Source of the DNA: Sphingomonadaceae bacterium PASS1
Lineage (GTDB): Bacteria > Pseudomonadota > Alphaproteobacteria > Sphingomonadales > Sphingomonadaceae
Length of the DNA: 64,000 nt
Direction of reading: 5' to 3'
Assembly: GCA_002255985.1 (NCBI GenBank)
Contig: NKIR01000014.1
Coordinates: 3,919 to 67,918 of the forward strand
Shown here piece after piece: positions 1-64,000 of the stretch; positions within the stretch are counted from its first letter, which is position 1; the number at the start of each line of letters is the position of its first letter. The position numbers were made by a program, and so were the translations under genes. The notes beneath the pieces were generated by a model that did not search any database, had not been told where the DNA came from, and saw only the letters and a list, made by a program, of their open reading frames with translations.

Positions 1-81
1 CGGTTCAATTCATACGGATGATTCGAGCGAAATGCTTGGTTGACAGTGAATTGGCATGTGGAAACCAAAGGGGTTTTAGAA

Positions 82-2724
82 ATGAAAATTCGTTATCAGC
101 TTGCGGCGAGTGCGGTTGCACTTACCATCTGCAGCTTTTCAAGCGCTGCCTTCGCGCAGTCGACTGGTTCAGTCGATTTCGAAGAAGAAGTAATTGTCGT
201 CTCCGGTTCGCGTTCGCAGGACGTTGCTGGAATTCAGGCACCTGACTCGACCAAGGCAAAAGCGGTTCTTACGCAAGAGCTGATCGAACGTCAGAATCCA
301 GGCCAGACAATTCTAGACACCATCAACGTCATTCCTGGCGTAAGCTTCCAGAACAACGATGCTTATGGCTCGGGGGGCGGCACGCTTAACATCCGTGGGT
401 TTGACTCGTCGCGCATCTCGCTGACGTTTGACGGTATCCCGTTGAATGACTCAGGCAACTACGCCATCTATTCGAACCAGCAGCTTGACCCTGAATTGAT
501 TGAACAGGTCAATGTTAACCTTGGTACGACTGACGTCGACCGCCCTACAGCATCGGCTGTTGGCGGCACCGTCAACTACCGCACACTGACACCGACTGAA
601 GATTTCGGTGTTAAGGTTTCGGCCTCGCTCGGCGAATTCAACTTCGAGCGCCTTTTCGGCATGATCAATACCGGCAACTTGACGTCGTTCGGGACGCGCG
701 CGTTCTTCTCGGCTTCAAAGGCGACCAACGACAACCCGTTCAACAATTACGGCGTTATCGACAAGCAACAGTATAACGGGAAGATCTATCAGCCAATCGG
801 CAGCGATGGTGACTTCATTGCGATTGCCGCCAACTATAATCAAAACCGCAATAACTTCTTCGGTTCGCTGCCATTGCGCATCGACGCGGGCCGTGTCGTT
901 GGTGCCGCTTCGACCAACCGTTTCCCAACGAACAACAATGAACGGGAATATCTGATTAACTTCCCTTGTACGACAACAGTAACGCCGGTTGCCGGAACTG
1001 CTCAGTCGGCAACAGCATGCGGCACGGAATTTGATCGGCGTTTCAACCCGTCAAACACGGGCAGCATCCGTGGTTCGTCAAAATTCACTTTCGGTGAAAA
1101 GCTGACGTTGACGGTCGATCCAAGCTATCAGTACGTTAAGGCAAATGGTGGTGGCACCGTCACTGCACGTGAAGCACGTCGCGACATCGATCCGACTGGC
1201 GGCACAGCAGCAAACTGCACGACTGTGGTAAGCGGTGCTGGCGTAAACTGCCAGGCTGGATACCTCTCGGGTTCGCCATTCTTTGGTAAGGATCTGAACG
1301 GTGATGGCGACATCCTCGATCAGGTTACCATGATGGCACCAAGCCAGACCCAAACGCATCGTTATGGCGTCATCAGCTCGCTGCGTTATGAAATTAACGA
1401 TGCGCATTCGGTTCGCGTTGCCTACACCTTTGACCGTGCACGTCACCGTCAGACGGGCGAAGTTGGCTTGTTGGACGTTAATGGCGAGCCATTTGATGTT
1501 TTCCCAGTAAACGGCCCGCAAATTGCCGCTAACGGCGTAACGCTTCAAAAGCGTAACCGTCTGTCCTATGCAATCTTGCAGCAGGTTTCGGGCGAATATC
1601 GCGGTGAATTCATGGACAGCAATCTGGTTGTGACAGCCGGTGTTCGTGCACCATTCTTCAAGCGCGACCTGACCAACTATTGCTTCACCAGCTCAGCTGG
1701 CGGCTTTGTTGAGTGCTTCGGTGATGCGAACCAGAACACCCTGAACGCAACGCTCAACCCAACGCAGGCTGCTCCACAAAACCGCGTCTTCAAATATGAC
1801 AAGGTTTTGCCAAACTTAGGCTTCAATTATAAGTTTACGCCTGAATTCAGCATGTTCGCAAGCTTTGCGCAGGGCCTTTCGGTTCCAGGTACAGACAGCT
1901 TGTACAACGCGTTCTTCTTCCCGATCACGACCGCACGTGCGCGTCCTTCTCCAGAAACGACAGACAGCGTTGATCTTGGCGTTCGTTACCGTTCGGGTAA
2001 CATCCAGGCACAGCTTTCGGGCTGGTTGACGAAGTTCCAGAACCGTTTGGCTTCGGCTTACGATCCCGAACTGGACCAGAACGTGTATCGTAACCTCGGC
2101 AATGTCGACAAATACGGTATTGATGGTTCGATTTCATATCAGCCAATTCCAGAATTGGCGTTGTATGTATTCGGTTCGTACATGAAGTCGGAAATCAAGA
2201 ACAACGTTGCGATCGGTGAAAACGCCGACGGTACGCCAGTTTTTGCTGCGACTGCAGGACAGCGTGAAGGTGGTTCGCCGAAATATTCGTTCGGTGGAAC
2301 TGTTCGCGGTGAAGTTGGACCAGTTGAACTTGGCATTACTGCAAAGCGCACTGGCCCACGGAACATCTTCGATACGGGCGCAGCGACCTACACAGGCTCG
2401 TTCATTCCAACTGGCGCGGTTCCAAGCGGCACTTTGGGCACAGTATCGCAGACCGAAATCTTTGGTGCAGCTGCGCCTGCATATTGGATGGTCAACCTTG
2501 ATGCGAGCGTCAACCTTGGCTTCTTGGGTGTGAGCGACAAGACCCGCTTCCAGCTCAACGTCTACAACCTGTTCGACCAATTCTATGTCGGCGGTTTTGG
2601 CGGTGGCTTGGCGCAGAGCGCATCATATAACCGTACAACCGGTGTTGCGACTTACGGAAGCCCCGGGTTCGTTCAAATCGGTGCACCACGCACCGTGAGC
2701 GGAACGATTACGTTCGTATTCTAA
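82..2724 (+). CDS. TonB-dependent outer membrane receptor
   Basis: Signal peptide ending AFA-Q, TonB-box-like EVIVVSG, plug motif IRGF...DGIPLN, C-terminal GAPRTVSGTITFVF ending in Phe; ATG at 82 chosen over the ORF-track start at 40. Confidence 0.93.
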   Translation: MKIRYQLAASAVALTICSFSSAAFAQSTGSVDFEEEVIVVSGSRSQDVAGIQAPDSTKAKAVLTQELIERQNPGQTILDTINVIPGVSFQNNDAYGSGGGTLNIRGFDSSRISLTFDGIPLNDSGNYAIYSNQQLDPELIEQVNVNLGTTDVDRPTASAVGGTVNYRTLTPTEDFGVKVSASLGEFNFERLFGMINTGNLTSFGTRAFFSASKATNDNPFNNYGVIDKQQYNGKIYQPIGSDGDFIAIAANYNQNRNNFFGSLPLRIDAGRVVGAASTNRFPTNNNEREYLINFPCTTTVTPVAGTAQSATACGTEFDRRFNPSNTGSIRGSSKFTFGEKLTLTVDPSYQYVKANGGGTVTAREARRDIDPTGGTAANCTTVVSGAGVNCQAGYLSGSPFFGKDLNGDGDILDQVTMMAPSQTQTHRYGVISSLRYEINDAHSVRVAYTFDRARHRQTGEVGLLDVNGEPFDVFPVNGPQIAANGVTLQKRNRLSYAILQQVSGEYRGEFMDSNLVVTAGVRAPFFKRDLTNYCFTSSAGGFVECFGDANQNTLNATLNPTQAAPQNRVFKYDKVLPNLGFNYKFTPEFSMFASFAQGLSVPGTDSLYNAFFFPITTARARPSPETTDSVDLGVRYRSGNIQAQLSGWLTKFQNRLASAYDPELDQNVYRNLGNVDKYGIDGSISYQPIPELALYVFGSYMKSEIKNNVAIGENADGTPVFAATAGQREGGSPKYSFGGTVRGEVGPVELGITAKRTGPRNIFDTGAATYTGSFIPTGAVPSGTLGTVSQTEIFGAAAPAYWMVNLDASVNLGFLGVSDKTRFQLNVYNLFDQFYVGGFGGGLAQSASYNRTTGVATYGSPGFVQIGAPRTVSGTITFVF

Positions 2725-2743
2725 GTCATTGAACTAGAAAATT

Positions 2744-2777
2744 AAAAAGGGCGGGGCTTCGGCTTCGCCCTTTTTTT
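2744..2777. terminator. Bidirectional intrinsic terminator between TBDR and mtgA
   Basis: AAAAAGGGCGGGGC-TTCG-GCTTCGCCC-TTTTTTT: stem with G-U pairs flanked by A and T runs, between convergent genes. Confidence 0.85.
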
Positions 2778-3483
2778 ATGGGTAAATGCAGACGTCGAGG
2801 CCGTCGCGTTTGACGACTCGGATGCGCGCAGCGATGCTGTTGCCGTACCGGCGCGTAAAACCGCCCACGCCGTTTACCGCGCGCTTTTTGGGTAATGGCA
2901 GAATAGCAGCCAATCGTGCGGCTTCCGTGCGTGTAAGATCTTTCGCAGATTTGTTGAAGTAACGCTGCGCGCCTTCTTCGGCGCCATAAGTGCCAATGCC
3001 CGTTTCAGCGACATTCAGATACACTTCCATTATCCGGCGTTTGCCCCAGATCTTTTCGATCAGGAAAGTGAAATAGACTTCGGGCACTTTGCGCAGGTAA
3101 CGCGTCCAACCCGACCCCTGCCACAGAAACACGTTCTTTGCGGTCTGCTGGCTGATGGTTGAGCCACCGCGGATTTTTCCGCCCTGTTGATTACGTTTAA
3201 GCGCCTTTTCGATCGCCTCACGGTCAAAGCCATCATGGCTACAGAATTTGCCATCTTCGGCCGCAATGACGGCGCGGACCAGATTTGGTGAGATATCGGA
3301 AAGTGGCATCCAGTCGCGCTTTGCGCCATGACTGTCGAACAGCATGGTTAGCGTCGTGGGCACGGGAACAACAGCATAAATGGCCGTCAACGCAACCGTC
3401 CCGCCGGTAAGATATATAGCCGTTTTCAGGCTGTAAAGAGAGATACGGGCGGAAAACGAGCGCTTCAGTTTTTTCATTATCAA
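2776..3483 (-). CDS. mtgA: Monofunctional peptidoglycan transglycosylase
   Basis: GT51 motifs AAEDGKF..H.GFD, RGGSTISQQTAKN, RK..E, YLN. Confidence 0.92.
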   Translation of the reverse strand: MIMKKLKRSFSARISLYSLKTAIYLTGGTVALTAIYAVVPVPTTLTMLFDSHGAKRDWMPLSDISPNLVRAVIAAEDGKFCSHDGFDREAIEKALKRNQQGGKIRGGSTISQQTAKNVFLWQGSGWTRYLRKVPEVYFTFLIEKIWGKRRIMEVYLNVAETGIGTYGAEEGAQRYFNKSAKDLTRTEAARLAAILPLPKKRAVNGVGGFTRRYGNSIAARIRVVKRDGLDVCIYP

Positions 3484-3528
3484 AAGCTAGCGCAGCGTTC
3501 TCCGCCCGTCATCTATTTTTGCACTCAA

Positions 3529-4434
3529 TTAGACGGTGAGCAGCAACCGCTTTTCACCGGCAATGCGCAGCATCGCTTTTTGTAGCTTTTCAAACGCACG
3601 CACTTCAATCTGGCGCACGCGTTCACGGCTGACGCTGTAAGTCTGGCTGAGTTCTTCGAGCGTTTGCGGCTCTTCAATCAGCCTGCGCTGCGTCAGGATA
3701 TGCTTCTCGCGCTCATTCAGGCTATCCATTGCTTCGGAGAGCAGGGCATGACGCATATCGCCTTCTTGTGCGTCAGCAACGCGTTCGTCCTGCAATGGGG
3801 TGTCGTCGACCAACCAATCCTGCCATTGGCCATCGCCATCCTCGCGCATTGGGACGTTCAGTGAGGTGTCACCGCCCATCGCCATGCGGCGGTTCATATT
3901 GTTCACTTCTTCCTCGGACACGCCAAGGTCGGTGGCAATTTTACGCAAGGCTTCTTGGTTCAGATCGCCATCTTCAAACGCCTGAAGGTTGTTTTTCATA
4001 CGCCGCAGGTTGAAGAACAGCTTTTTCTGCGCGGCGGTCGTGCCGATTTTGACCAGGCTCCAGCTGCGCAGAATGAATTCCTGCATCGACGCGCGAATCC
4101 ACCACATCGCGTAAGTCGCGAGGCGGAAGCCGCGGTCTGGATCGAATTTCTTCACACCTTGCATCAATCCGATGTTGCCTTCGGAAATAAGCTCGGACAC
4201 CGGCAGGCCGTAGCCGCGATAACCCATGGCAATTTTTGATACGAGGCGAAGATGTGACGTCACAAGCTGCTCGGCAGCTTTGGTATCGCCATGTTCTTGA
4301 AAGCGTTTGGCGAGCATATATTCTTGCTCAGGCTTCAAAACTGGAAACTTCCGGATTTCGCTTAGGTAACGGTTAAGGCTCGCGTCCCCCCCAAGGGCAG
4401 GTATTGTAGCCGGAACATTCTTTTTCTCAGACAT
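3529..4434 (-). CDS. rpoH: RNA polymerase sigma-32 factor
   Basis: Sigma70 regions 2 and 4, RpoH box QKKLFFNLRR; GAGG RBS before ATG 4434. Confidence 0.95.
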   Translation of the reverse strand: MSEKKNVPATIPALGGDASLNRYLSEIRKFPVLKPEQEYMLAKRFQEHGDTKAAEQLVTSHLRLVSKIAMGYRGYGLPVSELISEGNIGLMQGVKKFDPDRGFRLATYAMWWIRASMQEFILRSWSLVKIGTTAAQKKLFFNLRRMKNNLQAFEDGDLNQEALRKIATDLGVSEEEVNNMNRRMAMGGDTSLNVPMREDGDGQWQDWLVDDTPLQDERVADAQEGDMRHALLSEAMDSLNEREKHILTQRRLIEEPQTLEELSQTYSVSRERVRQIEVRAFEKLQKAMLRIAGEKRLLLTV

Positions 4435-4506
4435 GTTTTCCTCTTTCATTGTGCTTCCCACCGGGCCTCATCAAGCACCCGGTAGCAAAGCGTTCCCTTT
4501 GAACCT

Positions 4507-5448
4507 CTATATACGCAGTTGGCTTAACAGAAGCTGCATATCCTCTGGTAAACCGCATTCGAACCGTAAGGTTTCGCCGGATATCGGATGAATAAACCCC
4601 AATGAGGCAGCATGCAATGCCTGTCGGTCGAACGGAGCCTGATCTGGTCCGATTCTGTAGGGGTTTTGTCGATTAGAATAAACGCTATCGCCGATCAGTG
4701 GATGACCGATGTGGGTCATATGTACGCGGACTTGATGGGTCCGCCCCGTTTCCAATGTGCATTCGACGACTGCGGTTTTGGAAAATGCCTCCGTCATGCG
4801 AAAATGCGTGACCGCATGCTTACCCTTGTTATCGGGCAGAACGGCCATTTTTTTACGGTTGGTCGTTGACCGGCCGATTTGTGTGCGCACCGTCCCCGCA
4901 GGTGGGGCAGGGATGCCACTGACGATCGCGATATATTTGCGTTCGATGTCATGCGCGGCGAATAATTTGGCGAGTCCCTCGTGCGCGACGTCGCTTTTCG
5001 CCACGACCAACAGCCCGGATGTGTCTTTATCAATTCGGTGGACGATACCTGGCCGCTGAACCCCACCAATGCCTGACAACTTGCCCTGACAATGGTGTAA
5101 CAGCGCATTGACCAATGTTCCGTCGCTATGCCCGGCGGCAGGGTGCACCACCAATCCAGCGGGTTTGTTCACGATGATTAGATGTGCATCTTCGTAAACG
5201 ACTTCGAGCTGAATATCTTGTGGGATTGCTTTGTCAGGCTTGGGGGCAGGGACATTTAATTCAAAATGCTGGCCGGACATTTTCTTGCTTGCAGGATCCG
5301 CGAAGCTTTGTCCGTTGATGCGCAACGCAGCGTCAGCGATCAGGGCCTGAATCCGTGCGCGCGAAAATTGCGGCAGCGCTGATGCAAGCGCGCTATCGAG
5401 CCTTCCTTCGCCCAAAATACCTGTAAATGTGGCATTTTCTCCAATCAT
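4507..5448 (-). CDS. rluD: RluA/RluD family 23S rRNA pseudouridine synthase
   Basis: S4 domain, NKPAGLVVHP, catalytic HRIDKDTSG, GRTHQVRVH; start inferred at MIGENA. Confidence 0.9.
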   Translation of the reverse strand: MIGENATFTGILGEGRLDSALASALPQFSRARIQALIADAALRINGQSFADPASKKMSGQHFELNVPAPKPDKAIPQDIQLEVVYEDAHLIIVNKPAGLVVHPAAGHSDGTLVNALLHHCQGKLSGIGGVQRPGIVHRIDKDTSGLLVVAKSDVAHEGLAKLFAAHDIERKYIAIVSGIPAPPAGTVRTQIGRSTTNRKKMAVLPDNKGKHAVTHFRMTEAFSKTAVVECTLETGRTHQVRVHMTHIGHPLIGDSVYSNRQNPYRIGPDQAPFDRQALHAASLGFIHPISGETLRFECGLPEDMQLLLSQLRI

Positions 5449-5464
5449 CGCATACACATGGGTT

Positions 5465-5872
5465 ATGGCCCTGCATTTATCAAGCAATGACCAGAAACAA
5501 CTTCTGCATTGGGCGGCGGACGCCGGCCATAATGAATGTTGTGGTGTGTTGCGTGGAAGCGACGGGAAGGTCATTGCCGTGGAATGGGCAGCTAATGTAG
5601 CCGCCGATCCGTCACGGAATTTTGAAATCGATCCTGCCGCACTCATCGCCGTCCATAAGGATGTCAGAACGGGCGGCATGCCGCTTCTGGGCTATTTTCA
5701 TTCGCACCCGAACGGCGTGGTGCGGCCTTCTGCGTCGGACATCGCGCAGGCCGCACCCGATGGCCTAATATGGCTCATAATTGCAGGGGGAACGGTTACG
5801 GCATGGCAACCTATCGCTATTGGCGCTAACGTCACAGGGTTTACCCCCGTGCCGCTGATCGTGGAGGGTTGA
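5465..5872 (+). CDS. JAB/MPN (M67 family) metallopeptidase
   Basis: JAMM motif E(CCG)...HSHP-x6-PSASD. Confidence 0.88.
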   Translation: MALHLSSNDQKQLLHWAADAGHNECCGVLRGSDGKVIAVEWAANVAADPSRNFEIDPAALIAVHKDVRTGGMPLLGYFHSHPNGVVRPSASDIAQAAPDGLIWLIIAGGTVTAWQPIAIGANVTGFTPVPLIVEG

Positions 5873-5935
5873 ATCGATTGTAAACACAGTCCATGAGCGC
5901 CATCAATATGCTAGTCAGTCCAGGGAACTATTTTA

Positions 5936-6586
5936 ATGTCCGACACGGAAATCGATTTTGCCAGCCTGCTTTGCTCGCGCCTGTGTCATGACCTTTTGAG
6001 CCCGGTCGGAGCCATGAATAATGGACTTGAGTTGCTGGCCGACGAGCATGATCCGGAAATGCGGCAACGGTGCATGGATTTGCTCGCGGAAAGCGCCAAG
6101 GCTGCCGCCGATAAGCTGAAGTTTTTCCGTCTCGCCTTTGGTGCTGCTGGCGGCTTTGGCTCGGAAGTCGACCCTAAAGAAGCGCGGGGCGTTATTGAAC
6201 CGCTGGTCACTGCGAGCGGTCGAACGGTTTTGGAATGGGTTATTCCGGCGCACATGATGCCAAAGCGCGCTATCAAAATCTTGCTGAACCTCGTGCTGTT
6301 AGCGAATGAAGCATTGGTACGTGGCGGCACTTTATTCGTGGGCGCTGAAACCGGATTGAACGAACAGGAAATTGTCATTCGGGCGAGTGGACCAAAAATT
6401 GTTATGGATTCCGCTGTTCGAGAGGCGCTGACAGGGAAGCTTGATGCCTCGATGGTAGATTCCCGCACCGCTGCCGCCTGGATGGCGCACACTTTGGCTC
6501 TACAGGGCGGCGGGATGATCCAGATAGCTGAACCCGACGCCGAACATCTCGTCATCGGCGCGCTTGTGCGCACTTCGCAGGTATAG
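5936..6586 (+). CDS. chpT: Histidine phosphotransferase ChpT
   Basis: LLCSRLCHDLLSPVGA..NGLELL and LKFFRLAFGAAG, characteristic of ChpT. Confidence 0.92.
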   Translation: MSDTEIDFASLLCSRLCHDLLSPVGAMNNGLELLADEHDPEMRQRCMDLLAESAKAAADKLKFFRLAFGAAGGFGSEVDPKEARGVIEPLVTASGRTVLEWVIPAHMMPKRAIKILLNLVLLANEALVRGGTLFVGAETGLNEQEIVIRASGPKIVMDSAVREALTGKLDASMVDSRTAAAWMAHTLALQGGGMIQIAEPDAEHLVIGALVRTSQV

Positions 6587-6591
6587 CGTTC

Positions 6592-6607
6592 TCAACGTCT
6601 TTTTAAC
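6592..6607 (+). promoter_or_regulatory. Putative CtrA box (one mismatch) upstream of the cheA remnant
   Basis: TCAA-N7-TTAAC versus consensus TTAA-N7-TTAAC, about 45 bp upstream of the cheA ATG. Confidence 0.4.
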
Positions 6608-6651
6608 CATCTGATGTCAAATGTCGTGTCCGCTAGAACGGATCGACAGAT

Positions 6652-7583
6652 ATGGACGATTTGATAGAAGACTTTATTGCTGAAACGCGCGAGACGCTTG
6701 AGGCACTGACAAGTCAGTTGGTAGAGTGGGAGCGTCGGCCCCACGATCGCGCTTTGCTCGACAGTGTATTCCGCTTTGTGCACACTGTAAAAGGAAGCTG
6801 TGGCTTCCTATCGCTGCCAAGGCTGCTGCGCCTGAGCCATGCTGCCGAGGACGTGCTGAGCGCCGCACGGGATGGCGATGTCGAGGTGTCGGCAGATCTG
6901 CCGCGGTGCTCGCCGTTATCGACCGTGTCGCTATCTTAACCGAGGCACTTGAGTCTGGCGTATCTGTCTATGATGACGATGACATCTTGACGGGTGCCCT
7001 GCGCCAATATTTGGGAGGCAAACCCACCGATCTGGTCACCGGCCCCGTTGATGAATCGGGCGACACACTGGCACATGAAGACAGCCCATTGCGCGGTAAA
7101 GCGCGAACTGTGCGGGTATCGCTTACCCTGCTCGATAATTTGATGAGCGGTGTTTCGGATATGGTGCTCGCCAGAAACGAAGTGTCGCGTCAGCTTCGCA
7201 AGGTTAGCTCGACCGCCGATCTCGATTTGTCATTTGCGCGTTTGTCTTCCTCTGTGGCCGAGCTGCGCGATGCCATTGGCATGATGCGTATGCAGCATAT
7301 CGACAAATTGTTCTCGGCTTTGCCAAGGCTTGTTCGCGACATAGCCATTGAGCTTGGCAAAGAAATAGAATTGCGTATCGACGGTAGCGAAGTCGAAGTT
7401 GACCGCGAAATGGTCGAAGCGTTACGGGATCCCCTAACGCAAATTTTGCGCAATGCAGCCGACCACGGAATTGAAAGTACCGCCGAACGGCGCGCTGCTG
7501 GCAAAGACCCGGTAAGCCATATCCGCGTCTCTGCCCGCCAGTCGGGCAATCAAACCATCATTGAAATTGCGGATGATGGGCGA
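6652..7583 (+). pseudogene. cheA: cheA pseudogene (frameshifted and 3'-truncated)
   Basis: Hpt domain (FVHTVKGSCGF) shifts frame at about 6900 into a frame with the dimerisation and partial HATPase domains (LTQILRNAADHGIES...IEIADDGR); homology stops there and no CheW domain follows. Confidence 0.88.
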
Positions 7584-7878
7584 AGAATGGGTCGCAAAAG
7601 ATGCATTGCGTAAAATGGTGACGTTTACGGAGCATAATATGTTGACCCCAGTGCGCCATTTTGGCCGCTTTGACGTCATTTTATGACGAAACGTCCTGAT
7701 GTATCTGAGCGAGAATAAGCGCGCCCATATTTTGGACGCGATTGCGCCATCCATGGAAGAGGGGGGGCTCTTGATGCCCGGTGCCGCCGAAACCGTTATT
7801 GGCCAGACCGAAAAATTTTGCGCGAGTAAAGAGTTTCCCGGCTTCTACGCGTTAGCGCCGCACCAGCAAGGCGCATAA
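7579..7878 (+). pseudogene. cheR: cheR C-terminal remnant with in-frame stop
   Basis: Manual translation GEEWVAKDALRKMVTFTEHNML...GRFDVIL*RNVLMYL...GAAETVIG..GFY matches the CheR C-terminus; TGA at 7684-7686 replaces the Cys of CRNV. Confidence 0.82.
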
Positions 7879-7942
7879 CCAGCAAAAGTTTCCCGCACCG
7901 GCTGATATTGCGTGCAACGGTCGACTTACCTATGGTCGCTTT

Positions 7943-8635
7943 ATGACCATGATCTGGAACCCATCACCCAATTTCGGCGAGCGTAACTTGCCGATCACTA
8001 TGCTTGTTTTGCACTATACCGGCATGCAATCGGGCGCAGGAGCCATTGACTGGCTTGCGAACCCTGCTTCCAAAGTGTCGGCGCATTATGTCGTCGATGA
8101 AGACGGCCAGCTTGTCCACATGGTGCGGGAGGAACAAAGGGCGCAGCATGCAGGGCTTTCCTATTGGCGCGGTGTGACGGACTGCAACAGCGCTAGCATC
8201 GGCATTGAGATCGTCAATCCCGGGCATGAATTTGGTTATCGCCCGTTTCCTGAAGCGCAAATGGACACCGTGACGCGATTGGTCGCCGGAATTGTCCACA
8301 CGTACGGAATTGATCCGCGAAACGTCGTCGGTCACAGCGACGTAGCACCAACCCGTAAAGAAGATCCCGGTGAATACTTCGACTGGGAACGTTTGGCAAA
8401 GCTTGGGCTTGCTGTTCCGCGTCCGCGGGAAAATCTGATTGATCCAGGTTGGCGGGATGCCGCGTTTTTGTTGGCGTTAGAACGTTATGGTTACAGTACA
8501 TCAGATGGACGTGCGGCTACCGTCGCATTCCAGCGTCGTTTTCGTCCCGAGAATATTGATGGTGTGATCGACGGTGAATGCCGGGCAATATTGCTGAGCT
8601 TGCTCTTGGAGTATGAGGGCGGACCTGCTATCTAG
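7943..8635 (+). CDS. N-acetylmuramoyl-L-alanine amidase (AmpD/AmiD, Amidase_2)
   Basis: VLHYTGM, SAHY, HAG.S.W, SIGIEIVN, GHSDVAP.RK.DPG, C-terminal peptidoglycan-binding AFQRRFRP. Confidence 0.92.
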   Translation: MTMIWNPSPNFGERNLPITMLVLHYTGMQSGAGAIDWLANPASKVSAHYVVDEDGQLVHMVREEQRAQHAGLSYWRGVTDCNSASIGIEIVNPGHEFGYRPFPEAQMDTVTRLVAGIVHTYGIDPRNVVGHSDVAPTRKEDPGEYFDWERLAKLGLAVPRPRENLIDPGWRDAAFLLALERYGYSTSDGRAATVAFQRRFRPENIDGVIDGECRAILLSLLLEYEGGPAI

Positions 8636-8640
8636 TTCGC

Positions 8641-9018
8641 GCCAGAGGGTTGGGCGACCGCCGCTTAGTGGGTAACTGCTATGGGGAGGAAAGTCCGGGC
8701 TCCAGCGAGGAACGGTGCCGGATAACGTCCGGCGGAAGCAATTTTAGGGAAAGTGCCACAGAAAACAGCCCACCGCATTTCGATGCGGCCAGGTCGAAAC
8801 GGTGCGGTAAGAGCGCACCGCGCTTTTGGTAACAGAAGCGGCAAGGCAAACCCCACCGGGAGCAAAACCGAATAGGGGCGGCACATGGCATCCTCCTGCC
8901 AGTCGCCCGGGTTGGTTGCATGAGTGCCGCAGCAATGCGGCGCCTAGATGAATGGTCGCACATCCGCTTACGCCTCGGCGGCAGCGGAGGACAGAACCCG
9001 GCTTACAGACCCTCTGGC
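8641..9018 (+). ncRNA. rnpB: RNase P RNA (bacterial type A)
   Basis: GAGGAAAGTCCGGGCTC, AGGGAAAGTGCCACAGAAA, GGTAAGAGCGCACC, ACAGAACCCGGCTTA; P1 ends GCCAGAGGGT/ACCCTCTGGC pair. Confidence 0.97.
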
Positions 9019-9252
9019 TTTTTACCCCATGCCCAATATCGCCGACGGCCTGCATAGTACGCTCTGTAAAAGCTGCGTCGGGGCTAAACCAATGTTGGCC
9101 CAAGCCGAGCAACGCAACTGCGCCAATTACGTCCACCAGTATTGGCATCATGATATGTATGGCCGCTCCGTTTACGCGAACGTCAACATTTACATGGCGG
9201 CACCATTATGGTTTGTTCTGCAGCGTAACGCATTTCCACGAGGGATAAGTCA

Positions 9253-9888
9253 ATGTCGATTATCGATCGCGCGAAGAATATCATTTTAAAACCGACAGAC
9301 GAATGGAACGTCATTGCTGATGAACCTGCAACCGTTGGCGGCCTATTCACCGGATATGCGATGGTCTTAGAAGCTATTCCTTTGGCAACCAGCATAATCT
9401 TCACAGGCGCGCTGGGTATAAATACCGCTAGCCTTGGTGGCATGGGCGGGGGCGCTATGGAAATGGGCTTTGGCGCCATCGCGGGAATGGCGGTGTTGGG
9501 ATATATGTTTTCCCTCGTTACGCTTTTTGTGATGTCATTCCTCGTCAACGCCGTTTCGCCAAGCTTTAACGGCAAGTCCGACATGGTTCAGTCGACCAAG
9601 CTGATGGCATATGCATCTACTCCAACTTGGGTTGCGGGCTTGGTTGGCTGGATCCCCATATTGGGCGGTCTAATTTCCTTCGCCGCAATCGCTTATGTGG
9701 TCTACCTGATCTATCTGGGGCTGCAGCCTGTGCTCGGTGTGCCTAAGGAAAAGGTCGCGGGATTCACCGTTGTCATCGTGCTCATTTATGTCGTTCTGAC
9801 TGTCCTTGTTTCCGGCATCCTGATTGGCATTGCCTTTTCGACCTTGTTCGGCGGCGGCATGATGGGCGGGGCTTTGTCCGGCGCATAA
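9253..9888 (+). CDS. Yip1 family membrane protein
   Basis: IIDRAKNIILKP..EW.VI N-terminus, multiple TM segments, AYASTP.WV and Y.VYLIYLGL motifs. Confidence 0.8.
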   Translation: MSIIDRAKNIILKPTDEWNVIADEPATVGGLFTGYAMVLEAIPLATSIIFTGALGINTASLGGMGGGAMEMGFGAIAGMAVLGYMFSLVTLFVMSFLVNAVSPSFNGKSDMVQSTKLMAYASTPTWVAGLVGWIPILGGLISFAAIAYVVYLIYLGLQPVLGVPKEKVAGFTVVIVLIYVVLTVLVSGILIGIAFSTLFGGGMMGGALSGA

Positions 9889-9939
9889 ATTGCGTTTACG
9901 CCACTAGCAAAATGCGCCTGCCGTCGCTAAGTCGGCGGC

Positions 9940-10473
9940 ATGGTGCGTACCACTCGACGAAATGACTGGGGTTTTCCCCGCTGGCGCGGCTACGGAAGCA
10001 GCAGCGAAGCGCAACAGGTGCGTCTGTGCGACCGCTATGGTTGTACCAAAGCGGGAAACTGCCCCGCACCGAAATCGCCCAACAGTCCGGACCGCTGGAT
10101 GTTCTGTGAAGAACATGCCGGAGAGTATAATCGTGGTTGGGATTATTTCGAAGGCTTAACCAAAGAAGAAGCTGATTTGCGCGAAGCGAACGAGCGCAGG
10201 GATTTTTCGGGCTATAAAGAATCTGCGCATTATGGCTGGGCCGGGTCCGGCGACGGCAGCAGAAGCCGTGATGAGATGCATGCGCTCGACATTTTGGGCC
10301 TTGAAAGCGACTCCACTTTTGATGACGCCAAAAAAGCCTGGCGCAAAATCGCTAAGGAAACACACCCAGACGTAAACCCAGGTAACGCCGATGCTGCTAA
10401 GGCGTTTCAGGCGGGGCAGGCAGCGTATGATGTGCTTCGCGTTGCTGAAGAACGTCGCGAGTGGCGTGGTTAA
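9940..10473 (+). CDS. J-domain protein with N-terminal Cys/His module
   Basis: C-terminal DnaJ domain with HPD; N-terminal CDRYGC...CPAPK...FCEEH. Confidence 0.85.
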   Translation: MVRTTRRNDWGFPRWRGYGSSSEAQQVRLCDRYGCTKAGNCPAPKSPNSPDRWMFCEEHAGEYNRGWDYFEGLTKEEADLREANERRDFSGYKESAHYGWAGSGDGSRSRDEMHALDILGLESDSTFDDAKKAWRKIAKETHPDVNPGNADAAKAFQAGQAAYDVLRVAEERREWRG

Positions 10474-10513
10474 CAAGGTTGCGCGAACGAAATTGTAAGC
10501 GCAGACGGCGCGC

Positions 10514-10906
10514 GTGATTCGAACTTTTTCGCCTTTCCGGAATATAGCTGCAGCAATGATACTGCTGGCGCTGGTTTTGCGAGTCATCGTTCCGTCGGGC
10601 TTTATGCTGTCCTCGGAGCGTGGCTTTGCGTTGACCATCTGTACGGGAATGGACACCCAGACCGTCTGGATGGACAAGTCGGGTAAGCTGTACAAGGAAG
10701 ACCCATCAAAAGGTAAGTCGGTTGAGCATCAACCTTGTGCCTTTGCGGGAACAGCGATGGTGGCGGATTTTCTGTCCGCTGGTTCCTGCGTCGCGCTCGC
10801 ACCTGTTGCGCTTGCCATTCCTGTTTTTGCCAAACACGAAATATCCGTTGGCGCTGGCCTCGCTGCGCCGCCGCCGCCTGCGATTGGTCCGCCTTCTTAC
10901 GTCTAA
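10514..10906 (+). CDS. DUF2946 family (CruR-like) upstream ORF
   Basis: Signal/TM LALVLRVIVPSGFM, TICTG, HQPCAFAG, C-terminal APPPPAIGPP; lies directly upstream of a TBDR. Confidence 0.8.
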   Translation: MIRTFSPFRNIAAAMILLALVLRVIVPSGFMLSSERGFALTICTGMDTQTVWMDKSGKLYKEDPSKGKSVEHQPCAFAGTAMVADFLSAGSCVALAPVALAIPVFAKHEISVGAGLAAPPPPAIGPPSYV

Positions 10907-10957
10907 ACTACAGGGCTGCATTGCGGCCTATCTCTCGTTTAGATTTAGGAAAATATC

Positions 10958-12931
10958 ATGAAATTCTTGTCCATTTTGCGCGCGTCTGCTGCGTGCACCT
11001 TCATTGTCATCATTACCCCCGCCGCTGCTGAAGAGGCTTCTGACGCCACGATTATTGTCACCGGCCGTGCAGCCTCTGACGAAGCCGAAATATCGGCAAA
11101 CAACACCGCAGGCGGCACGGACGTCGTTAGCCACGAAGATTATGCAGATAAGACTATTGTGTCTTTGCGTGATACCTTGGCCTTTTCGCCGGGGGTGTAT
11201 ACCCAGCCGCGCTTTGGGCAGGAGGTCCGCATTTCCTTTCGCGGTTCGGGTCTTTCGCGCGGGTTCCATATGCGCGGACTAACTTTGTTGCAGGATGGCA
11301 TTCCCATCAATCTCGCCGACGACAATGGCGACTTTCAAGAACTTGAACCCACATTCTTCGACCATTTAGAGGTATATCGCGGCGCTAACGCGTTTAGGTT
11401 CGGTTCCGGCACATTGGGCGGCGCAATCAACGGTGTTACGCCCACCGGTGACAATGCTGCGGGTCTTTACCTTCGCGGTGATGTTGGCAGCTCTGACTTT
11501 TATCGCGGCTTGGCGTCTTTTGGCGTGGGTGATGGCGACGCCAATGCTTGGGCATCGATTAGCGCCGATAGCCACAAGGGGGATCGCCAACACGCCCAGC
11601 GGAACTCAATTCGCTTTAACGGCAATGTTGGGCTTAGGATTTCGGGTGTCGTGTCGACGCGATTCTACGCAAGCGCGACGACACTTAATCAGGAATTGCC
11701 CGGTGCACTGACCCGCGCGACGGCTTTGTCTGCACCACGAACTGGTAATTTTGTCGGGGATCAGGCACGCGATATCAATTCGGTACGTATCCAGAACCGG
11801 ACCCGTTTCGCCTGGGGCAATAGCCGTCTGGATGTAGGCGCGTTCTTGAATGCCAAAGAATTATATCACCCGATTTTCCAGGTTGTTGATCAGGAGTCGA
11901 CCGATCGCGGCGTGTTCGCCCGTTATGACCGTGAAGGCGATATATGGAGCTTTACCCTTGGCGGAGAGTCCCGTTGGGGAACAATTGACGCAAAGCGCTT
12001 TATCAATGTGAACGGCAAGCGTGGAGCGCTTAACTTCGATGCCGACCAGACGGCCCGGACGTCGAACATTTATGGAGAGCTGCGTGCAACGCCGGTTGTG
12101 GGCGTTACGGTCATAGCAGGCGGTATATATGCCGATGGTTTCCGAAAGCAGGTTCAAATAGTTCCGTCTGCCGCAACGGGTGCAGCGTCGTTCGACGCTT
12201 TCTCGCCCAAATTTGGCGTCCTCTGGGAACCGTCTGAAGACGTCCAAATTTTTGCCAATTATAGCAAGTCCACAGAATTCCCGACCTTCGTTGAACTCGC
12301 ACAAATTGCGGCGTTCGTTCCTGTAAAGGAACAAACAGCGTGGACAGCAGAAATCGGAACACGCGGGAAACTGGGATGGGCAAGCTGGGATGTTGCCCTG
12401 TATCGCGCCGCCATCAAACGCGAAATGCTGCAATTTACCGTCGGGCAGGACATTCCAGCGACAACGTTCAACTCTGATAAAACACGGCATCAGGGCATCG
12501 AGGCCGCCTTTAGCGCAGCGCCGACCGATTGGCTGCGCTTCCGGCAAATCTGGCAATATTCCGACTTCCGCTTTGTCGCTGATGCCCAATATGGCAACAA
12601 CCGTCTGCCTGTGGTGCCCAGACATGTCCTGCGGTCGGAGCTTCGACTTGGGAGCGATGATTTGCATATTGCACCGAATGTTGAATGGGTCCCGCAGGGT
12701 GCATGGGCAGACTATCGGAACACGACACGCACGACAGGCTATACCCTGTTAGGCTTATCTTTCGGCGCGCGCGTTATGGCGGGGGTTGATCTATTTCTTG
12801 ATGCGCGGAACCTGATTGGAGAGAAAGCCATTGGCGACGTGTCGGCCGCTATCCTTGCCTCCGCAGCATCCGCCATTTACTATCCGGTTGAACGCCGCGC
12901 CATCTACGGCGGCGTTCGTGCGCGGTTTTAG
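10958..12931 (+). CDS. TonB-dependent receptor (probable metal uptake)
   Basis: TIIVTG box, ISFRGSG...LLQDGIP plug, EVYRGANA, C-terminal RARF. Confidence 0.92.
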   Translation: MKFLSILRASAACTFIVIITPAAAEEASDATIIVTGRAASDEAEISANNTAGGTDVVSHEDYADKTIVSLRDTLAFSPGVYTQPRFGQEVRISFRGSGLSRGFHMRGLTLLQDGIPINLADDNGDFQELEPTFFDHLEVYRGANAFRFGSGTLGGAINGVTPTGDNAAGLYLRGDVGSSDFYRGLASFGVGDGDANAWASISADSHKGDRQHAQRNSIRFNGNVGLRISGVVSTRFYASATTLNQELPGALTRATALSAPRTGNFVGDQARDINSVRIQNRTRFAWGNSRLDVGAFLNAKELYHPIFQVVDQESTDRGVFARYDREGDIWSFTLGGESRWGTIDAKRFINVNGKRGALNFDADQTARTSNIYGELRATPVVGVTVIAGGIYADGFRKQVQIVPSAATGAASFDAFSPKFGVLWEPSEDVQIFANYSKSTEFPTFVELAQIAAFVPVKEQTAWTAEIGTRGKLGWASWDVALYRAAIKREMLQFTVGQDIPATTFNSDKTRHQGIEAAFSAAPTDWLRFRQIWQYSDFRFVADAQYGNNRLPVVPRHVLRSELRLGSDDLHIAPNVEWVPQGAWADYRNTTRTTGYTLLGLSFGARVMAGVDLFLDARNLIGEKAIGDVSAAILASAASAIYYPVERRAIYGGVRARF

Positions 12932-12941
12932 GAGGCCAGAT

Positions 12942-14282
12942 ATGGAGAATACGTCTTTCTACCGCACGATCTGGCGTTGGCATTTCTATGCCTCGCTCTT
13001 CGTCATGCCTCTCATACTCGTGCTTGCCACAACAGGTGCCATCTATCTGTTTAAGCCGCAATTGGACCATTGGGAAGAGCGCGCATTTACGAACCTGCCG
13101 ACTGTACAGCCGGTGTCCCCCAATGTGCAGTTGGCCGCTGTAATGGCAGCCAATCCAGGTGCGCAATTCCAAAGCTATCGCTTGCCCGAACATGCAGGCG
13201 ATGCCGCCATGATACATATTGGCCTGGCCGACGGCCAATCCATGCGCGACGTCTATGTTTCGCCGCACGGCAAAGTGTTGGGCAGCATCGATCCGGAAAG
13301 CCGGATATCCGCCACCGTGTCGCGTATACATGGTTCGCTGTTGATCGGCAAAATGGGCGATTGGATTGTTGAGCTGGCGGCGTGCTGGGCGATCGTGATG
13401 ATACTGACCGGTTTGTATATGTGGTGGCCGCGCGGGCAGCGCTTGGCCGGTGTCGTGTGGCCCCGGTTGGGGAAGGGCAATCGCGTGTTTCTGCGTGACC
13501 TACATGCGGTCACTGGTTTCTGGGTTTCAGGGCTGGCGCTTGTTTTGTTGACCACTGGATTGCCTTGGGCGAGCGTCTGGGGTGATGCTTTCCGAATTGC
13601 ACGGGCTGAATTAGGCCTCGTTCAGGGCACGCAAGATTGGAAAACGGGCAGTGCCGCACCCCATGCCGAACATGACCATGATGCAATGATGAAAATGCCG
13701 GCTGCCGAGATTCCAGTGGTCGGTTTGGCAGACATAGTGGCCAAGGCGAAGGCGGAAAGGCTGGCACATCCGGTATTGGTGAAACCGCCGGGTGCGCCTG
13801 AGCGTTTCGGCCCTCCTACGCCGATGGCTTGGAAGGTTAAATCGGAGGCACAGAACCGGCCATTGAACCGCGAGGTCATATTTGATGCCGCAACGGGCAA
13901 TGAGCTGTCTCGGAAAGGCTTTGCCGACAAACATGTCATTGATCGTGCCGTCAATTATGGAATTGCTTGGCATGAGGGCCAGCTTTTTGGCTGGATTAAT
14001 CAGCTTGTTGGAGTGCTTACAGCAGTTGCACTGAACGTCTTGGTAATATCAGGCTTTCTGATGTGGCGACGGCGCAAGCCGGATGATGCGCTCGGCGCAC
14101 CGCCCGTTGCTGCGGTGCCACCGAAAATGCGCGGGGTTGTGATGATCATCGGTGTCATGGCGTTGCTATTGCCATTGCTTGGCGCATCGCTAATCGGGCT
14201 GTGGTTGTTCGACCGGCTGCTGCTGCCCCGCTTGCCTGCACTTGCGATGTGGCTTGGGTTGCGTCCGGCTCAGCCGGCGTAA
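12942..14282 (+). CDS. PepSY-associated TM-helix domain protein
   Basis: FYRTIWRWHFYA, RIHGSLL, DLHAVTGFW, AWHEG motifs; His/Met-rich HAEHDHDAMM; GGAGG RBS before ATG 12942. Confidence 0.9.
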   Translation: MENTSFYRTIWRWHFYASLFVMPLILVLATTGAIYLFKPQLDHWEERAFTNLPTVQPVSPNVQLAAVMAANPGAQFQSYRLPEHAGDAAMIHIGLADGQSMRDVYVSPHGKVLGSIDPESRISATVSRIHGSLLIGKMGDWIVELAACWAIVMILTGLYMWWPRGQRLAGVVWPRLGKGNRVFLRDLHAVTGFWVSGLALVLLTTGLPWASVWGDAFRIARAELGLVQGTQDWKTGSAAPHAEHDHDAMMKMPAAEIPVVGLADIVAKAKAERLAHPVLVKPPGAPERFGPPTPMAWKVKSEAQNRPLNREVIFDAATGNELSRKGFADKHVIDRAVNYGIAWHEGQLFGWINQLVGVLTAVALNVLVISGFLMWRRRKPDDALGAPPVAAVPPKMRGVVMIIGVMALLLPLLGASLIGLWLFDRLLLPRLPALAMWLGLRPAQPA

Positions 14283-14674
14283 CGCGCTGCCGTCTCGCGG
14301 ATAAGCGAGATCATATTGGGAATGCCTTGCGTCCGGTTCGAGCTTAACTGATTTTTGAGGTCGAACGGCGCAAGGGCGTTCTCGATATCTGTTTTCAGAA
14401 TATCGGCGGCGTTTTTATGCTCAACCGTTTTAAGGACCAGCGCGATGATGCCTTTGGTAATCGCGGCGTTGCTGTCGGCCAGAAATGTGAGTTCGCTATC
14501 TGCGATCACGGGATAGACCCATACGCTTGCTGAACATCCACGAACCAGCGTCGCATCGGTTTTCAACGCGGCGGGCATTTCGGGTAATTCGCGGCCGAGG
14601 TCGATAAGCAACCGATAGCGGTCATCAGCCTCAAGAAATGCATATTCTTCTGTAATGTCGGCAAATGTTGTCAT
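14270..14674 (-). CDS. sufE: SufE family Fe-S assembly sulfur acceptor
   Basis: RYRLLIDLG, VRGCSASVW, ADSNAAITKG, LSSNRTQG. Confidence 0.92.
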   Translation of the reverse strand: MTTFADITEEYAFLEADDRYRLLIDLGRELPEMPAALKTDATLVRGCSASVWVYPVIADSELTFLADSNAAITKGIIALVLKTVEHKNAADILKTDIENALAPFDLKNQLSSNRTQGIPNMISLIRETAARYAG

Positions 14675-14698
14675 GCACTGCGCATATGGCCGCGATGC

Positions 14699-14941
14699 TT
14701 AGATATCAATCCCTGCCGCTATGGCTTCAAGCCTTTTTACGCGCTCTTTCAAATCCGCGACTTCAATACGCGACGTGGCCGAGGGCACGGGTGCATCATT
14801 GCCGTGCCGCATGGTTTCAAGCTCAGCATGCTTCAGCGCGATCCAGTCGCGCCAGCCGCGCAGGCTTAATGACGACACGATGCCGACACACAGCACCGCA
14901 AAGGCGCCGATGATGATGTAGAAGTTTGGATCCTGTTGCAT
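14699..14941 (-). CDS. Small membrane protein, PspB/C-like coiled coil
   Basis: N-terminal TM, C-terminal DLKERVKRLEAI; co-oriented within the psp cluster. Confidence 0.75.
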   Translation of the reverse strand: MQQDPNFYIIIGAFAVLCVGIVSSLSLRGWRDWIALKHAELETMRHGNDAPVPSATSRIEVADLKERVKRLEAIAAGIDI

Positions 14942-14967
14942 GGTCCTTCCTTTCCGTCCGCGCGCCG

Positions 14968-15240
14968 TTACCGGCTGCGCAGTTCCTCAATCTGACGGTT
15001 GATGTCACTCGCGCTATTGTTGTCCGTCGCGATGCGCTCCAAAACCTGAATGCGTTCCTTCAAAGCCCGAATTTCGTCCTGCATCTGCTGCGTATCCGCA
15101 TTGTTCAAAAGACGGTGGGTTTTTGTGCCCATGAAGTTTTCGTCTTCAACGATCCCGTGCTTTGCCTTCTGCTTCGTCTGGATAATCCTGCCGATCGTGA
15201 TGATGGCAATGATTGCGACTACCATTTGAAACGGATCCAT
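14968..15240 (-). CDS. Small membrane protein, PspB/C-like coiled coil
   Basis: TM, AKHG..EDE, ALKERIQVLERI...IEELR. Confidence 0.8.
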   Translation of the reverse strand: MDPFQMVVAIIAIITIGRIIQTKQKAKHGIVEDENFMGTKTHRLLNNADTQQMQDEIRALKERIQVLERIATDNNSASDINRQIEELRSR

Positions 15241-15256
15241 AATTTGCCTCCCATTT

Positions 15257-15556
15257 TTACCTTAGTTTTTCGATTTCTTCGGAAAGACGTCCGGCCTTGT
15301 CGGTGACGATGCGTTCGAGAACTGCGACCCGTTCTTCCAGACGACCAACCTTGCCATTCAGAGTTTCATTTTCATTGCTGAGCAGCATGATTTTGCGCTC
15401 TGCTTCGGGATAGTCGCCATCGGTCAGCGCTGTCTTTCCGCCCCATTCGTCTTCCAATGGATAGCCATGTTTAGCGCGTATCCAGTTGTTTATGAGCCAT
15501 CCGACTGTCATCATTGCAACAATCGCAATCACGAAATTTGGTCCTGCAAAGCTCAT
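15257..15556 (-). CDS. Small membrane protein, PspB/C-like coiled coil
   Basis: TM, AKHGYPLEDE, RLEERVAVLERI...LSEEIEKLR; its ATG overlaps the upstream TGA (ATGA). Confidence 0.8.
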   Translation of the reverse strand: MSFAGPNFVIAIVAMMTVGWLINNWIRAKHGYPLEDEWGGKTALTDGDYPEAERKIMLLSNENETLNGKVGRLEERVAVLERIVTDKAGRLSEEIEKLR

Positions 15557-15711
15557 TTGAATTCTTTCCATGGCAGGCGGCGTGTAACGGGCCGGATGGG
15601 GCTGTCGCGGAAATCAACGCTCCAGTTGCGGCGATCCGCCTTGCGTTTCTTCTGTGCGAAGTGGCGATATGCAAACCAGCCAATCAGTCCCAGAATGATA
15701 AGCGTGAACAT
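15553..15711 (-). CDS. 52-aa single-TM protein (not in ORF track)
   Basis: MFTLIILGLIGWFAYRHFAQKKRKADRRNWSVDFRDSPIRPVTRRLPWKEFK*; GGAAGG RBS, stop overlaps the next ATG. Confidence 0.65.
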   Translation of the reverse strand: MFTLIILGLIGWFAYRHFAQKKRKADRRNWSVDFRDSPIRPVTRRLPWKEFK

Positions 15712-15737
15712 GATTATTCCTTCCAGAATGTGGCCGT

Positions 15738-16121
15738 TTATCGAAGGCTCTCAATTTCGTCTGCCAGCTGCTTGTTGTTGCTGACATAATAGGTTTCCAT
15801 TTCGGCCAACCGGTGGTCGATTTCCCGGAAACGCGAACGAATGTCCCGCGTTGTGCGGGCAGGTGATTGACGTACGCCCTGCCAGAATTTCTGGTCCTGC
15901 CGATCATCGGTGTACAAATGCACGGGCTTTTGGTTGGCCATCCAAGCGGTGATGACGTAGGCAATTAGCGTCCACGGAAAGCCGCCCATCAGGGTGAGCA
16001 TTACCGCGCCAAGCCGGACCCAGAGAACATCAACGCCGGTATAGTCGGCAATCCCGGCGCAAACGCCTTTCCATTTCGCATTCATCTTATCGAGATAGAA
16101 TTTGGTATGTGTACCAGCCAT
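15738..16121 (-). CDS. pspC: Phage shock protein C
   Basis: FYLDKMNAKWKGVCAGIADY.G PspC domain, C-terminal LADEIESLR. Confidence 0.92.
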   Translation of the reverse strand: MAGTHTKFYLDKMNAKWKGVCAGIADYTGVDVLWVRLGAVMLTLMGGFPWTLIAYVITAWMANQKPVHLYTDDRQDQKFWQGVRQSPARTTRDIRSRFREIDHRLAEMETYYVSNNKQLADEIESLR

Positions 16122-16122
16122 T

Positions 16123-16410
16123 TTAGCGGTTCCTTTCCAGCCTGCGGACATTTTCGGGGTCGAAATCTTTTGTTTCATGATCGATGCGACGTGGCTGCCA
16201 TTCAGGATTCTCTTGGGCGACCAGACGCTCAATGGTATCGAGACGGTCTTCGAGGCGACGGGCAAGTTCGTTCATGTCGCCCAGCATCCGTTCGTCATCA
16301 TTGGTCAGCGTTGCCGCTGTTTTCCAACGGGTGACATAATGCAGGATGAGCCAAGGCAATCCAATGAACAGCATGCCAACGACGAGAACGGGGATGAGAG
16401 TATCTTCCAT
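16123..16410 (-). CDS. pspB: Phage shock protein B
   Basis: LFIGLPWLILHYVTRWK, RLEDRLDTIERL. Confidence 0.9.
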   Translation of the reverse strand: MEDTLIPVLVVGMLFIGLPWLILHYVTRWKTAATLTNDDERMLGDMNELARRLEDRLDTIERLVAQENPEWQPRRIDHETKDFDPENVRRLERNR

Positions 16411-16414
16411 CGGT

Positions 16415-17098
16415 TTAGCCTTCCTTCTGTGCGTCTTGTTTCATGGCTTTTTTCATCGCTTCCAGCTCGGCATCGACAACGTCGAAGGACTCAAGTGCTG
16501 CGATTTCGTCGCCCAGGCTGCGTGGCGCATCTGAACCGATGGACAGCGAGTCCGCATATCCCTGCGCTTCATCCACGCGGCGTTCGAGCACATCAAAGCG
16601 AGAGAAAGCCTCACGAACCTTGTCGCCATTATACATCGTGCGCAGCTTGACCTGATTTTCAGCGCTTTCAAGCCGCGTCATCAACGCGTTCTGACGGCTG
16701 CGGGCGTCGGCGAGTTTCTTCTGCAGCTTGTGAATATCCTGCTCCGAAGCTTTCAACGCATCGTTGAGAACGTCGACTTCCGCCGTCAGCTGGTCCTTCA
16801 TATCGGTCGCCTTGCGCTTTTCGACCAAGGCAGCCTTGGCAAGGTCTTCGCGATCTTTTGACAGCGCGAGATGGGCCTTGTCGGTCCAGTCAGCTTCAAG
16901 CGTGTTCAGCTTGTCGATGTGCCGGCGCAGTTCTTTCTGGTCAGCAATCGTCCGGGCGGCGGAAGCGCGGACTTCAACCAACGTTTCTTCCATCTCCAGG
17001 ATGATCATGCGGATCATCTTCGCCGGGTCCTGCGACTTGTCGAGCAAGTCCGTGACATTGGCGGCGATGATATCGCGGGTTCGTGAAAATATGCCCAT
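16415..17098 (-). CDS. pspA: Phage shock protein A
   Basis: MGIFSRTRDIIAAN...DPAKMIRMII.EMEETL long coiled coil; GGAG RBS. Confidence 0.95.
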   Translation of the reverse strand: MGIFSRTRDIIAANVTDLLDKSQDPAKMIRMIILEMEETLVEVRASAARTIADQKELRRHIDKLNTLEADWTDKAHLALSKDREDLAKAALVEKRKATDMKDQLTAEVDVLNDALKASEQDIHKLQKKLADARSRQNALMTRLESAENQVKLRTMYNGDKVREAFSRFDVLERRVDEAQGYADSLSIGSDAPRSLGDEIAALESFDVVDAELEAMKKAMKQDAQKEG

Positions 17099-17134
17099 TG
17101 GGTAACTCCGGTTAAAACTGTTCATTTGCGTAAT

Positions 17135-17193
17135 AAAAAAGGGGGCGACCGGGTACCTTTAGGAGGTAGGGGGAGCCGGGGCACTCCGGTCGC
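17135..17193 (-). terminator. Terminator/attenuator-like hairpin with CU-rich interior, between leader ORF and pspA
   Basis: Minus strand GCGACCGG...CCGGTCGC stem enclosing CTCCCCCTACCTCCT and an inner TACCT/AGGTA hairpin, followed by CCCC and T6. Confidence 0.6.
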
Positions 17194-17205
17194 AGGCAAT
17201 CGATG

Positions 17206-17394
17206 TCAGGCAAGATAGCTGACAACGATTGGCCGATGGGTGTAATTTGGGACGTTCATGTTAATATCGTCATAATGGTTGAGAACCGAAACGGCGTAAC
17301 TGGTGAAGATCATGGACACGGACAGGGCGACTGCCAGCCATAGACGGCTTTCGCTTCCATTTACGTTGTCGCTGGTTCCGATATCTTTACGCAT
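17206..17394 (-). CDS. 62-aa single-TM leader protein of the psp operon
   Basis: MRKDIGTSDNVNGSESRLWLAVALSVSMIFTSYAVSVL...; ATG lies about 50 nt downstream of the sigma54 -12 box. Confidence 0.6.
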   Translation of the reverse strand: MRKDIGTSDNVNGSESRLWLAVALSVSMIFTSYAVSVLNHYDDINMNVPNYTHRPIVVSYLA

Positions 17395-17445
17395 CTTGTG
17401 TCTTCCCTTGTGAATGCCGGTGATGTTCCGGCTTGCAAAACCTAT

Positions 17446-17462
17446 TGCAGGGAGCGTGCCAA
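17446..17462 (-). promoter_or_regulatory. Sigma54 (-24/-12) promoter of the psp operon
   Basis: TTGGCACGCTCCCTGCA with exact GG-N10-GC spacing. Confidence 0.85.
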
Positions 17463-17516
17463 TTTGAATAACTGTAGGAAATCCGACATTTGTGAAAAAA
17501 TGTGACATTCGATTGC

Positions 17517-17551
17517 TGGTAATTATTGCCACACTATGGTGAAATATGCCA
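17517..17551. promoter_or_regulatory. Two putative PspF upstream activator sites
   Basis: Imperfect 15-bp palindromes TGGTAAT-T-ATTGCCA (17517-17531) and TGGTGAA-A-TATGCCA (17537-17551), 20 bp apart, 55-90 bp upstream of the -24 box. Confidence 0.65.
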
Positions 17552-17561
17552 ATCTTTGAAA

Positions 17562-18597
<1,036 letters not shown>

Positions 18598-18599
<2 letters not shown>

Positions 18600-18628
18600 A
18601 AAAAGGGGCAGCCTCGGCCACCCCTTTT
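18598..18628. terminator. Terminator between convergent pspF and PuuD-like gene
   Basis: A-run-GGGG...CCCC-TTTT; stem pairs best on the minus strand. Confidence 0.65.
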
Positions 18629-18650
18629 AACTTTACGAAGAATGTGACGA

Positions 18651-19214
18651 TTAGCCGCCGTTAAAGCTGACCATCGTGTAGAGCATTGGGATCGACAGCA
18701 ATGTGTTCAAACGCGATGTCATCATCGCGGTTGTTGCTGCCTTAGCCTTTGTCGCGTCATCGGCTTCAACAATGCCAAGGGCCTTCTTCTGGTTTGGCCA
18801 GATGATGACCCAAACGTTGAATGCCATGATAACCGCAAGCCACATGCCAACACCGATCAGCTTGTAGGGATCTTGCAGCGTGAATGCCTGATGGGCGTAA
18901 CCGGCCTGAACCGAAATGATCAGTCCCAGCAACACAGTCAAAGCCGCTGCCCAGCGGAAGAAAAACAGTGCGGATGGTGCGATATGCTTCGACACCGCTG
19001 GCTTAAGCTCTGCGGGAATTTTCGGCATGGTCGGAATTTGAACGAAGTTGAAATAGTACAACAGCCCAATCCAGACGATCCCAAAGAATGTGTGCAGCCA
19101 ACGTGCAATAGACTGCGCCGTTACTGCGTCGCCGTGCAAACTGAACATAACTGCGAACGACAGTACGAGACCGGCGACCAGCACCAGATGTAAATTTCCA
19201 AAAAATTTCGCCAT
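18651..19214 (-). CDS. PuuD/DUF989-like membrane protein (no cytochrome c domain)
   Basis: RWLH..GI.WIGLLYYFNFVQ, F.FRWAA, MAFNVW.IIWPNQKK, SRLNTLLSIPML; no CxxCH. Confidence 0.78.
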   Translation of the reverse strand: MAKFFGNLHLVLVAGLVLSFAVMFSLHGDAVTAQSIARWLHTFFGIVWIGLLYYFNFVQIPTMPKIPAELKPAVSKHIAPSALFFFRWAAALTVLLGLIISVQAGYAHQAFTLQDPYKLIGVGMWLAVIMAFNVWVIIWPNQKKALGIVEADDATKAKAATTAMMTSRLNTLLSIPMLYTMVSFNGG

Positions 19215-19380
19215 TTTTTCCTCCTGTAGGCATTCAGGTGATTTTGCCCCTGATGCGTTCCTGCCTATCTTTGTGTGCTGCGCTTGTCACATATTTTCTG
19301 CGTATTTTACGTGCGCCCAACGGAACGGGCGATGCGCCCGTTCGTTTGCGTTGCGGACTTCTCAAAAGGAAACATTCAAT

Positions 19381-20001
19381 ATGCCCTTCATTCTCCCCGA
19401 ACTTCCTTACGACAAAATTTCCTTCGGCAACCTGATTTCTGCGGAAACCTTCGACTTTCACCATCGCAAGCATCACAAGGCGTATGTCGATAAAACCAAT
19501 GCCTTGGTTGCCGACGATGCGGACTTATCAGGTGCGCCATTGAGCAAAGTTATTACGGCTGCCAAGGCGAAGGGCAACACACAACTGTTCAACAACGCCG
19601 CTCAAATTTGGAGCCACAGTTTTTATTGGCAGTGCCTGACACCTGAAAAACAGGCGCCTGGCGGCAAGTTAAAGACGATGATCGATGAAAGCTTCGGCAG
19701 TGCCGAAAACCTGCTGGCGAAGTTCAAAGAAGAAGCTGTCGCGCATTTCGCGAGCGGTTGGGCGTGGCTCATTGTCGAAGGCGGCACATTGAAGATTACG
19801 TCGTTACACGACGCCGACACACCGTTGGTGCATGATATGAAGCCTTTGCTCACAATCGATGTGTGGGAGCATGCTTATTATATCGACTATCGCAATGCCC
19901 GCCCTGACTATGTCGACGCGTTACTCGCCAATGCGATTAACTGGGAATTTGTAGCCGAAAATCTTGATGGACAAGGCCTCTCACGCGCTGACCAGTCCTG
20001 A
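19381..20001 (+). CDS. sodB: Fe/Mn superoxide dismutase (probably Fe-type)
   Basis: FHHRKHHKAYV, FNNAAQIWSH, F.SGWAWL, DVWEHAYYIDY. Confidence 0.93.
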   Translation: MPFILPELPYDKISFGNLISAETFDFHHRKHHKAYVDKTNALVADDADLSGAPLSKVITAAKAKGNTQLFNNAAQIWSHSFYWQCLTPEKQAPGGKLKTMIDESFGSAENLLAKFKEEAVAHFASGWAWLIVEGGTLKITSLHDADTPLVHDMKPLLTIDVWEHAYYIDYRNARPDYVDALLANAINWEFVAENLDGQGLSRADQS

Positions 20002-20003
20002 AC

Positions 20004-20633
20004 TCACGCGTTGGGCGGTGTCTCGGTATCATCGCCCAGTTTTAGCCCGTGGCGCATCAGCATCGGGATATTGGCAAGCGCGAACAGGAAAGTACAGGCC
20101 GTGACCCCCCACACCTTGATGGATAGCCAGGTATCGAACGAGAACCACTCTGGTCGCCGAAAAATCTCGTTCAGTCCAGCGAGCACGAAGAAAAACACAC
20201 CCCAACTTAGCGATAATTTCAACCAGCCGGTTTCGTCCAGACCTTGATAGGCATGCTCCAGGACATATTTGAGCATGGCCTTCCCGCGGAACCATCCCCC
20301 AAGCAGCAGAAGCGCGAAAAAGGCGTATATGATGGTCGGCTTAATCTGGATGAAGCGTTCGTCATGAAACCAGATCGTCAGCGCGCCGAAAAACACGCCT
20401 AAAGCTGCAGTGAGTTTCAGCATCGGCGAAATCTTGCCCAGTTTCACCTTGGAGACAATGACCGCGATAAGGATAGCGGCCATGAATGTGGCGGTCCCGA
20501 CAATCGCGCCTTGTTTCGGATCGGTGTCCGAACTGCCCAATTTTGACGCCACGAAAAACAGCAGCAGCGGTCCGAAATCGAGAATGAAGTTTAAAGTGCC
20601 CGACGGCTTTTTTGGCGTGGCTGTGTCGCTCAC
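20004..20633 (-). CDS. yciB: Inner membrane protein YciB (IspZ)
   Basis: LDFGPLLLFF, FIQIKPTIIY, W..IKVWG motifs. Confidence 0.9.
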   Translation of the reverse strand: MSDTATPKKPSGTLNFILDFGPLLLFFVASKLGSSDTDPKQGAIVGTATFMAAILIAVIVSKVKLGKISPMLKLTAALGVFFGALTIWFHDERFIQIKPTIIYAFFALLLLGGWFRGKAMLKYVLEHAYQGLDETGWLKLSLSWGVFFFVLAGLNEIFRRPEWFSFDTWLSIKVWGVTACTFLFALANIPMLMRHGLKLGDDTETPPNA

Positions 20634-21559
20634 AACGAACCTCCGCTAATCGCGCGGGCAACATCTTGCGCATTGAAGGGGCGTAGGTCATCGATGGTCT
20701 CGCCGACGCCAATGGCGTGAATGGGCAGGCCGAACTGCTTGGCCGCCGCGACCAAGATTCCGCCGCGCGCGCTGCCGTCCAATTTGGTCATCACAAGTCC
20801 AGTTACGTCAGCAACTTCTTTAAAGGTTTCGATTTGCGACAGCGCATTTTGCCCGGTCGTCGCATCCAGAACCAACACCACATTGTGCGGCGCTGCGGGA
20901 TTTAGGCGCCCAAGCACCCGGCGGATTTTCGCCAGCTCATCCATCAATTCGCGTTTGTTCTGAAGCCGTCCAGCGGTGTCGACGATCAGCACGTCGATGC
21001 CTTCCGCAGTCGCCTTTTTCACCGCATCAAACACGACACCAGCGGCGTCGCCGCCTTCGGGGCCAGTCACAATGGGTACGCCAATGCGTTCCGCCCAAAC
21101 TTTCAACTGGCCAATGGCTGCGGCGCGGAATGTATCGCCTGCGGCCAGCATGACGCCATAATCCTGTTCAAGGAAAAGGTTGGCCAGCTTTGCAATCGTC
21201 GTCGTCTTGCCCGATCCGTTTACGCCAATGACCAATATGACCTGTGGGCGCGGGAAGGCGTCAATTTCGAGCGGCGATGCGACGGGTGCTAACACGGCGG
21301 CCACTTCGTCCTCGACAATCTGGCGGATTCCTTCGGCGTTAATGCCCTTGTCAAAACGTCCAGCAGCAATCTTGTCGCGGATTTGCGCTGCCATGGCTGG
21401 GCCAAGGTCTGACGCAATCAACGCATCTTCAATTTCGTCGAGGTCGCGCGCTTCCAGCTTCGCCTTGGTGACAAGCCCCGCGATATTGTCCGTCAGCTTG
21501 CCTGATGTTTTCTTCAGGCCGCCAAACAGTCGGTCTTTCCACCCAGCATTCTCGCTCAT
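20630..21559 (-). CDS. ftsY: SRP receptor FtsY
   Basis: GVNGSGKTTTIAKLA, DTFRAAA, DTAGRL, TKLDGSARGG. Confidence 0.96.
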   Translation of the reverse strand: MSENAGWKDRLFGGLKKTSGKLTDNIAGLVTKAKLEARDLDEIEDALIASDLGPAMAAQIRDKIAAGRFDKGINAEGIRQIVEDEVAAVLAPVASPLEIDAFPRPQVILVIGVNGSGKTTTIAKLANLFLEQDYGVMLAAGDTFRAAAIGQLKVWAERIGVPIVTGPEGGDAAGVVFDAVKKATAEGIDVLIVDTAGRLQNKRELMDELAKIRRVLGRLNPAAPHNVVLVLDATTGQNALSQIETFKEVADVTGLVMTKLDGSARGGILVAAAKQFGLPIHAIGVGETIDDLRPFNAQDVARAISGGSL

Positions 21560-22821
21560 TCTAAAACCTCTGCCTGCAATATTCCGTCTGTTGACCGCAA
21601 AACCCGCGCGGCGACAATGCTGCCTTCGGCCATGACTTTATCCAGCTGCAGATACGCGAAATTTTCCGCGTGGCCACCCCTGCCGCCATTTTCTACCGCT
21701 ACATTCTGGATTGTACCAATCAGCCCCTCCAACCAGCGGGATTTTTCTGTGGCAACGGCTTCCCGTAATGCTTTCGCACGCGCCTTGATAATGGGATGGG
21801 GCAGTTGCGGCATACGGGCGGCTGGCGTGCCCTTTTTGGGGGAATATGGGAATATATGCCCATGCACGATCCCGCATTGCGCCACGAGGTCAATGCTGTT
21901 GGCAAACATTGCATCGTCTTCGGTCGGGAATCCTGCAATAATATCAGCGCCAATGGCGATCTCGTGACGCTTTGCTTTAAGCCGCGCAACCAGATCGATC
22001 GCGAGTTCGCGGCTATGGCGTCGTTTCATGCGCTTCAGGATCATATTGTCGCCTGCCTGCAGCGATAAATGAACATGCGGCATCACGCGCGCCTCTCCCG
22101 AGAGCAAATCGAAAAGCCGATCGTCAATCTCGACACCATCAATCGACGATAGCCTTAGGCGGGCAAGATCGGGAACGAGTTTCAATATCCGTTCGACCAG
22201 CGATCCTAAATTGGGGCTGCCCGGAAGATCATGGCCATAGCTGGTGACATCAACACCGGTCAACACCACCTCTTTAAAGCCGGTGTCGACGAGCTTTTGA
22301 ATGTGTTCAATGACGCTGCCAGCAGGGACGGAGCGGCTGTTGCCGCGGCCATAGGGAATGATGCAAAATGTGCAGCGGTGATCGCAGCCATTTTGTACCT
22401 CGACGAAAGCACGGGTTTTGCCGGAATAGGCGGTGACCAGATGCGGCGCGGTTTGCGCGATGGTCATGATGTCCGAGACAATTACCGGCCTGTCGGAACG
22501 ATCCATCAAATCGCGTAGCAAGGTCGCATCTTGTTTCTCATGATTGCCAAAGACGCCCGCAACCTCTGGCATGGCCCGAAATGTTTCGGGCTCCACCTGC
22601 GCAGCGCAGCCGGTAACCCACACGGACGCGTCCGGACGCCGCCGATGTGCCTGACGGATGGCTTGGCGTGTTTGCCGCACAGACTCATTGGTCACCGCGC
22701 AGCTATTGATGATGACAATGTCATCGCGGCCCGCAAGTTGTTCAGCCAGGGCATTGCTCTCTGCCAAGTTCAGGCGGCAACCCATGCTAATGACTTCAGG
22801 CTTTTTGACGGGCGCGTTCAT
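21556..22821 (-). CDS. mtaB: tRNA t6A methylthiotransferase MtaB
   Basis: MGCRLN, INSCAVT, radical SAM CDHRCTFC. Confidence 0.9.
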   Translation of the reverse strand: MNAPVKKPEVISMGCRLNLAESNALAEQLAGRDDIVIINSCAVTNESVRQTRQAIRQAHRRRPDASVWVTGCAAQVEPETFRAMPEVAGVFGNHEKQDATLLRDLMDRSDRPVIVSDIMTIAQTAPHLVTAYSGKTRAFVEVQNGCDHRCTFCIIPYGRGNSRSVPAGSVIEHIQKLVDTGFKEVVLTGVDVTSYGHDLPGSPNLGSLVERILKLVPDLARLRLSSIDGVEIDDRLFDLLSGEARVMPHVHLSLQAGDNMILKRMKRRHSRELAIDLVARLKAKRHEIAIGADIIAGFPTEDDAMFANSIDLVAQCGIVHGHIFPYSPKKGTPAARMPQLPHPIIKARAKALREAVATEKSRWLEGLIGTIQNVAVENGGRGGHAENFAYLQLDKVMAEGSIVAARVLRSTDGILQAEVLE

Positions 22822-23624
22822 CCAAATGCATCCCAGTCAGCCTGACCTTTGAACACATAAGTGGCGCTGCCGGTCATGATGACGGGCTGTCCGGGGCTCC
22901 AGTCGATGGTCAGGGTTCCGCCCGATTGGTGGACTGTAACCGGGGATGTTGCCTTACCCTGACGGATAGCGGCAACGGCGGTGGCGCAGGCCCCGGTTCC
23001 GCAAGCGCCCGTCAAGCCGGCACCGCGTTCCCAAACATTTAGGTGGATTTCATTCCCGGCAATCGAGGCGACATTTACGTTTACCCGTTCGGGAAACACG
23101 GAATCGTGTTCGATGGTCGGGCCAAGCTGGCGCAAGTCGATGGCATCAACATCATCGACAAAAAACACAGCATGTGGGTTGCCCATGTTGATGGCCATAG
23201 GCGCGGCGAGACTGTCCCAAGCCAGTGGCATGGCGTCAGTGTTCATTGGGAAAGCAAGCGGTATGTCCTGCCATCCGAAAGCCGCTTCCCCCATCGACAC
23301 TTTAACATCATTGCCCGACAACTTGCCTGAAATGATGCCGCCCAATGTTTCAATGTTGAGGTCTTGGTTTAACAGCGCAACGACACAGCGTGACGCATTG
23401 CCACATGCCTCAACCTCGCTGCCGTCGGGATTGAATATCCGCATGCGGACATCCGCGATTTTTGAAGGCAGCAAAAGGATAAGCTGGTCACAACCAATCC
23501 CGAACTTGCGATCCGCGATCTTTTGCGCGCGGGCAGGGGACATTTCGATGGATTGGACGCGTGCGTCGATAATGACAAAGTCATTGCCGAGCCCATGCAT
23601 CTTGTGAAATTCGCCAGTCACCAT
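22818..23624 (-). CDS. dapF: Diaminopimelate epimerase
   Basis: KMHGLGNDF, GCDQ, ACGNASRC, GNPH, WERGAGLTGACGTGA. Confidence 0.96.
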   Translation of the reverse strand: MVTGEFHKMHGLGNDFVIIDARVQSIEMSPARAQKIADRKFGIGCDQLILLLPSKIADVRMRIFNPDGSEVEACGNASRCVVALLNQDLNIETLGGIISGKLSGNDVKVSMGEAAFGWQDIPLAFPMNTDAMPLAWDSLAAPMAINMGNPHAVFFVDDVDAIDLRQLGPTIEHDSVFPERVNVNVASIAGNEIHLNVWERGAGLTGACGTGACATAVAAIRQGKATSPVTVHQSGGTLTIDWSPGQPVIMTGSATYVFKGQADWDAFG

Positions 23625-23908
23625 GGCGGCGATTTAGGGGCAGCCGGGCATCAAGTCTACCGTTGATGCCGAATATGGCGCAGTGAGGCTATGATAGTTT
23701 GCGGGCGTGATCCGCATCTTTTTCCATTCCTCGCCGGTACGCACCGAAAATGGCCAACCTATTGTTAACGGAGCCGCAATGATTGGGCACAGGTCACAGC
23801 CGCTCCAACCAACGGAAAAAATTTGATTTGCGGAGCCAAGGTTGGTAAGGGCGCGTCCAAGGCAAGGATATTGCCTTTCATAATTTGTGGGAAATCCGTT
23901 GTTTCCAA

Positions 23909-23941
23909 GCTGGTCGGCGAAGATTCGCTCACCGGCTTTTT
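23909..23941 (+). promoter_or_regulatory. Terminator-like hairpin in ffh 5' leader
   Basis: GCTGGT-C-GGCGAA-GA-TTCGCT-C-ACCGGC-TTTTT, about 40 nt before the ffh start. Confidence 0.45.
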
Positions 23942-23979
23942 GTTCGTTTATGCCTCCAAAAGGGGCACGTTGGTAAGGA

Positions 23980-25482
23980 ATGTCGATGTTTGACAAGCTG
24001 AGCGACCGGTTAGGAGGGGTGTTTGATCGCCTGCGCGGTCGCGGTGCGTTAAACGAAGCGGACGTGCGTGAAGCAATGCGCGAAGTGCGCGTGGCTTTGC
24101 TTGAAGCCGATGTCGCACTGCCCGTCGTTCGTGACTTCGTTGAGAAGGTTACCGAGCAAGCCGTTGGCGCGCAGGTTCTGAAGTCGGTAACGCCCGGCCA
24201 GCAAGTCGTCAAAATCGTTAATGACGCGCTTGTCGAAATGCTCGGCGCGGAACAAAGCGACCTTGATCTAGCTGTAGCGCCGCCTGCGATCATCATGATG
24301 GTGGGTCTGCAGGGCTCGGGTAAAACAACAACGACGGCCAAGATTGCGAAGATGCTGAAGGCCAAGCAGGGCAAGAAAGTCCTGATGGCTTCGCTGGACG
24401 TCAATCGTCCTGCCGCACAAGAGCAGTTGGCGACGCTTGGCACACAGACCGAAATTGCCACGCTTCCCATTATGCAGGGGCAGCAGCCCGTCGACATTGC
24501 AAAGCGTGCGATGCAGGCTGCAAAGTTGCAGGGCTTTGATGTCCTGATCCTCGACACCGCTGGCCGTTTGCATGTTGACCAGCAGTTGATGGACGAAATG
24601 CAGGCGGTGGCAAAGGTCTCCGTTCCGCAGGAAATCTTGCTCGTGGTCGACTCACTCACGGGTCAAGATGCCGTAAATGTCGCCAAAAGCTTCGGCGAAC
24701 GCGTCAATGTAACCGGTATCGTGTTGACCCGTATGGACGGTGATGCACGCGGCGGTGCTGCCCTGTCGATGCGCGCGATTACTGGAAAGCCCATCAAATT
24801 TGCAGGCGTCGGTGAAAAGCTCGATGCAATCGAAGCGTTTAACCCAAGCCGGGTTGCCGGACGCATATTGGGCATGGGCGACGTTGTTGGCCTTGTCGAG
24901 CGTGCGACCGAAATGGTCGAAAAAGAGGACGCGGATAAGCTCGCGGCCAAAATGGCCAAAGGCCAGTTCGACATGGAAGACCTGCGCATGCAGTTCCGCC
25001 AAATGTCCAAAATGGGCGGCCTGGGCGCGCTTGCGGGCATGATCCCCGGCATGAAAAAAGCCAAGCAGGCTATGGATGCCGGCGGCATGAACGACAAATT
25101 GCTCGTGCATATGGACGCCATCATTGGTTCCATGACGCCAAAAGAGCGCGCCAAGCCTGAATTGTTGAACGCCAAGCGCAAAATCCGGATTGCCAAGGGT
25201 TCGGGCATGACCGTGCAGGACGTCAACAAGCTCATTAAAATGCACCAAGAAATGGCGAGCGCCATGAAGCGAATTCGCAAGATGGGCGGCCTCAAAGGCC
25301 TCGCTGCCATGTTTGGCGGCGGCAAAGGTGGCATGGGCGGGGGCGACTTGGGTGGCGCGATGGAGGGAATGCACGGGCTTCCCCCCGGCGCTTTGCCACC
25401 CGGTTTCGGCGGTCTGCCCGGAATGGGTGGCGGCGGCGGAATGCCGCCTGACCTCGCACGACTTATTAATAAAAAGAAATAA
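23980..25482 (+). CDS. ffh: Signal recognition particle protein
   Basis: GLQGSGKTTT, DTAGRL, Met-rich M domain, Gly/Met-rich tail. Confidence 0.97.
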   Translation: MSMFDKLSDRLGGVFDRLRGRGALNEADVREAMREVRVALLEADVALPVVRDFVEKVTEQAVGAQVLKSVTPGQQVVKIVNDALVEMLGAEQSDLDLAVAPPAIIMMVGLQGSGKTTTTAKIAKMLKAKQGKKVLMASLDVNRPAAQEQLATLGTQTEIATLPIMQGQQPVDIAKRAMQAAKLQGFDVLILDTAGRLHVDQQLMDEMQAVAKVSVPQEILLVVDSLTGQDAVNVAKSFGERVNVTGIVLTRMDGDARGGAALSMRAITGKPIKFAGVGEKLDAIEAFNPSRVAGRILGMGDVVGLVERATEMVEKEDADKLAAKMAKGQFDMEDLRMQFRQMSKMGGLGALAGMIPGMKKAKQAMDAGGMNDKLLVHMDAIIGSMTPKERAKPELLNAKRKIRIAKGSGMTVQDVNKLIKMHQEMASAMKRIRKMGGLKGLAAMFGGGKGGMGGGDLGGAMEGMHGLPPGALPPGFGGLPGMGGGGGMPPDLARLINKKK

Positions 25483-25528
25483 GTATCACATTTAATTTAA
25501 GAATATTTCAGAAAGGTAAGTTAGTTTT

Positions 25529-26083
25529 ATGGCATTATCCATGCGTTTGTCACGGGGCGGTTCGAAAAAGCGTCCTTATTATAAAATCGTCGTAGCCGAC
25601 GCCCGCGCACCACGCGACGGTAAGTTCATTGAACGTATCGGCAGCTACAACCCACAGCTTCCTAAGGACAGCGCAGAGCGTATGATCCTCGATATCGAGC
25701 GTGCGAAGCATTGGCTGGCCGCTGGTGCGCAGCCGTCGGACCGCGTTGCACGCTTCCTTGACGTCGCTGGCGTCAAAGAGCGTAAGGTTAAGAGCAACCC
25801 GAACAAGGGTGAACCAGGCCAGAAAGCCAAGGATCGCGCTGAAGACAAGGCAACCAAGCTTGCAGAAGCCGAAGAAGCCGCAGCTGCAGCTGCAGCCGCT
25901 CCAGCACCTGAGCCAGAGCCAGAAGTAGTTGAAGAAGTAGCCGCTGAAGAAGCCGCACCTGCGGTTGAAGAAGCGCCTGCCGCTGAAGAGGCTGCGCCTG
26001 CTGAAGCTGCTGCTGAAGAAGCACCTGCTGCTGAGGAAGCACCTGCAGCTGAAGAAGCAACCGAAGAAAAGGCTGAGGGCTAA
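25529..26083 (+). CDS. rpsP: 30S ribosomal protein S16 with acidic Ala/Glu/Pro tail
   Basis: [26 protein letters not shown]; repetitive EEAPAA C-terminal extension. Confidence 0.97.
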
Positions 26084-26085
26084 CC

Positions 26086-26592
26086 TTGGCTGACTCAACC
26101 GTCACGCTTGCCGCCGTTTCTGGCGCGCACGGCGTGACGGGTGAAGTTCGTCTCAAGCTGTTTGCAGAAAATGTGGACAGCTTGAAACGCTACAAAAGTT
26201 TTAATGATGGCGCGTTGACGGTTAAGTCCCTTCGCCCAACAAAAGACGGCGCAATTGCGCGCTTTACCGAAATAAATGACCGCAATGCGGCCGAGAAACT
26301 GCGCAGCACATTGTTGACCGTGCCGCGCGATGCCTTGCCTGAACTGGGCGAGGGCGAATATTATTACAGCGACCTTCTTGGGCTTCCTTGCGTTTCAACC
26401 GATGGCACCGACCTTGGCAGCTGCATATCCGTTGAAAATTTTGGCGCGAGCGACGTTCTGGAAATTCAGATGCCGTCAGTTGATGGCAAGCCGGGCAAAA
26501 AGTTCATGGTTCCAATGACCGCCGAGGCTGTGCCTGAGTGGGGCGCGCAAGCGGGCGGACGCATAGTCATCGATGCCGACTTCGTGATATGA
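26086..26592 (+). CDS. rimM: Ribosome maturation factor RimM
   Basis: [28 protein letters not shown]; position in the rpsP operon. Confidence 0.93.
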
Positions 26593-27329
26593 CTTTCGCT
26601 GCCCAGATCCTGACGCTTTATCCCGAAATGTTTCCCGGTCCTCTGGGAATATCCTTGGCGGGCCGCGCGCTGGAAGAGTGCAAATGGTCATGTGCGCCCA
26701 TCCATATCCGTGACTTTGCGACCGACAAGCATCGGACCGTCGACGACACGCCAGCTGGCGGCGGGGCAGGGATGGTTTTGCGCGCAGACATCCTCGCCGC
26801 GGCGGTCGATCACGCGTCTGCTCAGCAGCCCAATGTGCCCGTTTTGGCAATGACGCCGCGCGGCAAGACGATTACACAGAGCCGCATACGGGAGCTTGCT
26901 GCAGGCCAAGGCGTTACCGTCCTTTGCGGCCGCTTTGAGGGCTTTGACGAGCGCATTTTTGATGCCCGACCCCATATTGAACAGGTTTCGATGGGCGATA
27001 TCGTGCTTTCGGGCGGTGAAATTGGCGCATTAATGCTGTTAGATGCTTGCATTCGGCTGCTTCCCGGCGTAATGGGCGCGACTTCCAGCGGTGATGAGGA
27101 GTCCTTTGAACAAGGATTGCTTGAATATCCGCACTATACCCGACCCAATGATTGGGAAGGGCGAATGATCCCTGAAGTGTTGCGATCGGGGGATCATGCG
27201 AAAATAGCCACCTGGCGGAAACAAAGGGCGGAGGAAGATACTCGGTTACGCAGACCGGACCTTTGGGGGCGTTACAAAGACGCCCGGGTTCAGCCTGCCT
27301 CTGACGTGCGACAAAAGAATAAGGATTAA
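26589..27329 (+). CDS. trmD: tRNA (guanine-N1)-methyltransferase
   Basis: [40 protein letters not shown]. Confidence 0.96.
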
Positions 27330-27336
27330 ATGGGGC

Positions 27337-27729
27337 ATGAACCTCATCCAAACACTCGAAGCCGAAGCTATCGCAGCTTTGTCAGAAAACAAAAAAATTC
27401 CTGCATTCCGTGCAGGTGACACCGTTAAGGTGGGCGTGAAGGTCATCGAAGGTGAGCGCACGCGTATTCAGAATTACGAAGGTGTATGCATCGCACGTTC
27501 GAACAAGGGCATGGGCTCCAACTTCACCGTACGCAAAATGTCGTTCGGCGAAGGTGTTGAGCGCGTATTCCCACTGTACAGCCCAAATATCGACAGCATC
27601 GAAGTTGTCCGTAAGGGCGTCGTACGTCGTGCGAAGCTTTACTATCTGCGTGGCTTGACCGGTAAGAAGGCACGTATTGCCGAACGCCGTGACCCGCGTC
27701 CTATTAAAACCACCGAGGCTGCCGAATAA
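27337..27729 (+). CDS. rplS: 50S ribosomal protein L19
   Basis: [29 protein letters not shown]. Confidence 0.97.
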
Positions 27730-27762
27730 GGCAGGAGCCGCGGTGCGTTTCTAACCAAACAC

Positions 27763-27799
27763 AAAAGGCCGGGCTCCCACAAAGAGCCCGGCCTTTTTT
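27763..27799 (+). terminator. Intrinsic terminator after rplS
   Basis: AAAAGGCCGGGCTC/GAGCCCGGCCTTTT perfect stem plus T-run. Confidence 0.88.
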
Positions 27800-27805
27800 A
27801 TTGTT

Positions 27806-27886
27806 TGTGCCCCGGTGCAGGCCGGGGTCCAGACTTCGGCATAGTCCTCCAGCGATAGCTGGACCCCAGCCTTCGCTGGGGAACAC
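27806..27886. repeat. Inverted REP-like doublet
   Basis: TGTGCCCCGGTGCAGGCCGGGGTCCAG ... CTGGACCCCAGCCTTCGCTGGGGAACAC: two internally palindromic units in inverted orientation with a 26-bp spacer. Confidence 0.72.
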
Positions 27887-27900
27887 AAAAGGAAGTGAAT

Positions 27901-28926
27901 ATGGGTTATCGTATCGTAGTTGCAGGCGCGACGGGCAATGTTGGCCGCGAGGTCGTCAATATTCTTGCCGAGCGCGCATTCCCTGCCGATGAAGTGGCTG
28001 TGCTGGCGTCATCGCGCAGCCAGGGTATCGAAATCGAATATGGCGATACCGATAAGATGCTGAAGATTCAGAATATCGAGAATTTCGACTGGTCGGGATG
28101 GGACATGGCGATTTTTGCCATTGGTTCAGAAGCAACCCAGAAATATGCGCCGATTGCGGCTGCTGCGGGCTGTGTGGTCATTGATAACAGCTCGTTGTTC
28201 CGCATGGACCCGGATGTCCCGTTGATCGTACCTGAGGTTAACCCAGACGCGATCGACATCTATAAGCGCAAGAATATCATCGCGAACCCGAATTGCTCGA
28301 CAGCACAGTTGGTCGTCGCGCTGAAGCCGCTGCACGATTATGCCAAGATTACGCGCGTGGTCGTCTCGACATACCAGTCAGTCTCTGGCGCGGGCAAAGA
28401 GGGCATGGATGAATTGTTTGAGCAGAGCCGCAACATCTTTGTTGGTGACAGCGCAGATGCCAAGAAGTTCACCAAGCAGATTGCATTTAACGTGATCCCG
28501 CACATCGATAGCTTCCTCGACGACGGTTATACCAAGGAAGAGTGGAAGATGATGGTCGAGGTCAAGAAAATCCTAGATCCCAAAATCAAGCTCACAGCGA
28601 CATGCGTGCGCGTTCCTGTATTTGTCGGCCACAGCGAAGCGGTTAATATCGAATATGAACGCGAAATGTCGGCAGAAACCGCGCAGAACATCCTGCGTGA
28701 GGCGCCTGGCATCATGTTGATCGATAAGCGCGAAGATGGGGGCTACACCACGCCCGTCGAAGCCGCTGGTGACGATGCGACCTATGTAAGCCGCGTGCGC
28801 GAAGACCCAACCGTAGACAATGGTCTTGCGTTCTGGTGCGTCTCCGATAACTTGCGCAAGGGAGCAGCGCTGAATGCGGTGCAAATCGCCGAACTGCTTG
28901 GGCGCCGGCATTTGAAAAAGGGATAA
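27901..28926 (+). CDS. asd: Aspartate-semialdehyde dehydrogenase
   Basis: GATGNVG, NPNCST, STYQSVSGAG, CVRVPVFVGH, DNLRKGAALNAVQ. Confidence 0.97.
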   Translation: MGYRIVVAGATGNVGREVVNILAERAFPADEVAVLASSRSQGIEIEYGDTDKMLKIQNIENFDWSGWDMAIFAIGSEATQKYAPIAAAAGCVVIDNSSLFRMDPDVPLIVPEVNPDAIDIYKRKNIIANPNCSTAQLVVALKPLHDYAKITRVVVSTYQSVSGAGKEGMDELFEQSRNIFVGDSADAKKFTKQIAFNVIPHIDSFLDDGYTKEEWKMMVEVKKILDPKIKLTATCVRVPVFVGHSEAVNIEYEREMSAETAQNILREAPGIMLIDKREDGGYTTPVEAAGDDATYVSRVREDPTVDNGLAFWCVSDNLRKGAALNAVQIAELLGRRHLKKG

Positions 28927-28930
28927 GTAT

Positions 28931-29578
28931 ATGGGGCTGCAAGCCGATGTTTTTTGGTCTTTTCGCAGCCCCTATAGCTATCTGGCGACGCGTCGTTATC
29001 GCGCGCTTGCCGAACAATATGATCTGACTATCAACTTGCGTCCGGTCTATCCATTGGCGGTGCGCGAACCTGACTTTTTCGAGCGCAGCCACCCGAACTG
29101 GTTGCGCTATACCTTTACCGACATGTTCCGCGTCGCGCAGTTTTATGGCATTCCGTTCGGTCCGCCACGGCCCGATCCCATTGTGCAAGACGTGCTGACC
29201 CGGAAAATTGCAGATGAACAGCCCTATATCTTCCGCCTGACGCGCTTGGGACAGGCAGCGGCCCGGCGCGGCAAAAGTCTTGCCTTTTGTGACGAGGTAT
29301 CACGCCTGATCTGGGGCGGCGCCGAAAACTGGCATGAGGGGGACCATCTGGCCGGCGCAGCGATGCGCGCCGGACTGGACTTGGCTGAACTGGATGCTGA
29401 AGCCATAAGCGATGCTGAGACACTCGACGCCGAAACCGCGGTCAACCAAGCGTCTCTCGAAGCATCGGGGCATTGGGGCGTCCCTACCTTGGTTTTCGAC
29501 GGCGAGCCCTTTTTTGGACAGGACCGCATTGATATGGCCGTATGGCGGATGCAGCTAAAGGGGCTGGTTGCGCGATAG
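28931..29578 (+). CDS. 2-hydroxychromene-2-carboxylate isomerase / GST-kappa (DsbA fold)
   Basis: FWSFRSPYSY, GHWGVPT..F.GE.FFGQDR. Confidence 0.88.
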   Translation: MGLQADVFWSFRSPYSYLATRRYRALAEQYDLTINLRPVYPLAVREPDFFERSHPNWLRYTFTDMFRVAQFYGIPFGPPRPDPIVQDVLTRKIADEQPYIFRLTRLGQAAARRGKSLAFCDEVSRLIWGGAENWHEGDHLAGAAMRAGLDLAELDAEAISDAETLDAETAVNQASLEASGHWGVPTLVFDGEPFFGQDRIDMAVWRMQLKGLVAR

Positions 29579-29587
29579 GCGTTTTGG

Positions 29588-31144
29588 TCACTCAGCCATA
29601 ACGGGTTGCTGACCCGGGGCGGCTTTGCCTGGCTTCAAAAGGAAAATCAGCGGGCTGACGATTACCACCATAATCATCATCAATTTAAAGTCGTCAAGAT
29701 AGGCAATCATGGCGGCCTGTCGGTTGATTTCCATATTTACGATTTGCATCGCAGCTTCGCCTAATGACCCTAGCCGGTCTGCAGTCGATGGGTCGATTGC
29801 ATTCATGGAAGAGGCTGTCACATGCGATGCCAAATCTTCGTGGCTGGTTTGCATATTACGCGCGAGCATCGTGGTCATAAGTGAGATCCCGAAACTACCA
29901 CCAAGGTTACGGAACAGGTAAAGCAAGCTTGAGCCATCGGTGCGCAACCGCAGGGGAAGCGTCGAGAATGCTACAGCGTTCAGTGGGATGAAGACGAATC
30001 CCATACCAAAGCCCTGAATTAGGCCCGTGTAGACGATCAGGTGCCAGTCCATGTCCAACGACCAACTTGTCATGACCCACATGGATGCTGCGGTAATCAG
30101 GAAGCCGCAGAAGATCAAAGCACGCGGATCGACCTTTTTGCTCAATTTCGTGGCTAAAAACATGGCAAGCATTGTACCGACACCGCGCGGAGCGAGTAGC
30201 ATGCCCGTGTCGTAAACCGAACGGCCATAAAGATTTTGCAACATGGGCGGCAGCAACGCAAAGGTGCCAAATATCGTCATCCCGACAAGTAGCATCATGC
30301 CCAGTGAAATGAAGAAATTGCGGTCTGTCATCAACAGCCGGTCAAACATCGGATGAGGGGTCGTTTTCTGATGTATCGCAAACATCCAGATCGCTGCGAT
30401 CACAACGAGCAGTTCGATGATGATCTCCCAGCTTTGTAGCCAGTCTTCTTGTTGCCCACGGTCAGCCAACAATTGAAGTGTGGCAAGGCCAATGGCCAAC
30501 ATTGCAAAACCAAACCGATCAAGCTGTCGCCGGTTAATCGGGCGCGATGGGAGCCGCCACCAAAGGATAGCCACAGTCAGAATGCCGATGGGCAAGTTGA
30601 TGTAAAATACCCAGCGCCAATTGTAATTCTCGGTCAACCAGCCGCCAATCATTGGGCCTAAAATAGGCGCTATCATAATACCCATGCCCCACATGGACAT
30701 TGCGCGCGGTGCGTCCGATGGCTTGTTTATATCGAGCAGAATGGTCTGCGAAAGTGGCCCAATGAAAGCTGCGCATACGCCTTGGAATATCCTGAAAACA
30801 ACCATTTCCGTGAGGCTGGTTGATATTCCGCAGAGCATTGATGCGAGAATAAACCCTGCTACCGCGCCCAGAAACAGATTGCGCGAGCCAATCCGGTCGG
30901 CAAGCCAGCCCGTAATCGGCATCGCAACAGCGCTTGCGATGATATAGCTCGTCAAAACCCACGTGATGGTGTCCATCGTCGCACCCAGGCTTGTTTGCAT
31001 GAGCGGGATGGCAACGTTGGCAATTGTCGAATCCAAGATCTGGATAATTGTCGCGCCCATGACGGCAAGCGTGAGCAGCCCCTTGTTTTTGACCGGGTAA
31101 GCGGCTTGATCGAGCGGGTTACTTATTGGTGTCGATGCGGACAT
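29588..31144 (-). CDS. emrB: DHA2 family MFS efflux permease (EmrB-like)
   Basis: 14-TM pattern, LDSTIANVA, WVLTSY, GPMIGGWLT..W.WVFYINLP. Confidence 0.92.
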   Translation of the reverse strand: MSASTPISNPLDQAAYPVKNKGLLTLAVMGATIIQILDSTIANVAIPLMQTSLGATMDTITWVLTSYIIASAVAMPITGWLADRIGSRNLFLGAVAGFILASMLCGISTSLTEMVVFRIFQGVCAAFIGPLSQTILLDINKPSDAPRAMSMWGMGIMIAPILGPMIGGWLTENYNWRWVFYINLPIGILTVAILWWRLPSRPINRRQLDRFGFAMLAIGLATLQLLADRGQQEDWLQSWEIIIELLVVIAAIWMFAIHQKTTPHPMFDRLLMTDRNFFISLGMMLLVGMTIFGTFALLPPMLQNLYGRSVYDTGMLLAPRGVGTMLAMFLATKLSKKVDPRALIFCGFLITAASMWVMTSWSLDMDWHLIVYTGLIQGFGMGFVFIPLNAVAFSTLPLRLRTDGSSLLYLFRNLGGSFGISLMTTMLARNMQTSHEDLASHVTASSMNAIDPSTADRLGSLGEAAMQIVNMEINRQAAMIAYLDDFKLMMIMVVIVSPLIFLLKPGKAAPGQQPVMAE

Positions 31145-32165
31145 GGGCCGACAATCCTGCAATCATTGCACGCTTCGGCTTGTCGGTAATCGATATCCGT
31201 ACAGGGACACGTTGCGTTACCTTGACCCAATTACCATTGGCATTTTGCGCCGGTAGAACCGAAAATTCTGCTCCTGTCCCAGCGCCAATGCTTGATACCT
31301 TGCCGCGCATTTTTAGCTCGGGATAGGCGTCGAAGGTTATCTCAGCAGGCTGTCCAACGCGCATGTTTGCTAGGTCGGTTTCCTTGAAATTTGCTTCGAC
31401 CCAGCTTTTGCTGCTGGCTACTATCGTCACGCCGGGCAATCCCTGCACCATCATTTGGCCAGGTTGCAAACGATCGGCCTGACTTACGACGCCCGCGACA
31501 GGTGCGCGCACTTCAGTGCGCGAGAGGTTAAGCATAGCCTGCTCACGTTGAACCTCACCCGCTTTAATGGCTGGATTTATGCCGGGCGCTGCCGATCCTG
31601 TGGCGAGTGCTGCGCGTGCCTTAGTGGCGTCGGCTAGCGCCGAGGCTACGCGACTTCTTGCGTCGGACAAAGCATGTTCTGAGGCCTGCAACCTGGCGCG
31701 GGTGGTGAAGCCAGCCTGCATCAGAGAGGATTGCCGTTGATACTCTTTTTCATAGAAAGCGACATCCTCACGGGCGCTATCGATATCTACACCCGTGGTT
31801 TGAAATTCGGTCTGGAGCGCAGAAACGCGGACTTGCGCGGCGGCAATGGACGCATCGGCTTGTTCAATGGCTATACGGTAAGGCGCCGGATCAATCCGGA
31901 ACAACAGGTCGCCTTCTTGCACCACGTCATTTTCATGGACGGCCACATCGATGATGCGTCCGCCAATTTCGGATGAAATGGACACCTTGTCTTGTTGGAC
32001 ATAGGCATTGTCCGTCGACACATAATGGTCGTTGGCAATATAATATGCGGTCGCGCCGCCCACGAGCAACAACGGGACCGAAGCCATCAACGCCAGTCGG
32101 CCCAAGCGCTGCGACTTTGTCTTGGTGGTCGCCACAACATCAATTTTTGGATCAGCCTCAGCCAT
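31119..32165 (-). CDS. emrA: HlyD/EmrA membrane fusion protein
   Basis: STDNAYV, ANFKET.L, FSVLPAQNANGNWVKVTQRVPV. Confidence 0.92.
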   Translation of the reverse strand: MAEADPKIDVVATTKTKSQRLGRLALMASVPLLLVGGATAYYIANDHYVSTDNAYVQQDKVSISSEIGGRIIDVAVHENDVVQEGDLLFRIDPAPYRIAIEQADASIAAAQVRVSALQTEFQTTGVDIDSAREDVAFYEKEYQRQSSLMQAGFTTRARLQASEHALSDARSRVASALADATKARAALATGSAAPGINPAIKAGEVQREQAMLNLSRTEVRAPVAGVVSQADRLQPGQMMVQGLPGVTIVASSKSWVEANFKETDLANMRVGQPAEITFDAYPELKMRGKVSSIGAGTGAEFSVLPAQNANGNWVKVTQRVPVRISITDKPKRAMIAGLSAHVRIDTNK

Positions 32166-32598
32166 GCGACACCTCATGCGGTTTACGGGTTAAGTTGGCA
32201 CGAATGATGTTCAACATTGCTTCCAATTCTTTTCTTTGCGTTGCGTCCAAGCCGGCTAATGCATCATCAAACAATGCAAGTGCAGTTGGCCGCACAGCTT
32301 CAATTTTTTGTTCGCCTTCCGCCGTTAAGTGCAGCCGCCACGTACGGCGGTCATTTGGTTCCGCACGGCGTTCGACGAGCCCAGCATCCTGAAGGCGATC
32401 CACCATTCTACCTAGCGTGATCGGTTCGACGTCAAGCATATCTGCCATAGTGACCTGCGCACTCCCGTCGAAGCGTTTCAGCAGCGCCAGCACTCGCCAT
32501 TGGGGCCTTGTGACGCCGACGGCGCGGGCGCGTTCATCGAATGAACGCCGCAGCAAACGGGCTGCGTCACCCAATAGAAAGCCTAAATCATCGCTCAT
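32158..32598 (-). CDS. MarR/SlyA family regulator
   Basis: GVTRPQWRVL, MLDVEPITLGRMVDRL, DRR..RLHLT. Confidence 0.92.
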   Translation of the reverse strand: MSDDLGFLLGDAARLLRRSFDERARAVGVTRPQWRVLALLKRFDGSAQVTMADMLDVEPITLGRMVDRLQDAGLVERRAEPNDRRTWRLHLTAEGEQKIEAVRPTALALFDDALAGLDATQRKELEAMLNIIRANLTRKPHEVSHG

Positions 32599-32617
32599 GC
32601 CGTCGATATAGTAGCTA

Positions 32618-32632
32618 TGCTTATTATATGCA
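32618..32632 (-). promoter_or_regulatory. Putative MarR operator overlapping -10 box
   Basis: Near-palindrome TGCATAT-A-ATAAGCA containing TATAAT on the minus strand, 20 bp upstream of the marR ATG. Confidence 0.55.
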
Positions 32633-32736
32633 ATAATATTTGGGTGCGGCGCACAAAATATGGAAAACACTTTCCGGATTAACCTACGCGTGCCAAACCA
32701 CAAGCATTCGCAGACGACAGAAGAACGAGCAAACTT

Positions 32737-33492
32737 ATGATTGCATCCAACACCTTCCAAACAACCGACGGCATTGAAGTCGTTTGGCGCGAAACGGGGC
32801 AGGGGCGATCCTTACTCCTGATCCATGGGTTCATGTCTGACGCCGACACCAATTGGATCAAATATGGCCATGCGACGGCCTTGGCGGATGCTGGGTATCG
32901 GGTCATCATGCCCGACCTACGTGCCCATGGTCTCAGCGGTAAGCCGCATGCGCCAAGCCATTACCCCGCCGATATACTGGCCGATGACCAATTTGCGTTG
33001 CTCGCGCATCTGGGAATCGAAGAGTATGACCTTGGTGGTTATTCATTGGGCGGGCGAACGGTAGCGCGGATGTTGGCGCGTGGCGCGCAGCCGGGGAAGG
33101 CAATCATTTCTGGAATGGGTCTACAAGGGCTTACGCAAACCGGAAATCGCGGCGCGCATTTTCGTAATGTCTTCGACAATTTGGGGCGCCATGAAAAAGG
33201 GTCGACTGCGTGGATGGCCGAGGCATTTCTGAAAACAACGGGCGGCGATCCGTTAGCGTTGCGCAGTATATTGGAGACCTTTGTCGACACGAGTGAAGCC
33301 GAGATTGCCAGTTGGGAATTGCCGGTGGGCATAGTGTGTGGCGAGCAGGATGATGACAACGGGTCTGCCGCGGCTCTTGCGGCGCGCCTTCGCCACGGGA
33401 AGCTGTTCACGGTGCTGGGCAACCACATGAGTGCAGTCACCAAGCCTGAACTTGGTCAGGCGTTTGTTGCGGCGCTGACGACGACATGGTGA
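32737..33492 (+). CDS. Alpha/beta hydrolase
   Basis: LIHGF, DLRAHG.S, nucleophile elbow GYSLG. Confidence 0.9.
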   Translation: MIASNTFQTTDGIEVVWRETGQGRSLLLIHGFMSDADTNWIKYGHATALADAGYRVIMPDLRAHGLSGKPHAPSHYPADILADDQFALLAHLGIEEYDLGGYSLGGRTVARMLARGAQPGKAIISGMGLQGLTQTGNRGAHFRNVFDNLGRHEKGSTAWMAEAFLKTTGGDPLALRSILETFVDTSEAEIASWELPVGIVCGEQDDDNGSAAALAARLRHGKLFTVLGNHMSAVTKPELGQAFVAALTTTW

Positions 33493-34064
33493 TGCCCGAC
33501 CACGCCGATTTGCAACCAACATTGGTTGGCGATAACCTATTGTTGCGTCCACTGAACGAGAGCGATTGGGACGCGATGTATGCGGTGGCGTCTGACCCTT
33601 TGCTGTGGGAAGTGCATCCCGCGTGGGATCGATATAAAGAACCGGTGTTCCGTGAATATTTTGTGGGCGCGATGGCATCACGTGGAGCATTGGCTGTAAT
33701 CGACCGCGCCACGAACAGAATCATCGGTGGCAGCCGATATGCCCATTATGTGCCCGATCGTAATGAAATTGAAATTGGTTGGAGCTTTCTTGCGCGCGCA
33801 TATTGGGGCGGAGCCTATAACCGTGAGATGAAGGCGCTCATGCTTTTCCACGCCTTCCAAGTTTTCGACAGCGTTCGGTTCAATATTGGCGCAAAAAATG
33901 TTCGCTCGCGCCGCGCGATTGAGAAAATCGGCGCGCGCTTGGATGGTGAATATGTGCCGGAAGCGATTAACGGCGTGCCGCCAGTGCCGCATGTCATTTA
34001 CCGAATGAGCCTGAATGATGCAAAAGCTGCCGACATGCTATTGGAATCGAAGCGCAATGGGTGA
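33486..34064 (+). CDS. GNAT (RimJ/RimL-like) acetyltransferase
   Basis: EIEIGWSFLAR.YWGG, N.RSRRAIEKIG. Confidence 0.88.
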   Translation: MVMPDHADLQPTLVGDNLLLRPLNESDWDAMYAVASDPLLWEVHPAWDRYKEPVFREYFVGAMASRGALAVIDRATNRIIGGSRYAHYVPDRNEIEIGWSFLARAYWGGAYNREMKALMLFHAFQVFDSVRFNIGAKNVRSRRAIEKIGARLDGEYVPEAINGVPPVPHVIYRMSLNDAKAADMLLESKRNG

Positions 34065-34584
34065 AAGTAAATTGGAACGCCGCTTCTGGCGGTTCTGGCT
34101 GAGTGGTCTTTTGCTGCTGGCGCTGATGATAGCAATGGGCCCTGCGTTTTCAAACGACATTTCACGATTGGGAATACGGGACCATCAAATCGCAGGAACT
34201 GCCCTGCGGGTGGATGCCATTCAAGGGGCCTGGCAAGCAGCCGGAGTTTTGAATCTCGCAAAATTCGGCATGGCCATCGACCTGGTCTATATCGCGATTT
34301 ATGCTTTTGGTGCCTATTGCGGAGGACGGCTGTTTTCACAATCGCCAAAGCCAGTTTTGCGGCGGCTTGGTTGGGTCATTGTTGCGACAGCTATTATCGG
34401 CGGTGCGGCAGACGGCATCGAAACATTATGCCAATTTGTTCAAATCATGATGTTTGATGGCAGCGACCTGTTAGCTGGAGTCGCAGCCACTGCGCAGCCC
34501 GTTAAAACGATCGCATTTCTTGTTACGTTTTTTGGTCTGCTGATGGCGTTATACATTCGACGAACAACGCGCCGGGCGGGTTGA
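34057..34584 (+). CDS. Hypothetical multi-TM membrane protein
   Basis: About four hydrophobic segments; start overlaps the GNAT stop. Confidence 0.7.
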   Translation: MGESKLERRFWRFWLSGLLLLALMIAMGPAFSNDISRLGIRDHQIAGTALRVDAIQGAWQAAGVLNLAKFGMAIDLVYIAIYAFGAYCGGRLFSQSPKPVLRRLGWVIVATAIIGGAADGIETLCQFVQIMMFDGSDLLAGVAATAQPVKTIAFLVTFFGLLMALYIRRTTRRAG

Positions 34585-34638
34585 CGCCGCCACATGAAAG
34601 TTTCACCATCGGAACATATTGTTTTCCGGGGACCCTCC

Positions 34639-36513
34639 ATGAAAAATCTTGTATCGATCGCCGCACTGGCATTTGCCTCACTTTCCCTCCCAGCCGTCGC
34701 CATGGCGCAGGATTCCACTGCCGCGTCATCGGGGCCGACTGTGGCTGAGGCAGATGCTTTCGTCGCCGCCGCGGAAAAGGACCTGTTTGACTTTTCGATT
34801 GAGGCTGGGCGCGTCGCGTGGATTAACTCAACCCATATTACAGATGACACCGATGCACTTGCGGCACGCTATGGTGAAATTGGAACCGAAAAATCGGTCC
34901 GGTACGCGTTGGACGCGGCGAAGTATCAGGCGCTTCCCGGCCTGTCATATAACACCAAACGCAAGCTTGATATCCTACGCGGCGGTATAGTGTTGCCCGC
35001 GCCAACTAAGGCGGGTGCAGCGGCTGAACTTGCAACGATCACCACGAAACTGCAGTCGGCTTATGGCAAGGGCCGCGGCACGCTTAACGGCAAGGAAATC
35101 AACGGTTCCGATATTGAGGCTGCGATGGGGTCAAGCCGCAACCCCGAAGAACTGAAAGAAATGTGGGTGAGTTGGCATGACAATGTCGGCGCGCCAATGG
35201 GCAAGGATTATGCCCGGATGGTTGAAATCGCCAATCAAGGCGCAACAGAGCTGGGCTATGCAGATGTCGGCGCGATGTGGCGTTCAGGCTATGACATGCC
35301 AGCAGATGACTTTGCCAAGCTGACGGACAAATTGTGGCTTGAGGTTAAACCGCTTTATGAAGAATTGCACATCTATGTCCGTACACAGTTGAACAAGAAA
35401 TATGGGGATGCGGTCCAATCCAAGACAGGGCCCATTCGCGCCGATCTGTTGGGCAATATGTGGGCGCAGGAATGGGGCAACATTTATGACGTCGTCGCGC
35501 CTCCGGGGGCTGGCGATATCGGTTATGATATTGGCGCGTTGCTGGTTGCCAAGGGGTACAAGCAAACCGAAACCGTCGATTTTAGTGCCAATCGTGGCAA
35601 GGCGGAAAAGGACATGGTCAAGGTCGGTGAGGGCTTTTTCTCGTCGCTTGGCTTTGCCCCACTGCCCAAGAAATTTTGGGATCGCGCGCAATTTATCAAG
35701 CCCGCCGACCGCGAAGTTGTCTGCCATGCCTCTGCGTGGGATATCGATAATGTCGACGATTTGCGTATCAAGATGTGCATCAAGGTTAAATCCGATGACT
35801 TCGTGACCATCCACCACGAGCTTGGGCATAATTATTACCAGCGCGCTTATAACAAGCAGTCATATTTATATTTGAATGGCGCGAATGATGGGTTCCATGA
35901 AGCGATCGGCGATGCCATCGCGTTGTCCATTACGCCGAATTATCTGGTGCAGATCGGCCTGTTGGATGCCAGCAAAGTTCCCGGAGCCGACAAGGACAAT
36001 GGGCTATTGCTGCGCCAAGCCATGGACAAGGTTGCGTTCCTGCCATTTGGACTGCTGATCGACAAATGGCGCTGGGGCGTCTTCAATGGCTCTATTACGC
36101 CCGCCAATTACAACAAGGGCTGGACCGACTTGCGTTTGCAGTATCAGGGAATTGTCCCGCCCGTGGAGCGTGCAGCAGACCGTTTTGACGCCGGTGCGAA
36201 ATATCATATCCCCGGGAACACGCCATATACCCGCTACTTCCTCGCGCGGATTTTGCAGTTCCAATTCTACAAGGCAGCTTGCGATATTTCGGGCTGGAAA
36301 GGCCCACTCCATCGCTGCTCATTCTATGGCAATAAAGAAGTCGGCACGCGATTGAATGCGATGCTGGAAATGGGGGCATCAAAGCCGTGGCCAGATGCGT
36401 TGCAAGCATTCACGGGAACGCGCGAAATGTCGGGCAAGCCCATGCTGGAATATTTCGCCCCGCTCATGAAATGGCTCAAGGCGCAGAATAAGGGCGCTAA
36501 AAAAGGCTGGTAA
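34639..36513 (+). CDS. M2 family peptidyl-dipeptidase (ACE-like)
   Basis: Signal peptide; HLLGN-like DLLGNMWAQ.W, HHELGH zinc motif, GFHEAIGD, DAGAKYHI, YTRYF. Confidence 0.93.
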   Translation: MKNLVSIAALAFASLSLPAVAMAQDSTAASSGPTVAEADAFVAAAEKDLFDFSIEAGRVAWINSTHITDDTDALAARYGEIGTEKSVRYALDAAKYQALPGLSYNTKRKLDILRGGIVLPAPTKAGAAAELATITTKLQSAYGKGRGTLNGKEINGSDIEAAMGSSRNPEELKEMWVSWHDNVGAPMGKDYARMVEIANQGATELGYADVGAMWRSGYDMPADDFAKLTDKLWLEVKPLYEELHIYVRTQLNKKYGDAVQSKTGPIRADLLGNMWAQEWGNIYDVVAPPGAGDIGYDIGALLVAKGYKQTETVDFSANRGKAEKDMVKVGEGFFSSLGFAPLPKKFWDRAQFIKPADREVVCHASAWDIDNVDDLRIKMCIKVKSDDFVTIHHELGHNYYQRAYNKQSYLYLNGANDGFHEAIGDAIALSITPNYLVQIGLLDASKVPGADKDNGLLLRQAMDKVAFLPFGLLIDKWRWGVFNGSITPANYNKGWTDLRLQYQGIVPPVERAADRFDAGAKYHIPGNTPYTRYFLARILQFQFYKAACDISGWKGPLHRCSFYGNKEVGTRLNAMLEMGASKPWPDALQAFTGTREMSGKPMLEYFAPLMKWLKAQNKGAKKGW

Positions 36514-36558
36514 GGAAAATAGGCGCCGCCGTCACAGGCGGGGCCATTTCGTTTTTGA

Positions 36559-37020
36559 TTAAGCTGCAGTCTTAGGTGGCGTCTTAACCGGCGCCGACTT
36601 TTTCGGTGCAGGCTTTGCTGCAGCAACTGGCTTCGGCGCTTTTGCTGCCGCCGGTTTCGCAGCCGCTTTCGCAGCAGGCTTGGTTGCCGCAGCTTTTTTA
36701 GCAACGGGCTTTTTAGCAGCTGGCTTCTTGGCTGGTGCCTTTGTTCCACCCGTTTTGCGGTCATACACTTTTTTGCCAGCAACGGCGGCTGCGGCAGTTG
36801 CGATGACTGCGCCCGCAACAGCAGCAGTTTTGCCGGGGTTTTCCTTGATCACGGATCCAGCGGTCGCAGCTGCGGTGGACGCTTGATCGACAGCGGATTT
36901 TGCTGTTGTCGACGCGGAGTGCGCGACCGAACGCGCGCTGCCGGTCAAACCGTCGGCGAATGCGCGGAACTTATTTAGCAGCTTGTCGAGCGGTCCGGTG
37001 TTTTCGGGTTTCTTCGGCAT
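36559..37020 (-). CDS. Ala/Lys/Pro-rich protein with histone H1-like tail
   Basis: Amphipathic N-terminal half, hydrophobic Ala stretch, KKPAAK-type repeats; GGAG RBS. Confidence 0.75.
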   Translation of the reverse strand: MPKKPENTGPLDKLLNKFRAFADGLTGSARSVAHSASTTAKSAVDQASTAAATAGSVIKENPGKTAAVAGAVIATAAAAVAGKKVYDRKTGGTKAPAKKPAAKKPVAKKAAATKPAAKAAAKPAAAKAPKPVAAAKPAPKKSAPVKTPPKTAA

Positions 37021-37082
37021 GGGCCGTTTCTCCTTGGTTATGTTTTGGGGATAATCAATGGCTTCCGTTTTCGTTCCTGACC

Positions 37083-38534
37083 CTATCTGAAGGGCGGTTC
37101 GTTAAAGGCGCGAAGTTTGCGACTGTGCAGGCTATTTCCCGCCTCCCGAAGCAGTTCGCATGTTTGGATACCGATTTGCAAATGGGCGGCGATCGCTTCT
37201 TCATAAAAACGGTTGGCTTGCCCCGGCAGCTTGATTTCACCGTGCAGCGGTTTGTCGGACACGCACAGCAATGTGCCATAGGGCACGCGGAAGCGATATC
37301 CTTGGGCCGCGATGGTCGCGGACTCCATGTCGATCGCAATCGCACGGCTTTGCGAAAAACGCAGGGCAGATGCCGAATAACGCAACTCCCAATTGCGGTC
37401 GTCGGTCGTAACAACTGTACCGGTGCGCATGCGCCGTTTCAGATTGGCGCCGCTTGTGCCGGACACATGTTCTGCTGCACTTGCCAGTGCCTGCTGCACT
37501 TCGGCGATTGGCGGAATTGGAATTTCGGGTGGCAGTACGTCATCCAAGATATGGTCGTCGCGCAGATAGGCATGCGCCAACACATAATCCCCAATCCGCT
37601 GCGTTTCACGAAGGCCACCGCAATGGCCAATCATCAGCCATGCTTCCGGGCGTAGCACCGCCAAATGGTCGCAGATTGTCTTGGCATTGGAAGGCCCAAC
37701 GCCGATGTTAACAAGGGTAATCCCCGACCTGTCCGGCGCGATAAGATGGTAGGCAGGCATCTGGTGCCGTCGCCATGTGCTGTCGGCAACAAGCTGCGCC
37801 GCGTTGTCGGTAGGTTTGTCGACATATAGGCCGCCAGCGCCCGACAAGGCGGTGTAACGGCCATTGCCAACTTGTGTACATGCCCAACTGACAAACTCAT
37901 CCACATAACGGTGGTAGTTGGTAAACAGGATGTAATGTTGGACATTCTCGGCGGGCGCGCCGGTATAATGTCGCAGACGCGCGAGCGAGAAATCTGTGCG
38001 TAGACCGTCAAACAAAGCAAGCGGCGCGCTGGCATTGCCCTTGATCCGCAGCAATCCGTCTGCGATTTCATCGCCAATGTCGGCAAGCTCGGTCGTGGGG
38101 AAATGGCGTGCGAGCTCGTTGGGGCTAACCGTACCCAGTTCCAAATCTGCCGACCCGTCGAGAACATAAGGAAAGGGAATTTCCTGTTTGCTGCGGCCAA
38201 CCGAAATCTCGAGCTCATATTGCTCAATGAGCAGATCGAGTTGCTCGCCAATATATTCTGCAAACAAATCTGGCTTGGTGAATGTGGTCCGGAATGTTCC
38301 GACTTTTTCAAGCTTACCAAATGCAAGGTTAGACTGCGTCTCGCGTTGTTTCCCCGCGTAAGTGATTACCAATTCGGGGTAACAGAAATCATTGTTGGCG
38401 CGTTGGTCGGATGAAGGCGGGGTTCGATCCTTCAAGTAATGTGCAAGTGCAGTTTGCAAGCGTTTTACCGAAGCTTCATATTCGGTAACGAGTTGATTAA
38501 TGATGTTCTGAGCTTGTTGACTAGGCATAAACAC
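37083..38534 (-). CDS. amn: AMP nucleosidase
   Basis: LFTNYHRYVD, QMPAYHL, GVGPSNAKTICDHLAVLRP, HAYLRDD, IDMESAT. Confidence 0.96.
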   Translation of the reverse strand: MFMPSQQAQNIINQLVTEYEASVKRLQTALAHYLKDRTPPSSDQRANNDFCYPELVITYAGKQRETQSNLAFGKLEKVGTFRTTFTKPDLFAEYIGEQLDLLIEQYELEISVGRSKQEIPFPYVLDGSADLELGTVSPNELARHFPTTELADIGDEIADGLLRIKGNASAPLALFDGLRTDFSLARLRHYTGAPAENVQHYILFTNYHRYVDEFVSWACTQVGNGRYTALSGAGGLYVDKPTDNAAQLVADSTWRRHQMPAYHLIAPDRSGITLVNIGVGPSNAKTICDHLAVLRPEAWLMIGHCGGLRETQRIGDYVLAHAYLRDDHILDDVLPPEIPIPPIAEVQQALASAAEHVSGTSGANLKRRMRTGTVVTTDDRNWELRYSASALRFSQSRAIAIDMESATIAAQGYRFRVPYGTLLCVSDKPLHGEIKLPGQANRFYEEAIAAHLQIGIQTCELLREAGNSLHSRKLRAFNEPPFR

Positions 38535-38620
38535 GCTTCGCCGAAATTTGCAGTTTTCGCAACAAAAAAGGGAGGGTTACCCCTCCCTTCAAATACCCAA
38601 AAGGGCAAGATAGTGTAATG

Positions 38621-39100
38621 TTAAAGCTGGCCAAGCATATATTCGGCTGAGCTGACATTGAAGTCACCAGGGGCTTCGACATTCACATGTTCAACGACGC
38701 CGTCATTGACGACCAGCGAGAAACGCTGACCGCGCTTGCCCATGCCAAATGCCGAACCATCCATTTCGAGGCCAAGTGCAGCGGCGAAATCGCCATTGCC
38801 ATCTGCCAACATCGTGATGGCCTCTGATCCGCCAGACTTGTTCCAAGCGCCAAGAACAAAGGCATCGTTCACAGCAGTGCAGGCGATTTCATCAATGCCC
38901 TTGGCCGCAAGCTCACCGGACTTTTCAACAAAGCCGGGAAGGTGACGCGCAGAGCAGGTTGGTGTGAATGCACCGGGAACCGAAAACAGGGCAACGCGGC
39001 GGCCTGCGAAATATTCTGCGGATTGAACGGGCTGAGGGCCTTCAGCGGTTGCCTTTACCAGCTTAACGTCAGGGATTTTGTCGCCAACAGAGATGCTCAT
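38621..39100 (-). CDS. Peroxiredoxin (Prx5/type II)
   Basis: VPGAFTPTCS..HLPG, VNDAFV, LADGNG. Confidence 0.93.
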   Translation of the reverse strand: MSISVGDKIPDVKLVKATAEGPQPVQSAEYFAGRRVALFSVPGAFTPTCSARHLPGFVEKSGELAAKGIDEIACTAVNDAFVLGAWNKSGGSEAITMLADGNGDFAAALGLEMDGSAFGMGKRGQRFSLVVNDGVVEHVNVEAPGDFNVSSAEYMLGQL

Positions 39101-39341
39101 ATTTGGATTCCTTTTACATGTGAGGTTCGGTGCTTAATCCGTGACCCGTTCCGGCAAGTCAAGTAGCCGTTCCTCTAAACTACCAATTTGTGTTCGACAA
39201 ATCGCCCGGATGTCCCTCATATAAGCCAATAATTTTTAACACAAAACTGGTGGGTTAGGTGGTAAATTTTCCTTTACGTTGTTTGTTGAAAATTCCGTAA
39301 ACAGGATAGTCAATGTTCTCCCCGTTGAACACGCAAACGGG

Positions 39342-39839
39342 ATGAGAAAAATGATGAAAATATTGAAGAAGGCCGCGCTTGGCGGGGTTTTAATGGCTGT
39401 GTCGGTTCAGCCAGCACAGGCATGTTGGACCACTGCTGCACAGGACGCTGCCAAGATTAAACATTTGAATACGATGCTGATGGTCACAGCGCTGCGTTGT
39501 CGAAATACAGTCGACAATTTTCTTCCGAGTTATAATCAATTTGTCTTGAAGCATAACAGTCTCATCGGTGCGCAAAACAACGAACTTAGAAACTACCTGT
39601 CGGCTACATATGGGGCACGCGGCACTGAAGGCGCGTTGGACCGAATGTCGATTGGCTACGCAAACAGCTATGGCAACGGCCATAGGGACATGGATTGTCG
39701 GCAATTAAAGGATTTGGCCACTAGATTGGCATCAGAGCCGCATGGCGTGGTGACGATGGCCGCTGTTGCCGATGTTACCGTGGTTGGTGCGTCATGGACC
39801 GGGGCCACCTGTCCAACGCGAATAGCGACGCGGCCATAG
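39342..39839 (+). CDS. Conserved-looking secreted hypothetical protein
   Basis: Signal peptide ending [12 protein letters not shown], several Cys; no AdoHcyase motifs. Confidence 0.7.
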
Positions 39840-39853
39840 CCATCTGCATAGAC

Positions 39854-39873
39854 ATATAAAGCAATCTTTATAT
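39854..39873. promoter_or_regulatory. Perfect 20-bp palindrome, probable SahR-type operator of ahcY
   Basis: ATATAAAG-CAAT-CTTTATAT, about 65 bp upstream of the ahcY start. Confidence 0.7.
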
Positions 39874-39936
39874 TTGATTTCGTTGAAAGCTGCAGCTAAG
39901 GGCGGTGTCATCAAAAACCTCCCGGAGACCAAGCCT

Positions 39937-41331
39937 GTGGCTTTCAACGATTATGTCATTGCCGATATTAATGAGGCCGATTTCGGCCGCAAAGAAATAA
40001 ACATTGCCGAGACCGAAATGCCCGGCCTTATGGCGCTGCGCCAGGAATTCGGCGTATCGCAGCCATTGAAGGGCGCGCGGATTGTCGGTTCGCTGCACAT
40101 GACCATTCAGACTGCGGTTCTGATCGAGACGCTCACGGCGCTTGGCGCAGATGTCCGTTGGGCAACATGCAACATCTTCTCGACGCAAGATCACGCCGCT
40201 GCTGCAATCGCCGCGCAAAATATTCCGGTATTTGCGATTAAGGGTGAAAGCCTTGCCGATTATTGGGACTATGTCGGTCGCATTTTCGATTGGGGTGATG
40301 AAACTACTGCCAACATCATCCTTGATGACGGCGGCGACGCAACGATGTTTGCACTTTGGGGTGCAAAGCTTGAGCGCGGCGAAACCTTTGGCGAACCTGA
40401 AAACGAGGAGGAAGTTGAATTCCAGCGTGCGCTGAAGGCGTTTGTTACCAAGAAGCCAGGTTATCTGACTGAAACTGTAAAGAACCTGAAGGGCGTTTCG
40501 GAAGAAACCACCACCGGTGTGCATCGTCTTTATGAAATCGCGAAGAAGGGCGAACTGCCGTTCCCTGCGATCAACGTAAACGACAGCGTTACCAAGTCGA
40601 AGTTCGACAACCTTTATGGCTGTAAGGAATCGCTTGTAGACGCCATCCGCCGTGCCACCGACGTTATGTTGGCCGGTAAGGTCGCATGTGTTGCTGGCTT
40701 TGGTGATGTCGGCAAGGGCTCGGCCCAGTCGCTTCGCAATGGCGGCGCCCGCGTTATGGTCACGGAAGTCGACCCGATTTGCGCATTGCAGGCTGCAATG
40801 GAAGGTTTTGAGGTCGTCACGATGGAAGAGGCCGTTCAGCGCGCAGATATTTTCTGCACCGCAACGGGCAACGCCGACGTGATTACTGCCGAGCATATGA
40901 TGAACATGAAGCCCATGAGCATCGTCTGTAACATCGGTCACTTTGACAGCGAAATCCAGATTGCCGCTTTGTCCAACTACAACTGGACTGAAGTTAAGGC
41001 TGGCACGGATCTGGTTGAATTTCCGGACGGCAAGCAAATCATCGTTCTTGCAAAGGGCCGCTTGGTTAACCTTGGTTGCGCAACCGGACATCCCAGCTTT
41101 GTGATGTCGGCAAGCTTCACTAATCAGGTGCTCGCGCAAATCGAGCTTTGGACCAACGGTGAAAACTATAAGAACCAAGTCTATGTCCTGCCAAAGCATT
41201 TGGACGAGAAGGTTGCGACGCTTCACCTCGAAAAGCTTGGCGTTAAGCTGACGAAGTTGACCGACAAGCAGGCGGGTTACATCGGCGTGTCGACCGAAGG
41301 ACCGTTCAAGCCAGACCATTATCGTTATTAA
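39937..41331 (+). CDS. ahcY: Adenosylhomocysteinase
   Basis: [41 protein letters not shown]; GTG start after GGAG. Confidence 0.97.
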
Positions 41332-41354
41332 TTCGTCGTCTTTCGAGACGTAAG

Positions 41355-41388
41355 AAAAGCCCGCTGCGGAAACGTGGCGGGCTTTTTT
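41355..41388 (+). terminator. Intrinsic terminator after ahcY
   Basis: AAAAGCCCGCTGCG-GAAA-CGTGGCGGGC-TTTTTT. Confidence 0.85.
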
Positions 41389-41445
41389 CGTTGCGCGGCG
41401 CAAGCATTTGGGCATTAGCTTGCTCTGGGTAAATTAAAGGGCTTC

Positions 41446-43806
41446 ATGACGATGACAGGCACCGGCCTGCCAATTGCACTGATCGGGTTTTTAATGGCAT
41501 TGTGGCTCGTCGGAGCCATAGTCGCTATCTGGATCGGGCTGTCCTTGCGCAATGAATCGCGCAAAATGTTAAGTCAGACGTCGCGGCTAAAAAGGCTGCT
41601 TGAAACCGCTCCGGCATTTCCAGTCGTGGTGAAGGGCGATGGGCGAATTGAGGCACCAGACCGTTTTTCGAGATTGCTTGGGCTGATGACGCCAGCGACG
41701 ACCCTTTCTGACTTGGGCGGTCATGATGATGCTGGCCTTGCCATAGATGATGTGGCGGCGCTCGAGACAAAAGTGCGCGAGACGCAGCGTACGGGAAAAT
41801 CGTTTGTCCTTCCTTTGGCCATTAAAGGTTCCGAACGTCGTTTGACCGTTGTCGGAAATATAGCGGATGTCGTTGTCTATCCCAATGGGGCAGCGCTTTT
41901 GTGGTTATTCGATTCCACCGATAGCTTGCGGGAGCTTGAGAAGCGCACGCAGGAATCTGAAGAGGCCCGCGCAGCATTTGCTGCATTGGCTGGCCTAATC
42001 GAAGCAGCACCTCTTCCGATGTGGCATCGACGCCCGGACATGCGCCTGCACTTCGTAAACCATGCATATGTTGATGCGGTCGGTGCGACTGATGGGCTTC
42101 AAGTGGTTGAAGAGGGGCTTGAGTTGCTTGAGCCTGAAAAGGGTAAAAGCCCAGCTGACTGGGCAGCTGAAGCTGCATCTGCCGACGCCCAGAGCGAGCG
42201 GATTGTTTCCGCCACCTTGAACGGGGAACGGCGTCAGTTGCGCGTGTTTGATATCCCCTTGGGCCAATCAGGCGTTGCAGGGCTGGCGATTGATGTTCAA
42301 GATTTAATTGATACCAAATCCGAGGTCAGGAAGCTTTCAGAAGCACAGCGCGACCTTTTGAACCTTATGTCTGCCGGTGTCGCCCAGTTTGACGCGCGCC
42401 ATGTGTTGAGCTTCGCAAATTTGCCATTCCAAAGCCTTTTTACTTTCCGTGACCAGTGGCTGTCTGAAAAGCCAGAATTTGCGCGCGTGTTGGACCGCAT
42501 GCGTGAAAATGGGAAGGTGCCCGAGGTCCGCGACTTTCCCGCTTGGCGTAAAGAGCGTGAAGATTGGTTTAGAACCTCCGATCCCACCGAAGAAAATTGG
42601 CTGCTTCCGGACGGAACGCATTTACGCGTGTTGGCGCAGCCAATACCTGACGGCGGCCTGTTGATGATTTTTGAAGACCGCACCGAACAGGCGCAACTGG
42701 CCAGTGCGCGCGATATTCTGCTCCGCGTTCGGACCGCGACCTTTGACAATTTGTTCGAAGCGATTGCGGTATTCTCGGCTGATGGCCGTCTTAGCATCTG
42801 GAATCGCTTGTTTGCGGAAACATGGGAGTTGAACGACGACTTGCTGCTTCAACATCCGCGTTTGGATGAACTGTTGCCCTCGCTCGCCCGGCATTTGCAA
42901 AAGCCATCGCAGATTAGTCTTCTAGGTGAACTGATCCGGACGACGTCGTCAAACCGCGAACAGCGCAAGAGCAAAGCTGTCTTCGCCGACGGACGCATGT
43001 TCCAGATTGCGACGATACCACTACCAGACGGCAACACGCTTTTTACGATGCTGGATATGTCGAACACCCTTAAAGTCGAGCAGGCATTGCGCGACCGCAA
43101 TAGCGCATTGCAAGAGGCTGATGCGATTAAGGGCAAATTCCTTGCAAATATGAGCTACGAATTCCGTACGCCACTTACGTCCATCAGTGGATTTGCAGAC
43201 TTGCTAAAAGCAGGCATCGCAGGCGACCTTAGCGATCAGGCGAAAGATTATGTTGATGCCATTTTGCAATCCGCTGACCGCTTGTCAGACCAGATCAACA
43301 CTGTTCTGGATTACAGCCAGATTGAAGCGGGCGCGTTGCCGCTCGCACTCGAACAAACGGATGTTCCGACATTGGTCGCGCAAATAGCGACAAGCAAAAC
43401 TGCGATGGCAAATGCGGCTCAGGTCGAGCTACAAGTCGACTTGGACAACGGTGCTGGAGAGATGGCGCTTGATCCGAAACGGATTACGCAAGCGGTCGGG
43501 CAGGCTTTAGATAATGCGATCCGGTATAATCAAAGCGGCGGGCAGGTTTTAATGCTTGCACGTTGGCAAGGCGACGTCCTTGAACTCATCGTATCGGACA
43601 ATGGGCCGGGTATGCGCGAGTCAGACGTCCAGCGCATTTCTTCGGATAATGCGGTTCCCAAGAACGCGGATAGCAATGCTTCAATGACGCAGGGTCTAGG
43701 CTTGCCTTTGGCGCGTCAGATTATTGAGTCGCACGGTGGGACGTTCCAGCTGCATTCTGCGCCGGGCGAAGGCACCACAGTTATCATGGCTTTGCCGCGG
43801 CCATGA
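41446..43806 (+). CDS. divL: PAS-domain histidine-kinase-like protein with His-to-Tyr H-box (DivL)
   Basis: N-terminal TM, several PAS domains, H-box FLANMSYEFRTPL with Y at the His position, HATPase_c domain. Confidence 0.82.
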   Translation: MTMTGTGLPIALIGFLMALWLVGAIVAIWIGLSLRNESRKMLSQTSRLKRLLETAPAFPVVVKGDGRIEAPDRFSRLLGLMTPATTLSDLGGHDDAGLAIDDVAALETKVRETQRTGKSFVLPLAIKGSERRLTVVGNIADVVVYPNGAALLWLFDSTDSLRELEKRTQESEEARAAFAALAGLIEAAPLPMWHRRPDMRLHFVNHAYVDAVGATDGLQVVEEGLELLEPEKGKSPADWAAEAASADAQSERIVSATLNGERRQLRVFDIPLGQSGVAGLAIDVQDLIDTKSEVRKLSEAQRDLLNLMSAGVAQFDARHVLSFANLPFQSLFTFRDQWLSEKPEFARVLDRMRENGKVPEVRDFPAWRKEREDWFRTSDPTEENWLLPDGTHLRVLAQPIPDGGLLMIFEDRTEQAQLASARDILLRVRTATFDNLFEAIAVFSADGRLSIWNRLFAETWELNDDLLLQHPRLDELLPSLARHLQKPSQISLLGELIRTTSSNREQRKSKAVFADGRMFQIATIPLPDGNTLFTMLDMSNTLKVEQALRDRNSALQEADAIKGKFLANMSYEFRTPLTSISGFADLLKAGIAGDLSDQAKDYVDAILQSADRLSDQINTVLDYSQIEAGALPLALEQTDVPTLVAQIATSKTAMANAAQVELQVDLDNGAGEMALDPKRITQAVGQALDNAIRYNQSGGQVLMLARWQGDVLELIVSDNGPGMRESDVQRISSDNAVPKNADSNASMTQGLGLPLARQIIESHGGTFQLHSAPGEGTTVIMALPRP

Positions 43807-44234
43807 TCATCGCGACCGATTTGGATATGCGCGAATATGGCCGCGAGTTTGCAAAGACATTGTCGCGATCAGATTGGGTCGCGATAAACGGGCCGCTGGG
43901 CGCTGGAAAGACGGTATTGTGCGCAGGCATATTGGCAGGCCTTGGATTTGACGGCGAAGTGACGAGCCCATCCTATGCCATCGTGCATAGCTACGAACCG
44001 CCAGAGGTTTTGGTTGCCGTTGCCCATGTCGATTTGTATCGCTTGGACAATGTCGACGACTTGGATGAATTAGGGCTCATCGCGGAACGCAGTGATCGCG
44101 TCACGCTGGTGGAGTGGGCTGAACGCTTTGGAGGCGGCTATGTGCGGCCCAGCCATTTAATCGATATCGTACCGCAAGCGGACGGCAGCAGAATTTTGAC
44201 TTTGAAAATGGATCATGATGACACCCGTAACTGA
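43803..44234 (+). CDS. tsaE: tRNA t6A biosynthesis ATPase TsaE
   Basis: GPLGAGKT, VTSPSY, HVDLYRL, LVEWAE. Confidence 0.93.
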   Translation: MIIATDLDMREYGREFAKTLSRSDWVAINGPLGAGKTVLCAGILAGLGFDGEVTSPSYAIVHSYEPPEVLVAVAHVDLYRLDNVDDLDELGLIAERSDRVTLVEWAERFGGGYVRPSHLIDIVPQADGSRILTLKMDHDDTRN

Positions 44235-45210
44235 TATGGTTCCGCCCGCTGGACTGGACGAATTTTTGGCGTGCCATGGCTGGACTGATGCGCAAATAAC
44301 CCCGGTGGCGGGCGATGCGTCTTTCCGCCGCTATTTCCGTGTGAATTCGGCTACGCGGGGCAAGGCTATATTGATGGACGCGCCACCGCCGCATGAGGAC
44401 CCGCAGCCTTTTCTTGATATTGCCCAATATTTGACGGGGCATCAATTTCGTGCGCCAGAGATTTACGGCACTGACTTGACGCGTGGACTGGTGTTGCTTG
44501 AAGATTTTGGCGACCGCAGGATGCGCGAACATCTGGATGATTACCCAGAACATGAGGCCGAAATATACCGCGCCGCTATTGATACGATTGTGCGATTGGC
44601 AGGAACCCCTGCAGCGCATGCGCAACCCTATGACATGGCGAACTATCTGCGCGAAGTGCAGCTGCTCACCGAATGGTATATGCCGGCGATGGGGCTTTCC
44701 TGCGACGCGAACGCATTTGACCAGATGTGGGTTGATGCCCTGGCCCCATTGGCGTCTTACCAAAATGTAACTGTCTTGCGGGATTACCATGCCGAAAACA
44801 TCATGCTGCTTGATGACGGGGAACAAGGCATCATTGATTTTCAAGATGCGCTGGTGGGGCATCCTGCGTATGATTTGGTATCGTTGTTGCAAGACGCGCG
44901 GCGCGATGTCAGCCCAGAGCTTGAGGCAGACATGCTGGCTTATTATCTGACGGCGGCCAATCCAGCACCTGACTTTGATGCGCATTACGCGTTGCTGGGT
45001 GCGCAGCGGAATACCAAGATTATCGGTATATTTACGCGGCTGTGGAAACGGGATGGTAAGGAGAGATATTTGTCCTTCCTTCCACGTATGTGGGGCTTGC
45101 TGGAACGCGATTTGGGGCACCCGGCACTGGCGAACGTCAAGCAATGGTTCGATACCCACATTCCCACTGAAGTCCGCAGCCTTAGCCCATTAGACATTAC
45201 GCATGGTTAA
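44215..45210 (+). CDS. amgK: AmgK-like sugar kinase (APH family)
   Basis: GDASFRRYFR, RDYHAENIM, IDFQDA..G...YDL; lies between tsaE and murU. Confidence 0.85.
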   Translation: MMTPVTDMVPPAGLDEFLACHGWTDAQITPVAGDASFRRYFRVNSATRGKAILMDAPPPHEDPQPFLDIAQYLTGHQFRAPEIYGTDLTRGLVLLEDFGDRRMREHLDDYPEHEAEIYRAAIDTIVRLAGTPAAHAQPYDMANYLREVQLLTEWYMPAMGLSCDANAFDQMWVDALAPLASYQNVTVLRDYHAENIMLLDDGEQGIIDFQDALVGHPAYDLVSLLQDARRDVSPELEADMLAYYLTAANPAPDFDAHYALLGAQRNTKIIGIFTRLWKRDGKERYLSFLPRMWGLLERDLGHPALANVKQWFDTHIPTEVRSLSPLDITHG

Positions 45211-45931
45211 GCATGTGAACACCGCAATGATTATGGCGGCGGGCAAGGGGACGCGGATGATGCCGTTGACCGCCGACCGCCCAAAGCCATTGGTTGAGGT
45301 TGGCGGCGTTGCTTTGCTGGATCATGTATTGGATCATTTGCGTGATGCCGGCGTTGGCAAGATTGTCGTGAACGCACATTATCGCGCCGATCAAGTTGTA
45401 GCGCATCTTGCCGCCCACGCGGGGGATTTTGACGTTTCGATATCCGATGAACGCGAATTGCTGCGCGATACAGGCGGCGGGCTGGTTCAGGCATTGCCGA
45501 TGATTTCGGACGATCCATTCATTTGCGTGAATGCTGACAATTGGTGGACCAACGACGGGCAGAATGCGATTTCGCGCCTGATAGCGCATTGGGATGCTGC
45601 ACGCATGGATGTGCTGATGCTCCTCGTCCCGCTGGCAACAGCATATAACAGCCAAGGCATTGGTGATTTTCACATGGATGCAGATGGCCGGCTGTCACGT
45701 CGCGTGGGTGACGCGCCTGCGCCTTATGTTTGGACAGGCATTCAGCTGCTTTCCAAAAAGCTGATTGTTGACGCACCGTCCGACGTTTTTTCGACCAACG
45801 TCTTTTGGGATCGTGCGATTGCCGAAGGCCGGTGCATGGGGATGGTGCACGAGGGAATGTGGTTTGATGTAGGCTATCCCGCGGCAATTTCCGCTACGGA
45901 ACAACGTTTGGGCCTGCATGGCGCCTGTTAA
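45203..45931 (+). CDS. murU: MurU-like nucleotidyltransferase
   Basis: MAAGKGTRMMPLT..RPKPLV, DTGGG, WFDVG. Confidence 0.85.
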   Translation: MVKHVNTAMIMAAGKGTRMMPLTADRPKPLVEVGGVALLDHVLDHLRDAGVGKIVVNAHYRADQVVAHLAAHAGDFDVSISDERELLRDTGGGLVQALPMISDDPFICVNADNWWTNDGQNAISRLIAHWDAARMDVLMLLVPLATAYNSQGIGDFHMDADGRLSRRVGDAPAPYVWTGIQLLSKKLIVDAPSDVFSTNVFWDRAIAEGRCMGMVHEGMWFDVGYPAAISATEQRLGLHGAC

Positions 45932-48890
45932 CGCCACGGCGCAGCGTGTGCGCGTTTTTAACGTCCCGCTCGGGAACGACTTATGCGACGTAACTGCGCA
46001 GTGGATATTGCAGACATCGGGGCAGGACCCGCTCACGGTTAGCAGCACAATATTGCTGTTACCCAATAACCGCGCCATCAAGGCGATGACAGAGGCGTTC
46101 GTCCGGCAGGCCGCGCCGGGTTTGCTTTTGCCGCGCATGGTGGCGGTGGGCGATATGCAACTCGATGAGGCATTGGAGCCTTTGCTGGATCCCATTGCAT
46201 CGGAAGACACCATTTGGCCCGTCATTGGATCGTTTGACCGGCTGATGCTGCTGGCGCGCTTGGCGCAGGAACACCGGCCGCAGGGCACATTTCTATCCTC
46301 CGCTGAAGCGTTGCGTTTGGCGCGCAAACTGGGCGAGCTCATTGATGAGCTTGAGGTCGATTTGGTCGACTTCGATGCGTTGTCAGACATTGCAATCGAG
46401 GCTGATCTCGCCGGGCATTGGCAACGCGCTTATGGCCAGCTTTTGACGATCTTGCCCGCCTATCGCGCCGAACTTTCTGCGCGAGAATTGATGGGACCTG
46501 CGGAGCGCCGAAACAAGCTTTTGGCCGGCTTGGAGCGCCGTCTGGCCCAAAGCGGTTTGGACATGCCGATCATTGCGGTTGGCATTACGACATCAGCCAA
46601 GGCCGTCGCAAAATTGCTGCGCCGTGTTGCCCTCATTCCAAATGGCCATGTCATCCTGCCCGGTGCGGACCTCGACTTGGCTAAGGACCGCTGGGACAGC
46701 CTGTCTGCCGCGACTGAACCGGATAATGTGCCAGCGCGCCGCCGGAATTTTGAGGTGCATCCCCAATTCCACCTGAAACATTTGCTCGACCTCATGGGGA
46801 TCGACCGAAGCGAAGTCGATATCTTGCCAACTGCTCGCGTCGAACGCGTGGCCGACACCATTTCGGAAATTTTCTGCCTGCCTGAAAATAGCGTGGGTTG
46901 GCAAGAACTGGCACCGTCGCGCAAGGCGCTATCACATACGCAATGGTTTGAGGCTGATGACAGCGCGCAGGAAGCAAAGGCCATTGCTGTGCGCATTCGC
47001 GGCGAGTTGGAACATGCCCAAAAACGGATCGCGCTGATCACGCCTGACCGTGAGCTGGCGGTCCGCGTTGCGGCGCAACTGCGTCGTTGGGACATATATG
47101 TTGACGACAGTGCGGGCATACCGCTTTTGCAAACACCAAATGGTTCGCTGGCGCTCGCGTTGGTTGACGCGATTTCGGGCCGGTTTTCCGGAACGTCGGT
47201 ATTGGCCATTGCCAAACACCCACTGGTGTTTGCAGGTCCCAACAGGCTTGATTGGCTGAATAAGGTTCGGCTGTTAGATCTCGAATTGCGGGGAACCGCC
47301 AACGGTGTTGGGCTGGGTGCCATCACCCGGCGGTTGGAAAATGCCCGCAAAGTGAAGCCAGAGCTCGTTGAATGGTGGCAAGGCTTTGTCCAAATTCTGG
47401 CGCCGCTCGAAAATGTCGATGGGCAACCCTTTAGCTTTATCATCGATGCACTGCGCGATGTTGCGACGAATTTGACCGATGGCGCTGTGTGGCGCGGGGC
47501 AAGTGGTCGCGAACTTGGGCGGATGTGGGAAGAAGTGAGCGGCGGCGACCTGTCGACGCTTGGCCGTATCGATGCCACGGGGTTGGCGGCGACGTTTAAC
47601 GAAATCTTTTCAAGCGCGGTGGTGCGTCCCCCATATGGCGGACATCCGCGTGTGACCATTTACGGTTTATTGGAAGCACGATTGCAGCAGGCGGACCTCA
47701 TCATCTGTTCGGGGTTGAATGAGGGTACATGGCCGCAAATAGCGCAACCGGACCCTTGGCTCGCGCCCGCCATCCGGCGGCATTTGAAACTGCCAACCTT
47801 GGACCGGAATATCGGACTGTCGGCGCATGATCTTGCGACCGCATTGGGCGGTCGCGAAGTGCTGTTAACGCGTGCGCGGCGTGACCGTGGCGGGCCAACG
47901 GTTGCCTCACGCTTTTTGCTGCGGATAAAGGCGCTGACGGCGGACAAGCTGGAACGGGACCAACAGTCGCTTGCGTTGGCAGCGCAGCTGGATGAACCTG
48001 CTGATAAAGTGCCCTTTGAAAGCCGCCCATTGCCGCGCCCTTCGGCGCCGCAGCGATTGGTTAGCCTGTCTGTTACGGATTTTGACCAGCTGAAGTCGGA
48101 CCCTTATTCATTTTATGCAAAACGTATTCTCGGGCTCCGTGTGCTGGAAAAGGTCGATGCCGAACCGAGCTTTGCGTGGCGCGGATCGTTGGTGCATGAC
48201 CTGTTGGAACAGTGGTTCAAACAAGACAATTGTGCCGTCGATAAGCTCGTGCAGCGTGTGGATGACTTGCTGGCACAAGAGGCAACGGATCCGTTGTTAC
48301 GTGCATTGTGGCAGCCGCGCATTGCCGCTGGCCTGCGCTGGGTGGCGGAAGAAACCAAAAAGCAGATGCATGACCATGGCCGCGTCGTTGCCGTGGCCGA
48401 ACAACCCGGCAAGGTCGACATCATGGGCATAACCGTGAACGGCCGCGTTGACCGGATTGATAGACTTGCGGACGGAAGTCTGGTGATCGTTGACTACAAA
48501 ACCGGCATGCCACCATCGACCAAGCAAGTGAATGCGGGCTTTGCCCTTCAGCTTGGCCTCATCGGCTATATGGCCGAGCAGATGGCGATCAAAGGTGTGG
48601 CCGGCCAAGCGACCAAATTTGAATATTGGAGCTTGGCGAAAAACAAAGACAAGTTTGGACATATCGCAGTCCCGACGAGTACGCGGACCAACGATAACAA
48701 GCCTCTAAGCACCGAGTTTGTGGCCTTTGCCGTCGCGCAAGCCGAAGAGGCTATCGCGCAATGGATTTTGGGCGACGCACCCTTCACTGCAAAGCTGCAT
48801 CCCGAATTTGCGCATTATGGCGACTATGATCAATTGATGCGGTTGCAGGAATGGAACGGCCGGCAGTCAATTTCGGAGGAGCAGGCATGA
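45918..48890 (+). CDS. addB: Double-strand break repair protein AddB
   Basis: LLEARLQ, DPY.FYA..IL, PD-(D/E)XK GRVDRID..IVDYKTG; directly upstream of addA. Confidence 0.93.
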   Translation: MAPVNATAQRVRVFNVPLGNDLCDVTAQWILQTSGQDPLTVSSTILLLPNNRAIKAMTEAFVRQAAPGLLLPRMVAVGDMQLDEALEPLLDPIASEDTIWPVIGSFDRLMLLARLAQEHRPQGTFLSSAEALRLARKLGELIDELEVDLVDFDALSDIAIEADLAGHWQRAYGQLLTILPAYRAELSARELMGPAERRNKLLAGLERRLAQSGLDMPIIAVGITTSAKAVAKLLRRVALIPNGHVILPGADLDLAKDRWDSLSAATEPDNVPARRRNFEVHPQFHLKHLLDLMGIDRSEVDILPTARVERVADTISEIFCLPENSVGWQELAPSRKALSHTQWFEADDSAQEAKAIAVRIRGELEHAQKRIALITPDRELAVRVAAQLRRWDIYVDDSAGIPLLQTPNGSLALALVDAISGRFSGTSVLAIAKHPLVFAGPNRLDWLNKVRLLDLELRGTANGVGLGAITRRLENARKVKPELVEWWQGFVQILAPLENVDGQPFSFIIDALRDVATNLTDGAVWRGASGRELGRMWEEVSGGDLSTLGRIDATGLAATFNEIFSSAVVRPPYGGHPRVTIYGLLEARLQQADLIICSGLNEGTWPQIAQPDPWLAPAIRRHLKLPTLDRNIGLSAHDLATALGGREVLLTRARRDRGGPTVASRFLLRIKALTADKLERDQQSLALAAQLDEPADKVPFESRPLPRPSAPQRLVSLSVTDFDQLKSDPYSFYAKRILGLRVLEKVDAEPSFAWRGSLVHDLLEQWFKQDNCAVDKLVQRVDDLLAQEATDPLLRALWQPRIAAGLRWVAEETKKQMHDHGRVVAVAEQPGKVDIMGITVNGRVDRIDRLADGSLVIVDYKTGMPPSTKQVNAGFALQLGLIGYMAEQMAIKGVAGQATKFEYWSLAKNKDKFGHIAVPTSTRTNDNKPLSTEFVAFAVAQAEEAIAQWILGDAPFTAKLHPEFAHYGDYDQLMRLQEWNGRQSISEEQA

Positions 48891-51800
48891 CCTCTGAATC
48901 ATCGACGCCGAAACCACTCATTCCGGCGCAACGCAGCGCCGTCATCCCCGGCGATAATATTTGGCTTAGCGCCTCTGCAGGAACCGGCAAAACGCAGGTT
49001 TTAACGGCGCGTGTGATCCGGTTGCTGTTGGAAAGCGATGTCGAACCTGAAAATCTGTTGTGCATCACCTTTACCAAGGCTGGCGCGTCCGAAATGGCGG
49101 ACCGGATAAACCAGCTTTTGGCGTCTTGGGTGCAGCGCGAAGATGGGGCGCTGTTTCATGACCTTGAAGCCATTGGCGCACATGCGGGACCCGAGGCACG
49201 GAAACGCGCACGTCAGCTTTTTGCAAAGGTGTTGGACGCGCCCGGCGGTGGCTTACAAATACTGACCATCCATAGCTTCTGTCAGTCGTTGCTTGGTAGC
49301 TTCCCCGAAGAAGCCGGATTGGTTCCGGGATTCAAACCGATTGAAGGACGCGAGCAGCAAGAATTATTGCGCGAAGCATTGGTCAACTTGGTGCTTGAAG
49401 TCGAAGCGCGCGGCGATACTAAAATGGTTAAAGACCTGCAGGAACTTTCCCTGAATATGGGTGAGGACGCTGCACTGCGGTTCCTGCACAGGGCGGCGGC
49501 ATCGCCGGATGTCATGACCATGATCCCCAATGACGCCGGCGCGGTGGTCTGGGCACGGCGACTGGCAGGCGTTCATTTCGATGGCCCTGTTGAGGATATG
49601 CTGGAAGACGCCTTTGCCGATGCGCGCATTCCACGTGCGACATTGCAGGCGGTCATTGATGCCAACCTTTTGTGGGGCAAGAACAAGGCAGATAGTCGCG
49701 GCGGCAAACGTGCGGCAGTCCTTCAGGATTGGCTATCGCGATCACCAACTGAACGCGCGGCGCTCTTGACCGATCTGCATCGCTGTTGGTCAACAGCCAA
49801 GGGTGATCCGCAGATTTCGACGAGCGGACATACGCCGACGACGGAGGTCTATGCCGAACACGCGCTGAAAATGTTCAACTGGACAGAGCAGTTACTTGGC
49901 GAAGTAACGCGTGCGCAATATGCGGACAGGCTGGCGCGCGCATTGTGCATCGGCAAGGAATTTGCGGCGCAATATAGCCGCGCCAAACATGCCATCGGCG
50001 CAGTTGATTTTGACGATATGATCCGGCGCACCGCCGAACTTTTGCAACATGGCCAAATGGCGCAATGGGTGCGGTTTAAACTCGACAGGCAGATCGACCA
50101 TATCTTGGTGGATGAGGCGCAGGACACCAACAAAGCGCAATGGGATATCATCAGCGCACTGAGCGACGATTTTTACAGCGGCATGGGTGCCAACCCCGAA
50201 AAGAGCCGGACGCTGTTTTCCGTCGGCGATTTCAAACAGGCGATATACGGATTTCAGGGGACCGCGCCTGAACGATATGAGGAAGCGGGTCGCTATTTTG
50301 CCAAACGCATTGATGCCGCCGGAAGCGAACTGAAACGGCTGACTTTATCGCGCAGTTTCCGTTCGACCGCGCCTATACTCGATTTTGTAAACGCGGTGAT
50401 CGATGGGTCTGGGCCTGCCGATTTTGGCATCAACGATATCATTGACCCGCATTATAGCGAAAAACCGCAGTTTGGCCTGGTTGAGCTTTTGCAGCCCATA
50501 TCCGCAAAGCCGAACGCAACGGACGATAGCGATACGTCGGATGAGGAAGAAAACTGGTTCAGTGACGAAAAGCGCGCACTGGCCGAACGATTGGCCGATC
50601 ATGCAAAAGCGCTCATTGACGAGAGGCCTTGGCTGGAGAGCCAGGGGCGTCATTTGGAACCGGGTGACATCCTGTTCCTGCTGCGCAGCCGCGGTGATAT
50701 GGCGTCGCTGCTGGTTGCGCAATTGCACGAACGCAATGTCGCGGTCGCAGGCATCGACAGGCTGAAGCTTTTGCAGCCATTGGTGGTGCAAGACCTTCTG
50801 GCGGCAATCAAATTTGTGCTTCAACCGAATGACGACCTGAGCCTTGCGTGCTTGCTCGTGTCCCCGATAATCGGGTGGACGCAGGAGCAGTTGCTGGCGC
50901 ACGGCTATGTCGGCGATCGCGAAGGCAGCCTGTGGCAGCATATCCGCGGGAAGCCAGAACTTGCGGATGATCTTGCGCCATTTCGCGATATGCTGGCCGC
51001 GGCTGATTTCACGACCGTATATCATTTCCTTGAACAGATTTTGTCCGGACCAATTGGCGCTCGGCGCAAATTCACCGCGCGTCTGGGACGCGAGGTTTTG
51101 GTTCCTATCGAGGAAATGCTGAATTCGGCACTTCAGTTTGAACAACAGCATGGCGGCGGCCTGCAAAAGTTCATGGCTTGGTTCGACCGCGGCGAAATTG
51201 AAATCAAGCGTGAAAGTGACAACAGTACCAAGGAAGTCCGCGTCATGACCGTACATGGAGCCAAGGGCTTGCAAGCGCCCGTGGTCATTTTGGCGGACAT
51301 CACGTCTGATCCCACCAAAAAGCCCGATCAGTCGGTTGAGCTGTTGATGGATGAGGGGCAACGCACGCCCTTGCTGCCCATTCGCAAAAGCGAGCAGTCA
51401 GGGCGTTTGCAAGACATCGTCGATATGCAGAAGACCCGCGAACTGCAGGAACATAAGCGGCTATTATATGTGGCCATCACGCGCGCGGAAGAGCGGCTGA
51501 TTATGGCGGGGTCGTTGGGCATTAGCCGCAAGGGCGAACCACCTGCCGAAAGCTGGTGCGCCGCCATTGAAAAAGGCATGACGGCGCTTGGCTGCATTTG
51601 GGAAGAGGATCCGCGCTGGGGCAGGGTGATGCGCCATGTGGGCGCGGAAGGCGCGTCGATGGTCGCGCCGGTAACTTCTGCGAAAAAGCAATCGCTGGCA
51701 GTGGCTCGGCCAGCCAGCCCCGAATGGCTATTCGCGCCTGCGCCGATCGAGCAGCGCCCACCGCGTCCTTTGGTGCCATCGCGGCTTGACGATGACGATT

Positions 51801-52321
51801 ATGGCGATGCACCCGCAAACGCAGCTATGCGCAAAGCCGCCAATCGCGGGAGGCTGATCCACGCATTGTTTGAGCGCATCACGGATAGCGAGTCGCTCAA
51901 AACGGCGGAGCAATGGTTAGCGGTCCAGGCTCGAAACGAGGATATCGACACCGGGCAGTTATTGGCCGAAGTGAACGCGGTTGTCAGCGATCCGGTCTGG
52001 GCGGCCTTTTTTGGTCCACAGGCGCGCGCTGAGGTTCCGCTTGTGGCTGTTGTGGGCGAAACCGTGATCAATGGCCGTATTGACCGGCTACTCGTCGAAC
52101 CCGGATTGGTGCGCGCGGTCGATTTCAAAACGGGTCGAAGCGTCCCCGGCGATGAACATAGCGTCCCCGTTCCGCATTTGCGCCAAATGGCACATTATCG
52201 CGCGGCGCTGCAGACGATTTTCCCTGACTGCAAGATTGAGGTCGCTTTGCTGTTCACGCACGCACCCCGGTTTATCACGCTTTCGGACGAGATATTGGCG
52301 CCTCATTATCCTGCCTCTTGA
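48887..52321 (+). CDS. addA: Helicase-nuclease AddA
   Basis: ASAGTGKT, VDEAQDT, VGDFKQAIY, MTVHGAKGLQ, nuclease GRIDRL..VDFKTG. Confidence 0.95.
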   Translation: MTSESSTPKPLIPAQRSAVIPGDNIWLSASAGTGKTQVLTARVIRLLLESDVEPENLLCITFTKAGASEMADRINQLLASWVQREDGALFHDLEAIGAHAGPEARKRARQLFAKVLDAPGGGLQILTIHSFCQSLLGSFPEEAGLVPGFKPIEGREQQELLREALVNLVLEVEARGDTKMVKDLQELSLNMGEDAALRFLHRAAASPDVMTMIPNDAGAVVWARRLAGVHFDGPVEDMLEDAFADARIPRATLQAVIDANLLWGKNKADSRGGKRAAVLQDWLSRSPTERAALLTDLHRCWSTAKGDPQISTSGHTPTTEVYAEHALKMFNWTEQLLGEVTRAQYADRLARALCIGKEFAAQYSRAKHAIGAVDFDDMIRRTAELLQHGQMAQWVRFKLDRQIDHILVDEAQDTNKAQWDIISALSDDFYSGMGANPEKSRTLFSVGDFKQAIYGFQGTAPERYEEAGRYFAKRIDAAGSELKRLTLSRSFRSTAPILDFVNAVIDGSGPADFGINDIIDPHYSEKPQFGLVELLQPISAKPNATDDSDTSDEEENWFSDEKRALAERLADHAKALIDERPWLESQGRHLEPGDILFLLRSRGDMASLLVAQLHERNVAVAGIDRLKLLQPLVVQDLLAAIKFVLQPNDDLSLACLLVSPIIGWTQEQLLAHGYVGDREGSLWQHIRGKPELADDLAPFRDMLAAADFTTVYHFLEQILSGPIGARRKFTARLGREVLVPIEEMLNSALQFEQQHGGGLQKFMAWFDRGEIEIKRESDNSTKEVRVMTVHGAKGLQAPVVILADITSDPTKKPDQSVELLMDEGQRTPLLPIRKSEQSGRLQDIVDMQKTRELQEHKRLLYVAITRAEERLIMAGSLGISRKGEPPAESWCAAIEKGMTALGCIWEEDPRWGRVMRHVGAEGASMVAPVTSAKKQSLAVARPASPEWLFAPAPIEQRPPRPLVPSRLDDDDYGDAPANAAMRKAANRGRLIHALFERITDSESLKTAEQWLAVQARNEDIDTGQLLAEVNAVVSDPVWAAFFGPQARAEVPLVAVVGETVINGRIDRLLVEPGLVRAVDFKTGRSVPGDEHSVPVPHLRQMAHYRAALQTIFPDCKIEVALLFTHAPRFITLSDEILAPHYPAS

Positions 52322-52402
52322 CAGCAGAACAAAAACTATCTGCCTTGGTCCTTGTCAGCATTTGGCAGTGGGCATACATGGGTGGCAACAAAGGAGACAA
52401 AC

Positions 52403-52723
52403 ATGGCTACCAAATCCGTAGGCGATAATGATTTCGCATCAGAAGTACTGGCATCGGGCAAACCCGTATTGGTCGATTTTTGGGCCGAATGGTGTGGTCC
52501 ATGCAAAATGATTGGCCCAAGCCTTGAAGAAATCAGCGAAGAGCTGGCTGGGCAGGTCGAGATCGTGAAGCTGAACATCGATGATCATCCCGATACGCCA
52601 GCAAAATATGGCGTGCGTGGCATCCCGACGATGATCCTGTTCAAAGGCGGAGAAATTGCGGACACGAAAGTCGGCGCTGCGCCAAAGGCTCAGCTGAAAA
52701 GCTGGTTGGAAGCTGCGCTTTAA
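52403..52723 (+). CDS. trxA: Thioredoxin
   Basis: WAEWCGPCK; AAGGAG RBS. Confidence 0.97.
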   Translation: MATKSVGDNDFASEVLASGKPVLVDFWAEWCGPCKMIGPSLEEISEELAGQVEIVKLNIDDHPDTPAKYGVRGIPTMILFKGGEIADTKVGAAPKAQLKSWLEAAL

Positions 52724-53943
52724 CTGCGATAATCGGCGTTGATGCTGATGTAGCCGTGGGTTAGGTCGCAGGTCCAAACCGTTGCACGCCCGGCCCCGAT
52801 ACCAAGATCAACGCCGATTTGAATTTCATTTTGTTTAAGATGTTGCGCCACCGGCGCTTCATCATATCCGGCCACAGCTAGGCCATTATGCGCAACTTGC
52901 GTCGCCCCGAAACTGATGGATAGGTTGTCGCGGTTTGCAGGCTCTCCCGCTTTGCCAACAGCCATGACGACGCGGCCCCAATTGGCATCTTCACCCGCAA
53001 TCGCGGTTTTCACCAAGGGTGAATTGGCAATGGCCAAGCCGATCCGCCGCGCGCTATCATCGTTCGCAGCGCCGGACACGTTGATTTCAATAAACTTCTG
53101 CGCGCCTTCGCCATCGCGGACAACGAGATGCGCGAGCTGACGGCAGATGTCATTAAGCGCCGCAGCAAACGCGTCCGCGCCAGCATCGTCATATGACGTA
53201 AGCGGCGTATTGCCTGCTTTGCCCGTTGCAAATGCCAACACAGTATCGCTGGTCGATGTGTCGCTGTCGACGGTGATACAGCTGAAACTGCTTTTGTTGG
53301 AAGCCGATAACATCTGCTGAAGGAAAGCGGCGTCTACGGCGGCGTCGGTGAAAATATAACCAAGCATAGTGGCCATGTCGGGGGCGATCATGCCTGAACC
53401 CTTGATGATGCCCACGAGGTGTACCTTGCGGCCATCGACCATCGCGCTCGCGGTTGCGCCTTTGGCAAAGGTGTCGGTGGTCCCGATCGTATGCGTCACG
53501 TCTTCCCAACTGCATGGTGCCGTATCAAAAACAGCGCGCAACCCAGACTGTGCTTTGTCGATGGGCAGGGGAACGCCAATAACACCGGTGGACGAAACGA
53601 AAATTTCCGAAGCATCGCAGTTCAAATGGCCCGCAACTTGCCCGGTAATTGCATCCACTGCGTCCTTGCCGCGTTGTCCGGTAAAGGCGTTGCTGTTCCC
53701 GGCATTCACCACCAAAGCGCGCGCGCGGCCATGCGCCAAATTCGCACGACAAAGGTCAACCTCGGCAGAGCAGCATATATTTTGTGTCGTGACGCCAGCG
53801 ACCGTTGTGCCTTCGTCGAGCGCGACATAACTTAAGTCGCAGCGGCCCCAATCCTTATACCCAGCACGCGCGACACGGGGCGTTGCACCCGCGATTTCGG
53901 GCATGATGGGGAATGGGATTGCGAGCGGCGATTTTACTAACAC
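52720..53943 (-). CDS. argJ: Ornithine acetyltransferase ArgJ
   Basis: NAGNSNAFTG, STGVIG, KGSGMIAPDMATML, DSDTSTSD, WTCDLT..YI.INADYRS. Confidence 0.96.
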   Translation of the reverse strand: MLVKSPLAIPFPIMPEIAGATPRVARAGYKDWGRCDLSYVALDEGTTVAGVTTQNICCSAEVDLCRANLAHGRARALVVNAGNSNAFTGQRGKDAVDAITGQVAGHLNCDASEIFVSSTGVIGVPLPIDKAQSGLRAVFDTAPCSWEDVTHTIGTTDTFAKGATASAMVDGRKVHLVGIIKGSGMIAPDMATMLGYIFTDAAVDAAFLQQMLSASNKSSFSCITVDSDTSTSDTVLAFATGKAGNTPLTSYDDAGADAFAAALNDICRQLAHLVVRDGEGAQKFIEINVSGAANDDSARRIGLAIANSPLVKTAIAGEDANWGRVVMAVGKAGEPANRDNLSISFGATQVAHNGLAVAGYDEAPVAQHLKQNEIQIGVDLGIGAGRATVWTCDLTHGYISINADYRS

Positions 53944-53991
53944 TTAAGAAACCTTTTGCTAAACCCCCGACAGACTAGGGAGAACAAAGAC

Positions 53992-55053
53992 ATGCTTTTT
54001 TATTCGGTGTTGGCGCTAGCATCAATTGTGGCCGAAACAAACGCCGAAAAACCTGCGCCTCCTCCTCCGGTTATCATGGTGCCCTCGGTCCGCTCTGTTT
54101 CTACACCCGCACCCGAAAAGGGACGGGAAAGATCGCCAATACCCAAAAATAATCCCGGCACTTGGGCAAACACGGGTGATTATCCACGTCTCGCGCTGCG
54201 CGAATTCCGTGAAGGAATAACGGGATTTACAGTAGATGTGTCTGTCGATGGACGTGTGACCAAATGTGCGATCACCAGCAGTAGCAGACATGCTGACCTC
54301 GATAAGGTAACGTGCGATAATGTTACGGCGCGTGCCCAATTTTATCCGGGGAAGGATAAAAATGGCGTTGCGACCACCGGCAGCTATTCGAACCGCGTTC
54401 GCTGGCAAATACCGGAAGTTTTGAGCATGGCATCAATGCCTATAATAACCGAAAGTCTACCGCGTCCGCCAAAGCCGTCAAATAGAGCGCAGCTAACGAT
54501 ACCTACCGACAAATACCCTGCTGCGGCTTTGGCCGAAGGAAAACAGGGACAGACAACGTTTACGCTCAATGTCGACAGCACTGGAAAGGTTTTAGATTGT
54601 TCGGTTACCGTCAGCAGCAAGGCTCCCGAATTGGACCAACAAGCATGTGCACTTGCACGCGATTGGAGTTTTGACCCCGCGTTGGATGCCGATGGAGCGC
54701 CATCTTCAGGGAAGAGCGCGCATACGCTATATTGGCGGCTTCCGAAACGTGCTGCCGCTACATCTATGAACCCTCGGCGTCTCCGCTCAAATCCCTTTGA
54801 AAAGCCCGGTTCCATTGGCCTAACATTTGACATTGACGCGACTGGTAAGATGACGCGTTGCGAAGCGGAGAGCGAAGGCGCGCTCTTTGCTCAAAGGCCT
54901 GATAAGAACTTCTTGGATATAGTCTGCTCAGGTATTGGGAAGCGTGATGTCGCTCCGTTTCTGGATAGTGACGGCAAGCCACAGGCCAAACGCATCAAGT
55001 TCCGGATGTCGGTGGAGCATGAAGACCTTAAGACAGGCGCGGCCAGTAAGTAG
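53992..55053 (+). CDS. Protein with tandem TonB C-terminal domains
   Basis: Signal-like N-terminus, Pro-rich linker, two repeats of YP..A..E...G.T.F.(V/L).V...G.V..C.(I/V)T.SS....LD...C. Confidence 0.8.
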   Translation: MLFYSVLALASIVAETNAEKPAPPPPVIMVPSVRSVSTPAPEKGRERSPIPKNNPGTWANTGDYPRLALREFREGITGFTVDVSVDGRVTKCAITSSSRHADLDKVTCDNVTARAQFYPGKDKNGVATTGSYSNRVRWQIPEVLSMASMPIITESLPRPPKPSNRAQLTIPTDKYPAAALAEGKQGQTTFTLNVDSTGKVLDCSVTVSSKAPELDQQACALARDWSFDPALDADGAPSSGKSAHTLYWRLPKRAAATSMNPRRLRSNPFEKPGSIGLTFDIDATGKMTRCEAESEGALFAQRPDKNFLDIVCSGIGKRDVAPFLDSDGKPQAKRIKFRMSVEHEDLKTGAASK

Positions 55054-55125
55054 GCAGTGCGCCTTCGCTGTGGACTTTGCCGCCGTGGCTAACTATATCC
55101 GCAGCAGCACCGAACAGGGCCATAT

Positions 55126-55398
55126 ATGCGCATATTGATTTATCTACTGGCGATGTTGAGCGGGTTTTCCGCTGCGGATGCTGCGCGCCCCGTTTCCTCA
55201 TCGTCTGCGTCAGTAGATTTGGCTGCGGTTCAGGCCTATGTCACGGCTGCTGTTCAGGAAGCGGATAATGCGTTTGAGCAGCCGGTGCATGTGACGCCGA
55301 CTGCGCGCGTGCACCTTATGCCAGTCGATGGCAGCGTCGCGTTCGTCGCATTGGTACCTGATACGCCCGTTTACCGGCACGACCTCATTTTAGGGTAG
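55126..55398 (+). CDS. 90-aa signal-peptide ORF upstream of secA
   Basis: [19 protein letters not shown] signal peptide; co-oriented, ends 89 nt before the secA ATG. Confidence 0.7.
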
Positions 55399-55487
55399 GG
55401 CATCTCACCCGCTGCGGTGCACCTTTTTTATACCCTATTTCGCGCCAGCTTGCGCGCGTCTCCCACATGATTTCAAAGGAATTAGTT

Positions 55488-58217
55488 ATGTTCGGCGGAA
55501 TTGCCAAAGCCCTGTTTGGGTCATCCAACGACCGTTACGTCAAATCGATCATGAAGATCGTCGACAAGATCAACGCGCTCGAAGCCGAAATTTCAGTCAT
55601 GGATGACGAGCGGTTGAAGGGGCAGACCCAGATTTTTCGTGACCGCCTTGCTGCCGGCGAAACGCTGGACGACATTTTGCCTGAGGCATTTGCCACGGTA
55701 CGTGAGGCGTCGAAGCGCGTCATGGGTATGCGCCATTTCGATGTGCAGATGGTTGGCGGCATCGTACTCCACCGCGGAGAGATTGCCGAAATGCGCACCG
55801 GTGAAGGCAAGACCCTGACCGAGACTTTGGCGTGCTATCTGAACGCGATCGAAGGCAAGGGTGTGCACGTTGTAACCGTGAACGACTATCTTGCGCGCCG
55901 TGACGCCGAATGGATGAGCAAGATTTACGGCTTTCTTGGGCTGACCACGGGTGTTGTTGTTCCGAACATTCCCGAGCATGAACGCCGTGCCGCTTATGAC
56001 AGTGATATCACCTACGCGACCAACAATGAGCTTGGTTTCGACTATTTGCGCGACAACATGAAATATGAACGCGCACAGATGGTACAGCGTCCATTTAACT
56101 TTGCGATCGTGGACGAAGTGGACTCGATCCTAGTCGATGAAGCGCGGACACCGCTGATTATCTCGGGCCCGACCGATGATAAGTCAGAATTGTATATGCA
56201 GGTGCATGCTGTTGTCCTTCAACTCGACGATGGCGATTATGAAAAAGACGAAAAGAGCCGCAATGTCACGTTGACCGAGGACGGCACCGAAAAGGCTGAG
56301 CGCTTGCTTGAGGGTGCAGGGTTGCTGACCGGCTCCAACCTGTATGATTATGAAAACACATTGGTTGTGCACCATCTGGATCAGGCACTCAAAGCCAATG
56401 TGATGTTCAAGCGCGACATTGATTACATCGTCAAAGATGGCAAGGTCATCATCATCGATGAATTCACAGGCCGCATGATGGATGGACGCCGTTGGTCAAA
56501 TGGCCTGCATCAGGCCGTCGAAGCCAAAGAAGGCGTCGACATTGAGCCAGAGAACCAGACGCTCGCAACAATCACTTTCCAGAACTATTTCCGCATGTAT
56601 CCAAAATTGTCGGGCATGACCGGAACCGCGGCGACCGAAGCCGGCGAATTCCACGAGATTTACAAACTGAACGTCGTTGAAATTCCCACCAACGTGCCCG
56701 TGCAGCGTATTGATGAAGACGACCAGTTCTACAAAAATACGCAGGACAAATTTGGCGCCATTGCCAAGACCATTCGTGAAGCAAATGAGCGGGGCCAGCC
56801 CGTTTTGGTCGGTACTGTTTCCATCGAAAAATCCGAGTTGCTGTCCGAATTCCTGGAAAAGGAAAATGTGAAGCACAGCGTGCTCAACGCCCGTTTCCAC
56901 GAAAGCGAAGCGCATATTGTGGCGCAAGCTGGTCGTTTCGGCAGCGTAACAATTGCCACTAACATGGCTGGTCGCGGCACAGATATTCAGCTTGGCGGTA
57001 ACTTTGAATTCCGTTTGGAAGATGAATTGCGTGATGTGCCAGAAGGCCCGGAGCGCGATGCCGCAATCGAAGCATTGAAAGCCGAAATTGCTGCTGAAAA
57101 GGCAAAGGTTCTGGAAGCGGGCGGCTTGTTTGTTCTGGCGACAGAGCGGCATGAAAGTCGCCGTATCGATAACCAGCTACGTGGTCGTTCAGGCCGTCAG
57201 GGTGACCCCGGCCTCTCGCGCTTCTATCTATCGCTCGACGATGATCTTTTGCGCATATTCGGTTCGGAGACATTATTCTCGCGCATGATGAATTCCAGTC
57301 TGGAAGACGGAGAGGCCATCGGTGGTAAATGGTTGTCGAAAGCCATTGAAACCGCACAACGCAAGGTTGAAGCGCGGAACTACGATATCCGCAAGCAGCT
57401 GGTGGAATATGACGATGTCATGAACGACCAGCGCAAGGTGATTTACGACCAGCGCAGCGATATCATGGATGCAGAAGCCGTCGACGATATCATTGAGGAT
57501 ATGCTCAACGACACAGTCAACAATCTGGTTGGCGATCACTGCCCTGAAGGCACCTATCCGGAACAATGGGATGTTGATGGACTGAAGCAGAAATGTGCGG
57601 AAGTTTTGGGGCTTGCTCCGGACATCGATAGCTGGTTGCAGGAAGACGGCCTCGATCCCGAAGTGATCGAAACCCGAATTGCCGACCTGGCGACCGCCAG
57701 GTTTAAGGCAAAGGGCGCTGATCTTGACGAAACCGTATGGCGTCAGGTCGAAAAGAGCATTTTGCTGCAAACGCTCGACCATCATTGGAAAGAGCATTTG
57801 TCGACTTTGGATGCCCTGCGTCAGGTTATTTACTTGCGCGCCTATGCGCAGAAGAATCCCATCAATGAATATAAGCAGGAAGCATTTGGCCTGTTTGAAC
57901 GCATGTTGGGTGCCATTCGTGAAGGCGTAACCAAGACAATCGCGACCAATGAATTCCGCGCAGAAGAAGAGCTCGTTCCGCCTCAACTGCCTGAATTGCC
58001 GGATTTCCTCACAACGCATATCGACCCGTTCACCGACGAAGATGACACCAATGACATCGATGCCGGTTCACTTGGGTTTGTCACGACGACGATCCCACGC
58101 CCAGCGATTGCATCGGGTTCAAACGACCCGTTTGCGGGCAATCCTGATTTGCGCCGTAACGACCCATGCCCTTGCGGTTCCGGGCAAAAGTATAAGCACT
58201 GTCACGGCGCATATTGA
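55488..58217 (+). CDS. secA: Preprotein translocase SecA
   Basis: [30 protein letters not shown]-terminal [13 protein letters not shown]. Confidence 0.98.
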
Positions 58218-58241
58218 AGGCATTGAACGGGGAGGGCGAGG

Positions 58242-58988
58242 ATGATCTGGTTGGCTGGACTCTTCGCTCTCGTCGCTTTTGTGTACGCCTCGGTCGGCTT
58301 TGGCGGGGGGTCGACCTATACGGCGTTGCTGGCGCTTTGGGGCGTTGATTATCGGCTGATCCCGGTCATTGCATTGTTATGCAATATCATTGTGGTGACA
58401 GGCGGCAGCATCCGCTTCGTACGTGCCGGGTTGGTGTCTTGGCCGCAAGTCATGCCGCTATTGCTGATATCCGCGCCACTCGCGTTCTTGGGCGGGCTTG
58501 TGCCGCTCAAGCAATGGGTTTTCCTGACTATCTTAGGCGGGGCATTGCTTGCGTCTGCCATTGCCCTGTTGCTTCAGCCTGAAAAGCTTTCGGCGCGTAC
58601 GCTGCCCAAGCCATTGCTGTTGGTAATTTCCGGCGGTGTCGGCCTGCTGGCTGGCTTGTCCGGGATTGGCGGCGGGATATTCATGGCACCGATATTGCAC
58701 CTTATCCGCTGGGCAGAGGCACGGCGCATTGCCGCCTTTGCGTCGCTCTACATATTGATCAATTCGGCCGCAGGGCTGGCAGGGCAGGTCATAAAAGCCG
58801 GTGCACAGTCGCTGGCATTGCCCGCGATGGAATATGGCCTGCTACTCGCGGCTGTGCTGGTCGGCGGGCAAATCGGAAGCATATTCGGAATGCGCTATCT
58901 GTCGCCGCGACTTCTGCGCACATTTACCGCAATATTGGTCGGTTACGCCGCGCTGCGGCTGCTTTGGCAGGCGCATGGGCTTTATTAA
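58242..58988 (+). CDS. TauE/SafE family exporter
   Basis: GFGGGSTY and GIGGGIF repeats, about 8 TM segments. Confidence 0.88.
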   Translation: MIWLAGLFALVAFVYASVGFGGGSTYTALLALWGVDYRLIPVIALLCNIIVVTGGSIRFVRAGLVSWPQVMPLLLISAPLAFLGGLVPLKQWVFLTILGGALLASAIALLLQPEKLSARTLPKPLLLVISGGVGLLAGLSGIGGGIFMAPILHLIRWAEARRIAAFASLYILINSAAGLAGQVIKAGAQSLALPAMEYGLLLAAVLVGGQIGSIFGMRYLSPRLLRTFTAILVGYAALRLLWQAHGLY

Positions 58989-59007
58989 CATTATGAGCCA
59001 GAAAAAA

Positions 59008-59019
59008 TGGCTCCCCGGG
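59008..59019 (-). mobile_element. att core: duplicated 3' end of tRNA-Asn
   Basis: TGGCTCCCCGGG is the reverse complement of CCCGGGGAGCCA, a CCA-ending 3' end typical of alphaproteobacterial tRNA-Asn; the rest of the tRNA is absent. Confidence 0.72.
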
Positions 59020-59040
59020 AGGGACCAATATAACTTTCTA

Positions 59041-59086
59041 AATCAACACCTTATTCATATTATAATAACATAAAATCAATATGTTA
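59041..59086 (+). promoter_or_regulatory. Two IHF consensus sites in att region
   Basis: AATCAACACCTTA (59041-59053) and AATCAATATGTTA (59074-59086), both matching WATCAANNNNTTR. Confidence 0.72.
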
Positions 59087-59137
59087 TTTATCCATTTGTA
59101 GATAGCTGTATCGTGACATCTTCCCGAAGCGAATGAA

Positions 59138-59160
59138 AAAGTGTACCCAAAGTGTATCCC
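59138..59160 (+). repeat. Putative integrase arm-binding direct repeats
   Basis: AAAGTGTACCC-AAAGTGTATCCC tandem repeat, 30 bp before the integrase ATG. Confidence 0.6.
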
Positions 59161-59190
59161 GAGAGACCTTTCTCGGGCAGGGGTTCAACT

Positions 59191-60441
59191 ATGGCGCTAA
59201 TGACAGACTTGGCTATTCGGAACTGGAAGCCGACGAAGCCACGTGAGACAAAACCCTGTGGCGGGCGAGATGGGTTATACATTCGTGCTAACTCGGCCGG
59301 TGGCAAAGCGTTCTATTGGCGCAAAACGTCATTCTATCGATTGGGCGATTATCCAGAGCTTACACTGACAAAGGCGCGGGCAATGGCGGCCGTTTGTAAT
59401 GATCGAGCGCGGGCAGGTATAGCGCCTGAGGCAATCGTTGCAGCCTTACGAGGTACAACGGCTCTGGCTGATGTTGCTGACGCTGACGCTGAGGCGATAA
59501 TGGCCTTACCCAAGTCGCGTTTGCGAACAAAAGCTGCGGACACTGGAAAGCCAACATTCGATTGTGCATTCTTCGAGTTCTATGAGGCTTACGCCAAATC
59601 AAATCGCCAAGCGGGCCCCAGCCGTAAACAGCCACTCAGCCTGCATCGCGATCATGTCCCTCAAGCCCTAAAGCTGATGGCGATGGATGAGATCAAGCGA
59701 TCGGACATTTTCCCTTGGATGCTGAAGCTGCTCAAGGAGAAGCATGAGACGGGTCGCAGATTGCGCAATCAGTTGGAGCGCGTGTTCGAGTTTGCGATCA
59801 ACAATGGCTATTGCGATGCGAACCCAGTGCCCAATAGGCGGGCTTTTGAAATTAAGAAGCCGAAAGCCAATGCTCACGGCACCCTCGATTATACAAGGCT
59901 ACCTGACCTGTGGGCGTGGGTTGATACGCGTGATTTCTTGCCACAAACACGCGCTGCAATAAGGCTGCTTATGCTGTCGGCGCATCGTGTCAGTGTTGTC
60001 CTTGCTGCGCGCTGGGAGCATTTTGACCTTGAAGCCTGCACTTGGACTGTTCCAGCTAAGACTGACAATGAAACGCCGGGCTTAATGAAGTCGGGCAGGG
60101 CGCATACCATCACTCTACCGAGGGCGTTTTTGGATGAGCTAAAGGCTATGAAGCGCGATGAGCGTTTGCTTTTCCCCTCAACGTCAGGCCGCGGGCATCT
60201 GACAGAGAACGCCCTGCTAAAAGCGCTAAAGACCTATGATGAGGGTATCACCGCCCACGGGTTCAGGAATACCTTCAAAACTTGGGCGCGTTCTGTAGGC
60301 GTCGCTGACTGGATAGCAGATGCATATGTGGACCATAGTCTGAAGGGACTTGACGCATCATACCGCCGCGAAGATCCTGCGCGTGTTATCGCTGAATGTG
60401 CTGCAGTTACGGAGAGGTTGTACAAATATGTCCGTGGGTAA
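59191..60441 (+). CDS. P4-like tyrosine integrase with arm-binding domain
   Basis: LTD..IR..KP...DGLY arm domain; catalytic R (AHRVS), HGFR, H (VDHSL) and Y (ASYRR). Confidence 0.93.
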   Translation: MALMTDLAIRNWKPTKPRETKPCGGRDGLYIRANSAGGKAFYWRKTSFYRLGDYPELTLTKARAMAAVCNDRARAGIAPEAIVAALRGTTALADVADADAEAIMALPKSRLRTKAADTGKPTFDCAFFEFYEAYAKSNRQAGPSRKQPLSLHRDHVPQALKLMAMDEIKRSDIFPWMLKLLKEKHETGRRLRNQLERVFEFAINNGYCDANPVPNRRAFEIKKPKANAHGTLDYTRLPDLWAWVDTRDFLPQTRAAIRLLMLSAHRVSVVLAARWEHFDLEACTWTVPAKTDNETPGLMKSGRAHTITLPRAFLDELKAMKRDERLLFPSTSGRGHLTENALLKALKTYDEGITAHGFRNTFKTWARSVGVADWIADAYVDHSLKGLDASYRREDPARVIAECAAVTERLYKYVRG

Positions 60442-60982
60442 GCGCCTTGAACGCGAAAGGCTGGAGCGCATCGAGATACTGCGCGGCGATATTGAGAAGC
60501 GAGGCATCGACGCTGCAATTGACTACGCAAAAAGCCGTTTGAATAAGGTGCCCAAGCACGGGGCTTTCGATGGTCTTCGGGAACCAATGCTAAATGCATC
60601 GCTTAACCTTGGAACCCTGACAGAATCGCAACTGGAAGAATTGCTAAAACAGCCCCAGCGCCATGATGAAATTCGTGATTGGTTAGCAAGGAATCTCGAC
60701 CATATTAACCCTGTCATTCGGGCAGTGACAGCCAAGGTTCTGAAGGGAGAACTTATTAGTTCTTCGAGATCGGGCCCGAAAACAAAGGCAGACCCAGTTT
60801 TCCAATTTGCAGCATGGCAGATTGCCTCCGATTTGAAGGAACTCGGGTATGCAATGTCTCAAGGTGAGCCAGCCAATTATGAGCACTTCACTGCTGCTGA
60901 AGTCATCGCAACCGCGGCGGGGGTCTCCGCAAGCCTTGTGCGAGATTGGATCGCGGCAGGACAAAAACTGGCGGTAAGTTAA
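60428..60982 (+). CDS. Hypothetical protein with possible C-terminal HTH
   Basis: ORF overlaps the integrase end; C-terminal AAEVIATAAGVSASLVRDW resembles an HTH. Confidence 0.65.
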   Translation: MSVGKRLERERLERIEILRGDIEKRGIDAAIDYAKSRLNKVPKHGAFDGLREPMLNASLNLGTLTESQLEELLKQPQRHDEIRDWLARNLDHINPVIRAVTAKVLKGELISSSRSGPKTKADPVFQFAAWQIASDLKELGYAMSQGEPANYEHFTAAEVIATAAGVSASLVRDWIAAGQKLAVS

Positions 60983-61049
60983 TGTTCTACTATAGTTAAA
61001 AACCGTGTTTAGAAGGTGAGACTGTCTTTAAATCCGAAAGGAGACAGTC

Positions 61050-61238
61050 ATGAGTACCGAGTACCTTTTAACTATCGATGAAGCCGCAGATCGGCTTCGC
61101 GTCCACAGAAGTTATGTGTATAAATTAATCTATGCAGGCGTTCTGCCTCAACCAATAAAGTTGGGTCGTGCTGCTCGCTTCAAGGCAAGCGAGTTGGATC
61201 AGGCCATATGCGCTCTTTCAACAGAACACGCTCAATAA
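61050..61238 (+). CDS. AlpA/excisionase-type HTH regulator
   Basis: LLTIDEAADRLRVHRSYVYKLI..G.LP.PIKLGRAARF; AAGGAG RBS. Confidence 0.9.
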   Translation: MSTEYLLTIDEAADRLRVHRSYVYKLIYAGVLPQPIKLGRAARFKASELDQAICALSTEHAQ

Positions 61239-61339
61239 CAAAAACCCGCACTGGATTAGCAGCGCGGGTCGAAGATGCTTGGTAGCCTCTTCTGTATACT
61301 GCGGCCTGCTGATCCTTGCAAGAATCAAGGTCTATCATC

Positions 61340-63739
61340 ATGCATAATCAAAACGAGATAGCACACGCTGCTGTCCAATACGCCGAGCGCGGCTGGCATG
61401 TGTTTCCAGTCCCTCCCGGTACGAAGAAGAGCTACCTGTCCAAAAAGCATTCCGGCGGGCGCAACTGGGGCGCATCGGCTGACGTGTCTGGAGTAAAGCG
61501 CACATTCAAGAAATACCCTAAGGCCAACGTTGGAATTGTATGCGGACCAGACTCTGGGTTCTTTGTAATCGAAGCCGATACGGTCGAAGGACATAACGTA
61601 GACGGCGTTCGCAATCTTGCTGCGCTGTTTGAAGCGCACAGCCCTATTCCGGAAACGGTGACGGCGCGCTCTCCCAGCGGCTCGATGCATTACTATTTCC
61701 GTTGGCCTGAAGGGGTAGCAATCAAAAACAGTGCAGGCCAAATAGCTGTCGGTGTGGACGTTCGTGGTGATGGCGGGATGGTAATTGGCGTGCCTAGCGT
61801 CAAGCCGGGCTGCACAGCGCCTTATATGTGGCTGAACTCGCCAGAGACGACTGAATTGGCCGATTGTCCGGACTGGCTTCTGCAAATGTGCCTGAAGCCG
61901 GATAAGGTCAAAGTGGACCGCCAGCCGCCGACTAAGGCCGAACCAGTTGTGGATGATGCCACACGTTGGGCAGCAACAGCACTGCGTGAAGAGGTCGTCG
62001 CCGTTGAAATGGCGCAGGATGGGCAGCGAAACGCTCAGTTGAATAAGTCGGCGTTTAGTCTGGGCCAGATTGTCGGTGGCGGATATTTGGACGGACAGAC
62101 GGTCATCGCTGCGCTCACTAACGCTGCTTTGGCTGCTGGCCTTGATGACGCAGAGACGCGCGCAACGATCGAGAGCGGTATGGCGGCTGGATCAGATCAT
62201 CCGCGTGGACCCGCGATTGAAGTGCCAGCGCGATCTTTTGAGGAGATGATGGCACATGCAGGGACGCTCACAGAGGACGATTTAGACGAGGCGGGTGAAT
62301 TGGCTAACGAGGCCTACAATCTCCCATCTACCCGCCGTGAAGTAGTCCTGAAGGCTATTAAAATGGCGACGGGCATCTCATTAGCGGCTTTGCGTGAGTT
62401 TGGCGCGGCTGACCGTGCAGAACAATATGCGTCGGCTAATCCAGAGCCAGACCACCTTGACCTAGCTCGGGCGGTAATTGAACGGATAGGGCCACAGAAC
62501 ATCGTCGTGGATGGCGCTGGGTTCTGGCAATGGCGCGATAAGGGCGTTTGGCAACTTCAAGAAGAGGCTGTGCTTAAACAGGCGATCCAGTATGTGTTGG
62601 AGGAGCAAGGCGAGCGGGTTATAGCTAACACAGTTTCCGGGGTATCAACGACCTTGCGAAGCTACGCCTTTCAAAGAGACCATCGTTTTGACATCGGCAA
62701 TCCAGAGACAATTAACTGCCTGAACGGCCAGTTGGAACTGGACTGGTTGGGTGGCGAATTGGTTCCGCACAATCGTGAAGATTACCGAACGACGCAGATA
62801 CCTGTTGTCTACGATCACAGCGCGAAAGCTCCAATGTTCATGCAGTTTCTGGACGATGTGTTCCGGGACGATGAGGATAAAGAAGCCAAGAAGAAATCCC
62901 TTCTTGAGTTGATTGGCTACACGTTGACGTCCCATGCTCGCCATGAGAAGTTTGCTATCCTGATAGGCTCTGGGGCTAACGGCAAAAGCGTTCTGCTATC
63001 GGTCTTGGAGGCGCTCTGCGGGCATGAAAACGTGGCGGGTGTTCAGCCGAGCAACTTCGACAATAAGTTTCAGCGAGCGCATCTGCATGGCAAGTTGGCA
63101 AATATCGTCACGGAGCTAAGGCAGGGAGAAACCATTGCAGATGCGGAACTGAAGGCGATCACGTCAGGCGAACCAGCGACGGTTGAGCATAAGCACCAAA
63201 CGCCTTTCGTGATGAGGCCCTTTTCTACCTGTTGGTTCGGAACTAATCACATGCCGCACACGCGGGACTTCAGTCCGGCGTTGTTTAGGCGTGCCATCAT
63301 CTTGCGCTTCGGCCGGACGTTCGCAACGCATGAGCAAGACCCGAATTTAAAAGACAAGCTGATGACCGAACTGCCCGGTATATTGAACGAAGCGATCTGG
63401 GCGTACGAGCAAGCGGTGCTGGGCGGTAACGGCTTCACTGAAGCACCGTCATCGGTTGAAGAAAAGAAGGCTTGGCGCTTAGAGGCGGATCAGGTGGCGG
63501 GGTTTGTTGATGAATGCTGTTTCCGTGAACCTAATGGTGTGGTTCCGATTGGCGAACTATTTACGCTTTACGTGGACTGGGCAAAAGGTAGTGGCATTAA
63601 GCAAACGCTCAACAAGAAAAACTTCCGGTCGCGGCTCGATAACTTGGGTTTCCAGAAGGGGCCGAGGCGAGAGGCCCGATCAGTGTTGGGGCTGCAAATC
63701 GACCCAGTGACGCGAGCTGAGTTGGGGGGCTTCTATTAG
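61340..63739 (+). CDS. Bifunctional primase-polymerase fused to D5/SF3 helicase
   Basis: Prim-Pol N-terminus (GWHVFP, FVIEAD, SPSGSMHYYF, DVRGDGG), PriCT-like RN.QLN.SAF.LG, D5_N INCLNG, Walker A GSGANGKS. Confidence 0.92.
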   Translation: MHNQNEIAHAAVQYAERGWHVFPVPPGTKKSYLSKKHSGGRNWGASADVSGVKRTFKKYPKANVGIVCGPDSGFFVIEADTVEGHNVDGVRNLAALFEAHSPIPETVTARSPSGSMHYYFRWPEGVAIKNSAGQIAVGVDVRGDGGMVIGVPSVKPGCTAPYMWLNSPETTELADCPDWLLQMCLKPDKVKVDRQPPTKAEPVVDDATRWAATALREEVVAVEMAQDGQRNAQLNKSAFSLGQIVGGGYLDGQTVIAALTNAALAAGLDDAETRATIESGMAAGSDHPRGPAIEVPARSFEEMMAHAGTLTEDDLDEAGELANEAYNLPSTRREVVLKAIKMATGISLAALREFGAADRAEQYASANPEPDHLDLARAVIERIGPQNIVVDGAGFWQWRDKGVWQLQEEAVLKQAIQYVLEEQGERVIANTVSGVSTTLRSYAFQRDHRFDIGNPETINCLNGQLELDWLGGELVPHNREDYRTTQIPVVYDHSAKAPMFMQFLDDVFRDDEDKEAKKKSLLELIGYTLTSHARHEKFAILIGSGANGKSVLLSVLEALCGHENVAGVQPSNFDNKFQRAHLHGKLANIVTELRQGETIADAELKAITSGEPATVEHKHQTPFVMRPFSTCWFGTNHMPHTRDFSPALFRRAIILRFGRTFATHEQDPNLKDKLMTELPGILNEAIWAYEQAVLGGNGFTEAPSSVEEKKAWRLEADQVAGFVDECCFREPNGVVPIGELFTLYVDWAKGSGIKQTLNKKNFRSRLDNLGFQKGPRREARSVLGLQIDPVTRAELGGFY

Positions 63740-63743
63740 CGGC

Positions 63744-63844
63744 GTGACGCGTCCCGTGACGCATGTGTTTGGCTCAGGCCAGTGCGCAGTGTCGGTTTTC
63801 GGGCGTTTTTCGTACCAGCGTGACGTATGTGACGCAAGTGACGC
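63744..63844 (+). repeat. Iteron-like GTGACG(C/T) direct repeats (putative origin)
   Basis: Five copies at 63744, 63756, 63820, 63829 and 63838, immediately after the primase stop and followed by an AT-rich tract. Confidence 0.72.
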
Positions 63845-63852
63845 ATCTCAGA

Positions 63853-64000
63853 ACATTATTATGATATTGCAGCAGGTCATAATGTATTATTTTGATTTAT
63901 ATACGCAGGACCTAATTATATTTTATATATGTCGTGCAGTTAGGAAAGGTGGTGAGAATAAAAAAACAACAACACGAAAAACAGAATATCATAATAATGT
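63853..64000. repeat. Perfect inverted repeat of at least 16 bp flanking a 116-bp AT-rich spacer
   Basis: ACATTATTATGATATT (63853-63868) and AATATCATAATAATGT (63985-64000). Confidence 0.85.

What the first reader, a model, noticed from the sequence alone, without database searches (positions are those of the whole stretch)
10514..14282. CruR-like uORF with a non-canonical IGPP tail ahead of a TBDR-PepSY operon
Seen: a DUF2946-type ORF (TM, TICTG, HQPCAF) ends APPPPAIGPPSYV, 51 nt before a TBDR and a His/Met-rich PepSY-TM gene. Established: the Bordetella DUF2946 protein CruR regulates a downstream TBDR in response to copper, using CxxC and a RAPP ribosome-arrest motif. Here the Arg of RAPP/RGPP is replaced by Ile inside a polyproline run, and CxxC is reduced to CxxA. 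Inference: a variant arrest peptide, possibly EF-P dependent, with altered metal specificity.
Basis: partly seen in the sequence, partly recalled or inferred. Interest (0 to 1): 0.65.

Follow-up and report, generated by a model that had tools for sequence, protein, structure and literature searches.

The report
Arg-less stalling leader gating TonB receptor
A small leader gene of the known metal-sensing CruR/CutF (DUF2946) family sits before an outer-membrane import operon; its last codons base-pair with the next gene's ribosome-binding site, and its conserved proline-rich tail lacks the arginine that related stalling peptides need.

Summary
ORF 10514-10906 (130 aa) ends GLAAPPPPAIGPPSYV, 51 nt before a TonB-dependent receptor and a PepSY_TM gene. 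Pfam's DUF2946 model misses it, but a profile built from sphingomonad DUF2946 proteins hits it at 71 bits. It keeps the family layout: an export signal, a Cys sensor exactly 45 residues before the xGPP motif, three residues and then stop, and first place in a TBDR/PepSY_TM operon.

Ile is a minority variant. In 146 motif-bearing 50%-identity representatives this position is Thr in 120, Ile in 10 and Arg in 8, always after an invariant GLAAPPPP.

This helix recurs in 57-59 of 67 distinct related loci and shows many compensatory changes.

The most likely mechanism is CutF/SecM-like. A ribosome paused at GPP covers the masking arm and frees the ribosome-binding site, and a metal (copper is the best guess) modulates the pause.

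"Altered metal specificity" has no support: CxxA is the sphingomonad norm and a second invariant Cys exists.

This is a variant of a known kind, and this scan has seen similar leaders before on other DNA.

The parts
10477..10513 (+). Promoter-like conserved block directly upstream of the GTG (TTGCGC-type -35 and CATAGG-type -10 in relatives). The transcript may have a very short leader or none.
   Evidence: In the alignment of 30 Sphingorhabdus loci, conservation starts about 38 nt before the GTG, even in three loci with a different upstream gene (L023, L032, L033). The consensus scan found no sigma-70 match. There is no Zur-box-like site. This part is inference only.
10514..10906 (+). Leader gene (uORF) of 130 aa, a divergent DUF2946/CruR/CutF-family peptide.
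   Evidence: There is one copy in the genome.
10544..10603 (+). N-terminal hydrophobic segment (about residues 11-30) after Arg3 and Arg9, taken as an export signal or signal anchor.
   Evidence: The Kyte-Doolittle 15-residue window mean is 1.6-2.8. Pro27 and Gly29 are invariant in the clade.
10640..10642 (+). Cys43 codon (TICTG), invariant in the clade; proposed first ligand of the sensor.
   Evidence: Invariant in A1 and A3. It usually lies 29-33 residues before the second Cys.
10727..10750 (+). HQPCAFAG: His72 and the invariant Cys75, equivalent to the CXXC of CruR with the second Cys replaced by Ala.
   Evidence: There are 45 intervening residues to Ile124, which is the modal spacing in the clade.
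10769..10831 (+). Second hydrophobic segment (about residues 86-106). It would still lie inside or just leaving the ribosomal tunnel when the ribosome is at GPP.
   Evidence: Hydropathy. The sequence varies among homologues.
10856..10894 (+). Proposed arrest module GLAAPPPPAIGPP (PPPP at 10868-10879; IGPP at 10883-10894).
   Evidence: G-L-A-A-P-P-P-P and the two Pro of xGPP are invariant in 77 loci, Gly of xGPP in 75 (Ala in 2), and each uses all four synonymous codons. It is also conserved in 146 of 150 representatives. Three residues follow xGPP in 132 of 145.
10894..10908 (+). 5' arm of the masking helix: the last base of Pro127, then Ser-Tyr-Val codons, TAA and 2 nt.
   Evidence: covariation.
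10913..10929 (+). Inner GC-rich hairpin (GGGCTGC-ATT-GCGGCCT) enclosed by the masking helix.
   Evidence: A hairpin is present at this place in nearly all related loci. It is terminator-like by a simple rule in 22 of 66 distinct intergenic regions, but not in the window.
10937..10951 (+). 3' arm of the masking helix. It contains the receptor's Shine-Dalgarno AGGAA (10947-10951), 6 nt before the ATG at 10958.
10958..12931 (+). TonB-dependent receptor, 657 aa.
   Evidence: Plug and beta-barrel Pfam domains. The nearest solved structures are YncD and PqqU. No NCBIfam equivalog reaches its cut-off.
12942..14282 (+). PepSY_TM membrane protein, 446 aa from the ATG, with the conserved HAEHDHDAMMKM motif at 13662-13697.
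   Evidence: PF03929 at E 1e-64. The motif is kept in orthologues down to about 57% identity and is expanded in a 33%-identical paralogue.

Best explanation
The ORF is a cis-acting regulatory leader peptide of the DUF2946 (CruR/CutF) family. It controls the downstream TonB-dependent receptor and PepSY_TM genes.

Proposed steps:
1. The nascent chain is targeted to the membrane by its N-terminal signal. This exposes the loop that carries Cys43 and His72/Cys75.
2. The ribosome slows on the invariant GLAAPPPP-x-(T/I)-GPP tail and pauses with Pro126 in the P site and Pro127 in the A site.
3. In that position the ribosome covers the next 12-15 nt. These are the 5' arm (10894-10908) of a helix that otherwise sequesters the receptor's Shine-Dalgarno sequence (10947-10951). 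A long pause therefore opens the ribosome-binding site and switches the operon on. Fast completion lets the helix re-form and keeps the operon off.
4. Metal binding or redox chemistry at the two Cys, 45 residues from the pause site, changes the pulling or folding force on the nascent chain and so the length of the pause. For an uptake operon, metal sufficiency should shorten the pause, as in CruR.

Shown here: homology, geometry, conservation of the peptide at the amino-acid level, and the covarying masking helix. Inferred: the pause itself, its dependence on EF-P, the direction of the response, and the metal. Copper is the best guess, at roughly even odds.
For: Family and geometry:
- A profile of PF11162-matching sphingomonad ORFs hits the ORF at 71 bits, and 61 of 112 clade members match PF11162.
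- IGPP lies 3 residues before the stop and 45 residues after the Cys motif. These are the same figures as CruR (PMC9426467) and CutF (PMC9973294). They hold clade-wide: spacing is 44-46 in 98 of 111, and 3 residues follow xGPP in 132 of 145.

Selection on the peptide:
- GLAAPPPP and the two Pro of xGPP are invariant in 77 loci, its Gly in 75, while all synonymous codons are used.

Masking helix:
- The minimum-free-energy fold of the window pairs 10894-10908 with 10937-10951.
- In 67 distinct related regions, the stop codon pairs with the SD window in 57 and the SD core pairs with the uORF end in 59.
- Own-pair duplex energy is -13.6 kcal/mol against -8.7 +/- 0.42 for permuted partners, with 0 of 20000 permutations as low. 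Windows shifted upstream give -7.2 to -8.1.
- On a covariance-model alignment, 92.2% of cells are paired against 82.9% in shuffles. Eight of 10 pairs change on both sides. There are 79 compensatory cells against 23.8 +/- 9.4. In all three measures 0 of 500 shuffles reach the observed value. Slid controls give 16-49%.

Context:
- Downstream genes are TBDRs or PepSY_TM in nearly all loci.
- Precedents: CutF stalling melts an SD-masking stem-loop and involves EF-P. CruR arrest has been shown by toeprinting, with the third codon of RAPP in the P site and the fourth in the A site (PMC12992588).
Against: - No experiment bears on this locus, and RNA and read data were not available.
- The Arg of RAPP/RGPP is irreplaceable in ApcA, ApdA, ApdP and SecM, and R139A abolishes CruR arrest in vitro (PMC12992588). 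An Ile/Thr-GPP tail therefore cannot use that mechanism as it stands.
- Polyproline pauses are normally resolved quickly by EF-P.
- CutF's Pro-rich tail on its own did not give a detectable arrest product in a LepB reporter (PMC9973294).
- Any ribosome that terminates at the stop codon also opens the helix, so plain translational coupling could explain the RNA design without a regulated pause.
- The metal is unknown. DUF2946 genes also head Zn/Cd efflux operons (PMC4176598) and Ni/Co-linked clusters. The receptor is not CrtA-like in length.
Confidence: 0.6

Rival explanations
1. Plain translational coupling. The helix only makes receptor translation depend on translation of the upstream ORF. 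That ORF encodes a functional small membrane protein, for example a metal-binding accessory of the receptor/PepSY_TM system. There is no regulated arrest, and the conserved tail serves the mature protein.
For: A terminating ribosome also covers the 5' arm, which follows from the geometry seen. The ORF has two hydrophobic segments, like a small membrane protein. The Arg that the RAPP class needs for arrest is absent. The loop residues (positions 33-79) are highly conserved within the genus.
Against: The tail is the most conserved part across the whole clade, while residues 80-112 drift. It sits at a fixed 3 codons from the stop and 45 residues from the Cys, a constraint that makes sense on the ribosome and not in a folded protein. 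Homologues CruR and CutF act in cis and are degraded or undetectable as proteins.
Confidence: 0.2
2. Transcription attenuation, either CruR-like and Rho-dependent or through an intrinsic terminator. The ribosome's position at the end of the leader decides whether RNA polymerase reads into the receptor gene. The SD masking is secondary.
For: CruR works through Rho. The leader's 3' part and the spacer have C>G skew of -0.13 to -0.18. The inner GC hairpin is followed by a T-rich tract and passes a simple terminator rule in 22 of 66 distinct related intergenic regions.
Against: The window's own hairpin does not pass the terminator rule. The spacer is 51 nt and mostly structured, against 162 nt in B. 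pertussis. The covariation lies in the outer helix that includes the SD, which a pure attenuator does not need.
Confidence: 0.12
3. The tail is a constitutive EF-P-dependent slow-down. It couples operon output to EF-P activity or general translation status and senses no metal.
For: PPPP and GPP are polyproline-type pause motifs. CutF output changes in an efp mutant regardless of copper.
Against: Two invariant Cys lie at a fixed distance from the motif. The family is consistently linked to metal transport operons.
Confidence: 0.08

Closest known systems
CruR (Bp2923) of Bordetella pertussis, DUF2946/PF11162; cruR-crtA(bfrG)-crpH operon (PMC9426467, PMC12914433, PMC13038864)
   Same: It is a small exported leader that comes first in an operon with a TonB-dependent transporter and a PepSY_TM protein. 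Its Cys motif lies 45 residues before an xxPP motif that sits 3 residues before the stop. Arrest means the operon is on.
   Different: CruR has CXXC and RAPP with an essential Arg, a 162-nt spacer, and Rho-dependent termination. Here there is a single Cys in CAFA plus a distal invariant Cys, Ile in place of Arg preceded by PPPP, a 51-nt spacer with an SD-masking helix, and a 657-aa receptor outside the CrtA length range (707-911 aa). Pfam's model does not match.
CutF of Rhodobacter capsulatus (cutFOG; PMC9973294, PMC8456105, bioRxiv 10.1101/2025.02.05.636593)
   Same: It is a DUF2946 member with an Arg-less proline-rich tail (PEPEGPPPRL) that is sensitive to EF-P. It has a short spacer whose stem-loop hides the SD of the next gene and is opened by the paused ribosome. 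The distance from sensor to tail is 45 residues.
   Different: CutF has CxxxC, controls a detoxifying multicopper oxidase, and copper lengthens its pause. Here the target is an uptake-type operon, so the opposite sign is expected. The tail is a longer two-part motif (PPPP-x-T/I-GPP). The masking arm is made of the leader's own last codons and stop codon.
RAPP/RGPP arrest peptides ApdA, ApdP, ApcA and SecM (PMC10951233, PMC12992588, PMC7897499)
   Same: The motif is a C-terminal x-(A/G)-P-P in a small secreted or membrane peptide upstream of a regulated gene. The pause puts the third codon in the P site and the fourth in the A site.
   Different: In those peptides Arg cannot be replaced and the arrest resists EF-P. 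Here the position is Ile (Thr in most relatives), so a different, probably polyproline-assisted, mechanism is needed.

Membership tests
DUF2946 (PF11162) / CruR-CutF leader peptides | Match to the Pfam PF11162 model above its gathering score | tested here: not met
   There is no hit at E<=10 on the protein and none in six frames of the genome.
DUF2946 (PF11162) / CruR-CutF leader peptides | Sequence homology to proteins that do match PF11162 | tested here: met
   An HMM of 14 PF11162-matching sphingomonad ORFs gives 71 bits, E 6e-24, over the full length. Of 112 clade members, 61 match PF11162.
DUF2946 (PF11162) / CruR-CutF leader peptides | N-terminal export signal or N-in signal anchor | tested here: met
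   A hydrophobic segment at residues 11-30 follows Arg3 and Arg9. This rests on hydropathy only; no dedicated predictor was available.
DUF2946 (PF11162) / CruR-CutF leader peptides | CXXC (CruR) or CxxxC (CutF) metal-binding motif | tested here: not met
   The motif is CAFA, with a single Cys75. None of the 14 sphingomonad DUF2946 ORFs read has CxxC. Cys43 is invariant and may be the second ligand.
DUF2946 (PF11162) / CruR-CutF leader peptides | Proline motif within the last 15 residues, about 3 residues before the stop | tested here: met
   IGPP occupies residues 124-127 of 130. Three residues follow in 132 of 145 relatives.
DUF2946 (PF11162) / CruR-CutF leader peptides | Spacing of 45 +/- 2 residues between the Cys motif and the proline motif | tested here: met
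   The window has 45 intervening residues. The clade mode is 45, and 98 of 111 fall at 44-46.
DUF2946 (PF11162) / CruR-CutF leader peptides | First gene of an operon with metal-transport genes (TBDT and/or PepSY_TM) | tested here: met
   for the window; for 80 related loci.
DUF2946 (PF11162) / CruR-CutF leader peptides | Ribosome arrest at the tail, and a metal-dependent effect on the downstream gene | not testable with these tools
   This needs toeprinting, reporters or Ribo-seq.
RAPP/RGPP class of arrest peptides | Arg at the first position of R-(A/G)-P-P (irreplaceable) | tested here: not met
   The window has Ile124. In the clade the position is Thr in 120, Ile in 10 and Arg in 8 of 146. 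The requirement is documented in PMC12992588.
CutF-type translational switch | Stem-loop next to the leader's end that sequesters the SD of the next gene | tested here: met
   plus covariation.
CruR-type Rho-dependent switch | Long unstructured C-rich spacer or rut site with Rho-dependent termination | tested here: inconclusive
   The spacer is 51 nt and mostly base-paired. C>G skew is modest. Rho dependence is not testable here.
CrtA subfamily of TonB-dependent copper transporters | Length of 707-911 aa, membership of the CrtA sequence cluster, and the conserved binding-site residues including the invariant His | tested here: inconclusive
   At 657 aa the receptor is outside the stated range. 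The nearest solved structures are YncD and PqqU. No CrtA sequence was at hand, so cluster membership and residues were not tested.
CrpH subfamily of PepSY_TM proteins | PF03929 match, membership of the CrpH sequence cluster, and heme-ligand His residues | tested here: inconclusive
   PF03929 matches at E 1e-64, with weak cytochrome-b561-like hits on the TM region. Cluster membership was not tested.

The most novel reading that the evidence does not exclude
GLAAPPPP-x-(Thr/Ile)-GPP-xxx-stop is a distinct, Arg-independent class of programmed arrest sequence. An invariant polyproline block in the upper tunnel replaces the Arg of RAPP/RGPP. This would give a tunable, EF-P-sensitive and metal-gated pause whose footprint ends exactly on an anti-Shine-Dalgarno arm written in the leader's own last codons. 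The class would be used by most Sphingomonadaceae to gate TonB-dependent uptake.
Probability: 0.35. Interest if true: 0.6.

Novelty: new variant of a known kind. Interest (0 to 1): 0.42.

Why it matters
The DUF2946 leaders CruR and CutF are the only characterised cases in which a nascent peptide senses a transition metal and reports it through ribosome pausing. How the pause is made and released is still open.

This clade keeps every geometric constant of the family but has lost the Arg that is irreplaceable in RAPP-type arrest. It gains an invariant PPPP block instead. That makes it a natural experiment on which parts of the motif do the stalling.

The covarying helix gives a concrete, testable read-out: SD unmasking. 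It also explains why the motif always sits three codons before the stop.

There is a practical point as well. Pfam's model finds the family in 35 of 151 sampled Sphingomonadaceae genomes, while a clade profile finds it in 98. Such leaders are therefore widely left unannotated in front of TonB-dependent receptors.

Tried and rejected
- Pfam and NCBIfam searches on the leader found no family.
- RNAalifold on a plain MAFFT alignment found no helix, because the 3' arms were out of register between subgroups. Counting a hand-placed helix on that alignment gave only 75% pairing. A covariance-model alignment solved this.
- I searched for a Zur-type operator upstream. Matches were at chance level and none lay in 10380-10513. 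No conserved dyad was seen in the upstream alignment.
- I tested an intrinsic terminator in the spacer. The window is not flagged, and only 22 of 66 related spacers pass a simple rule. I kept this as a minor rival.
- I checked whether the receptor is CrtA. No such match appeared among solved structures even at E<=10, and its length is outside the CrtA range.
- Supplements of the CutF and CruR papers were searched for this motif or genus. Nothing was found on TGPP or Sphingorhabdus, and only a few sphingomonads are listed.
- Model R1 did not hit the canonical RGPP-type sphingomonad loci. Folding them shows that several have the same stop-to-SD pairing with longer spacers.


Full report
**Observation.** The ORF at 10514-10906 (+) starts with GTG and encodes 130 residues ending GLAAPPPPAIGPPSYV. 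It contains TICTG (Cys43) and HQPCAFAG (His72, Cys75). Exactly 51 nt separate its stop from the ATG (10958) of a 657-aa TonB-dependent receptor with Plug and beta-barrel domains. A PepSY_TM gene follows (PF03929, E 1e-64). Its likely start is the ATG at 12942, and it carries HAEHDHDAMMKM.

**Is it DUF2946?** Pfam PF11162 does not match the protein even at E<=10, and it does not match the genome in six frames. I took the PF11162 matches found in 35 of 151 Sphingomonadaceae genomes, read their ORFs and built an HMM from 14 of them. That HMM hits the window ORF over its full length at 71 bits, E 6e-24. A profile search of 1.84 billion representative proteins found 1167 clusters at E<=1e-3 and 203 at E<=1e-10. 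Of 112 aligned members, 61 match PF11162. The ORF is therefore a divergent member that the curated model misses. A clade profile finds the family in 98 of 151 sampled Sphingomonadaceae genomes. The window's genome has one copy.

**Family geometry.** In CruR the CXXC is at 90-93 and RAPP at 139-142 of 145 residues. That gives 45 intervening residues and three residues after the motif, and changing the spacing by five abolishes copper control (PMC9426467). CutF has the same 45-residue distance (PMC9973294). In the window, Cys75 plus 3 to Ile124 leaves exactly 45 residues, and IGPP is followed by three residues. Across the representatives the spacing is 44-46 in 98 of 111 and three residues follow xGPP in 132 of 145. 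Hydropathy shows an N-terminal signal-like segment (residues 11-30) and a second hydrophobic segment (residues 86-106).

**The tail.** Among 150 representatives, 146 carry G-x-G-L-A-A-P-P-P-P-x-X-(G/A)-P-P, with X being Thr in 120, Ile in 10, Arg in 8, His in 5 and Gln in 2. Ile is therefore a minority state of a Thr-dominated clade that still contains Arg forms. In 77 genomic loci, G-L-A-A-P-P-P-P and the two Pro of xGPP are invariant and its Gly is kept in 75, although each position uses all four synonymous codons, so selection acts on the peptide. This matters because Arg is irreplaceable in ApcA, ApdA, ApdP and SecM, and R139A abolishes CruR arrest in vitro (PMC12992588). CutF has an Arg-less tail (PEPEGPPPRL) whose PPP is needed and whose pause is modulated by EF-P (bioRxiv 10.1101/2025.02.05.636593). 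The tail here resembles CutF in logic and CruR in position.

**The sensor.** None of the 14 sphingomonad DUF2946 ORFs read has CxxC. They have C-(A/P)-(F/Y), often preceded by His or Met. In the clade alignment the only invariant residues outside the tail are Pro27, Gly29, Cys43 and Cys75. The two Cys are usually 29-33 residues apart. CxxA is thus the lineage norm and a two-Cys site remains, so it gives no evidence for a change of metal.

**The RNA.** Folding 10840-10990 pairs the leader's last codons and stop (10894-10908) with 10937-10951. The latter holds the receptor's Shine-Dalgarno AGGAA, 6 nt before the ATG, and the helix encloses a GC hairpin at 10913-10929. I fetched 80 related loci from species genomes.

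- The same design is visible by eye with different sequences, for example gatctga/tcagatc, cctctga/tcagagg, gtttgaac/gttcaaac and cctttgaaa/tttcaaagg.
- For 49 distinct 5' arms, the duplex energy with the locus's own SD region averages -13.6 kcal/mol against -8.7 +/- 0.42 for permuted partners (0 of 20000 permutations as low). Equal-length windows taken further upstream in the same leader give -7.2 to -8.1.
- In minimum-free-energy folds of 67 distinct regions, the stop codon pairs with the SD window in 57 and the SD core pairs with the leader's end in 59.
- RNAalifold on a MAFFT alignment failed because of register shifts.
- A covariance model built from ten in-register sequences aligned 68 matches. 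On that alignment 92.2% of cells pair, against 82.9% in shuffles and 16-49% when partners are slid. Eight of ten pairs change on both sides. There are 79 compensatory cells against 23.8 +/- 9.4. In each of these shuffle comparisons, 0 of 500 shuffles reach the observed value.
- That alignment is fitted to the structure, so the permutation test is the more independent control.
- Several canonical RGPP-type sphingomonad loci show the same pairing with longer spacers.

**Mechanism.** CruR toeprinting places the third codon of RAPP in the P site and the fourth in the A site. By analogy, a ribosome with Pro126 (10889-10891) in the P site extends about 12-15 nt further, to about 10904. That covers 11 of the 15 nt of the masking arm, and the remaining four A/U-rich pairs cannot hold the helix. 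The rule of three codons before the stop thus has a structural reason: it puts the pause footprint on the anti-SD arm. A pause at the upstream PPPP would not reach the arm, and it may act as a timer or as the tunnel element that replaces Arg. A long pause would free the SD and fast completion would re-mask it. This is the published CutF/SecM logic. For an uptake operon I infer that metal sufficiency shortens the pause, as in CruR. The sign of the response, the role of EF-P and the pause itself are all inferred.

**Which metal?** Three things favour copper. The characterised relatives CruR and CutF respond to copper. The operon type (TBDT plus PepSY_TM) matches cruR-crtA-crpH, which feeds heme-copper oxidases (PMC12914433, PMC13038864). 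The conserved HAEHDHxAMM motif in the PepSY_TM protein is expanded to HDHMDHMQHM in a paralogue. Three things count against certainty. The receptor is 657 aa, outside the CrtA range, and is nearest to YncD and PqqU. DUF2946 genes also head a Zn/Cd efflux operon in Caulobacter (PMC4176598). His-only clusters sit next to Ni/Co genes. No Zur-like operator lies upstream.

**Context.** In Sphingorhabdus the order leader-TBDR-PepSY_TM and the 51-nt spacer are fixed. Some loci have lost the receptor and join the leader directly to PepSY_TM with the helix intact. Of ten more distant loci tested, seven have a TBDR first, one has a PepSY_TM first, and two have an unassigned gene.

**Rivals.** The alternatives are plain translational coupling with a functional small membrane protein, attenuation (Rho-dependent, or through the inner hairpin, which looks terminator-like in 22 of 66 spacers but not in the window), and a constitutive EF-P gauge. 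None explains as well the combination of a tail conserved at the peptide level, fixed distances to both the stop and the Cys, and an SD-containing covarying helix.

**Novelty.** The kind is known. This scan's notes list 46 similar findings in at least 43 other genomes, including a TGPP variant and the stop-to-SD pairing. I reached the same points independently here. What is not in the papers I read is the Arg-less GLAAPPPP-x-(T/I)-GPP module as a large, coherent clade, or the covariation evidence for its masking helix. I rate it a new variant of a known kind, of moderate interest.

Noticed in passing
Sphingomonadaceae genomes: Pfam PF11162 detects the family in 35 of 151 sampled genomes, 24 of them above the cut-off. 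A profile of this clade detects it in 98 of 151. These leader genes are therefore widely unannotated. The other genome of the window's own genus that was sampled has none.
   Followed up: partly
L038, L045, L046, L049; L028, L039, L040: In four Sphingorhabdus loci the receptor gene is missing or reduced to a fragment. The leader, with the masking helix intact, sits directly before the orthologous PepSY_TM gene. In three others the leader precedes a 33%-identical PepSY_TM paralogue whose His/Met loop is expanded (HAEHK...HDHMDHMQHM).
   Followed up: partly
window 10477-10513: Conservation upstream of the leader starts only about 38 nt before the GTG, even where the upstream gene differs (L023, L032, L033). 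The block has a TTGCGC...CATAGG pattern, which suggests a promoter that gives a very short leader or a leaderless mRNA starting at GTG.
   Followed up: partly
window 10913-10929 and related loci: The inner GC hairpin between leader and receptor is followed by a T-rich tract. It passes a simple terminator rule in 22 of 66 related spacers (clearly in L053, L055 and L078) but not in the window. An attenuator layer is possible in some lineages.
   Followed up: partly
window 12816-12942: The ORF list starts the PepSY_TM gene at the TTG at 12816, overlapping the receptor's end by 116 nt. The ATG at 12942, 10 nt after the receptor's stop, fits the Pfam match and the homologues better.
   Followed up: partly
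window 14270-14674 (-): A SufE-domain gene converges on the PepSY_TM gene, and the two 3' ends overlap by 13 nt (14270-14282).
   Followed up: no
L002-L020: Canonical RPPxRGPP-type sphingomonad DUF2946 leaders have longer spacers (69-208 nt). Several still pair their stop region with the downstream SD (for example L009, L011, L012), so the design is not special to the Arg-less clade.
   Followed up: partly

What the first reader, a model, noticed from the sequence alone, without database searches (positions are those of the whole stretch)
14699..16410. Expanded psp operon: three extra PspB/PspC-like paralogs in tandem
Seen: downstream of pspBC lie three small single-TM proteins sharing a C-terminal L-x-E-R-(V/I/L)-x2-(L/I)-E-x-(I/L) coiled coil with PspB (RLEDRLDTIERL, RLEERVAVLERI, ALKERIQVLERI, DLKERVKRLEAI). 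Two share AKHG-x2-EDE-x2-G-x-KT, and two end like PspC (LSEEIEKLR and INRQIEELR versus LADEIESLR). The enterobacterial operon has single pspB and pspC genes. Inference: a diversified set of membrane sensors or PspA anchors, which could be an uncharacterised multi-input Psp signalling module.
Basis: partly seen in the sequence, partly recalled or inferred. Interest (0 to 1): 0.7.

Follow-up and report, generated by a model that had tools for sequence, protein, structure and literature searches.

The report
Extra PspB-like genes in psp operon
Three small membrane-protein genes after pspABC in this Sphingorhabdus genome are real, diverged copies of the PspB/PspC-tail module, part of a gene array (0 to 7 copies) found across Sphingomonadaceae; a 2024 comparative-genomics paper noted such an array in one line, and its function is untested.

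Summary
The minus strand carries pspA, pspB, pspC, a 52-aa ORF, X1 (99 aa), X2 (90 aa), X3 (80 aa) and sufE, 1-26 nt apart or overlapping, with no terminator between them. They lie downstream of a sigma54-like promoter and a divergent pspF.

An X1/X2 profile run against the whole genome hits only X1, X2, X3, PspC and PspB (the last at E 0.29, not significant).

Profile-profile comparison links X1/X2 to the PspB helix (93%, 21 columns) and to the PspC C-terminal tail (90%, 35 columns). A PspA coiled-coil control scores 7% or less. X3 connects only through X2 and Xc (88-90%).

None of the three reaches a curated PspB or PspC threshold.

In 81 Sphingomonadaceae loci the array holds 0-7 genes from five old subfamilies in a largely conserved order. 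X3 is always last.

Ravi et al. 2024 (PMC11237479) already list "PspB duplicates" in the Erythrobacter litoralis operon, so this is a new member of a known but uncharacterised kind.

The "multi-input sensor" idea is untested. The periplasmic parts are only a few residues long.

The parts
17526..18599 (+). pspF, the sigma54 enhancer-binding activator, divergent from the operon
   Evidence: TIGR02974 at 1.9e-145, 484 bits, above its cut-off of 443
17446..17461 (-). sigma54-type promoter-like site TGGCACGCTCCCTGCA upstream of the operon
   Evidence: One mismatch to TGGCAC-N5-TTGCW, in the pspF-pspA intergenic region. The pattern as a whole is at chance level in the window, so only its position argues for it.
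16415..17125 (-). pspA
   Evidence: TIGR02977 at 5e-80, 268 bits, above its cut-off of 243
16123..16410 (-). pspB (95 aa), canonical
   Evidence: PF06667 at 5e-25; TIGR02976 at 1.8e-24
15738..16121 (-). pspC (127 aa from ATG 16121). Its C-terminal tail IDHRLAEMETYYVSNNKQLADEIESLR resembles the X1/X2 tails.
   Evidence: TIGR02978 at 1.8e-37; hhalign alignment
15553..15711 (-). Its stop overlaps the X1 start (ATGA).
   Evidence: Sequence. Conserved at 58-100% identity between pspC and X1 in 26 loci, nearly all labelled Sphingorhabdus or Sphingomonadales.
15257..15556 (-). X1 (99 aa), subfamily X1a (WIRAKHGYPLEDEWGG). It has an N-terminal TM helix, a loop and a long cytoplasmic helix ending RLEERVAVLERIVTDKAGRLSEEIEKLR.
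   Evidence: 1812 homologs, all unnamed. AF2 gives helices 6-30 and 50-98. hhalign to PspB is 89.7% and to the PspC tail 90.1%.
14968..15240 (-). X2 (90 aa), subfamily X2 (MxPF[EQ]MVV...). It is nearly always single-copy (71 members in 68 loci).
   Evidence: 935 homologs. Present in 68 of 81 loci. hhalign to PspB is 87.8% and to the PspC tail 78.1%.
14699..14941 (-). X3 (80 aa), subfamily X3 (…RIEVADLKERVKRLEAIAAGIDI). It is the last array gene in all 68 loci of the clustering.
   Evidence: 383 homologs. Last in 68 of 68. Present in 72 of 81 loci. hhalign to X2 is 89.7%, to Xc 87.7% and to PspB only 2%.
14270..14674 (-). sufE/csdE-like gene closing the cluster, 24 nt after X3
   Evidence: PF02657 at 1e-33. 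Follows the array in 67 of 81 loci.

Best explanation
X1, X2 and X3 are three old, diverged paralogs of one family of single-pass inner-membrane proteins that is largely confined to Sphingomonadaceae. Each has a very short periplasmic N-terminus, one TM helix and a cytoplasmic C-terminal helix. The family belongs to the PspB superfamily. Its cytoplasmic helix is the same module as the PspB helix and the PspC C-terminal cytoplasmic tail.

The genes sit between pspC and sufE and are most likely transcribed with pspABC from the PspF/sigma54 promoter.

Shown: the genes are real and conserved; they are paralogous to each other; they have local profile similarity to PspB and the PspC tail; synteny and gene order are conserved.

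[quoted passage not shown] By analogy, the X proteins would join the same helix-helix exchange network. Being induced together with PspA, they would act as extra membrane docking or regulatory partners for PspA and/or PspBC. Each subfamily would differ in its TM helix and juxtamembrane loop.
For: Anatomy and spacing.
- Gaps are 4, 1, 26, an ATGA overlap, 16, 26 and 24 nt.
- There is no terminator on the minus strand between the genes beyond chance level.
- A sigma54-like site and a divergent pspF lie upstream.

Specificity.
- The X1/X2 HMM against all 27,714 ORFs of the genome hits only X1, X2, X3 (2.5e-4), PspC (6.7e-3) and PspB (0.29, not significant on its own).

Profile-profile comparison.
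- X1/X2 against PspB gives 92.7%; against the PspC tail, 90.3% over 35 columns that include the L..EIE.LR end.
- Subfamilies X1a, X1b, Xc and X2 are 98.5-99.9% alike.
- X3 against X2 and Xc gives 88-90%.
- PspA controls give 7% or less.

Curated models.
- PF06667 finds seven extra matches inside arrays of other genera, two over its cut-off. All seven are subfamily Xc.
- Of 63 members, 29 hit NCBIfam PspC and 24 hit PspB, best E 2e-8. Thirteen hit Pfam PspB.

Conservation.
- X1 matches 123 of 151 family genomes.
- Arrays of 0-7 genes occur in 81 loci, with conserved subfamily order.

Topology. AF2 gives a TM helix at 6-30 and a helix at 50-98. Basic residues follow each TM helix (sequence).

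Literature.
- Ravi et al. [quoted passage not shown]
- The PspC C-terminal cytoplasmic domain binds PspA in the on state (PMC5596341 introduction).
Against: - The similarity to PspB and PspC is local (21-35 columns of a heptad-rich helix).
- None of the three window proteins reaches a curated PspB or PspC threshold. The best is X1 against TIGR02976, E 0.0034 and 17.6 bits against a cut-off of 51.7.
- X3 has no direct signal to PspB (2%).
- Generic leucine-zipper families such as bZIP_1 are hit about as often as Pfam PspB (15 against 13 of 63).
- The PspC tail is conserved whether or not X genes are present, so there is no co-variation to support an interaction.
- An X2-like gene stands alone, away from any psp operon, in another alphaproteobacterial family.
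- There are no expression or interaction data.
Confidence: 0.7

Rival explanations
1. The X proteins are unrelated single-pass coiled-coil proteins. Their likeness to PspB and PspC is convergence of leucine-zipper heptads. They only share a neighbourhood with psp and have a separate function.
For: The aligned stretch is short (21-35 columns). bZIP, ZapB and DivIC-type coiled-coil families also give weak hits. The window proteins fail the curated cut-offs.
Against: Across the whole genome the X profile picks out only the psp neighbours. PspA, itself a coiled coil, scores 7% or less. The non-heptad signature ...LERI.TD....L..EI[ED].LR is shared with the PspC tail. Xc members align to positions 3-66 of the 73-position Pfam PspB model, TM helix included. 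Ravi et al. made the same assignment independently.
Confidence: 0.12
2. The array serves the downstream sufE/csdE-like gene, for example by tethering a sulfur-transfer protein to the membrane, and has nothing to do with the Psp response.
For: sufE closes the cluster in 67 of 81 loci and lies 24 nt after X3 here.
Against: sufE also follows pspC directly where no X gene exists (L070, 58-nt gap), so the pspC-sufE link does not depend on the array. The X tails resemble PspB and PspC, not any Suf component.
Confidence: 0.05
3. The extra copies are functionally redundant products of tandem duplication. They change only the dose of PspB and are drifting, with no specialisation.
For: Copy number varies from 0 to 7 between genera, and some genomes lack the array altogether.
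Against: Subfamilies are old and orthologous across dozens of genera. X2 has 71 members in 68 loci and X3 has exactly one per locus. Each has its own conserved juxtamembrane motif, the order is largely fixed and X3 is always last. That pattern indicates long-term purifying selection on distinct forms.
Confidence: 0.13

Closest known systems
PspB (PF06667 / TIGR02976), envelope stress response membrane protein
   Same: Small size, an N-terminal single TM anchor with a cytoplasmic C-terminal helix, a place in the pspFABC operon, and the helix motif L..aRRL..R(L/I)..(I/L)ERI (hhalign 77-93%).
   Different: The window proteins score far below the curated cut-offs. They carry subfamily-specific juxtamembrane loops (AKHGYPLEDEWGG in X1). 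X1 and X2 also carry a PspC-type L..EIE.LR end that PspB lacks. X3 shows no direct PspB signal.
[quoted passage not shown] Ravi et al. 2024 call it a divergent PspB domain fused to PspC.
   Same: A 35-column match covers the whole tail of X1 and X2, including the terminal LaxEI[ED]xLR (90-94%).
   Different: The X proteins lack the PspC domain proper (PF04024). Their tail hangs from a PspB-like single TM helix instead.
'PspB duplicates' in the Erythrobacter litoralis psp operon (AOL22920.1 neighbourhood; Ravi et al. 2024, mSystems, PMC11237479, Table S3)
   Same: Same bacterial family in the GTDB sense (my own knowledge, not checked with a tool) and same architecture: pspF, a small ORF, pspA, pspB, pspC(+PspB), then a run of small PspB-domain genes.
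   Different: That operon has five extra genes and this one has three, plus a 52-aa gene seen almost only in genomes labelled Sphingorhabdus or Sphingomonadales. The paper gives one sentence and one table row, with no subfamilies, no distribution and no function. I did not compare the E. litoralis sequences directly.
PspD and PspG of enterobacteria, small membrane-associated proteins of the Psp regulon (from general knowledge of the E. coli system)
   Same: Small accessory proteins co-regulated with pspA whose roles are poorly defined.
   Different: No match to any PspD or PspG family appeared in the Pfam or NCBIfam scans. Ravi et al. find PspD only in Gammaproteobacteria.

Membership tests
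PspB (PF06667 / TIGR02976) | Score above the curated family threshold | tested here: not met
   X1 against TIGR02976 gives E 0.0034 and 17.6 bits (cut-off 51.7). X2 against PF06667 gives E 0.57. X3 has no hit. In other genera, two subfamily Xc members pass the Pfam cut-off (26.2 and 26.1 bits against 25.6).
PspB (PF06667 / TIGR02976) | N-terminal single TM anchor followed by a cytoplasmic alpha-helical region | tested here: met
   The AF2 model of X1 has helices at 6-30 and 50-98. In X1, X2 and X3 the basic residues lie just after the hydrophobic stretch. Topology is predicted, not measured.
PspB (PF06667 / TIGR02976) | Profile-profile homology to PspB | tested here: inconclusive
   X1a 89.7%, X2 87.8% and the pooled X1/X2 profile 92.7% (E 4e-7), but over only 21-33 columns. 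X3 gives 2% directly and 88-90% to X2 and Xc. The PspA control gives 7% or less.
PspB (PF06667 / TIGR02976) | Encoded in a pspF-pspABC cluster | tested here: met
   Of the 81 loci examined, 77 carry at least one array gene downstream of pspC.
PspB (PF06667 / TIGR02976) | Physical interaction with PspC and a role in psp induction | not testable with these tools
   Needs two-hybrid assays or genetics.
PspC (PF04024 / TIGR02978) | PspC domain (membrane hairpin region, PF04024) | tested here: not met
   X1, X2 and X3 have no PF04024 hit. NCBIfam PspC matches are mainly to its C-terminal part: model positions 87-121 for X1, and 48-120 at E 0.065 for X2.
PspC (PF04024 / TIGR02978) | C-terminal cytoplasmic leucine-zipper-like tail | tested here: met
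   The pooled X1/X2 profile against the PspC tail gives 90.3% over 35 columns; subfamilies X1a and X2 give 90.1% and 78.1%. X3 does not match (0.2%).

The most novel reading that the evidence does not exclude
The array is a graded set of membrane-tethered copies of the PspC-type PspA-binding helix, induced by PspF together with PspA. Each subfamily's distinct TM helix and juxtamembrane loop would respond to a different membrane state. Together they would decide where and how much PspA is recruited, or would titrate PspB/PspC as feedback. That would make it a modular, multi-receptor version of the Psp switch not seen in enterobacteria.
Probability: 0.2. Interest if true: 0.6.

Novelty: new member of a known kind. 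Interest (0 to 1): 0.38.

Why it matters
The Psp response is understood almost entirely from E. coli and Yersinia, which have one PspB and one PspC. Many Sphingomonadaceae (123 of 151 sampled genomes match X1) keep up to seven diverged copies of the PspB/PspC-tail module in a largely conserved order. That offers a natural experiment on what this helix does: PspA docking, PspB-PspC silencing, or something else. It also asks whether a membrane-stress switch can be built from several receptors. The proteins are all annotated 'hypothetical' and have no Pfam family, so a family definition with five subfamilies would improve annotation of several thousand database entries. The basic fact of PspB duplication in this lineage is already published, which limits the surprise.

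Tried and rejected
- Primary papers on the PspC C-terminal domain (PMC4416846, PMC5116940): not held. I relied on the summary in PMC5596341.
- Direct X3 against PspB or PspC by hhalign: not significant (2% and 0.2%). X3 is tied in only through X2 and Xc.
- Co-variation between X copy number and the PspC tail: none. The tail is conserved in 80 of 81 loci whatever the array size.
- Terminator and sigma70 promoter scans inside the array: chance level only.
- The sigma54 pattern search is at chance level over the whole window (42 matches against 50 expected). Only the position of the 17446-17461 site supports it.
- The AF2 monomer model of X1 gives two helices and a low-confidence loop, with nothing fold-specific. 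I did not run a fold search, because a single long helix gives meaningless matches.
- A literature search for PspB + PspC + Sphingomonas found no paper.
- A first phmmer-based count of array genes missed divergent Xc members. It was replaced by a subfamily HMM recount.
- The 80 comparison loci were chosen by hand from PspB-positive genomes, so the counts describe those loci and are not a random sample.

Full report
**1. What is there**

The minus strand of the window between 14270 and 17125 carries a tight run of genes:
- pspA, 16415-17125 (TIGR02977, 5e-80)
- pspB, 16123-16410 (PF06667, 5e-25)
- pspC, 15738-16121 (TIGR02978, 2e-37)
- a 52-aa ORF, 15553-15711
- X1, 15257-15556
- X2, 14968-15240
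- X3, 14699-14941
- a sufE/csdE-like gene, 14270-14674 (PF02657, 1e-33)

pspF lies divergently at 17526-18599 (TIGR02974, 1.9e-145).

Intergenic gaps are 4, 1, 26, an ATGA overlap, 16, 26 and 24 nt. No terminator-like site lies between the genes beyond chance level. A sigma54-like site, TGGCACGCTCCCTGCA, sits at 17446-17461 between pspF and the operon. That pattern is not enriched in the window as a whole, so only its position speaks for it.

Co-transcription is therefore likely but inferred.

**2.

All the quoted strings are present. One detail is off: the spacing after AKHG differs by one residue between X1 and X2.

I laid out the whole genome (3.07 Mb, 27,714 six-frame ORFs of 40 aa or more).

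A profile built from 216 X1/X2-type proteins of related genomes, run against the same ORF set, returned only five hits:
- X1, 1e-38
- X2, 5e-27
- X3, 2.5e-4
- PspC, 6.7e-3
- PspB, 0.29, which is not significant on its own

This is the most direct control against the idea that it is just a coiled coil.

**3. The genes are real**

X1 has 1812 database relatives, X2 has 935 and X3 has 383. Nearly all are labelled hypothetical, apart from a few scattered JGI names that look spurious, and none has a Pfam domain. The names attached to them point to Sphingorhabdus. X3 is 100% identical in S. rigui DSM 29050.

Nearly all listed X1 homologs are 99 aa long, which fixes the X1 start at the second Met (15556). 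There the stop of the 52-aa ORF overlaps the start codon.

**4. Relation to PspB and PspC**

Curated models do not claim the three proteins:
- X1 against TIGR02976 (PspB) gives E 0.0034; against TIGR02978 (PspC) it gives 0.044.
- X2 gives 0.065-0.57.
- X3 gives nothing.

I made profile-profile comparisons (hhalign) with alignments built from 81 Sphingomonadaceae loci.

| Comparison | Probability | E-value | Columns |
|---|---|---|---|
| X1/X2 group vs PspB (L..aRRL..RL.tIERI against L..ev.rLeeRVaVLERIaTD) | 92.7% | 4e-7 | 21 |
| X1/X2 group vs PspC C-terminal tail (to the final LaxEIExLR) | 90.3% | 1.5e-6 | 35 |
| X1/X2 group vs X3 | 95.4% | 2e-8 | 47 |
| X1/X2 group vs PspA (control) | 3% | n.s. 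| - |

By subfamily:
- X1a, X1b, Xc and X2 are 98.5-99.9% related to each other.
- They are 77-90% related to PspB and 63-94% to the PspC tail.
- X3 relates to X2 and Xc at 88-90%, but to PspB at only 2%.

The Pfam PspB model, searched over 151 genomes of the family, found seven extra matches inside arrays, two of them over its cut-off. All seven are subfamily Xc, which this window lacks.

I also scanned 63 array members one by one. The two NCBIfam families hit by most members were PspC (29) and PspB (24, best E 2e-8). In Pfam, PspB (13) came second to the generic bZIP_1 (15).

My reading is as follows:
- The X proteins are diverged members of the PspB superfamily.
- X1 and X2 carry a tail of the PspC C-terminal type.
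- X3 is a further-diverged branch, tied in only transitively.
- The match is local and concerns a heptad-rich helix, so I put about 12% on convergence.

**5. Anatomy**

AF2 on X1 with 25 sequences gave a mean pLDDT of 77. It predicts a helix at 6-30, a low-confidence loop at 31-49 that holds the strongly conserved GYPLEDEWGG, and a helix at 50-98 with pLDDT 87-93.

In X1, X2 and X3 the basic residues follow the hydrophobic stretch, and only 2-8 residues precede it. The predicted topology is therefore N-out, C-in, as for PspB. This leaves no room for a periplasmic sensing domain.

**6. Distribution**

- X1 matches 123 of 151 sampled genomes of the family (94 of 112 genera).
- It matches only 5 of 301 genomes sampled across the class. 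Two of those five are a stand-alone X2-like gene in one other family, away from any psp operon.
- PspB is present in 136 of 151 genomes. Wherever both are listed, the X1 match lies about 0.5-1.5 kb downstream of PspB on the same strand.

I fetched 80 loci and annotated them. The architecture is pspF(-) pspA pspB pspC [array] sufE.

A subfamily-HMM recount gives these array sizes:

| Array size | 0 | 1 | 2 | 3 | 4 | 5 | 6 | 7 |
|---|---|---|---|---|---|---|---|---|
| Loci | 4 | 4 | 8 | 14 | 26 | 17 | 6 | 2 |

Clustering gives five subfamilies. Loci are those holding the subfamily, out of 81:

| Subfamily | Signature | Loci |
|---|---|---|
| X1a | WIRAKHGYP | 41 |
| X1b | WLRIKNGYP | 46 |
| Xc | AEKAAQYA | 46 |
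| X2 | MNPFEMVV | 68 |
| X3 | RIEvADLKERiRKLEAIAAGV | 72 |

X2 has 71 members in 68 loci, so it is nearly always single-copy. X3 has exactly one member per locus and is last in all 68 loci of the clustering.

The commonest orders are 1a-1b-2-3, 1a-1b-c-2-3 and c-2-3. The window is 1a-2-3.

So the duplications predate the radiation of the family, and the copies have been kept as distinct forms. This argues against simple dosage redundancy. The window is a small version of the array.

The loci were hand-picked from PspB-positive genomes, so these are counts in those loci, not frequencies.

**7. Prior knowledge**

Ravi et al. [quoted passage not shown] They also state that PspC can be fused to a divergent C-terminal PspB domain.

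That is the same architecture in the same family, and it independently supports both the PspB assignment and the PspB-like nature of the PspC tail. No function, subfamily structure or distribution is given there. A search for PspB + PspC + Sphingomonas found no paper. Popp et al. 2022 (PMC9239133) do not mention it.

**8. How it probably works (inferred)**

In Yersinia, PspB and PspC form an inner-membrane complex that switches on under stress. [quoted passage not shown] This comes from the introduction and reference titles of PMC5596341; the primary papers were not held.

The X proteins present this same type of helix on a PspB-like anchor and would be induced together with PspA. The most economical mechanism is that they take part in the same helix-helix exchanges. 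They could be extra PspA docking sites in the membrane, or partners or competitors of PspB/PspC that tune the switch.

The subfamily-specific TM helices and juxtamembrane loops would be where any difference in input lies.

I found no co-variation between array size and the PspC tail. Nothing here tests binding.

**9. Verdict**

The 'multi-input signalling module' is an untested idea.

The thing is real, conserved and uncharacterised, but its existence is already recorded. I rate it a new member of a known kind and of moderate interest.

Noticed in passing
window 15553-15711 (-): The 52-aa single-TM, strongly basic ORF between pspC and X1 is a real gene. It is conserved at 58-100% identity, always between pspC and X1, in 26 of the 80 X3-selected loci, nearly all labelled Sphingorhabdus or Sphingomonadales. 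It was not detected by sequence search in the 80 loci sampled across the family. One of those (L057) has a similar 53-aa TM-plus-basic ORF in the same place.
   Followed up: partly
window 17206-17394 (-) and 17135-17193: A 62-aa single-TM ORF lies between the sigma54-like site and pspA. It is followed by a GC stem with a T-run just before pspA. Ravi et al.'s Erythrobacter row also shows an unnamed gene 'X' between pspF and pspA, so this leader gene may be conserved in the family.
   Followed up: no
window 14270-14674 (-) and loci L021-L100: A sufE/csdE-like gene closes the psp cluster in 67 of 81 loci and follows pspC directly where the array is missing (L070, 58-nt gap). A conserved link between a Psp operon and a sulfur-acceptor protein has no explanation that I know of.
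   Followed up: partly
L101:6941-7192 (-) and L102:8476-8712 (+): In another alphaproteobacterial family (f87) a single X2-like gene (MNPFEMVV…LERIVTDK…EIDNL; E 1e-21 to 1e-24 against the X1/X2 profile) stands alone, with no pspA or pspB within several kb. This subfamily can therefore exist outside psp operons.
   Followed up: partly
L110 (CALRLP020000002.1): A MAG labelled Maricaulis salignorans carries an X3 100% identical to the window's, with Sphingorhabdus-type neighbours. This is probably a mislabelled or mis-binned contig.
   Followed up: no

Follow-up and report, generated by a model that had tools for sequence, protein, structure and literature searches.

A conserved signal-peptide leader ORF upstream of secA in Sphingomonadaceae is a candidate secretion-monitoring arrest peptide that may stall at its stop codon

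A 90-residue leader ORF lies directly upstream of secA, and on the same strand, in the window, that is, the whole 64,000-nt stretch of contig NKIR01000014.1 from Sphingomonadaceae bacterium PASS1 that was analysed. It cannot be taken for a chance frame, because a homologue was found directly upstream of secA in 91 out of 91 Sphingorhabdus-type loci examined; it far exceeds what chance would give and is a real, conserved gene. We read it as the translated leader of the secA mRNA, most likely acting as a secretion monitor. On balance, and with some reserve, we favour the reading that it is a new secretion-monitoring arrest peptide, which would stall at or next to its own stop codon. What the comparisons show directly is conservation, anatomy, selection pattern, stop-codon bias and promoter position; that the ribosome stalls, where it would do so, that export would free it and that secA would respond are inferred. 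The features of the locus are as follows.

55070–55098, plus strand: promoter-like element, from sequence reading (-35 GTGGAC at 55070–55075, 17-nt spacer, -10 CTATAT at 55093–55098)
55114–55119, plus strand: weak, conserved Shine-Dalgarno-like ACAGGG, 6 nt before the leader start
55126–55398, plus strand: leader ORF, candidate secretion-monitoring arrest peptide, from the ORF listing (ATG start, 90 aa, TAG)
55126–55182, plus strand: signal peptide, residues 1–19, with an AxA site, assigned by inspection
55183–55362, plus strand: hypervariable Ala/Ser/Val-rich spacer, residues 20–79, with hardly any conserved column in the alignments
55363–55395, plus strand: conserved tail T80-P-V-Y-R-H-D86-L-I-L-G90, from an alignment of 39 relatives
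55391–55437, plus strand: stem over the last codons and the stop (55391–55397 with 55431–55437), supported by covariation
55396–55398, plus strand: TAG stop at a fixed distance from D86, from a comparison of 92 loci
55441–55458, plus strand: GC-rich hairpin H2 (CGCGC ... GCGCG), 91% paired and invariant in 13 close relatives
55475–55481, plus strand: secA Shine-Dalgarno AAAGGAA, conserved in the alignment, within A/U-rich sequence that shows no conserved pairing
55488–58217, plus strand: secA, 909 aa (Pfam SecA_DEAD, 9.7e-131; also P-loop_SecA, SecA_SW, SecA_PP_bind and SEC-C)

The size and position of the ORF agree with the original prediction of a 90-aa frame ending 89 nt before secA, the gap running from 55399 to 55487. 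The secA start is the ATG at 55488; an upstream ATG at 55467, though in frame, is not the conserved start. The product is labelled 'hypothetical protein' in the sources, and searches with it returned no match in Pfam, NCBIfam, PDB sequences or Rfam. In particular, the Pfam SecM model gave no match at E values up to 1, and no nascent arrest-peptide chain was matched among the PDB sequences. A recognisable form was present in 47 out of 90 Sphingomonadaceae genera sampled, and the protein library held 71 cluster representatives at 50% identity. Among the remaining 43 genera, 34 had no candidate ORF and nine had unrelated ORFs only; one genome within the source's own genus also lacked the leader. 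None of 23 genomes sampled from nine other families of Sphingomonadales carried a recognisable form. The comparison that had been proposed as a check of the prediction gave a positive outcome, with C-terminal conservation, length and distance to secA (85–126 nt across loci) all conserved among homologues.

The N-terminus of the leader reads as a Sec signal peptide, as had been claimed: by inspection, it consists of M-R, a 13-residue hydrophobic core and A-D-A|A, with AxA cleavage after A19. M-R, the core and the AxA site are conserved family-wide in the alignments. No other part of the leader is as conserved as this one (dN/dS 0.08, with dS above 1), whose third codon positions vary. The spacer that follows has a dN/dS of about 0.49, and AlphaFold2 gave no confident fold for the mature peptide (mean pLDDT 58, pTM 0.25). 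The length of the protein is constrained to 86–103 aa, with a mode of 90; about 60 residues separate A19 from T80, and 71 separate A19 from the last residue. The selection pattern is the opposite of that of an ordinary exported protein.

Conservation returns at the C-terminus. The alignment of 39 relatives shows no change at T80, P81 or D86, and conservation of 90% or more at D79, V82, R84, I88 and L89. The dN/dS of the tail is 0.26 (synonymous sites are saturated in signal peptide, spacer and tail alike), and the synonymous changes at its codons indicate that selection acts on the amino acids. The motif takes the form TPVxRxD-x4-stop in Sphingorhabdus and IPTVxxGxDRAxE-stop in other genera, and, for all the indels in the spacer, each canonical member seen, like most variants, has an Asp or Glu exactly five codons ahead of the stop. 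The residues after the Asp diverge sharply by clade (IILG here, RARE/RAxE elsewhere), which would be odd if those four residues contacted the peptidyl-transferase centre; across loci the final residue varies among Gly, Glu, Gln, Ala, Ser and Thr. A six-frame translation of the genome contained the motif once, in the leader itself, and no second copy, for example before secDF or yidC. The tail is also free of the Pro-rich motifs that proven arrest peptides carry. PP, RAPP, RGPP and GIRAGP are absent from its 90 residues, which bears out the earlier statement that known arrest motifs are missing; PP is absent from the family tails too, and there is no Pro in the last nine residues of the leader.

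The identity of the stop codon is biased as well. Across 92 loci, the leader ends in TAG in 68, TAA in 23 and TGA in 1, and the last sense codon is GAA in 33 out of 36 loci of other genera, compared with 46% GAA in the secA genes of the same loci, both statistics being only partly corrected for kinship. On a rough secA tree, the stop type changed state at least 19 times, one of these changes being to TGA. Long ORFs genome-wide end in TGA (45%), TAA (38%) or TAG (17%); TGA is avoided as the leader stop though it is the commonest stop in the genome.

Upstream of the ORF, the pattern GAC-N16-18-nTAnnT was found in 59 out of 86 loci, compared with 1.5% of shuffles, and the conserved element may act as a promoter. 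A scan with the strict E. coli promoter consensus gave no match. The same pattern occurred in the ORF–secA gap at a single locus out of 86, and a second promoter within the gap was rejected on that count. The Shine-Dalgarno-like region of the leader (AACAGGGC) is conserved across Sphingorhabdus loci, and its ACAGGG would be the ribosome-binding sequence of the ORF.

The gap and the end of the ORF contain several RNA elements. TAGGGTA at 55391–55397 and its exact reverse complement TACCCTA at 55431–55437 are present as had been reported. The stem that they form encloses a hairpin, H1 (CACC 55406–55409 with GGTG 55416–55419), and a run of six T at 55424–55429. Among 13 close relatives, this outer 7-bp helix spanning the stop is kept with compensatory changes (four pairs altered on both sides); H1 shows covariation too and is 90% paired. 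Other lineages have a different GC hairpin in the place of H2, and in most loci a hairpin begins 6–12 nt past the leader stop. We compared the last five codons and the stop with the first 50 nt of the gap and found no family-wide support for a hairpin holding the stop: 7.2 pairs were expected, compared with 7.6 for shuffled gaps. Terminator-like hairpins (at least four T in six) occurred in 16 out of 46 and 10 out of 40 loci, compared with 6–7% of shuffles, and the strict terminator form in five and two of these loci, respectively. Attenuation by an intrinsic terminator is, at these counts, enriched but not general, and a terminator scan of the window found none. The composition of the gap is skewed, with C exceeding G in 84 out of 86 loci.

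The pairings in the original prediction can be read as a switch, in which a ribosome in an elongation stall of the SecM type would melt a helix and the secA Shine-Dalgarno would be freed from CCTTT at 55422–55426. Both complementary pairs do exist in the window, with CCTTT and AAAGG (55475–55479) at the positions given, and the stop-spanning helix covaries in close relatives. However, no more than 61% of cells are paired in the second helix, and 7–8 of the 13 close relatives have its three U-A pairs broken, so that CCTTT:AAAGG is not a supported conserved element. Opening energies for secA positions -15 to +3, computed once with no ribosome and once with its footprint over the stop or over the Asp codon, also speak against the switch: over 86 loci, a ribosome at the ORF end changed the predicted accessibility of the secA start by a median of 0.0 kcal/mol, and by more than 1 kcal/mol in only nine. 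In the window itself, the predicted opening energy was 5.28 kcal/mol with a ribosome at the stop, against 4.95 kcal/mol. Unmasking of the secA ribosome-binding site in the manner of SecM was, at this median, rejected as a general mechanism, and neither opening energies nor covariation revealed a conserved RNA switch between the ORF end and the secA start. What stands of the prediction is a SecM-like monitor with a new motif, which passed the comparative test, without the anti-Shine-Dalgarno mechanism; the model that includes this switch is very unlikely.

Three other readings dispense with arrest or with sensing. The leader could encode a small exported or membrane-anchored peptide, an operon-mate of secA acting in trans as a Sec accessory factor or periplasmic signal, with the tail as a binding or processing site. 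A real signal peptide, co-location with secA and a conserved C-terminal motif of 11–13 residues, which could be a short linear interaction motif, would all fit such a role. Yet the part conserved most would then be the cleavable signal peptide, in front of a hypervariable mature region with no confident fold; moreover, the biases in the stop codon and last sense codon would be unexpected for a motif acting after release, and the tail motif is found nowhere else in the genome. We regard this reading as unlikely. Alternatively, the leader might matter through its translation alone, guarding the 5' end of the secA mRNA against Rho or nucleases or setting basal expression with no sensing of secretion. 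The placement of the promoter-like pattern, before the ORF and almost never in the gap, and the C-rich, G-poor gap agree with this idea, which nevertheless fails to explain the amino acid conservation of signal peptide and tail, the fixed distance from Asp to stop and the constrained spacer length, and which we hold to be distinctly unlikely. Finally, the signal peptide could serve in co-translational delivery of the secA mRNA to the membrane; SecA would then be made beside the translocon, and no arrest would take place. A highly conserved signal peptide on the same transcript as secA is compatible with this, but SecA is a soluble cytoplasmic ATPase, and the conserved tail, fixed stop position and stop-codon bias would be left unexplained; this is the least credible of the readings, and we give it hardly any weight.

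Under the favoured reading, a monitoring peptide arrested at its stop, the following sequence of events is proposed. Transcription would begin at the conserved promoter just before the leader ORF. By the time the last 11–13 residues (TPVxRxD-x4) occupy the upper exit tunnel, the signal peptide would already be outside the ribosome. The tail, with its Asp five residues from the end, would slow or block the ribosome at or beside the UAG/UAA stop, a stall at the termination stage that probably involves release factor 1. Engagement of the signal peptide by the Sec machinery, and the pull that follows, would release the stall; when export is poor, the ribosome would remain at the end of the leader and raise secA expression in cis, by a route other than unmasking of the secA ribosome-binding site. 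One candidate output is shielding of the C-rich, G-poor gap from Rho or nucleases; another is that the stalled ribosome blocks the hairpin that begins 6–12 nt past the stop. Several observations weigh against the favoured reading: the tail has no Pro-rich arrest motif, the residues after Asp differ between clades, no RNA switch ties the ORF end to secA, the tail codons pair with the gap no better than with shuffled gaps, terminator-like hairpins are a minority, and 43 of the 90 genera sampled showed no recognisable form.

The first of these outputs has a precedent in TnaC, the leader peptide of the E. coli tna operon, which stalls at its own stop in a release-factor-specific manner and masks downstream RNA from Rho. 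TnaC responds to free tryptophan, lacks a signal peptide and relies on UGA and release factor 2. The analogy is a possible one, given a biased stop (UAG/UAA in 91 out of 92 loci) and the excess of C over G in the gap; the two sequences are unrelated, and TnaC differs in its UGA stop and in lacking a signal peptide. By this analogy, the leader–secA locus may be Rho dependent. The more specific proposal that Asp at -5 blocks UAG/UAA termination by release factor 1, with a parked ribosome that keeps Rho or nucleases away from the C-rich leader and no unmasking of the ribosome-binding site, is tentative; we hold it to be possible but rather unlikely.

SecM, found in E. coli and other Gammaproteobacteria, is likewise encoded by a same-strand ORF directly upstream of secA and shares the plan of the leader ORF, in which a Sec signal peptide is followed by a spacer of low conservation and then, close to the stop, by a conserved C-terminal segment. 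The 71 residues between signal and C-terminus match the median for the short class of SecM (Fujiwara et al. 2024, PMC10987492). In contrast, the sphingomonad leader belongs to Alphaproteobacteria, has no sequence similarity to SecM and lacks FxxxxWIxxxxGIRAGP or a RAG/P-type variant; furthermore, no conserved helix masks its secA Shine-Dalgarno, nor is a ribosome at the ORF end predicted to open one. [quoted passage not shown]

Stop-codon-dependent arrest peptides also occur upstream of sec genes, as described in that study (PMC10987492). In the uA_NSP-stop type, the stop codon itself is required for arrest, and residues -5, -3 and -1 matter. As in our leader, a localisation signal is encoded in the uORF of a sec gene, together with a conserved motif that ends exactly at the stop, and the invariant position of the leader, -5, is one of those that matter there (PMC10987492). 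The two differ in that uA_NSP-stop peptides end in Pro/Lys and come from Bacteroidota and Firmicutes, whereas the leader ends in Gly, Glu, Gln and others, has Asp at -5 and comes from Sphingomonadaceae; it lacks the C-terminal Pro of NSP and NAP and the DGMK motif. Its strong UAG/UAA preference is not mentioned for uA_NSP-stop peptides in the part of PMC10987492 available. Within Alphaproteobacteria, ApdP is an R-A-P-P arrest peptide whose ORF precedes secDF2 (Sakiyama et al. 2021, PMC7897499). It resembles the leader in being encoded before a Sec component gene, in its N-terminal localisation signal and in the conservation of its C-terminal region, but the leader has no Pro-Pro and precedes secA instead of secDF2. 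More broadly, the R/Q/H-A/G-P-P and RAPG motifs of ApdA, ApdP, ApcA and the RQH family are absent from it.

Neither sphingomonads nor the leader motif appear in the main text of Sakiyama 2021 (PMC7897499), in the available part of Fujiwara 2024 other than its genome list (PMC10987492) or in the supplementary text covered. A literature search returned no paper joining sphingomonads with arrest peptides. In the arrest-peptide papers searched, to the extent of the text available, the end motif of the leader is previously undescribed.

Feedback on SecA through a stalling leader is textbook material, described mainly in Gammaproteobacteria, where SecM provides it. Recent screens have shown secretion monitors to be patchy in distribution and of few motif types, mostly RAPP-like. 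If the favoured reading is true, the Pro-poor tail with its fixed acidic residue and UAG/UAA preference would represent a new form of nascent-chain interference, possibly acting at termination by release factor 1. Because an RNA switch of the SecM type is absent, it would also mean that stalling reaches secA expression by a new output route. Should arrest hold, the tail would offer a new arrest module for force-sensing work, and, should the proposed role of Asp at -5 be true, Sphingomonadaceae would join a TnaC-like output to a Sec-sensing input.

The leader ORF, a candidate secretion-monitoring arrest peptide encoded before secA, lies among the following features:

argJ, reverse strand, upstream of the TonB_C protein gene
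53956-55053, forward strand, 365-aa protein; two TonB_C domains, matched in two stretches (Pfam 8e-29); flanked by argJ and the leader ORF
55070-55075 (GTGGAC) and 55093-55098 (CTATAT), forward strand, promoter-like element GGAC-N17-CTATAT just upstream of the leader ORF
55126-55398, forward strand, leader ORF (ATG, 90 codons, TAG)
55488, forward strand, ATG of secA, 89 nt after the leader ORF, encoding 909 aa with all SecA Pfam domains
58242-58988, forward strand, TauE/SafE-family permease (Pfam 1.9e-28), downstream of secA
59152-60441, forward strand, 429-aa ORF downstream of the permease, after a low-GC stretch (0.45)

Every string quoted in the original prediction, made from the sequence alone, was located where it had been placed. 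The slot of the TonB_C protein is filled by different genes in other genera. The genome belongs to Sphingorhabdus. Among the named relatives are S. rigui DSM 29050 (88% identity), S. wooponensis and S. contaminans.

All 24 genomes sampled from the genus yielded homologues of the leader ORF in a translated search; in each of the 23 loci long enough to show it, secA starts 87-126 nt downstream. Protein libraries added 59 close proteins, a profile search retrieved 71 representatives of 50%-identity clusters, and a scan of named genomes contributed 55 further loci. The ORF was present in 91 out of 91 loci containing the secA start, as detected by script plus two loci identified by eye. On these comparative grounds, the leader ORF is a real gene. 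A complete genome of the same genus (G131, locus L144) encodes a SecA with an 81% identical N-terminus and has no leader ORF upstream of the gene, so loss can occur within the genus.

We then sampled 90 genera of the same GTDB family, one genome from each, and read the region before secA. A canonical leader was found in 40 genera, with the tail consensus I-P-T-V-x-x-G-x-D-R-A-x-E-stop, while seven carried a variant with the N-terminus ELLLFLSALLxGLTG and tails ERRRE, EKRQE or ERRQV before the stop. Only unrelated ORFs preceded secA in nine genera, and no candidate was detected in the remaining 34, where trxA, argJ or other genes precede secA. Among genera without the leader (L152, L203, L150), several have a same-strand thioredoxin gene (…VLVDFWAEWCGPC…) in front of secA; in others, it is argJ on the opposite strand, visible solely via antisense frames. 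The ORF was absent from all 23 genomes sampled across nine further families of the order.

Alignments divide the leader peptide into a signal peptide, a spacer and a tail. Residues 1-22 are almost invariant and, on inspection, read as a Sec signal peptide: an n-region carrying positive charge, then a hydrophobic core of 13 residues and a putative AxA site after A19. The spacer (residues 23-78) is hypervariable, with many Ala, Ser and Val residues. Its length is constrained, total protein length being 86-103 aa (mode 90). The last 11-12 residues form a conserved tail, [ST]-P-[VI]-x-R-x-D-x4-stop. The expected C-terminal conservation was borne out: canonical members and most variants place an acidic residue exactly five codons ahead of the stop, even though spacer indels are frequent. 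In the variant subfamily (L160, L154, L157, L115, L210, L151 and L166), this residue is mostly Glu, not Asp. Third codon positions are free to vary in both the signal peptide and the tail, and pairwise Nei-Gojobori dN/dS values were 0.08 for the N-terminus, 0.49 for the middle and 0.26 for the tail (dS above 1), indicating selection on the amino acids of the leader. Conservation is best in the cleavable signal and worst in the mature part; an ordinary exported protein would show the opposite pattern. No confident fold emerged when AlphaFold2 was run with the family alignment (mean pLDDT 58, pTM 0.25).

The ORF shows all four of the in-silico features used as criteria for monitoring substrates in Fujiwara et al. 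2024 (PMC10987492). The stretch from signal peptide to C-terminus measures 71 residues, matching the median for the short class of SecM. Homology to SecM itself was ruled out, with no Pfam, NCBIfam or PDB similarity. As anticipated, GIRAGP and RAPP-like motifs are absent, as are LPPP, KYxIW, NSP/NAP-stop and DGMK-stop. The family falls outside the classes of Fujiwara et al. (PMC10987492), where Sphingomonadales appear solely in the genome list and the available supplement text lacks the leader motif strings. Sphingomonads are unmentioned in the main text of Sakiyama et al. 2021 (PMC7897499), and our literature search retrieved no paper connecting them with arrest peptides.

The GGAC-N17-CTATAT element resembles the alphaproteobacterial sigma-70 consensus. 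Its pattern (GAC-N16-18-nTAnnT) occurred upstream of the leader ORF in 59 out of 86 loci, compared with 1.5% of shuffles, and in the gap between ORF and secA in only one. A strict scan of E. coli type found neither promoter nor terminator. Presumably, secA is transcribed with the leader ORF at the front of its mRNA. In L184, L193, L156, L180 and many other-genus loci, just 9-10 nt separate the end of a -10 element, CTATnT, from the ORF start; with so short a spacing, the mRNA from which the leader is translated in many other genera may be leaderless or nearly so. The corresponding distance in Sphingorhabdus is 27 nt, and a Shine-Dalgarno-like element, ACAGGG, is present there.

How the leader might act on secA was considered through the RNA of the gap (55399-55487). 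The proposed helix between 55391-55397, covering the last codons and stop, and 55431-55437 was kept in 13 close relatives, both partners having changed in four of its pairs; among these relatives, an inner hairpin (55406-55419) also covaries, and a GC hairpin (55441-55458) is conserved yet invariant. The second proposed helix (CCTTT:AAAGG), envisaged as sequestering the secA Shine-Dalgarno, did not hold: it was paired in only 61% of cells and broken in 7-8 of the 13. We modelled opening energy at the secA start region in 86 loci, with a ribosome footprint at the stop or at the conserved Asp codon. The median change was 0.0 kcal/mol, exceeding 1 kcal/mol in nine loci, and tail codons paired with the gap no more than with shuffled gaps, which gives no family-wide support to a hairpin enclosing the stop codon. 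A SecM-type switch is, as a route to secA expression, disfavoured. Terminator-like hairpins were enriched among the 86 loci, albeit in a minority; C exceeds G in the gap in 84 of them, a composition compatible with a Rho loading site. No Rfam family matched.

Release factor 1 reads UAG and UAA. Among 92 loci, the leader stop is TAG in 68, TAA in 23 and TGA in one, with shared ancestry not fully corrected for, whereas long ORFs of the window genome use TGA (45%), TAA (38%) and TAG (17%). A rough FastTree built from SecA N-termini implies 19 or more changes of stop state, only one of them to TGA. Likewise, the final Glu codon is GAA in 33 out of 36 other genera, compared with 46% of secA Glu codons in the same loci, again with ancestry incompletely corrected for. 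These figures point to termination itself as the constrained step, with the P site holding a Glu tRNA and the A site UAG/UAA. Alternatively, an RNA motif at the ORF end could explain the codon-level signals. Across loci L116 to L220, the nucleotides of this end are themselves conserved (GAC CGC GCS nnC GAA TAG), in many cases with CGCG or GCGC after them. Stop-codon-dependent arrest has precedent upstream of sec genes, according to PMC10987492.

Comparative support for the leader as a secretion-monitoring arrest peptide is good, and we regard this role as slightly more likely than not; its candidate stall site would most likely be at or adjoining the UAG/UAA stop.

What the first reader, a model, noticed from the sequence alone, without database searches (positions are those of the whole stretch)
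59191..64000. Phage-satellite (PICI-like) element in a sphingomonad
Seen: int, an unknown ORF, alpA, prim-pol/SF3 helicase and a putative ori, all on one strand, with no cI/cro pair or structural genes so far. Established: this int-alpA-primase core is the layout of Gram-negative PICIs and related minimal satellites, described mostly in Gammaproteobacteria. A Prim-Pol (AEP) rather than a TOPRIM primase and an alphaproteobacterial host make it a candidate for a poorly described satellite or integrative-element family. Packaging and cargo genes, if any, lie outside the window.
Basis: partly seen in the sequence, partly recalled or inferred. Interest (0 to 1): 0.72.

Follow-up and report, generated by a model that had tools for sequence, protein, structure and literature searches.

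The report
tRNA-Asn island carrying a ubiquitin-like system
This is a real, precisely bounded mobile island inserted in a tRNA-Asn gene; it has the integrase, excisionase and primase core of a phage satellite but no DNA-packaging genes were found, and its cargo is a rare, eukaryote-like ubiquitin-conjugation operon that is probably an anti-phage defence.

Summary
Window 59191-63739 holds, on one strand, a tyrosine integrase, an unknown 184-aa ORF, an excisionase/AlpA-type HTH and a PrimPol/P4-family (D5) primase-helicase, followed by an iteron and AT-rich origin.

I found both ends. A 20-bp repeat (window 59005-59024) recurs on another contig at the 3' end of tRNA-Asn. A same-genus genome has the exact empty site, TauE next to tRNA-Asn.

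The island is at least 10.4 kb, with an unassembled gap; I estimate 12-13 kb in total.

It holds no prophage, conjugation, terminase or capsid genes. The cargo is a CsgG-type lipoprotein operon plus a six-gene ubiquitination operon. That operon encodes a membrane Zn-ribbon protein, a J-domain protein, an E1, an 84-aa ubiquitin-fold protein ending in Gly, a canonical HPN-Cys E2 with a Zn ribbon, and a JAMM peptidase.

The integration trio occurs elsewhere with three unrelated replicases and with other defence-like cargo. A complete 12.7-kb sibling also lacks packaging genes. More distant primase relatives do carry TerS, TerL or capsid genes.

Verdict: a satellite-like, helper-dependent island. 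PICI membership is not shown, because no packaging module was found. It is a new variant of known kinds, and its cargo is the most interesting part.

The parts
58242..58988 (+). Left chromosomal flank: TauE/SafE-family exporter gene. It is not part of the island.
   Evidence: Pfam TauE 1.9e-28. It is conserved in 55 of 60 genus genomes. In G049 it lies directly beside tRNA-Asn.
59005..59024 (.). attL core, AAATGGCTCCCCGGGAGGGA. It is a copy of the last 17 nt of tRNA-Asn(GTT), read on the minus strand, plus 3 nt. The identical 20-mer lies at C17:4026-4045, inside the intact tRNA-Asn (attR).
   Evidence: An exact-word search of the whole genome found this as the only other copy. ARAGORN and Rfam place tRNA-Asn at C17 4030-4104 on the minus strand. 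A three-way alignment with the empty site of G049 confirms the join (A1).
59141..59160 (+). Candidate arm-type integrase-binding repeats, GTGTACCCAAAGTGTATCCC. The motif CCAAAGTGTA recurs about 60 bp inside attR (L002 3962-3971).
   Evidence: The motif occurs once at each end of the island. It occurs at the equivalent places in siblings L045-47, L048, L055 and L056. Its function is inferred.
59191..60441 (+). Tyrosine integrase, 416 aa, of the P4/arm-binding type.
   Evidence: Pfam hits. The catalytic R-K-HxxR-H-Y residues are invariant in alignment A5. Homologues of 416 aa occur in L043, L045 and L055.
60428..60982 (+). ORF184, a family-specific gene always found between int and the HTH gene. 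It is all-helical with a probable C-terminal HTH. Function is unknown; a regulator is my guess.
   Evidence: Ten homologue clusters, all 184 aa and 67-96% identical. No Pfam, PHROG, PADLOC or NCBIfam hit. The AF2 model has pLDDT 67 and finds no fold match.
61050..61238 (+). Excisionase/AlpA-type HTH protein, 62 aa.
   Evidence: HTH_17 2.3e-12 and Phage_AlpA 4e-4, the latter just below its cut-off. TIGR01764 excisionase family scores above its cut-off.
61316..63739 (+). Primase-helicase, 807 aa: an N-terminal AEP Prim-Pol domain plus a D5_N/DUF5906/Pox_D5 SF3 helicase (P4-family primase C-terminal domain).
   Evidence: Pfam. PHROG 1156 DNA primase 1e-104. TIGR01613 at 200 bits. A copy 98% identical in DNA sits behind an unrelated int module in L020.
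63707..64000 (.). Candidate replication origin. It has six direct GTGACGC(A/G) iterons (63707-63845) and an AT-rich stretch with a perfect 17-bp inverted repeat. It continues to about 64025, beyond the window, where two inverted iterons lie.
   Evidence: The region is conserved at 86-88% in L043. Function is inferred.

Best explanation
**What it is**
The finding is the left 5 kb of a genomic island integrated by a tyrosine recombinase into the 3' end of tRNA-Asn(GTT). The island runs from window 59005, off the end of contig C21, across an unassembled gap, and through C17:1-4045. At least 10.4 kb is assembled, and I estimate 12-13 kb in total.

**Shown**
- A 20-bp att duplication, and an exact empty site in a congener.
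- An intact integrase with its catalytic residues.
- An excisionase-type HTH protein.
- A PrimPol/SF3 primase-helicase with an iteron and AT-rich region just downstream.
- No conjugation, relaxase, terminase, capsid, tail or lysis genes in the assembled part.

**Inferred mechanism**
- Int, together with the HTH protein (an Xis/AlpA role), excises the island as a circle.
- The primase-helicase fires the adjacent origin and amplifies it.
- Because the island has no transfer machinery of its own, it moves between cells with a helper. The most likely route is packaging into a helper phage's capsids through a pac/cos-like site, in the manner of a minimalist phage satellite.

**Cargo**
- A CsgG-type outer-membrane lipoprotein operon.
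- A six-gene ubiquitination operon: a membrane Zn-ribbon/OB protein, a J-domain protein, an E1, a Ubl, an E2 with a Zn ribbon, and a JAMM peptidase.
- I infer that the peptidase trims the Ubl to its conserved Gly, and that E1 and E2 conjugate the Ubl to a target. By analogy with Bil systems and from the genomic neighbourhoods, this is probably an anti-phage defence that benefits the host and the island.

**Family**
The island belongs to a modular family. The trio int-ORF184-HTH is fixed, while the replicase and the cargo are swapped.
For: **Boundaries**
- The 20-bp repeat and the tRNA-Asn gene.
- The empty site in G049 equals the two G000 flanks joined.

**Core genes and origin**
- Gene identities.
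- Integrase catalytic residues.
- Arm-type motif at both ends.
- Origin repeats.

**Cargo**
- CsgG, DnaJ, ThiF, UQ_con and JAB domain hits.
- The Ubl model has pLDDT 85 and a beta-grasp fold. TM-score is 0.74-0.79 to ubiquitin, Caldiarchaeum ubiquitin and ISG15.
- The Ubl has an invariant C-terminal LVAG followed by a tail of 0-6 residues.
- The catalytic motifs are all present: E2 HPN86...C96, JAMM H137xH139...S147xxD150, J-domain HPD49, E1 GAGAVG.

**Mobility and modularity**
- The Ub operon is 82% identical in DNA in Novosphingobium arvoryzae. There it sits beside a type III restriction-modification system and has no int or primase nearby.
- The same six-gene operon lies in mobile-element contexts in Mesorhizobium, Paraburkholderia (beside TniB/TniQ) and Pseudooceanicola.
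- The primase is 98% identical in L020 behind a different int module.
- The int-ORF184-HTH trio occurs with three different replicases.

**Satellite-like relatives**
- L013 carries TerS plus DruE.
- L014-L018 carry a TerL-like gene.
- IMG/VR contigs L040-L042 and L037 carry TerL, major capsid, portal or protease genes.

**Absence of own transfer or packaging genes**
-.
- The complete sibling L055 also has none.
Against: - No packaging signal, TerS, capsid-size or helper-interference gene was identified.
- No helper phage is known. The genome shows no TerL_ATPase, HK97 capsid or Terminase_2 match, so there is no resident helper of those types.
- The integration module was not found in IMG/VR.
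- It is rare: 1 of 119 other genus genomes and 0 of 400 family genomes sampled.
- Part of the island is unassembled, so a packaging or mobilisation gene could hide there.
- The defence role of the Ub operon rests on analogy and neighbourhood only. PADLOC gives only weak CBASS Cap2/Cap3-type hits.
Confidence: 0.55

Rival explanations
1. It is a PICI in the strict sense. A terS, ppi/rpp-type or capsid-morphogenesis gene lies in the unassembled gap between C21 and C17, and the island is induced and packaged by a specific helper phage.
For: The layout and size fit. Primase relatives carry TerS, TerL or capsid genes. The gap is unresolved.
Against: The sibling L048 shows that the sequence following CsgG is a 100-aa lipoprotein, DUF4810 and GNA1162-like gene. 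G000's contig ends exactly at the start of that lipoprotein gene, with MKNV against MKNA. The gap is therefore probably filled by that operon and the start of the Ub operon. The complete sibling L055 has no packaging gene. No contig of the genome holds a homologue of the relatives' packaging genes.
Confidence: 0.1
2. It is an integrative, self-replicating island that does not use phages. It would be mobilised by a conjugative element through an oriT-like site, or spread by transformation or vesicles. The primase-helicase would serve only to maintain the excised circle.
For: There are no packaging genes here or in the complete sibling. The integration module is absent from IMG/VR. The replicase is swappable with plasmid-type AAA_25 / PriCT / Toprim replicases. 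The review PMC11389934, listed, argues that many islands are helper-dependent hitchers of several kinds.
Against: No relaxase, T4CP or recognisable oriT was found. The nearest relatives of the primase that have identifiable transfer genes have phage packaging genes, not conjugation genes.
Confidence: 0.25
3. It is a fixed, no longer mobile remnant. Its genes persist only because the cargo is useful.
For: It is rare. No second copy and no circular form was observed. It was found in only one other genome of the genus.
Against: The 20-bp att repeats are perfect and all ORFs are intact. The integrase catalytic residues are conserved. Modules that are 88-98% identical in DNA occur in other assemblies in different combinations, which indicates recent exchange.
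Confidence: 0.1

Closest known systems
Gram-negative PICIs (for example EcCICFT073 and PmCI172; Fillol-Salom et al. 2018, PMC6092414)
   Same: The integrase sits at one end beside a specific att site. An AlpA-type HTH gene lies downstream on the same strand. A primase-helicase follows, with an iteron origin directly after it. The size is about 10-15 kb. There are no structural or lysis genes, and accessory genes lie at the far end.
   Different: No terS, rpp/ppi or capsid-morphogenesis gene was found. The primase domain is an AEP Prim-Pol. The HTH protein scores as excisionase family and falls just below the Pfam AlpA cut-off. No helper and no induction are known.
P4-like satellites
   Same: Integration into the 3' end of a tRNA gene. 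A P4-type arm-binding integrase. A helicase domain of the 'P4 family phage/plasmid primase' (TIGR01613). Variable cargo that is often defence, as in the P4 hotspots (PMC13586616 and PMC8628076, listed).
   Different: No psu, delta, sid or epsilon homologue was found. No TOPRIM primase domain is present. No C4/CI RNA was found (Rfam).
PICMIs of Vibrionaceae (PMC10803314), and marine VEIMEs (PMC9618062)
   Same: A minimal gene set of int, AlpA and primase with no capsid-remodelling genes. VEIMEs include elements integrated in Alphaproteobacteria.
   Different: Those elements were shown to be in virions or to depend on a helper, whereas here nothing is shown. The integration module found here is absent from IMG/VR.
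Bil (bacterial ISG15-like) types I and II and Bub ubiquitination operons (10.1101/2023.09.26.559546; PMC11601603)
   Same: Separate E1, E2, Ubl and JAB/JAMM proteins. The Ubl has a conserved Gly followed by a short tail, which implies trimming by the peptidase. The operons occur sporadically on mobile elements and beside defence genes.
   Different: The gene order is E1-Ubl-E2-DUB, not Ubl-E2-DUB-E1. There are two extra conserved genes, a J-domain protein and a membrane Zn-ribbon/OB protein. The E2 is a canonical UQ_con with the HPN...C motif plus a C-terminal Zn ribbon. There is no DUF6527 gene. By sequence, the best PDB matches are eukaryotic UBA7/UBA1, UBE2A/UBE2N and Rpn11/CSN5, not bacterial chains.
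Caldiarchaeum-type eukaryote-like Ub operon: Ub, E1, E2, small RING protein, Rpn11 (PMC3082918, PMC5654768, PMC6043591)
   Same: A single-domain ubiquitin-fold modifier, with TM-score 0.78-0.79 to Caldiarchaeum ubiquitin. A small E1, a canonical E2 and an Rpn11-like JAMM peptidase. The Caldiarchaeum Rpn11 homologue is among the sequence hits.
   Different: The host is bacterial and the operon is carried on a mobile island. There is no separate RING protein, only Zn ribbons, with weak IBR hits at E of about 3e-3. The J-domain gene is additional.

Membership tests
PICI (Gram-negative type) | Integrase at one end, with a specific att site and flanking direct repeats | tested here: met
   20-bp repeat and an empty site in G049; integrase domains.
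PICI (Gram-negative type) | alpA regulator downstream of int on the same strand | tested here: inconclusive
   HTH_17 2.3e-12 and TIGR01764 excisionase are above their cut-offs. Pfam Phage_AlpA scores 20.6 bits against a cut-off of 21. Position and strand fit.
PICI (Gram-negative type) | Own replication module (primase/helicase) with an adjacent origin | tested here: met
PICI (Gram-negative type) | Packaging or capsid-redirection module (terS, ppi/rpp, cpm or capsid genes) | tested here: not met
   No hit in the 10.4 kb assembled or in any contig of the genome. None in the complete sibling L055. Caveat: a gap of about 2 kb is unassembled.
PICI (Gram-negative type) | Induction by, and packaging into the particles of, a helper phage | not testable with these tools
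PICI (Gram-negative type) | Size about 7-18 kb, with no phage structural or lysis genes | tested here: met
   At least 10.4 kb, estimated 12-13 kb. No structural genes.
P4-like satellite | psu, delta and sid capsid-size and transactivation genes | tested here: not met
   No PHROG or Pfam hit to these among the island's ORFs.
P4-like satellite | Alpha-type primase-helicase (TOPRIM plus a P4-family helicase) | tested here: inconclusive
   The helicase half is met (TIGR01613, 200 bits). The primase half is AEP Prim-Pol, not TOPRIM.
Bil (BilABCD) ubiquitination-like defence | Separate Ubl, E2, JAB peptidase and E1 genes in one operon | tested here: met
Bil (BilABCD) ubiquitination-like defence | Gene order Ubl-E2-DUB-E1, and protein sequences that fall inside the type I or type II Bil groups | tested here: not met
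   The order here is E1-Ubl-E2-DUB, with two extra conserved genes. There are no PADLOC or NCBIfam system-level hits. No tree with Bil proteins was built.
Bil (BilABCD) ubiquitination-like defence | Protects against phage by conjugating the Ubl to a target | not testable with these tools
   Needs experiments.
Eukaryote-like Ub operon of the Caldiarchaeum type | Ubiquitin-fold modifier, E1, canonical E2 and Rpn11-like JAMM peptidase | tested here: met
Eukaryote-like Ub operon of the Caldiarchaeum type | Small RING-finger E3 | tested here: inconclusive
   Only CxxC...CxxC Zn ribbons were found, on the E2 C-terminus and in ORF248. The IBR hits are weak (E 0.003-0.007, below cut-off).

The most novel reading that the evidence does not exclude
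The island's cargo is a previously uncharacterised type of bacterial ubiquitination system. It is a six-gene operon with a canonical eukaryote-type E2 (HPN-Cys) fused to a Zn ribbon, a small E1, a single-domain ubiquitin, an Rpn11-like peptidase, a J-domain co-chaperone and a membrane Zn-ribbon/OB protein. In this reading it links Ubl conjugation to DnaK/Hsp70 and acts as an anti-phage or anti-helper module. It would be spread by a new family of packaging-gene-free satellites, defined by int-ORF184-excisionase, that exchange replicases and defence cargo.
Probability: 0.3. Interest if true: 0.8.

Novelty: new variant of a known kind. Interest (0 to 1): 0.58.

Why it matters
**The island**
- It gives a clean, testable example of a small, helper-dependent element in a sphingomonad-type Alphaproteobacterium. 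It has both ends, an empty site and modular siblings.
- It belongs to a class of 'hitcher' elements whose way of moving between cells is mostly unknown outside enterobacteria, staphylococci and vibrios.

**The cargo**
- Bacterial ubiquitination systems were only recently shown to be real conjugation machines and phage defences.
- This operon differs from Bil and Bub in gene order and composition. By sequence it looks closer to the eukaryotic and archaeal enzymes, and it is the only variant I saw with a dedicated J-domain protein.
- If it defends against phage, it would add a new system type. It would also offer a small, tractable model for coupling between an E2 and Hsp70.

**Modularity**
- The near-identical modules found in other bacteria in different combinations show how such cargo travels.

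Tried and rejected
**Closing the gap**
- There are no k-mer overlaps between the C21 end, the C17 start or any other contig end.
- The missing N-terminus of ORF248 and the expected DUF4810 and GNA1162 genes are on no other contig.

**Prophage or conjugative element**
- Rejected. No such genes are in the island, and the genome has no TerL_ATPase, Phage_capsid or Terminase_2 match.

**CBASS**
- Rejected. There are only weak Cap2/Cap3-type hits and no CD-NTase.

**Is the gene between int and the HTH gene a shared core gene across all primase relatives?**
- No. The ORFs in that slot are not detectably homologous between module families.

**Function of ORF184**
- The AF2 model has low confidence (pLDDT 67) and Foldseek found nothing.

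**The 145-aa secreted Cys-rich protein beside attR**
- It has no homology to the 145-aa TerL fragment of L013.
- It has weak SNase-like similarity to the Mesorhizobium neighbour (E 6e-4 pairwise), but with GIAARE in place of the catalytic GIDAPE-type motif.

**Other dead ends**
- A Ubl profile search of PDB sequences gave nothing significant; only the fold comparison worked.
- L043, an 88%-identical core, might be a minimal 5-kb element, but its right end and att repeat could not be found.
- L018 looked circularly permuted. It is instead two different elements in tandem.
- The metagenome scan for ORF184 gave only two short or truncated loci.
- The cluster look-up did not name the host.
- The last context look-up returned no DNA.
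Full report
**1. Observation**

The window is G000:C21:3919-67918. All of the following genes lie on the + strand.

| Window position | Gene | Evidence |
|---|---|---|
| 59191-60441 | 416-aa tyrosine integrase | Arm-DNA-bind_3, Phage_int_M and Phage_integrase |
| 60350-60982 (likely start 60428, 184 aa) | ORF without any family hit | No Pfam, PHROG, PADLOC or NCBIfam hit |
| 61050-61238 | 62-aa HTH_17 protein | Excisionase family TIGR01764 above its cut-off; Pfam Phage_AlpA 20.6 bits against a cut-off of 21 |
| 61316-63739 | 807-aa Prim-Pol + D5_N + DUF5906 + Pox_D5 protein | NCBI 'phage/plasmid primase, P4 family' C-terminal model, 200 bits against a cut-off of 108.7; PHROG 1156 at 1e-104 |

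An origin-like region lies directly after the primase stop codon.
- It has six direct GTGACGC(A/G) repeats.
- A 150-bp AT-rich stretch follows, bracketed by a perfect 17-bp inverted repeat.
- Two inverted copies of the repeat come next.
- Eight of the eleven matches in 7.3 kb fall within these 320 bp.

No divergent repressor pair and no structural genes are present.

**2. Boundaries**

The window holds no tRNA. The sequence just left of int, however, looks like a tRNA 3' end.
- A whole-genome word search found that the 20-mer AAATGGCTCCCCGGGAGGGA (window 59005-59024) has exactly one other copy, at C17:4026-4045.
- That copy is the 3' end of an intact minus-strand tRNA-Asn(GTT).
- In the same-genus genome G049, the TauE gene that flanks the island on the left lies 4 nt from tRNA-Asn.
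- A three-way alignment shows that the G049 site equals the left flank of attL joined to the right flank of attR across the 20-bp core.

This is direct evidence for site-specific insertion.

The integrase retains R266, K300, H356, R359, H382 and Y391. The motif CCAAAGTGTA sits inside both ends, and at the same places in sibling elements. I read these as arm-type sites, which is an inference.

**3. Extent and the gap**

- Contig C21 ends 1388 bp after the window. It ends just as a new ORF (MKNV...) begins, after a 321-aa CsgG-family lipoprotein gene.
- C17 begins inside an ORF.
- The two contig ends do not overlap each other or any other contig.
- The missing pieces are on no other contig.

The assembled island is 6.4 + 4.05 = 10.4 kb.

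A sibling element, L048, shares the integration module at 87% DNA identity and CsgG at 91% protein identity. After CsgG it continues with a 100-aa lipoprotein (MKNA...), a DUF4810 gene and a GNA1162-like gene. A near-identical copy of the Ub operon in a metagenome contig has a 229-aa first gene preceded by 265 nt without a called gene. From these two I estimate a gap of about 2 kb and a total of 12-13 kb. This is an inference.

**4. Cargo on the C17 side**

Seven + strand ORFs lie between the contig start and attR.

| Product | Size | Notes |
|---|---|---|
| C-terminal part of a protein that is 248 aa in N. arvoryzae | 168 aa | N-terminal TM helix, linker, CxxC...CxxC Zn ribbon, OB-like C-terminus |
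| J-domain protein | 79 aa | HPD motif intact |
| ThiF-type E1 | 367 aa | GAGAVG motif, two CxxC motifs |
| Ubl | 84 aa | see below |
| UQ_con E2 | 212 aa | canonical HPN86...C96 motif plus a C-terminal CPQC...CPKC Zn ribbon |
| JAB/JAMM peptidase | — | H137xH139...S147xxD150 |
| Secreted Cys-rich protein | 145 aa | PHROG 18798; weak SNase-like similarity |

Evidence that the 84-aa protein is a ubiquitin-like modifier:
- Its model has pLDDT 85 and a beta-grasp fold.
- It matches ubiquitin variants, Caldiarchaeum ubiquitin, the ISG15 C-domain, NEDD8 and SUMO, with Foldseek probability 1.00 and TM-score 0.7-0.8.
- Its five homologues share an invariant C-terminal LEVQPVLVAG followed by 0-6 variable residues. 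This is the pattern of a modifier trimmed by its peptidase.

By sequence, the best solved relatives are eukaryotic or archaeal, not bacterial Bil/Bub chains.
- E1: UBA7, UBA1, SAE2 and UBA3.
- E2: UBE2A, UBE2B and UBE2N.
- Peptidase: Rpn11 and CSN5, including the Caldiarchaeum Rpn11 homologue.

PADLOC gives only weak CBASS Cap2/Cap3-type hits, and NCBIfam gives nothing above its cut-offs.

**5. The Ub operon is itself mobile and rare**

- It is absent from 100 relatives.
- It is 82% identical in DNA over 3.3 kb in Novosphingobium arvoryzae KCTC 32422. There it follows a type III restriction-modification pair and a DUF4268 gene, with no integrase or primase nearby.
- The E2 with its Zn ribbon defines only 47 clusters among 5.8 billion proteins.
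- In Mesorhizobium, Paraburkholderia and Pseudooceanicola the same six-gene order recurs: a variable first gene, then J-domain, E1, Ubl, E2 and JAB.
- Its neighbours there are a VapE-type primase with HNH and SNase genes, Tn7-type TniB/TniQ, or an integrase.

Published Bil operons have the order Ubl-E2-DUB-E1 and four genes. Bub operons have fusions and a DUF6527 protease (10.1101/2023.09.26.559546; PMC11601603). My full-text search found no paper that combined a J domain with such operons. That search covers open-access papers only.

**6. What family is the island?**

Two different module families meet here.

*(a) The replication module*
- Close relatives of the primase are short metagenome contigs.
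- One of them, L020, is 98% identical in DNA from about 40 nt into the gene, yet has an unrelated int / ORF / alpA region upstream. This indicates recent module exchange.
- Relatives at 53-59% identity have the same int / ORF / HTH / primase order and carry packaging genes. L013 has a Terminase_2 small terminase, a TerL fragment and a DruE (Druantia) helicase. L014-L018 have a 467-479-aa TerL-like protein.
- Six IMG/VR contigs of 4-15 kb share the helicase domain at 48-58% identity. Of the four I annotated (L037 and L040-L042), all carry head or packaging genes: L040 and L041 have TerL and a major capsid gene, L042 a protease-capsid fusion, and L037 major capsid, portal and tape-measure genes.
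- This replicase lineage is therefore used by satellite-like and small phage-like elements.

*(b) The integration module*
- int-ORF184-HTH is a tight trio. ORF184 has only ten homologue clusters, all 184 aa.
- It occurs with three different replicases:
  - PrimPol/D5 in L043, which is 88% identical to the G000 core, including the origin.
  - DnaG-Toprim plus AAA_25 in L044-47.
  - PriCT_2 or Toprim plus AAA_25 in L048, L049 and L055.
- Its cargo is defence-like:
  - L048 has the CsgG operon, an 828-aa protein and a trypsin-like protease.
  - L055 is a complete element of about 12.7 kb at tRNA-Ser in a four-contig genome of the same genus. It has an HSDR_N nuclease, an AriA/AAA_15-like ATPase, an SNase and a SHOCT protein.
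- None of these elements has a terminase, capsid, relaxase or T4SS gene.
- The trio was not found in IMG/VR, nor in 400 sampled family genomes. It was found in only 1 of 119 other genus genomes.

**7. Mechanism**

*Shown*
- Insertion at the tRNA-Asn 3' end.
- An intact recombinase, an excisionase-type HTH protein, and a primase-helicase with repeats and an AT-rich region.
- No transfer genes of its own.
- Modular exchange with other elements.

*Inferred*
- Excision by Int together with the HTH protein.
- Replication from the iteron origin by the PrimPol-helicase.
- Transfer with a helper.

I favour phage packaging for the transfer step, in the manner of a minimalist satellite of the PICMI or VEIME type. 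My reasons are the layout, the size, and the fact that the primase's relatives with identifiable transfer genes all carry packaging genes. This step is unproven. Conjugative mobilisation through an oriT-like site is a serious rival.

My probabilities add to 1:
- Helper-dependent, satellite-like island without packaging genes: 0.55.
- Strict PICI with a hidden packaging gene: 0.10.
- Mobilisation without phage: 0.25.
- Immobile remnant: 0.10.

That the region is an integrated island is close to certain.

**8. Comparison and novelty**

- It works like a PICI, P4 or PICMI-type element. It fails the one PICI-defining feature that could be tested, the packaging module, so I do not file it as a PICI.
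- It is not P4-like in the strict sense, because it has no psu, delta or sid and no TOPRIM domain.
- Alphaproteobacterial satellites are already known (VEIMEs, PMC9618062).
- The new points are three: the int-ORF184-excisionase family with swappable replicases, the apparent lack of any packaging gene, and above all the six-gene, eukaryote-like ubiquitination operon with a J-domain as cargo.
- I rate it a new variant of known kinds, with interest 0.58.

**9. Earlier notes of this scan**

All were made on this window, and I checked three of them here.
- The predicted minus-strand tRNA-Asn with the same core exists.
- The iteron array is confirmed.
- The perfect inverted repeat is confirmed.

Noticed in passing
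L034 (G029:C2:412500-428500): In another genome of the genus, the space between tRNA-Asn and TauE holds 11.4 kb of metabolic genes: gamma-glutamyltranspeptidase, a DAO oxidoreductase, LysR, a TonB receptor, an amidohydrolase and a GST. There is no integrase. A 96-nt partial duplicate of the TauE 3' end lies beside the tRNA. This tRNA-Asn site is therefore a hotspot for variable DNA.
   Followed up: partly
L035, L036, L030 (G060, G021, G042): Three further congeners have about 1.3 kb of unexamined sequence between TauE and tRNA-Asn. G049 and G001 have the two genes directly adjacent.
   Followed up: no
G000 contigs C7:14305-15408, C7:169710-171163, C6:9445-10584, C20:3126-4250, C2:211664-212458 and 3588-4334, C15:106994-111143, C17:90314-91981: The same genome holds at least six more P4-type integrases. 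Some come with an AlpA-like gene or an AAA_25/primase replicase, and several lie near contig ends. This suggests several more small integrative replicative elements, which may be why the assembly breaks there.
   Followed up: no
L018 and L017 (JGI 3300025645, ENA ERZ27275056): One int-HTH-PrimPol element, 99.98% identical in the two contigs, sits next to host genes in one contig. In the other it sits directly behind the TerL-250-74 end of a second, diverged element. This indicates tandem satellite-like elements at one site.
   Followed up: partly
L013 (GCA_038921795.1, JBCKXD010000008.1): A primase relative at 56% identity carries a small terminase, a 145-aa TerL ATPase fragment, a 1718-aa DruE-type helicase (PADLOC 3e-83) and an SNF2 protein. 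It is a candidate satellite with Druantia-like cargo.
   Followed up: partly
L002:3426-3863 (C17, just inside attR): A 145-aa protein with a signal peptide and many cysteines matches PHROG 18798 (5e-41, function unknown). It resembles SNase-domain proteins weakly but has GIAARE where the catalytic motif would be. SNase genes also sit near attR of sibling L055 and next to the Ub operon in Mesorhizobium.
   Followed up: partly
L001:6333-7307 (C21 end, beyond the window) and L048:4366-6771: A CsgG / small lipoprotein / DUF4810 / GNA1162-like outer-membrane lipoprotein operon travels as island cargo in two sibling elements that have different replicases. Its role on a mobile element is unknown.
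   Followed up: partly
L005 (Novosphingobium arvoryzae NZ_BMZD01000002.1, 503590-524690): The Ub operon there lies directly after a Sel1-repeat protein, a type III restriction-modification Mod/Res pair and a DUF4268 protein. This is a defence-island setting.
   Followed up: partly
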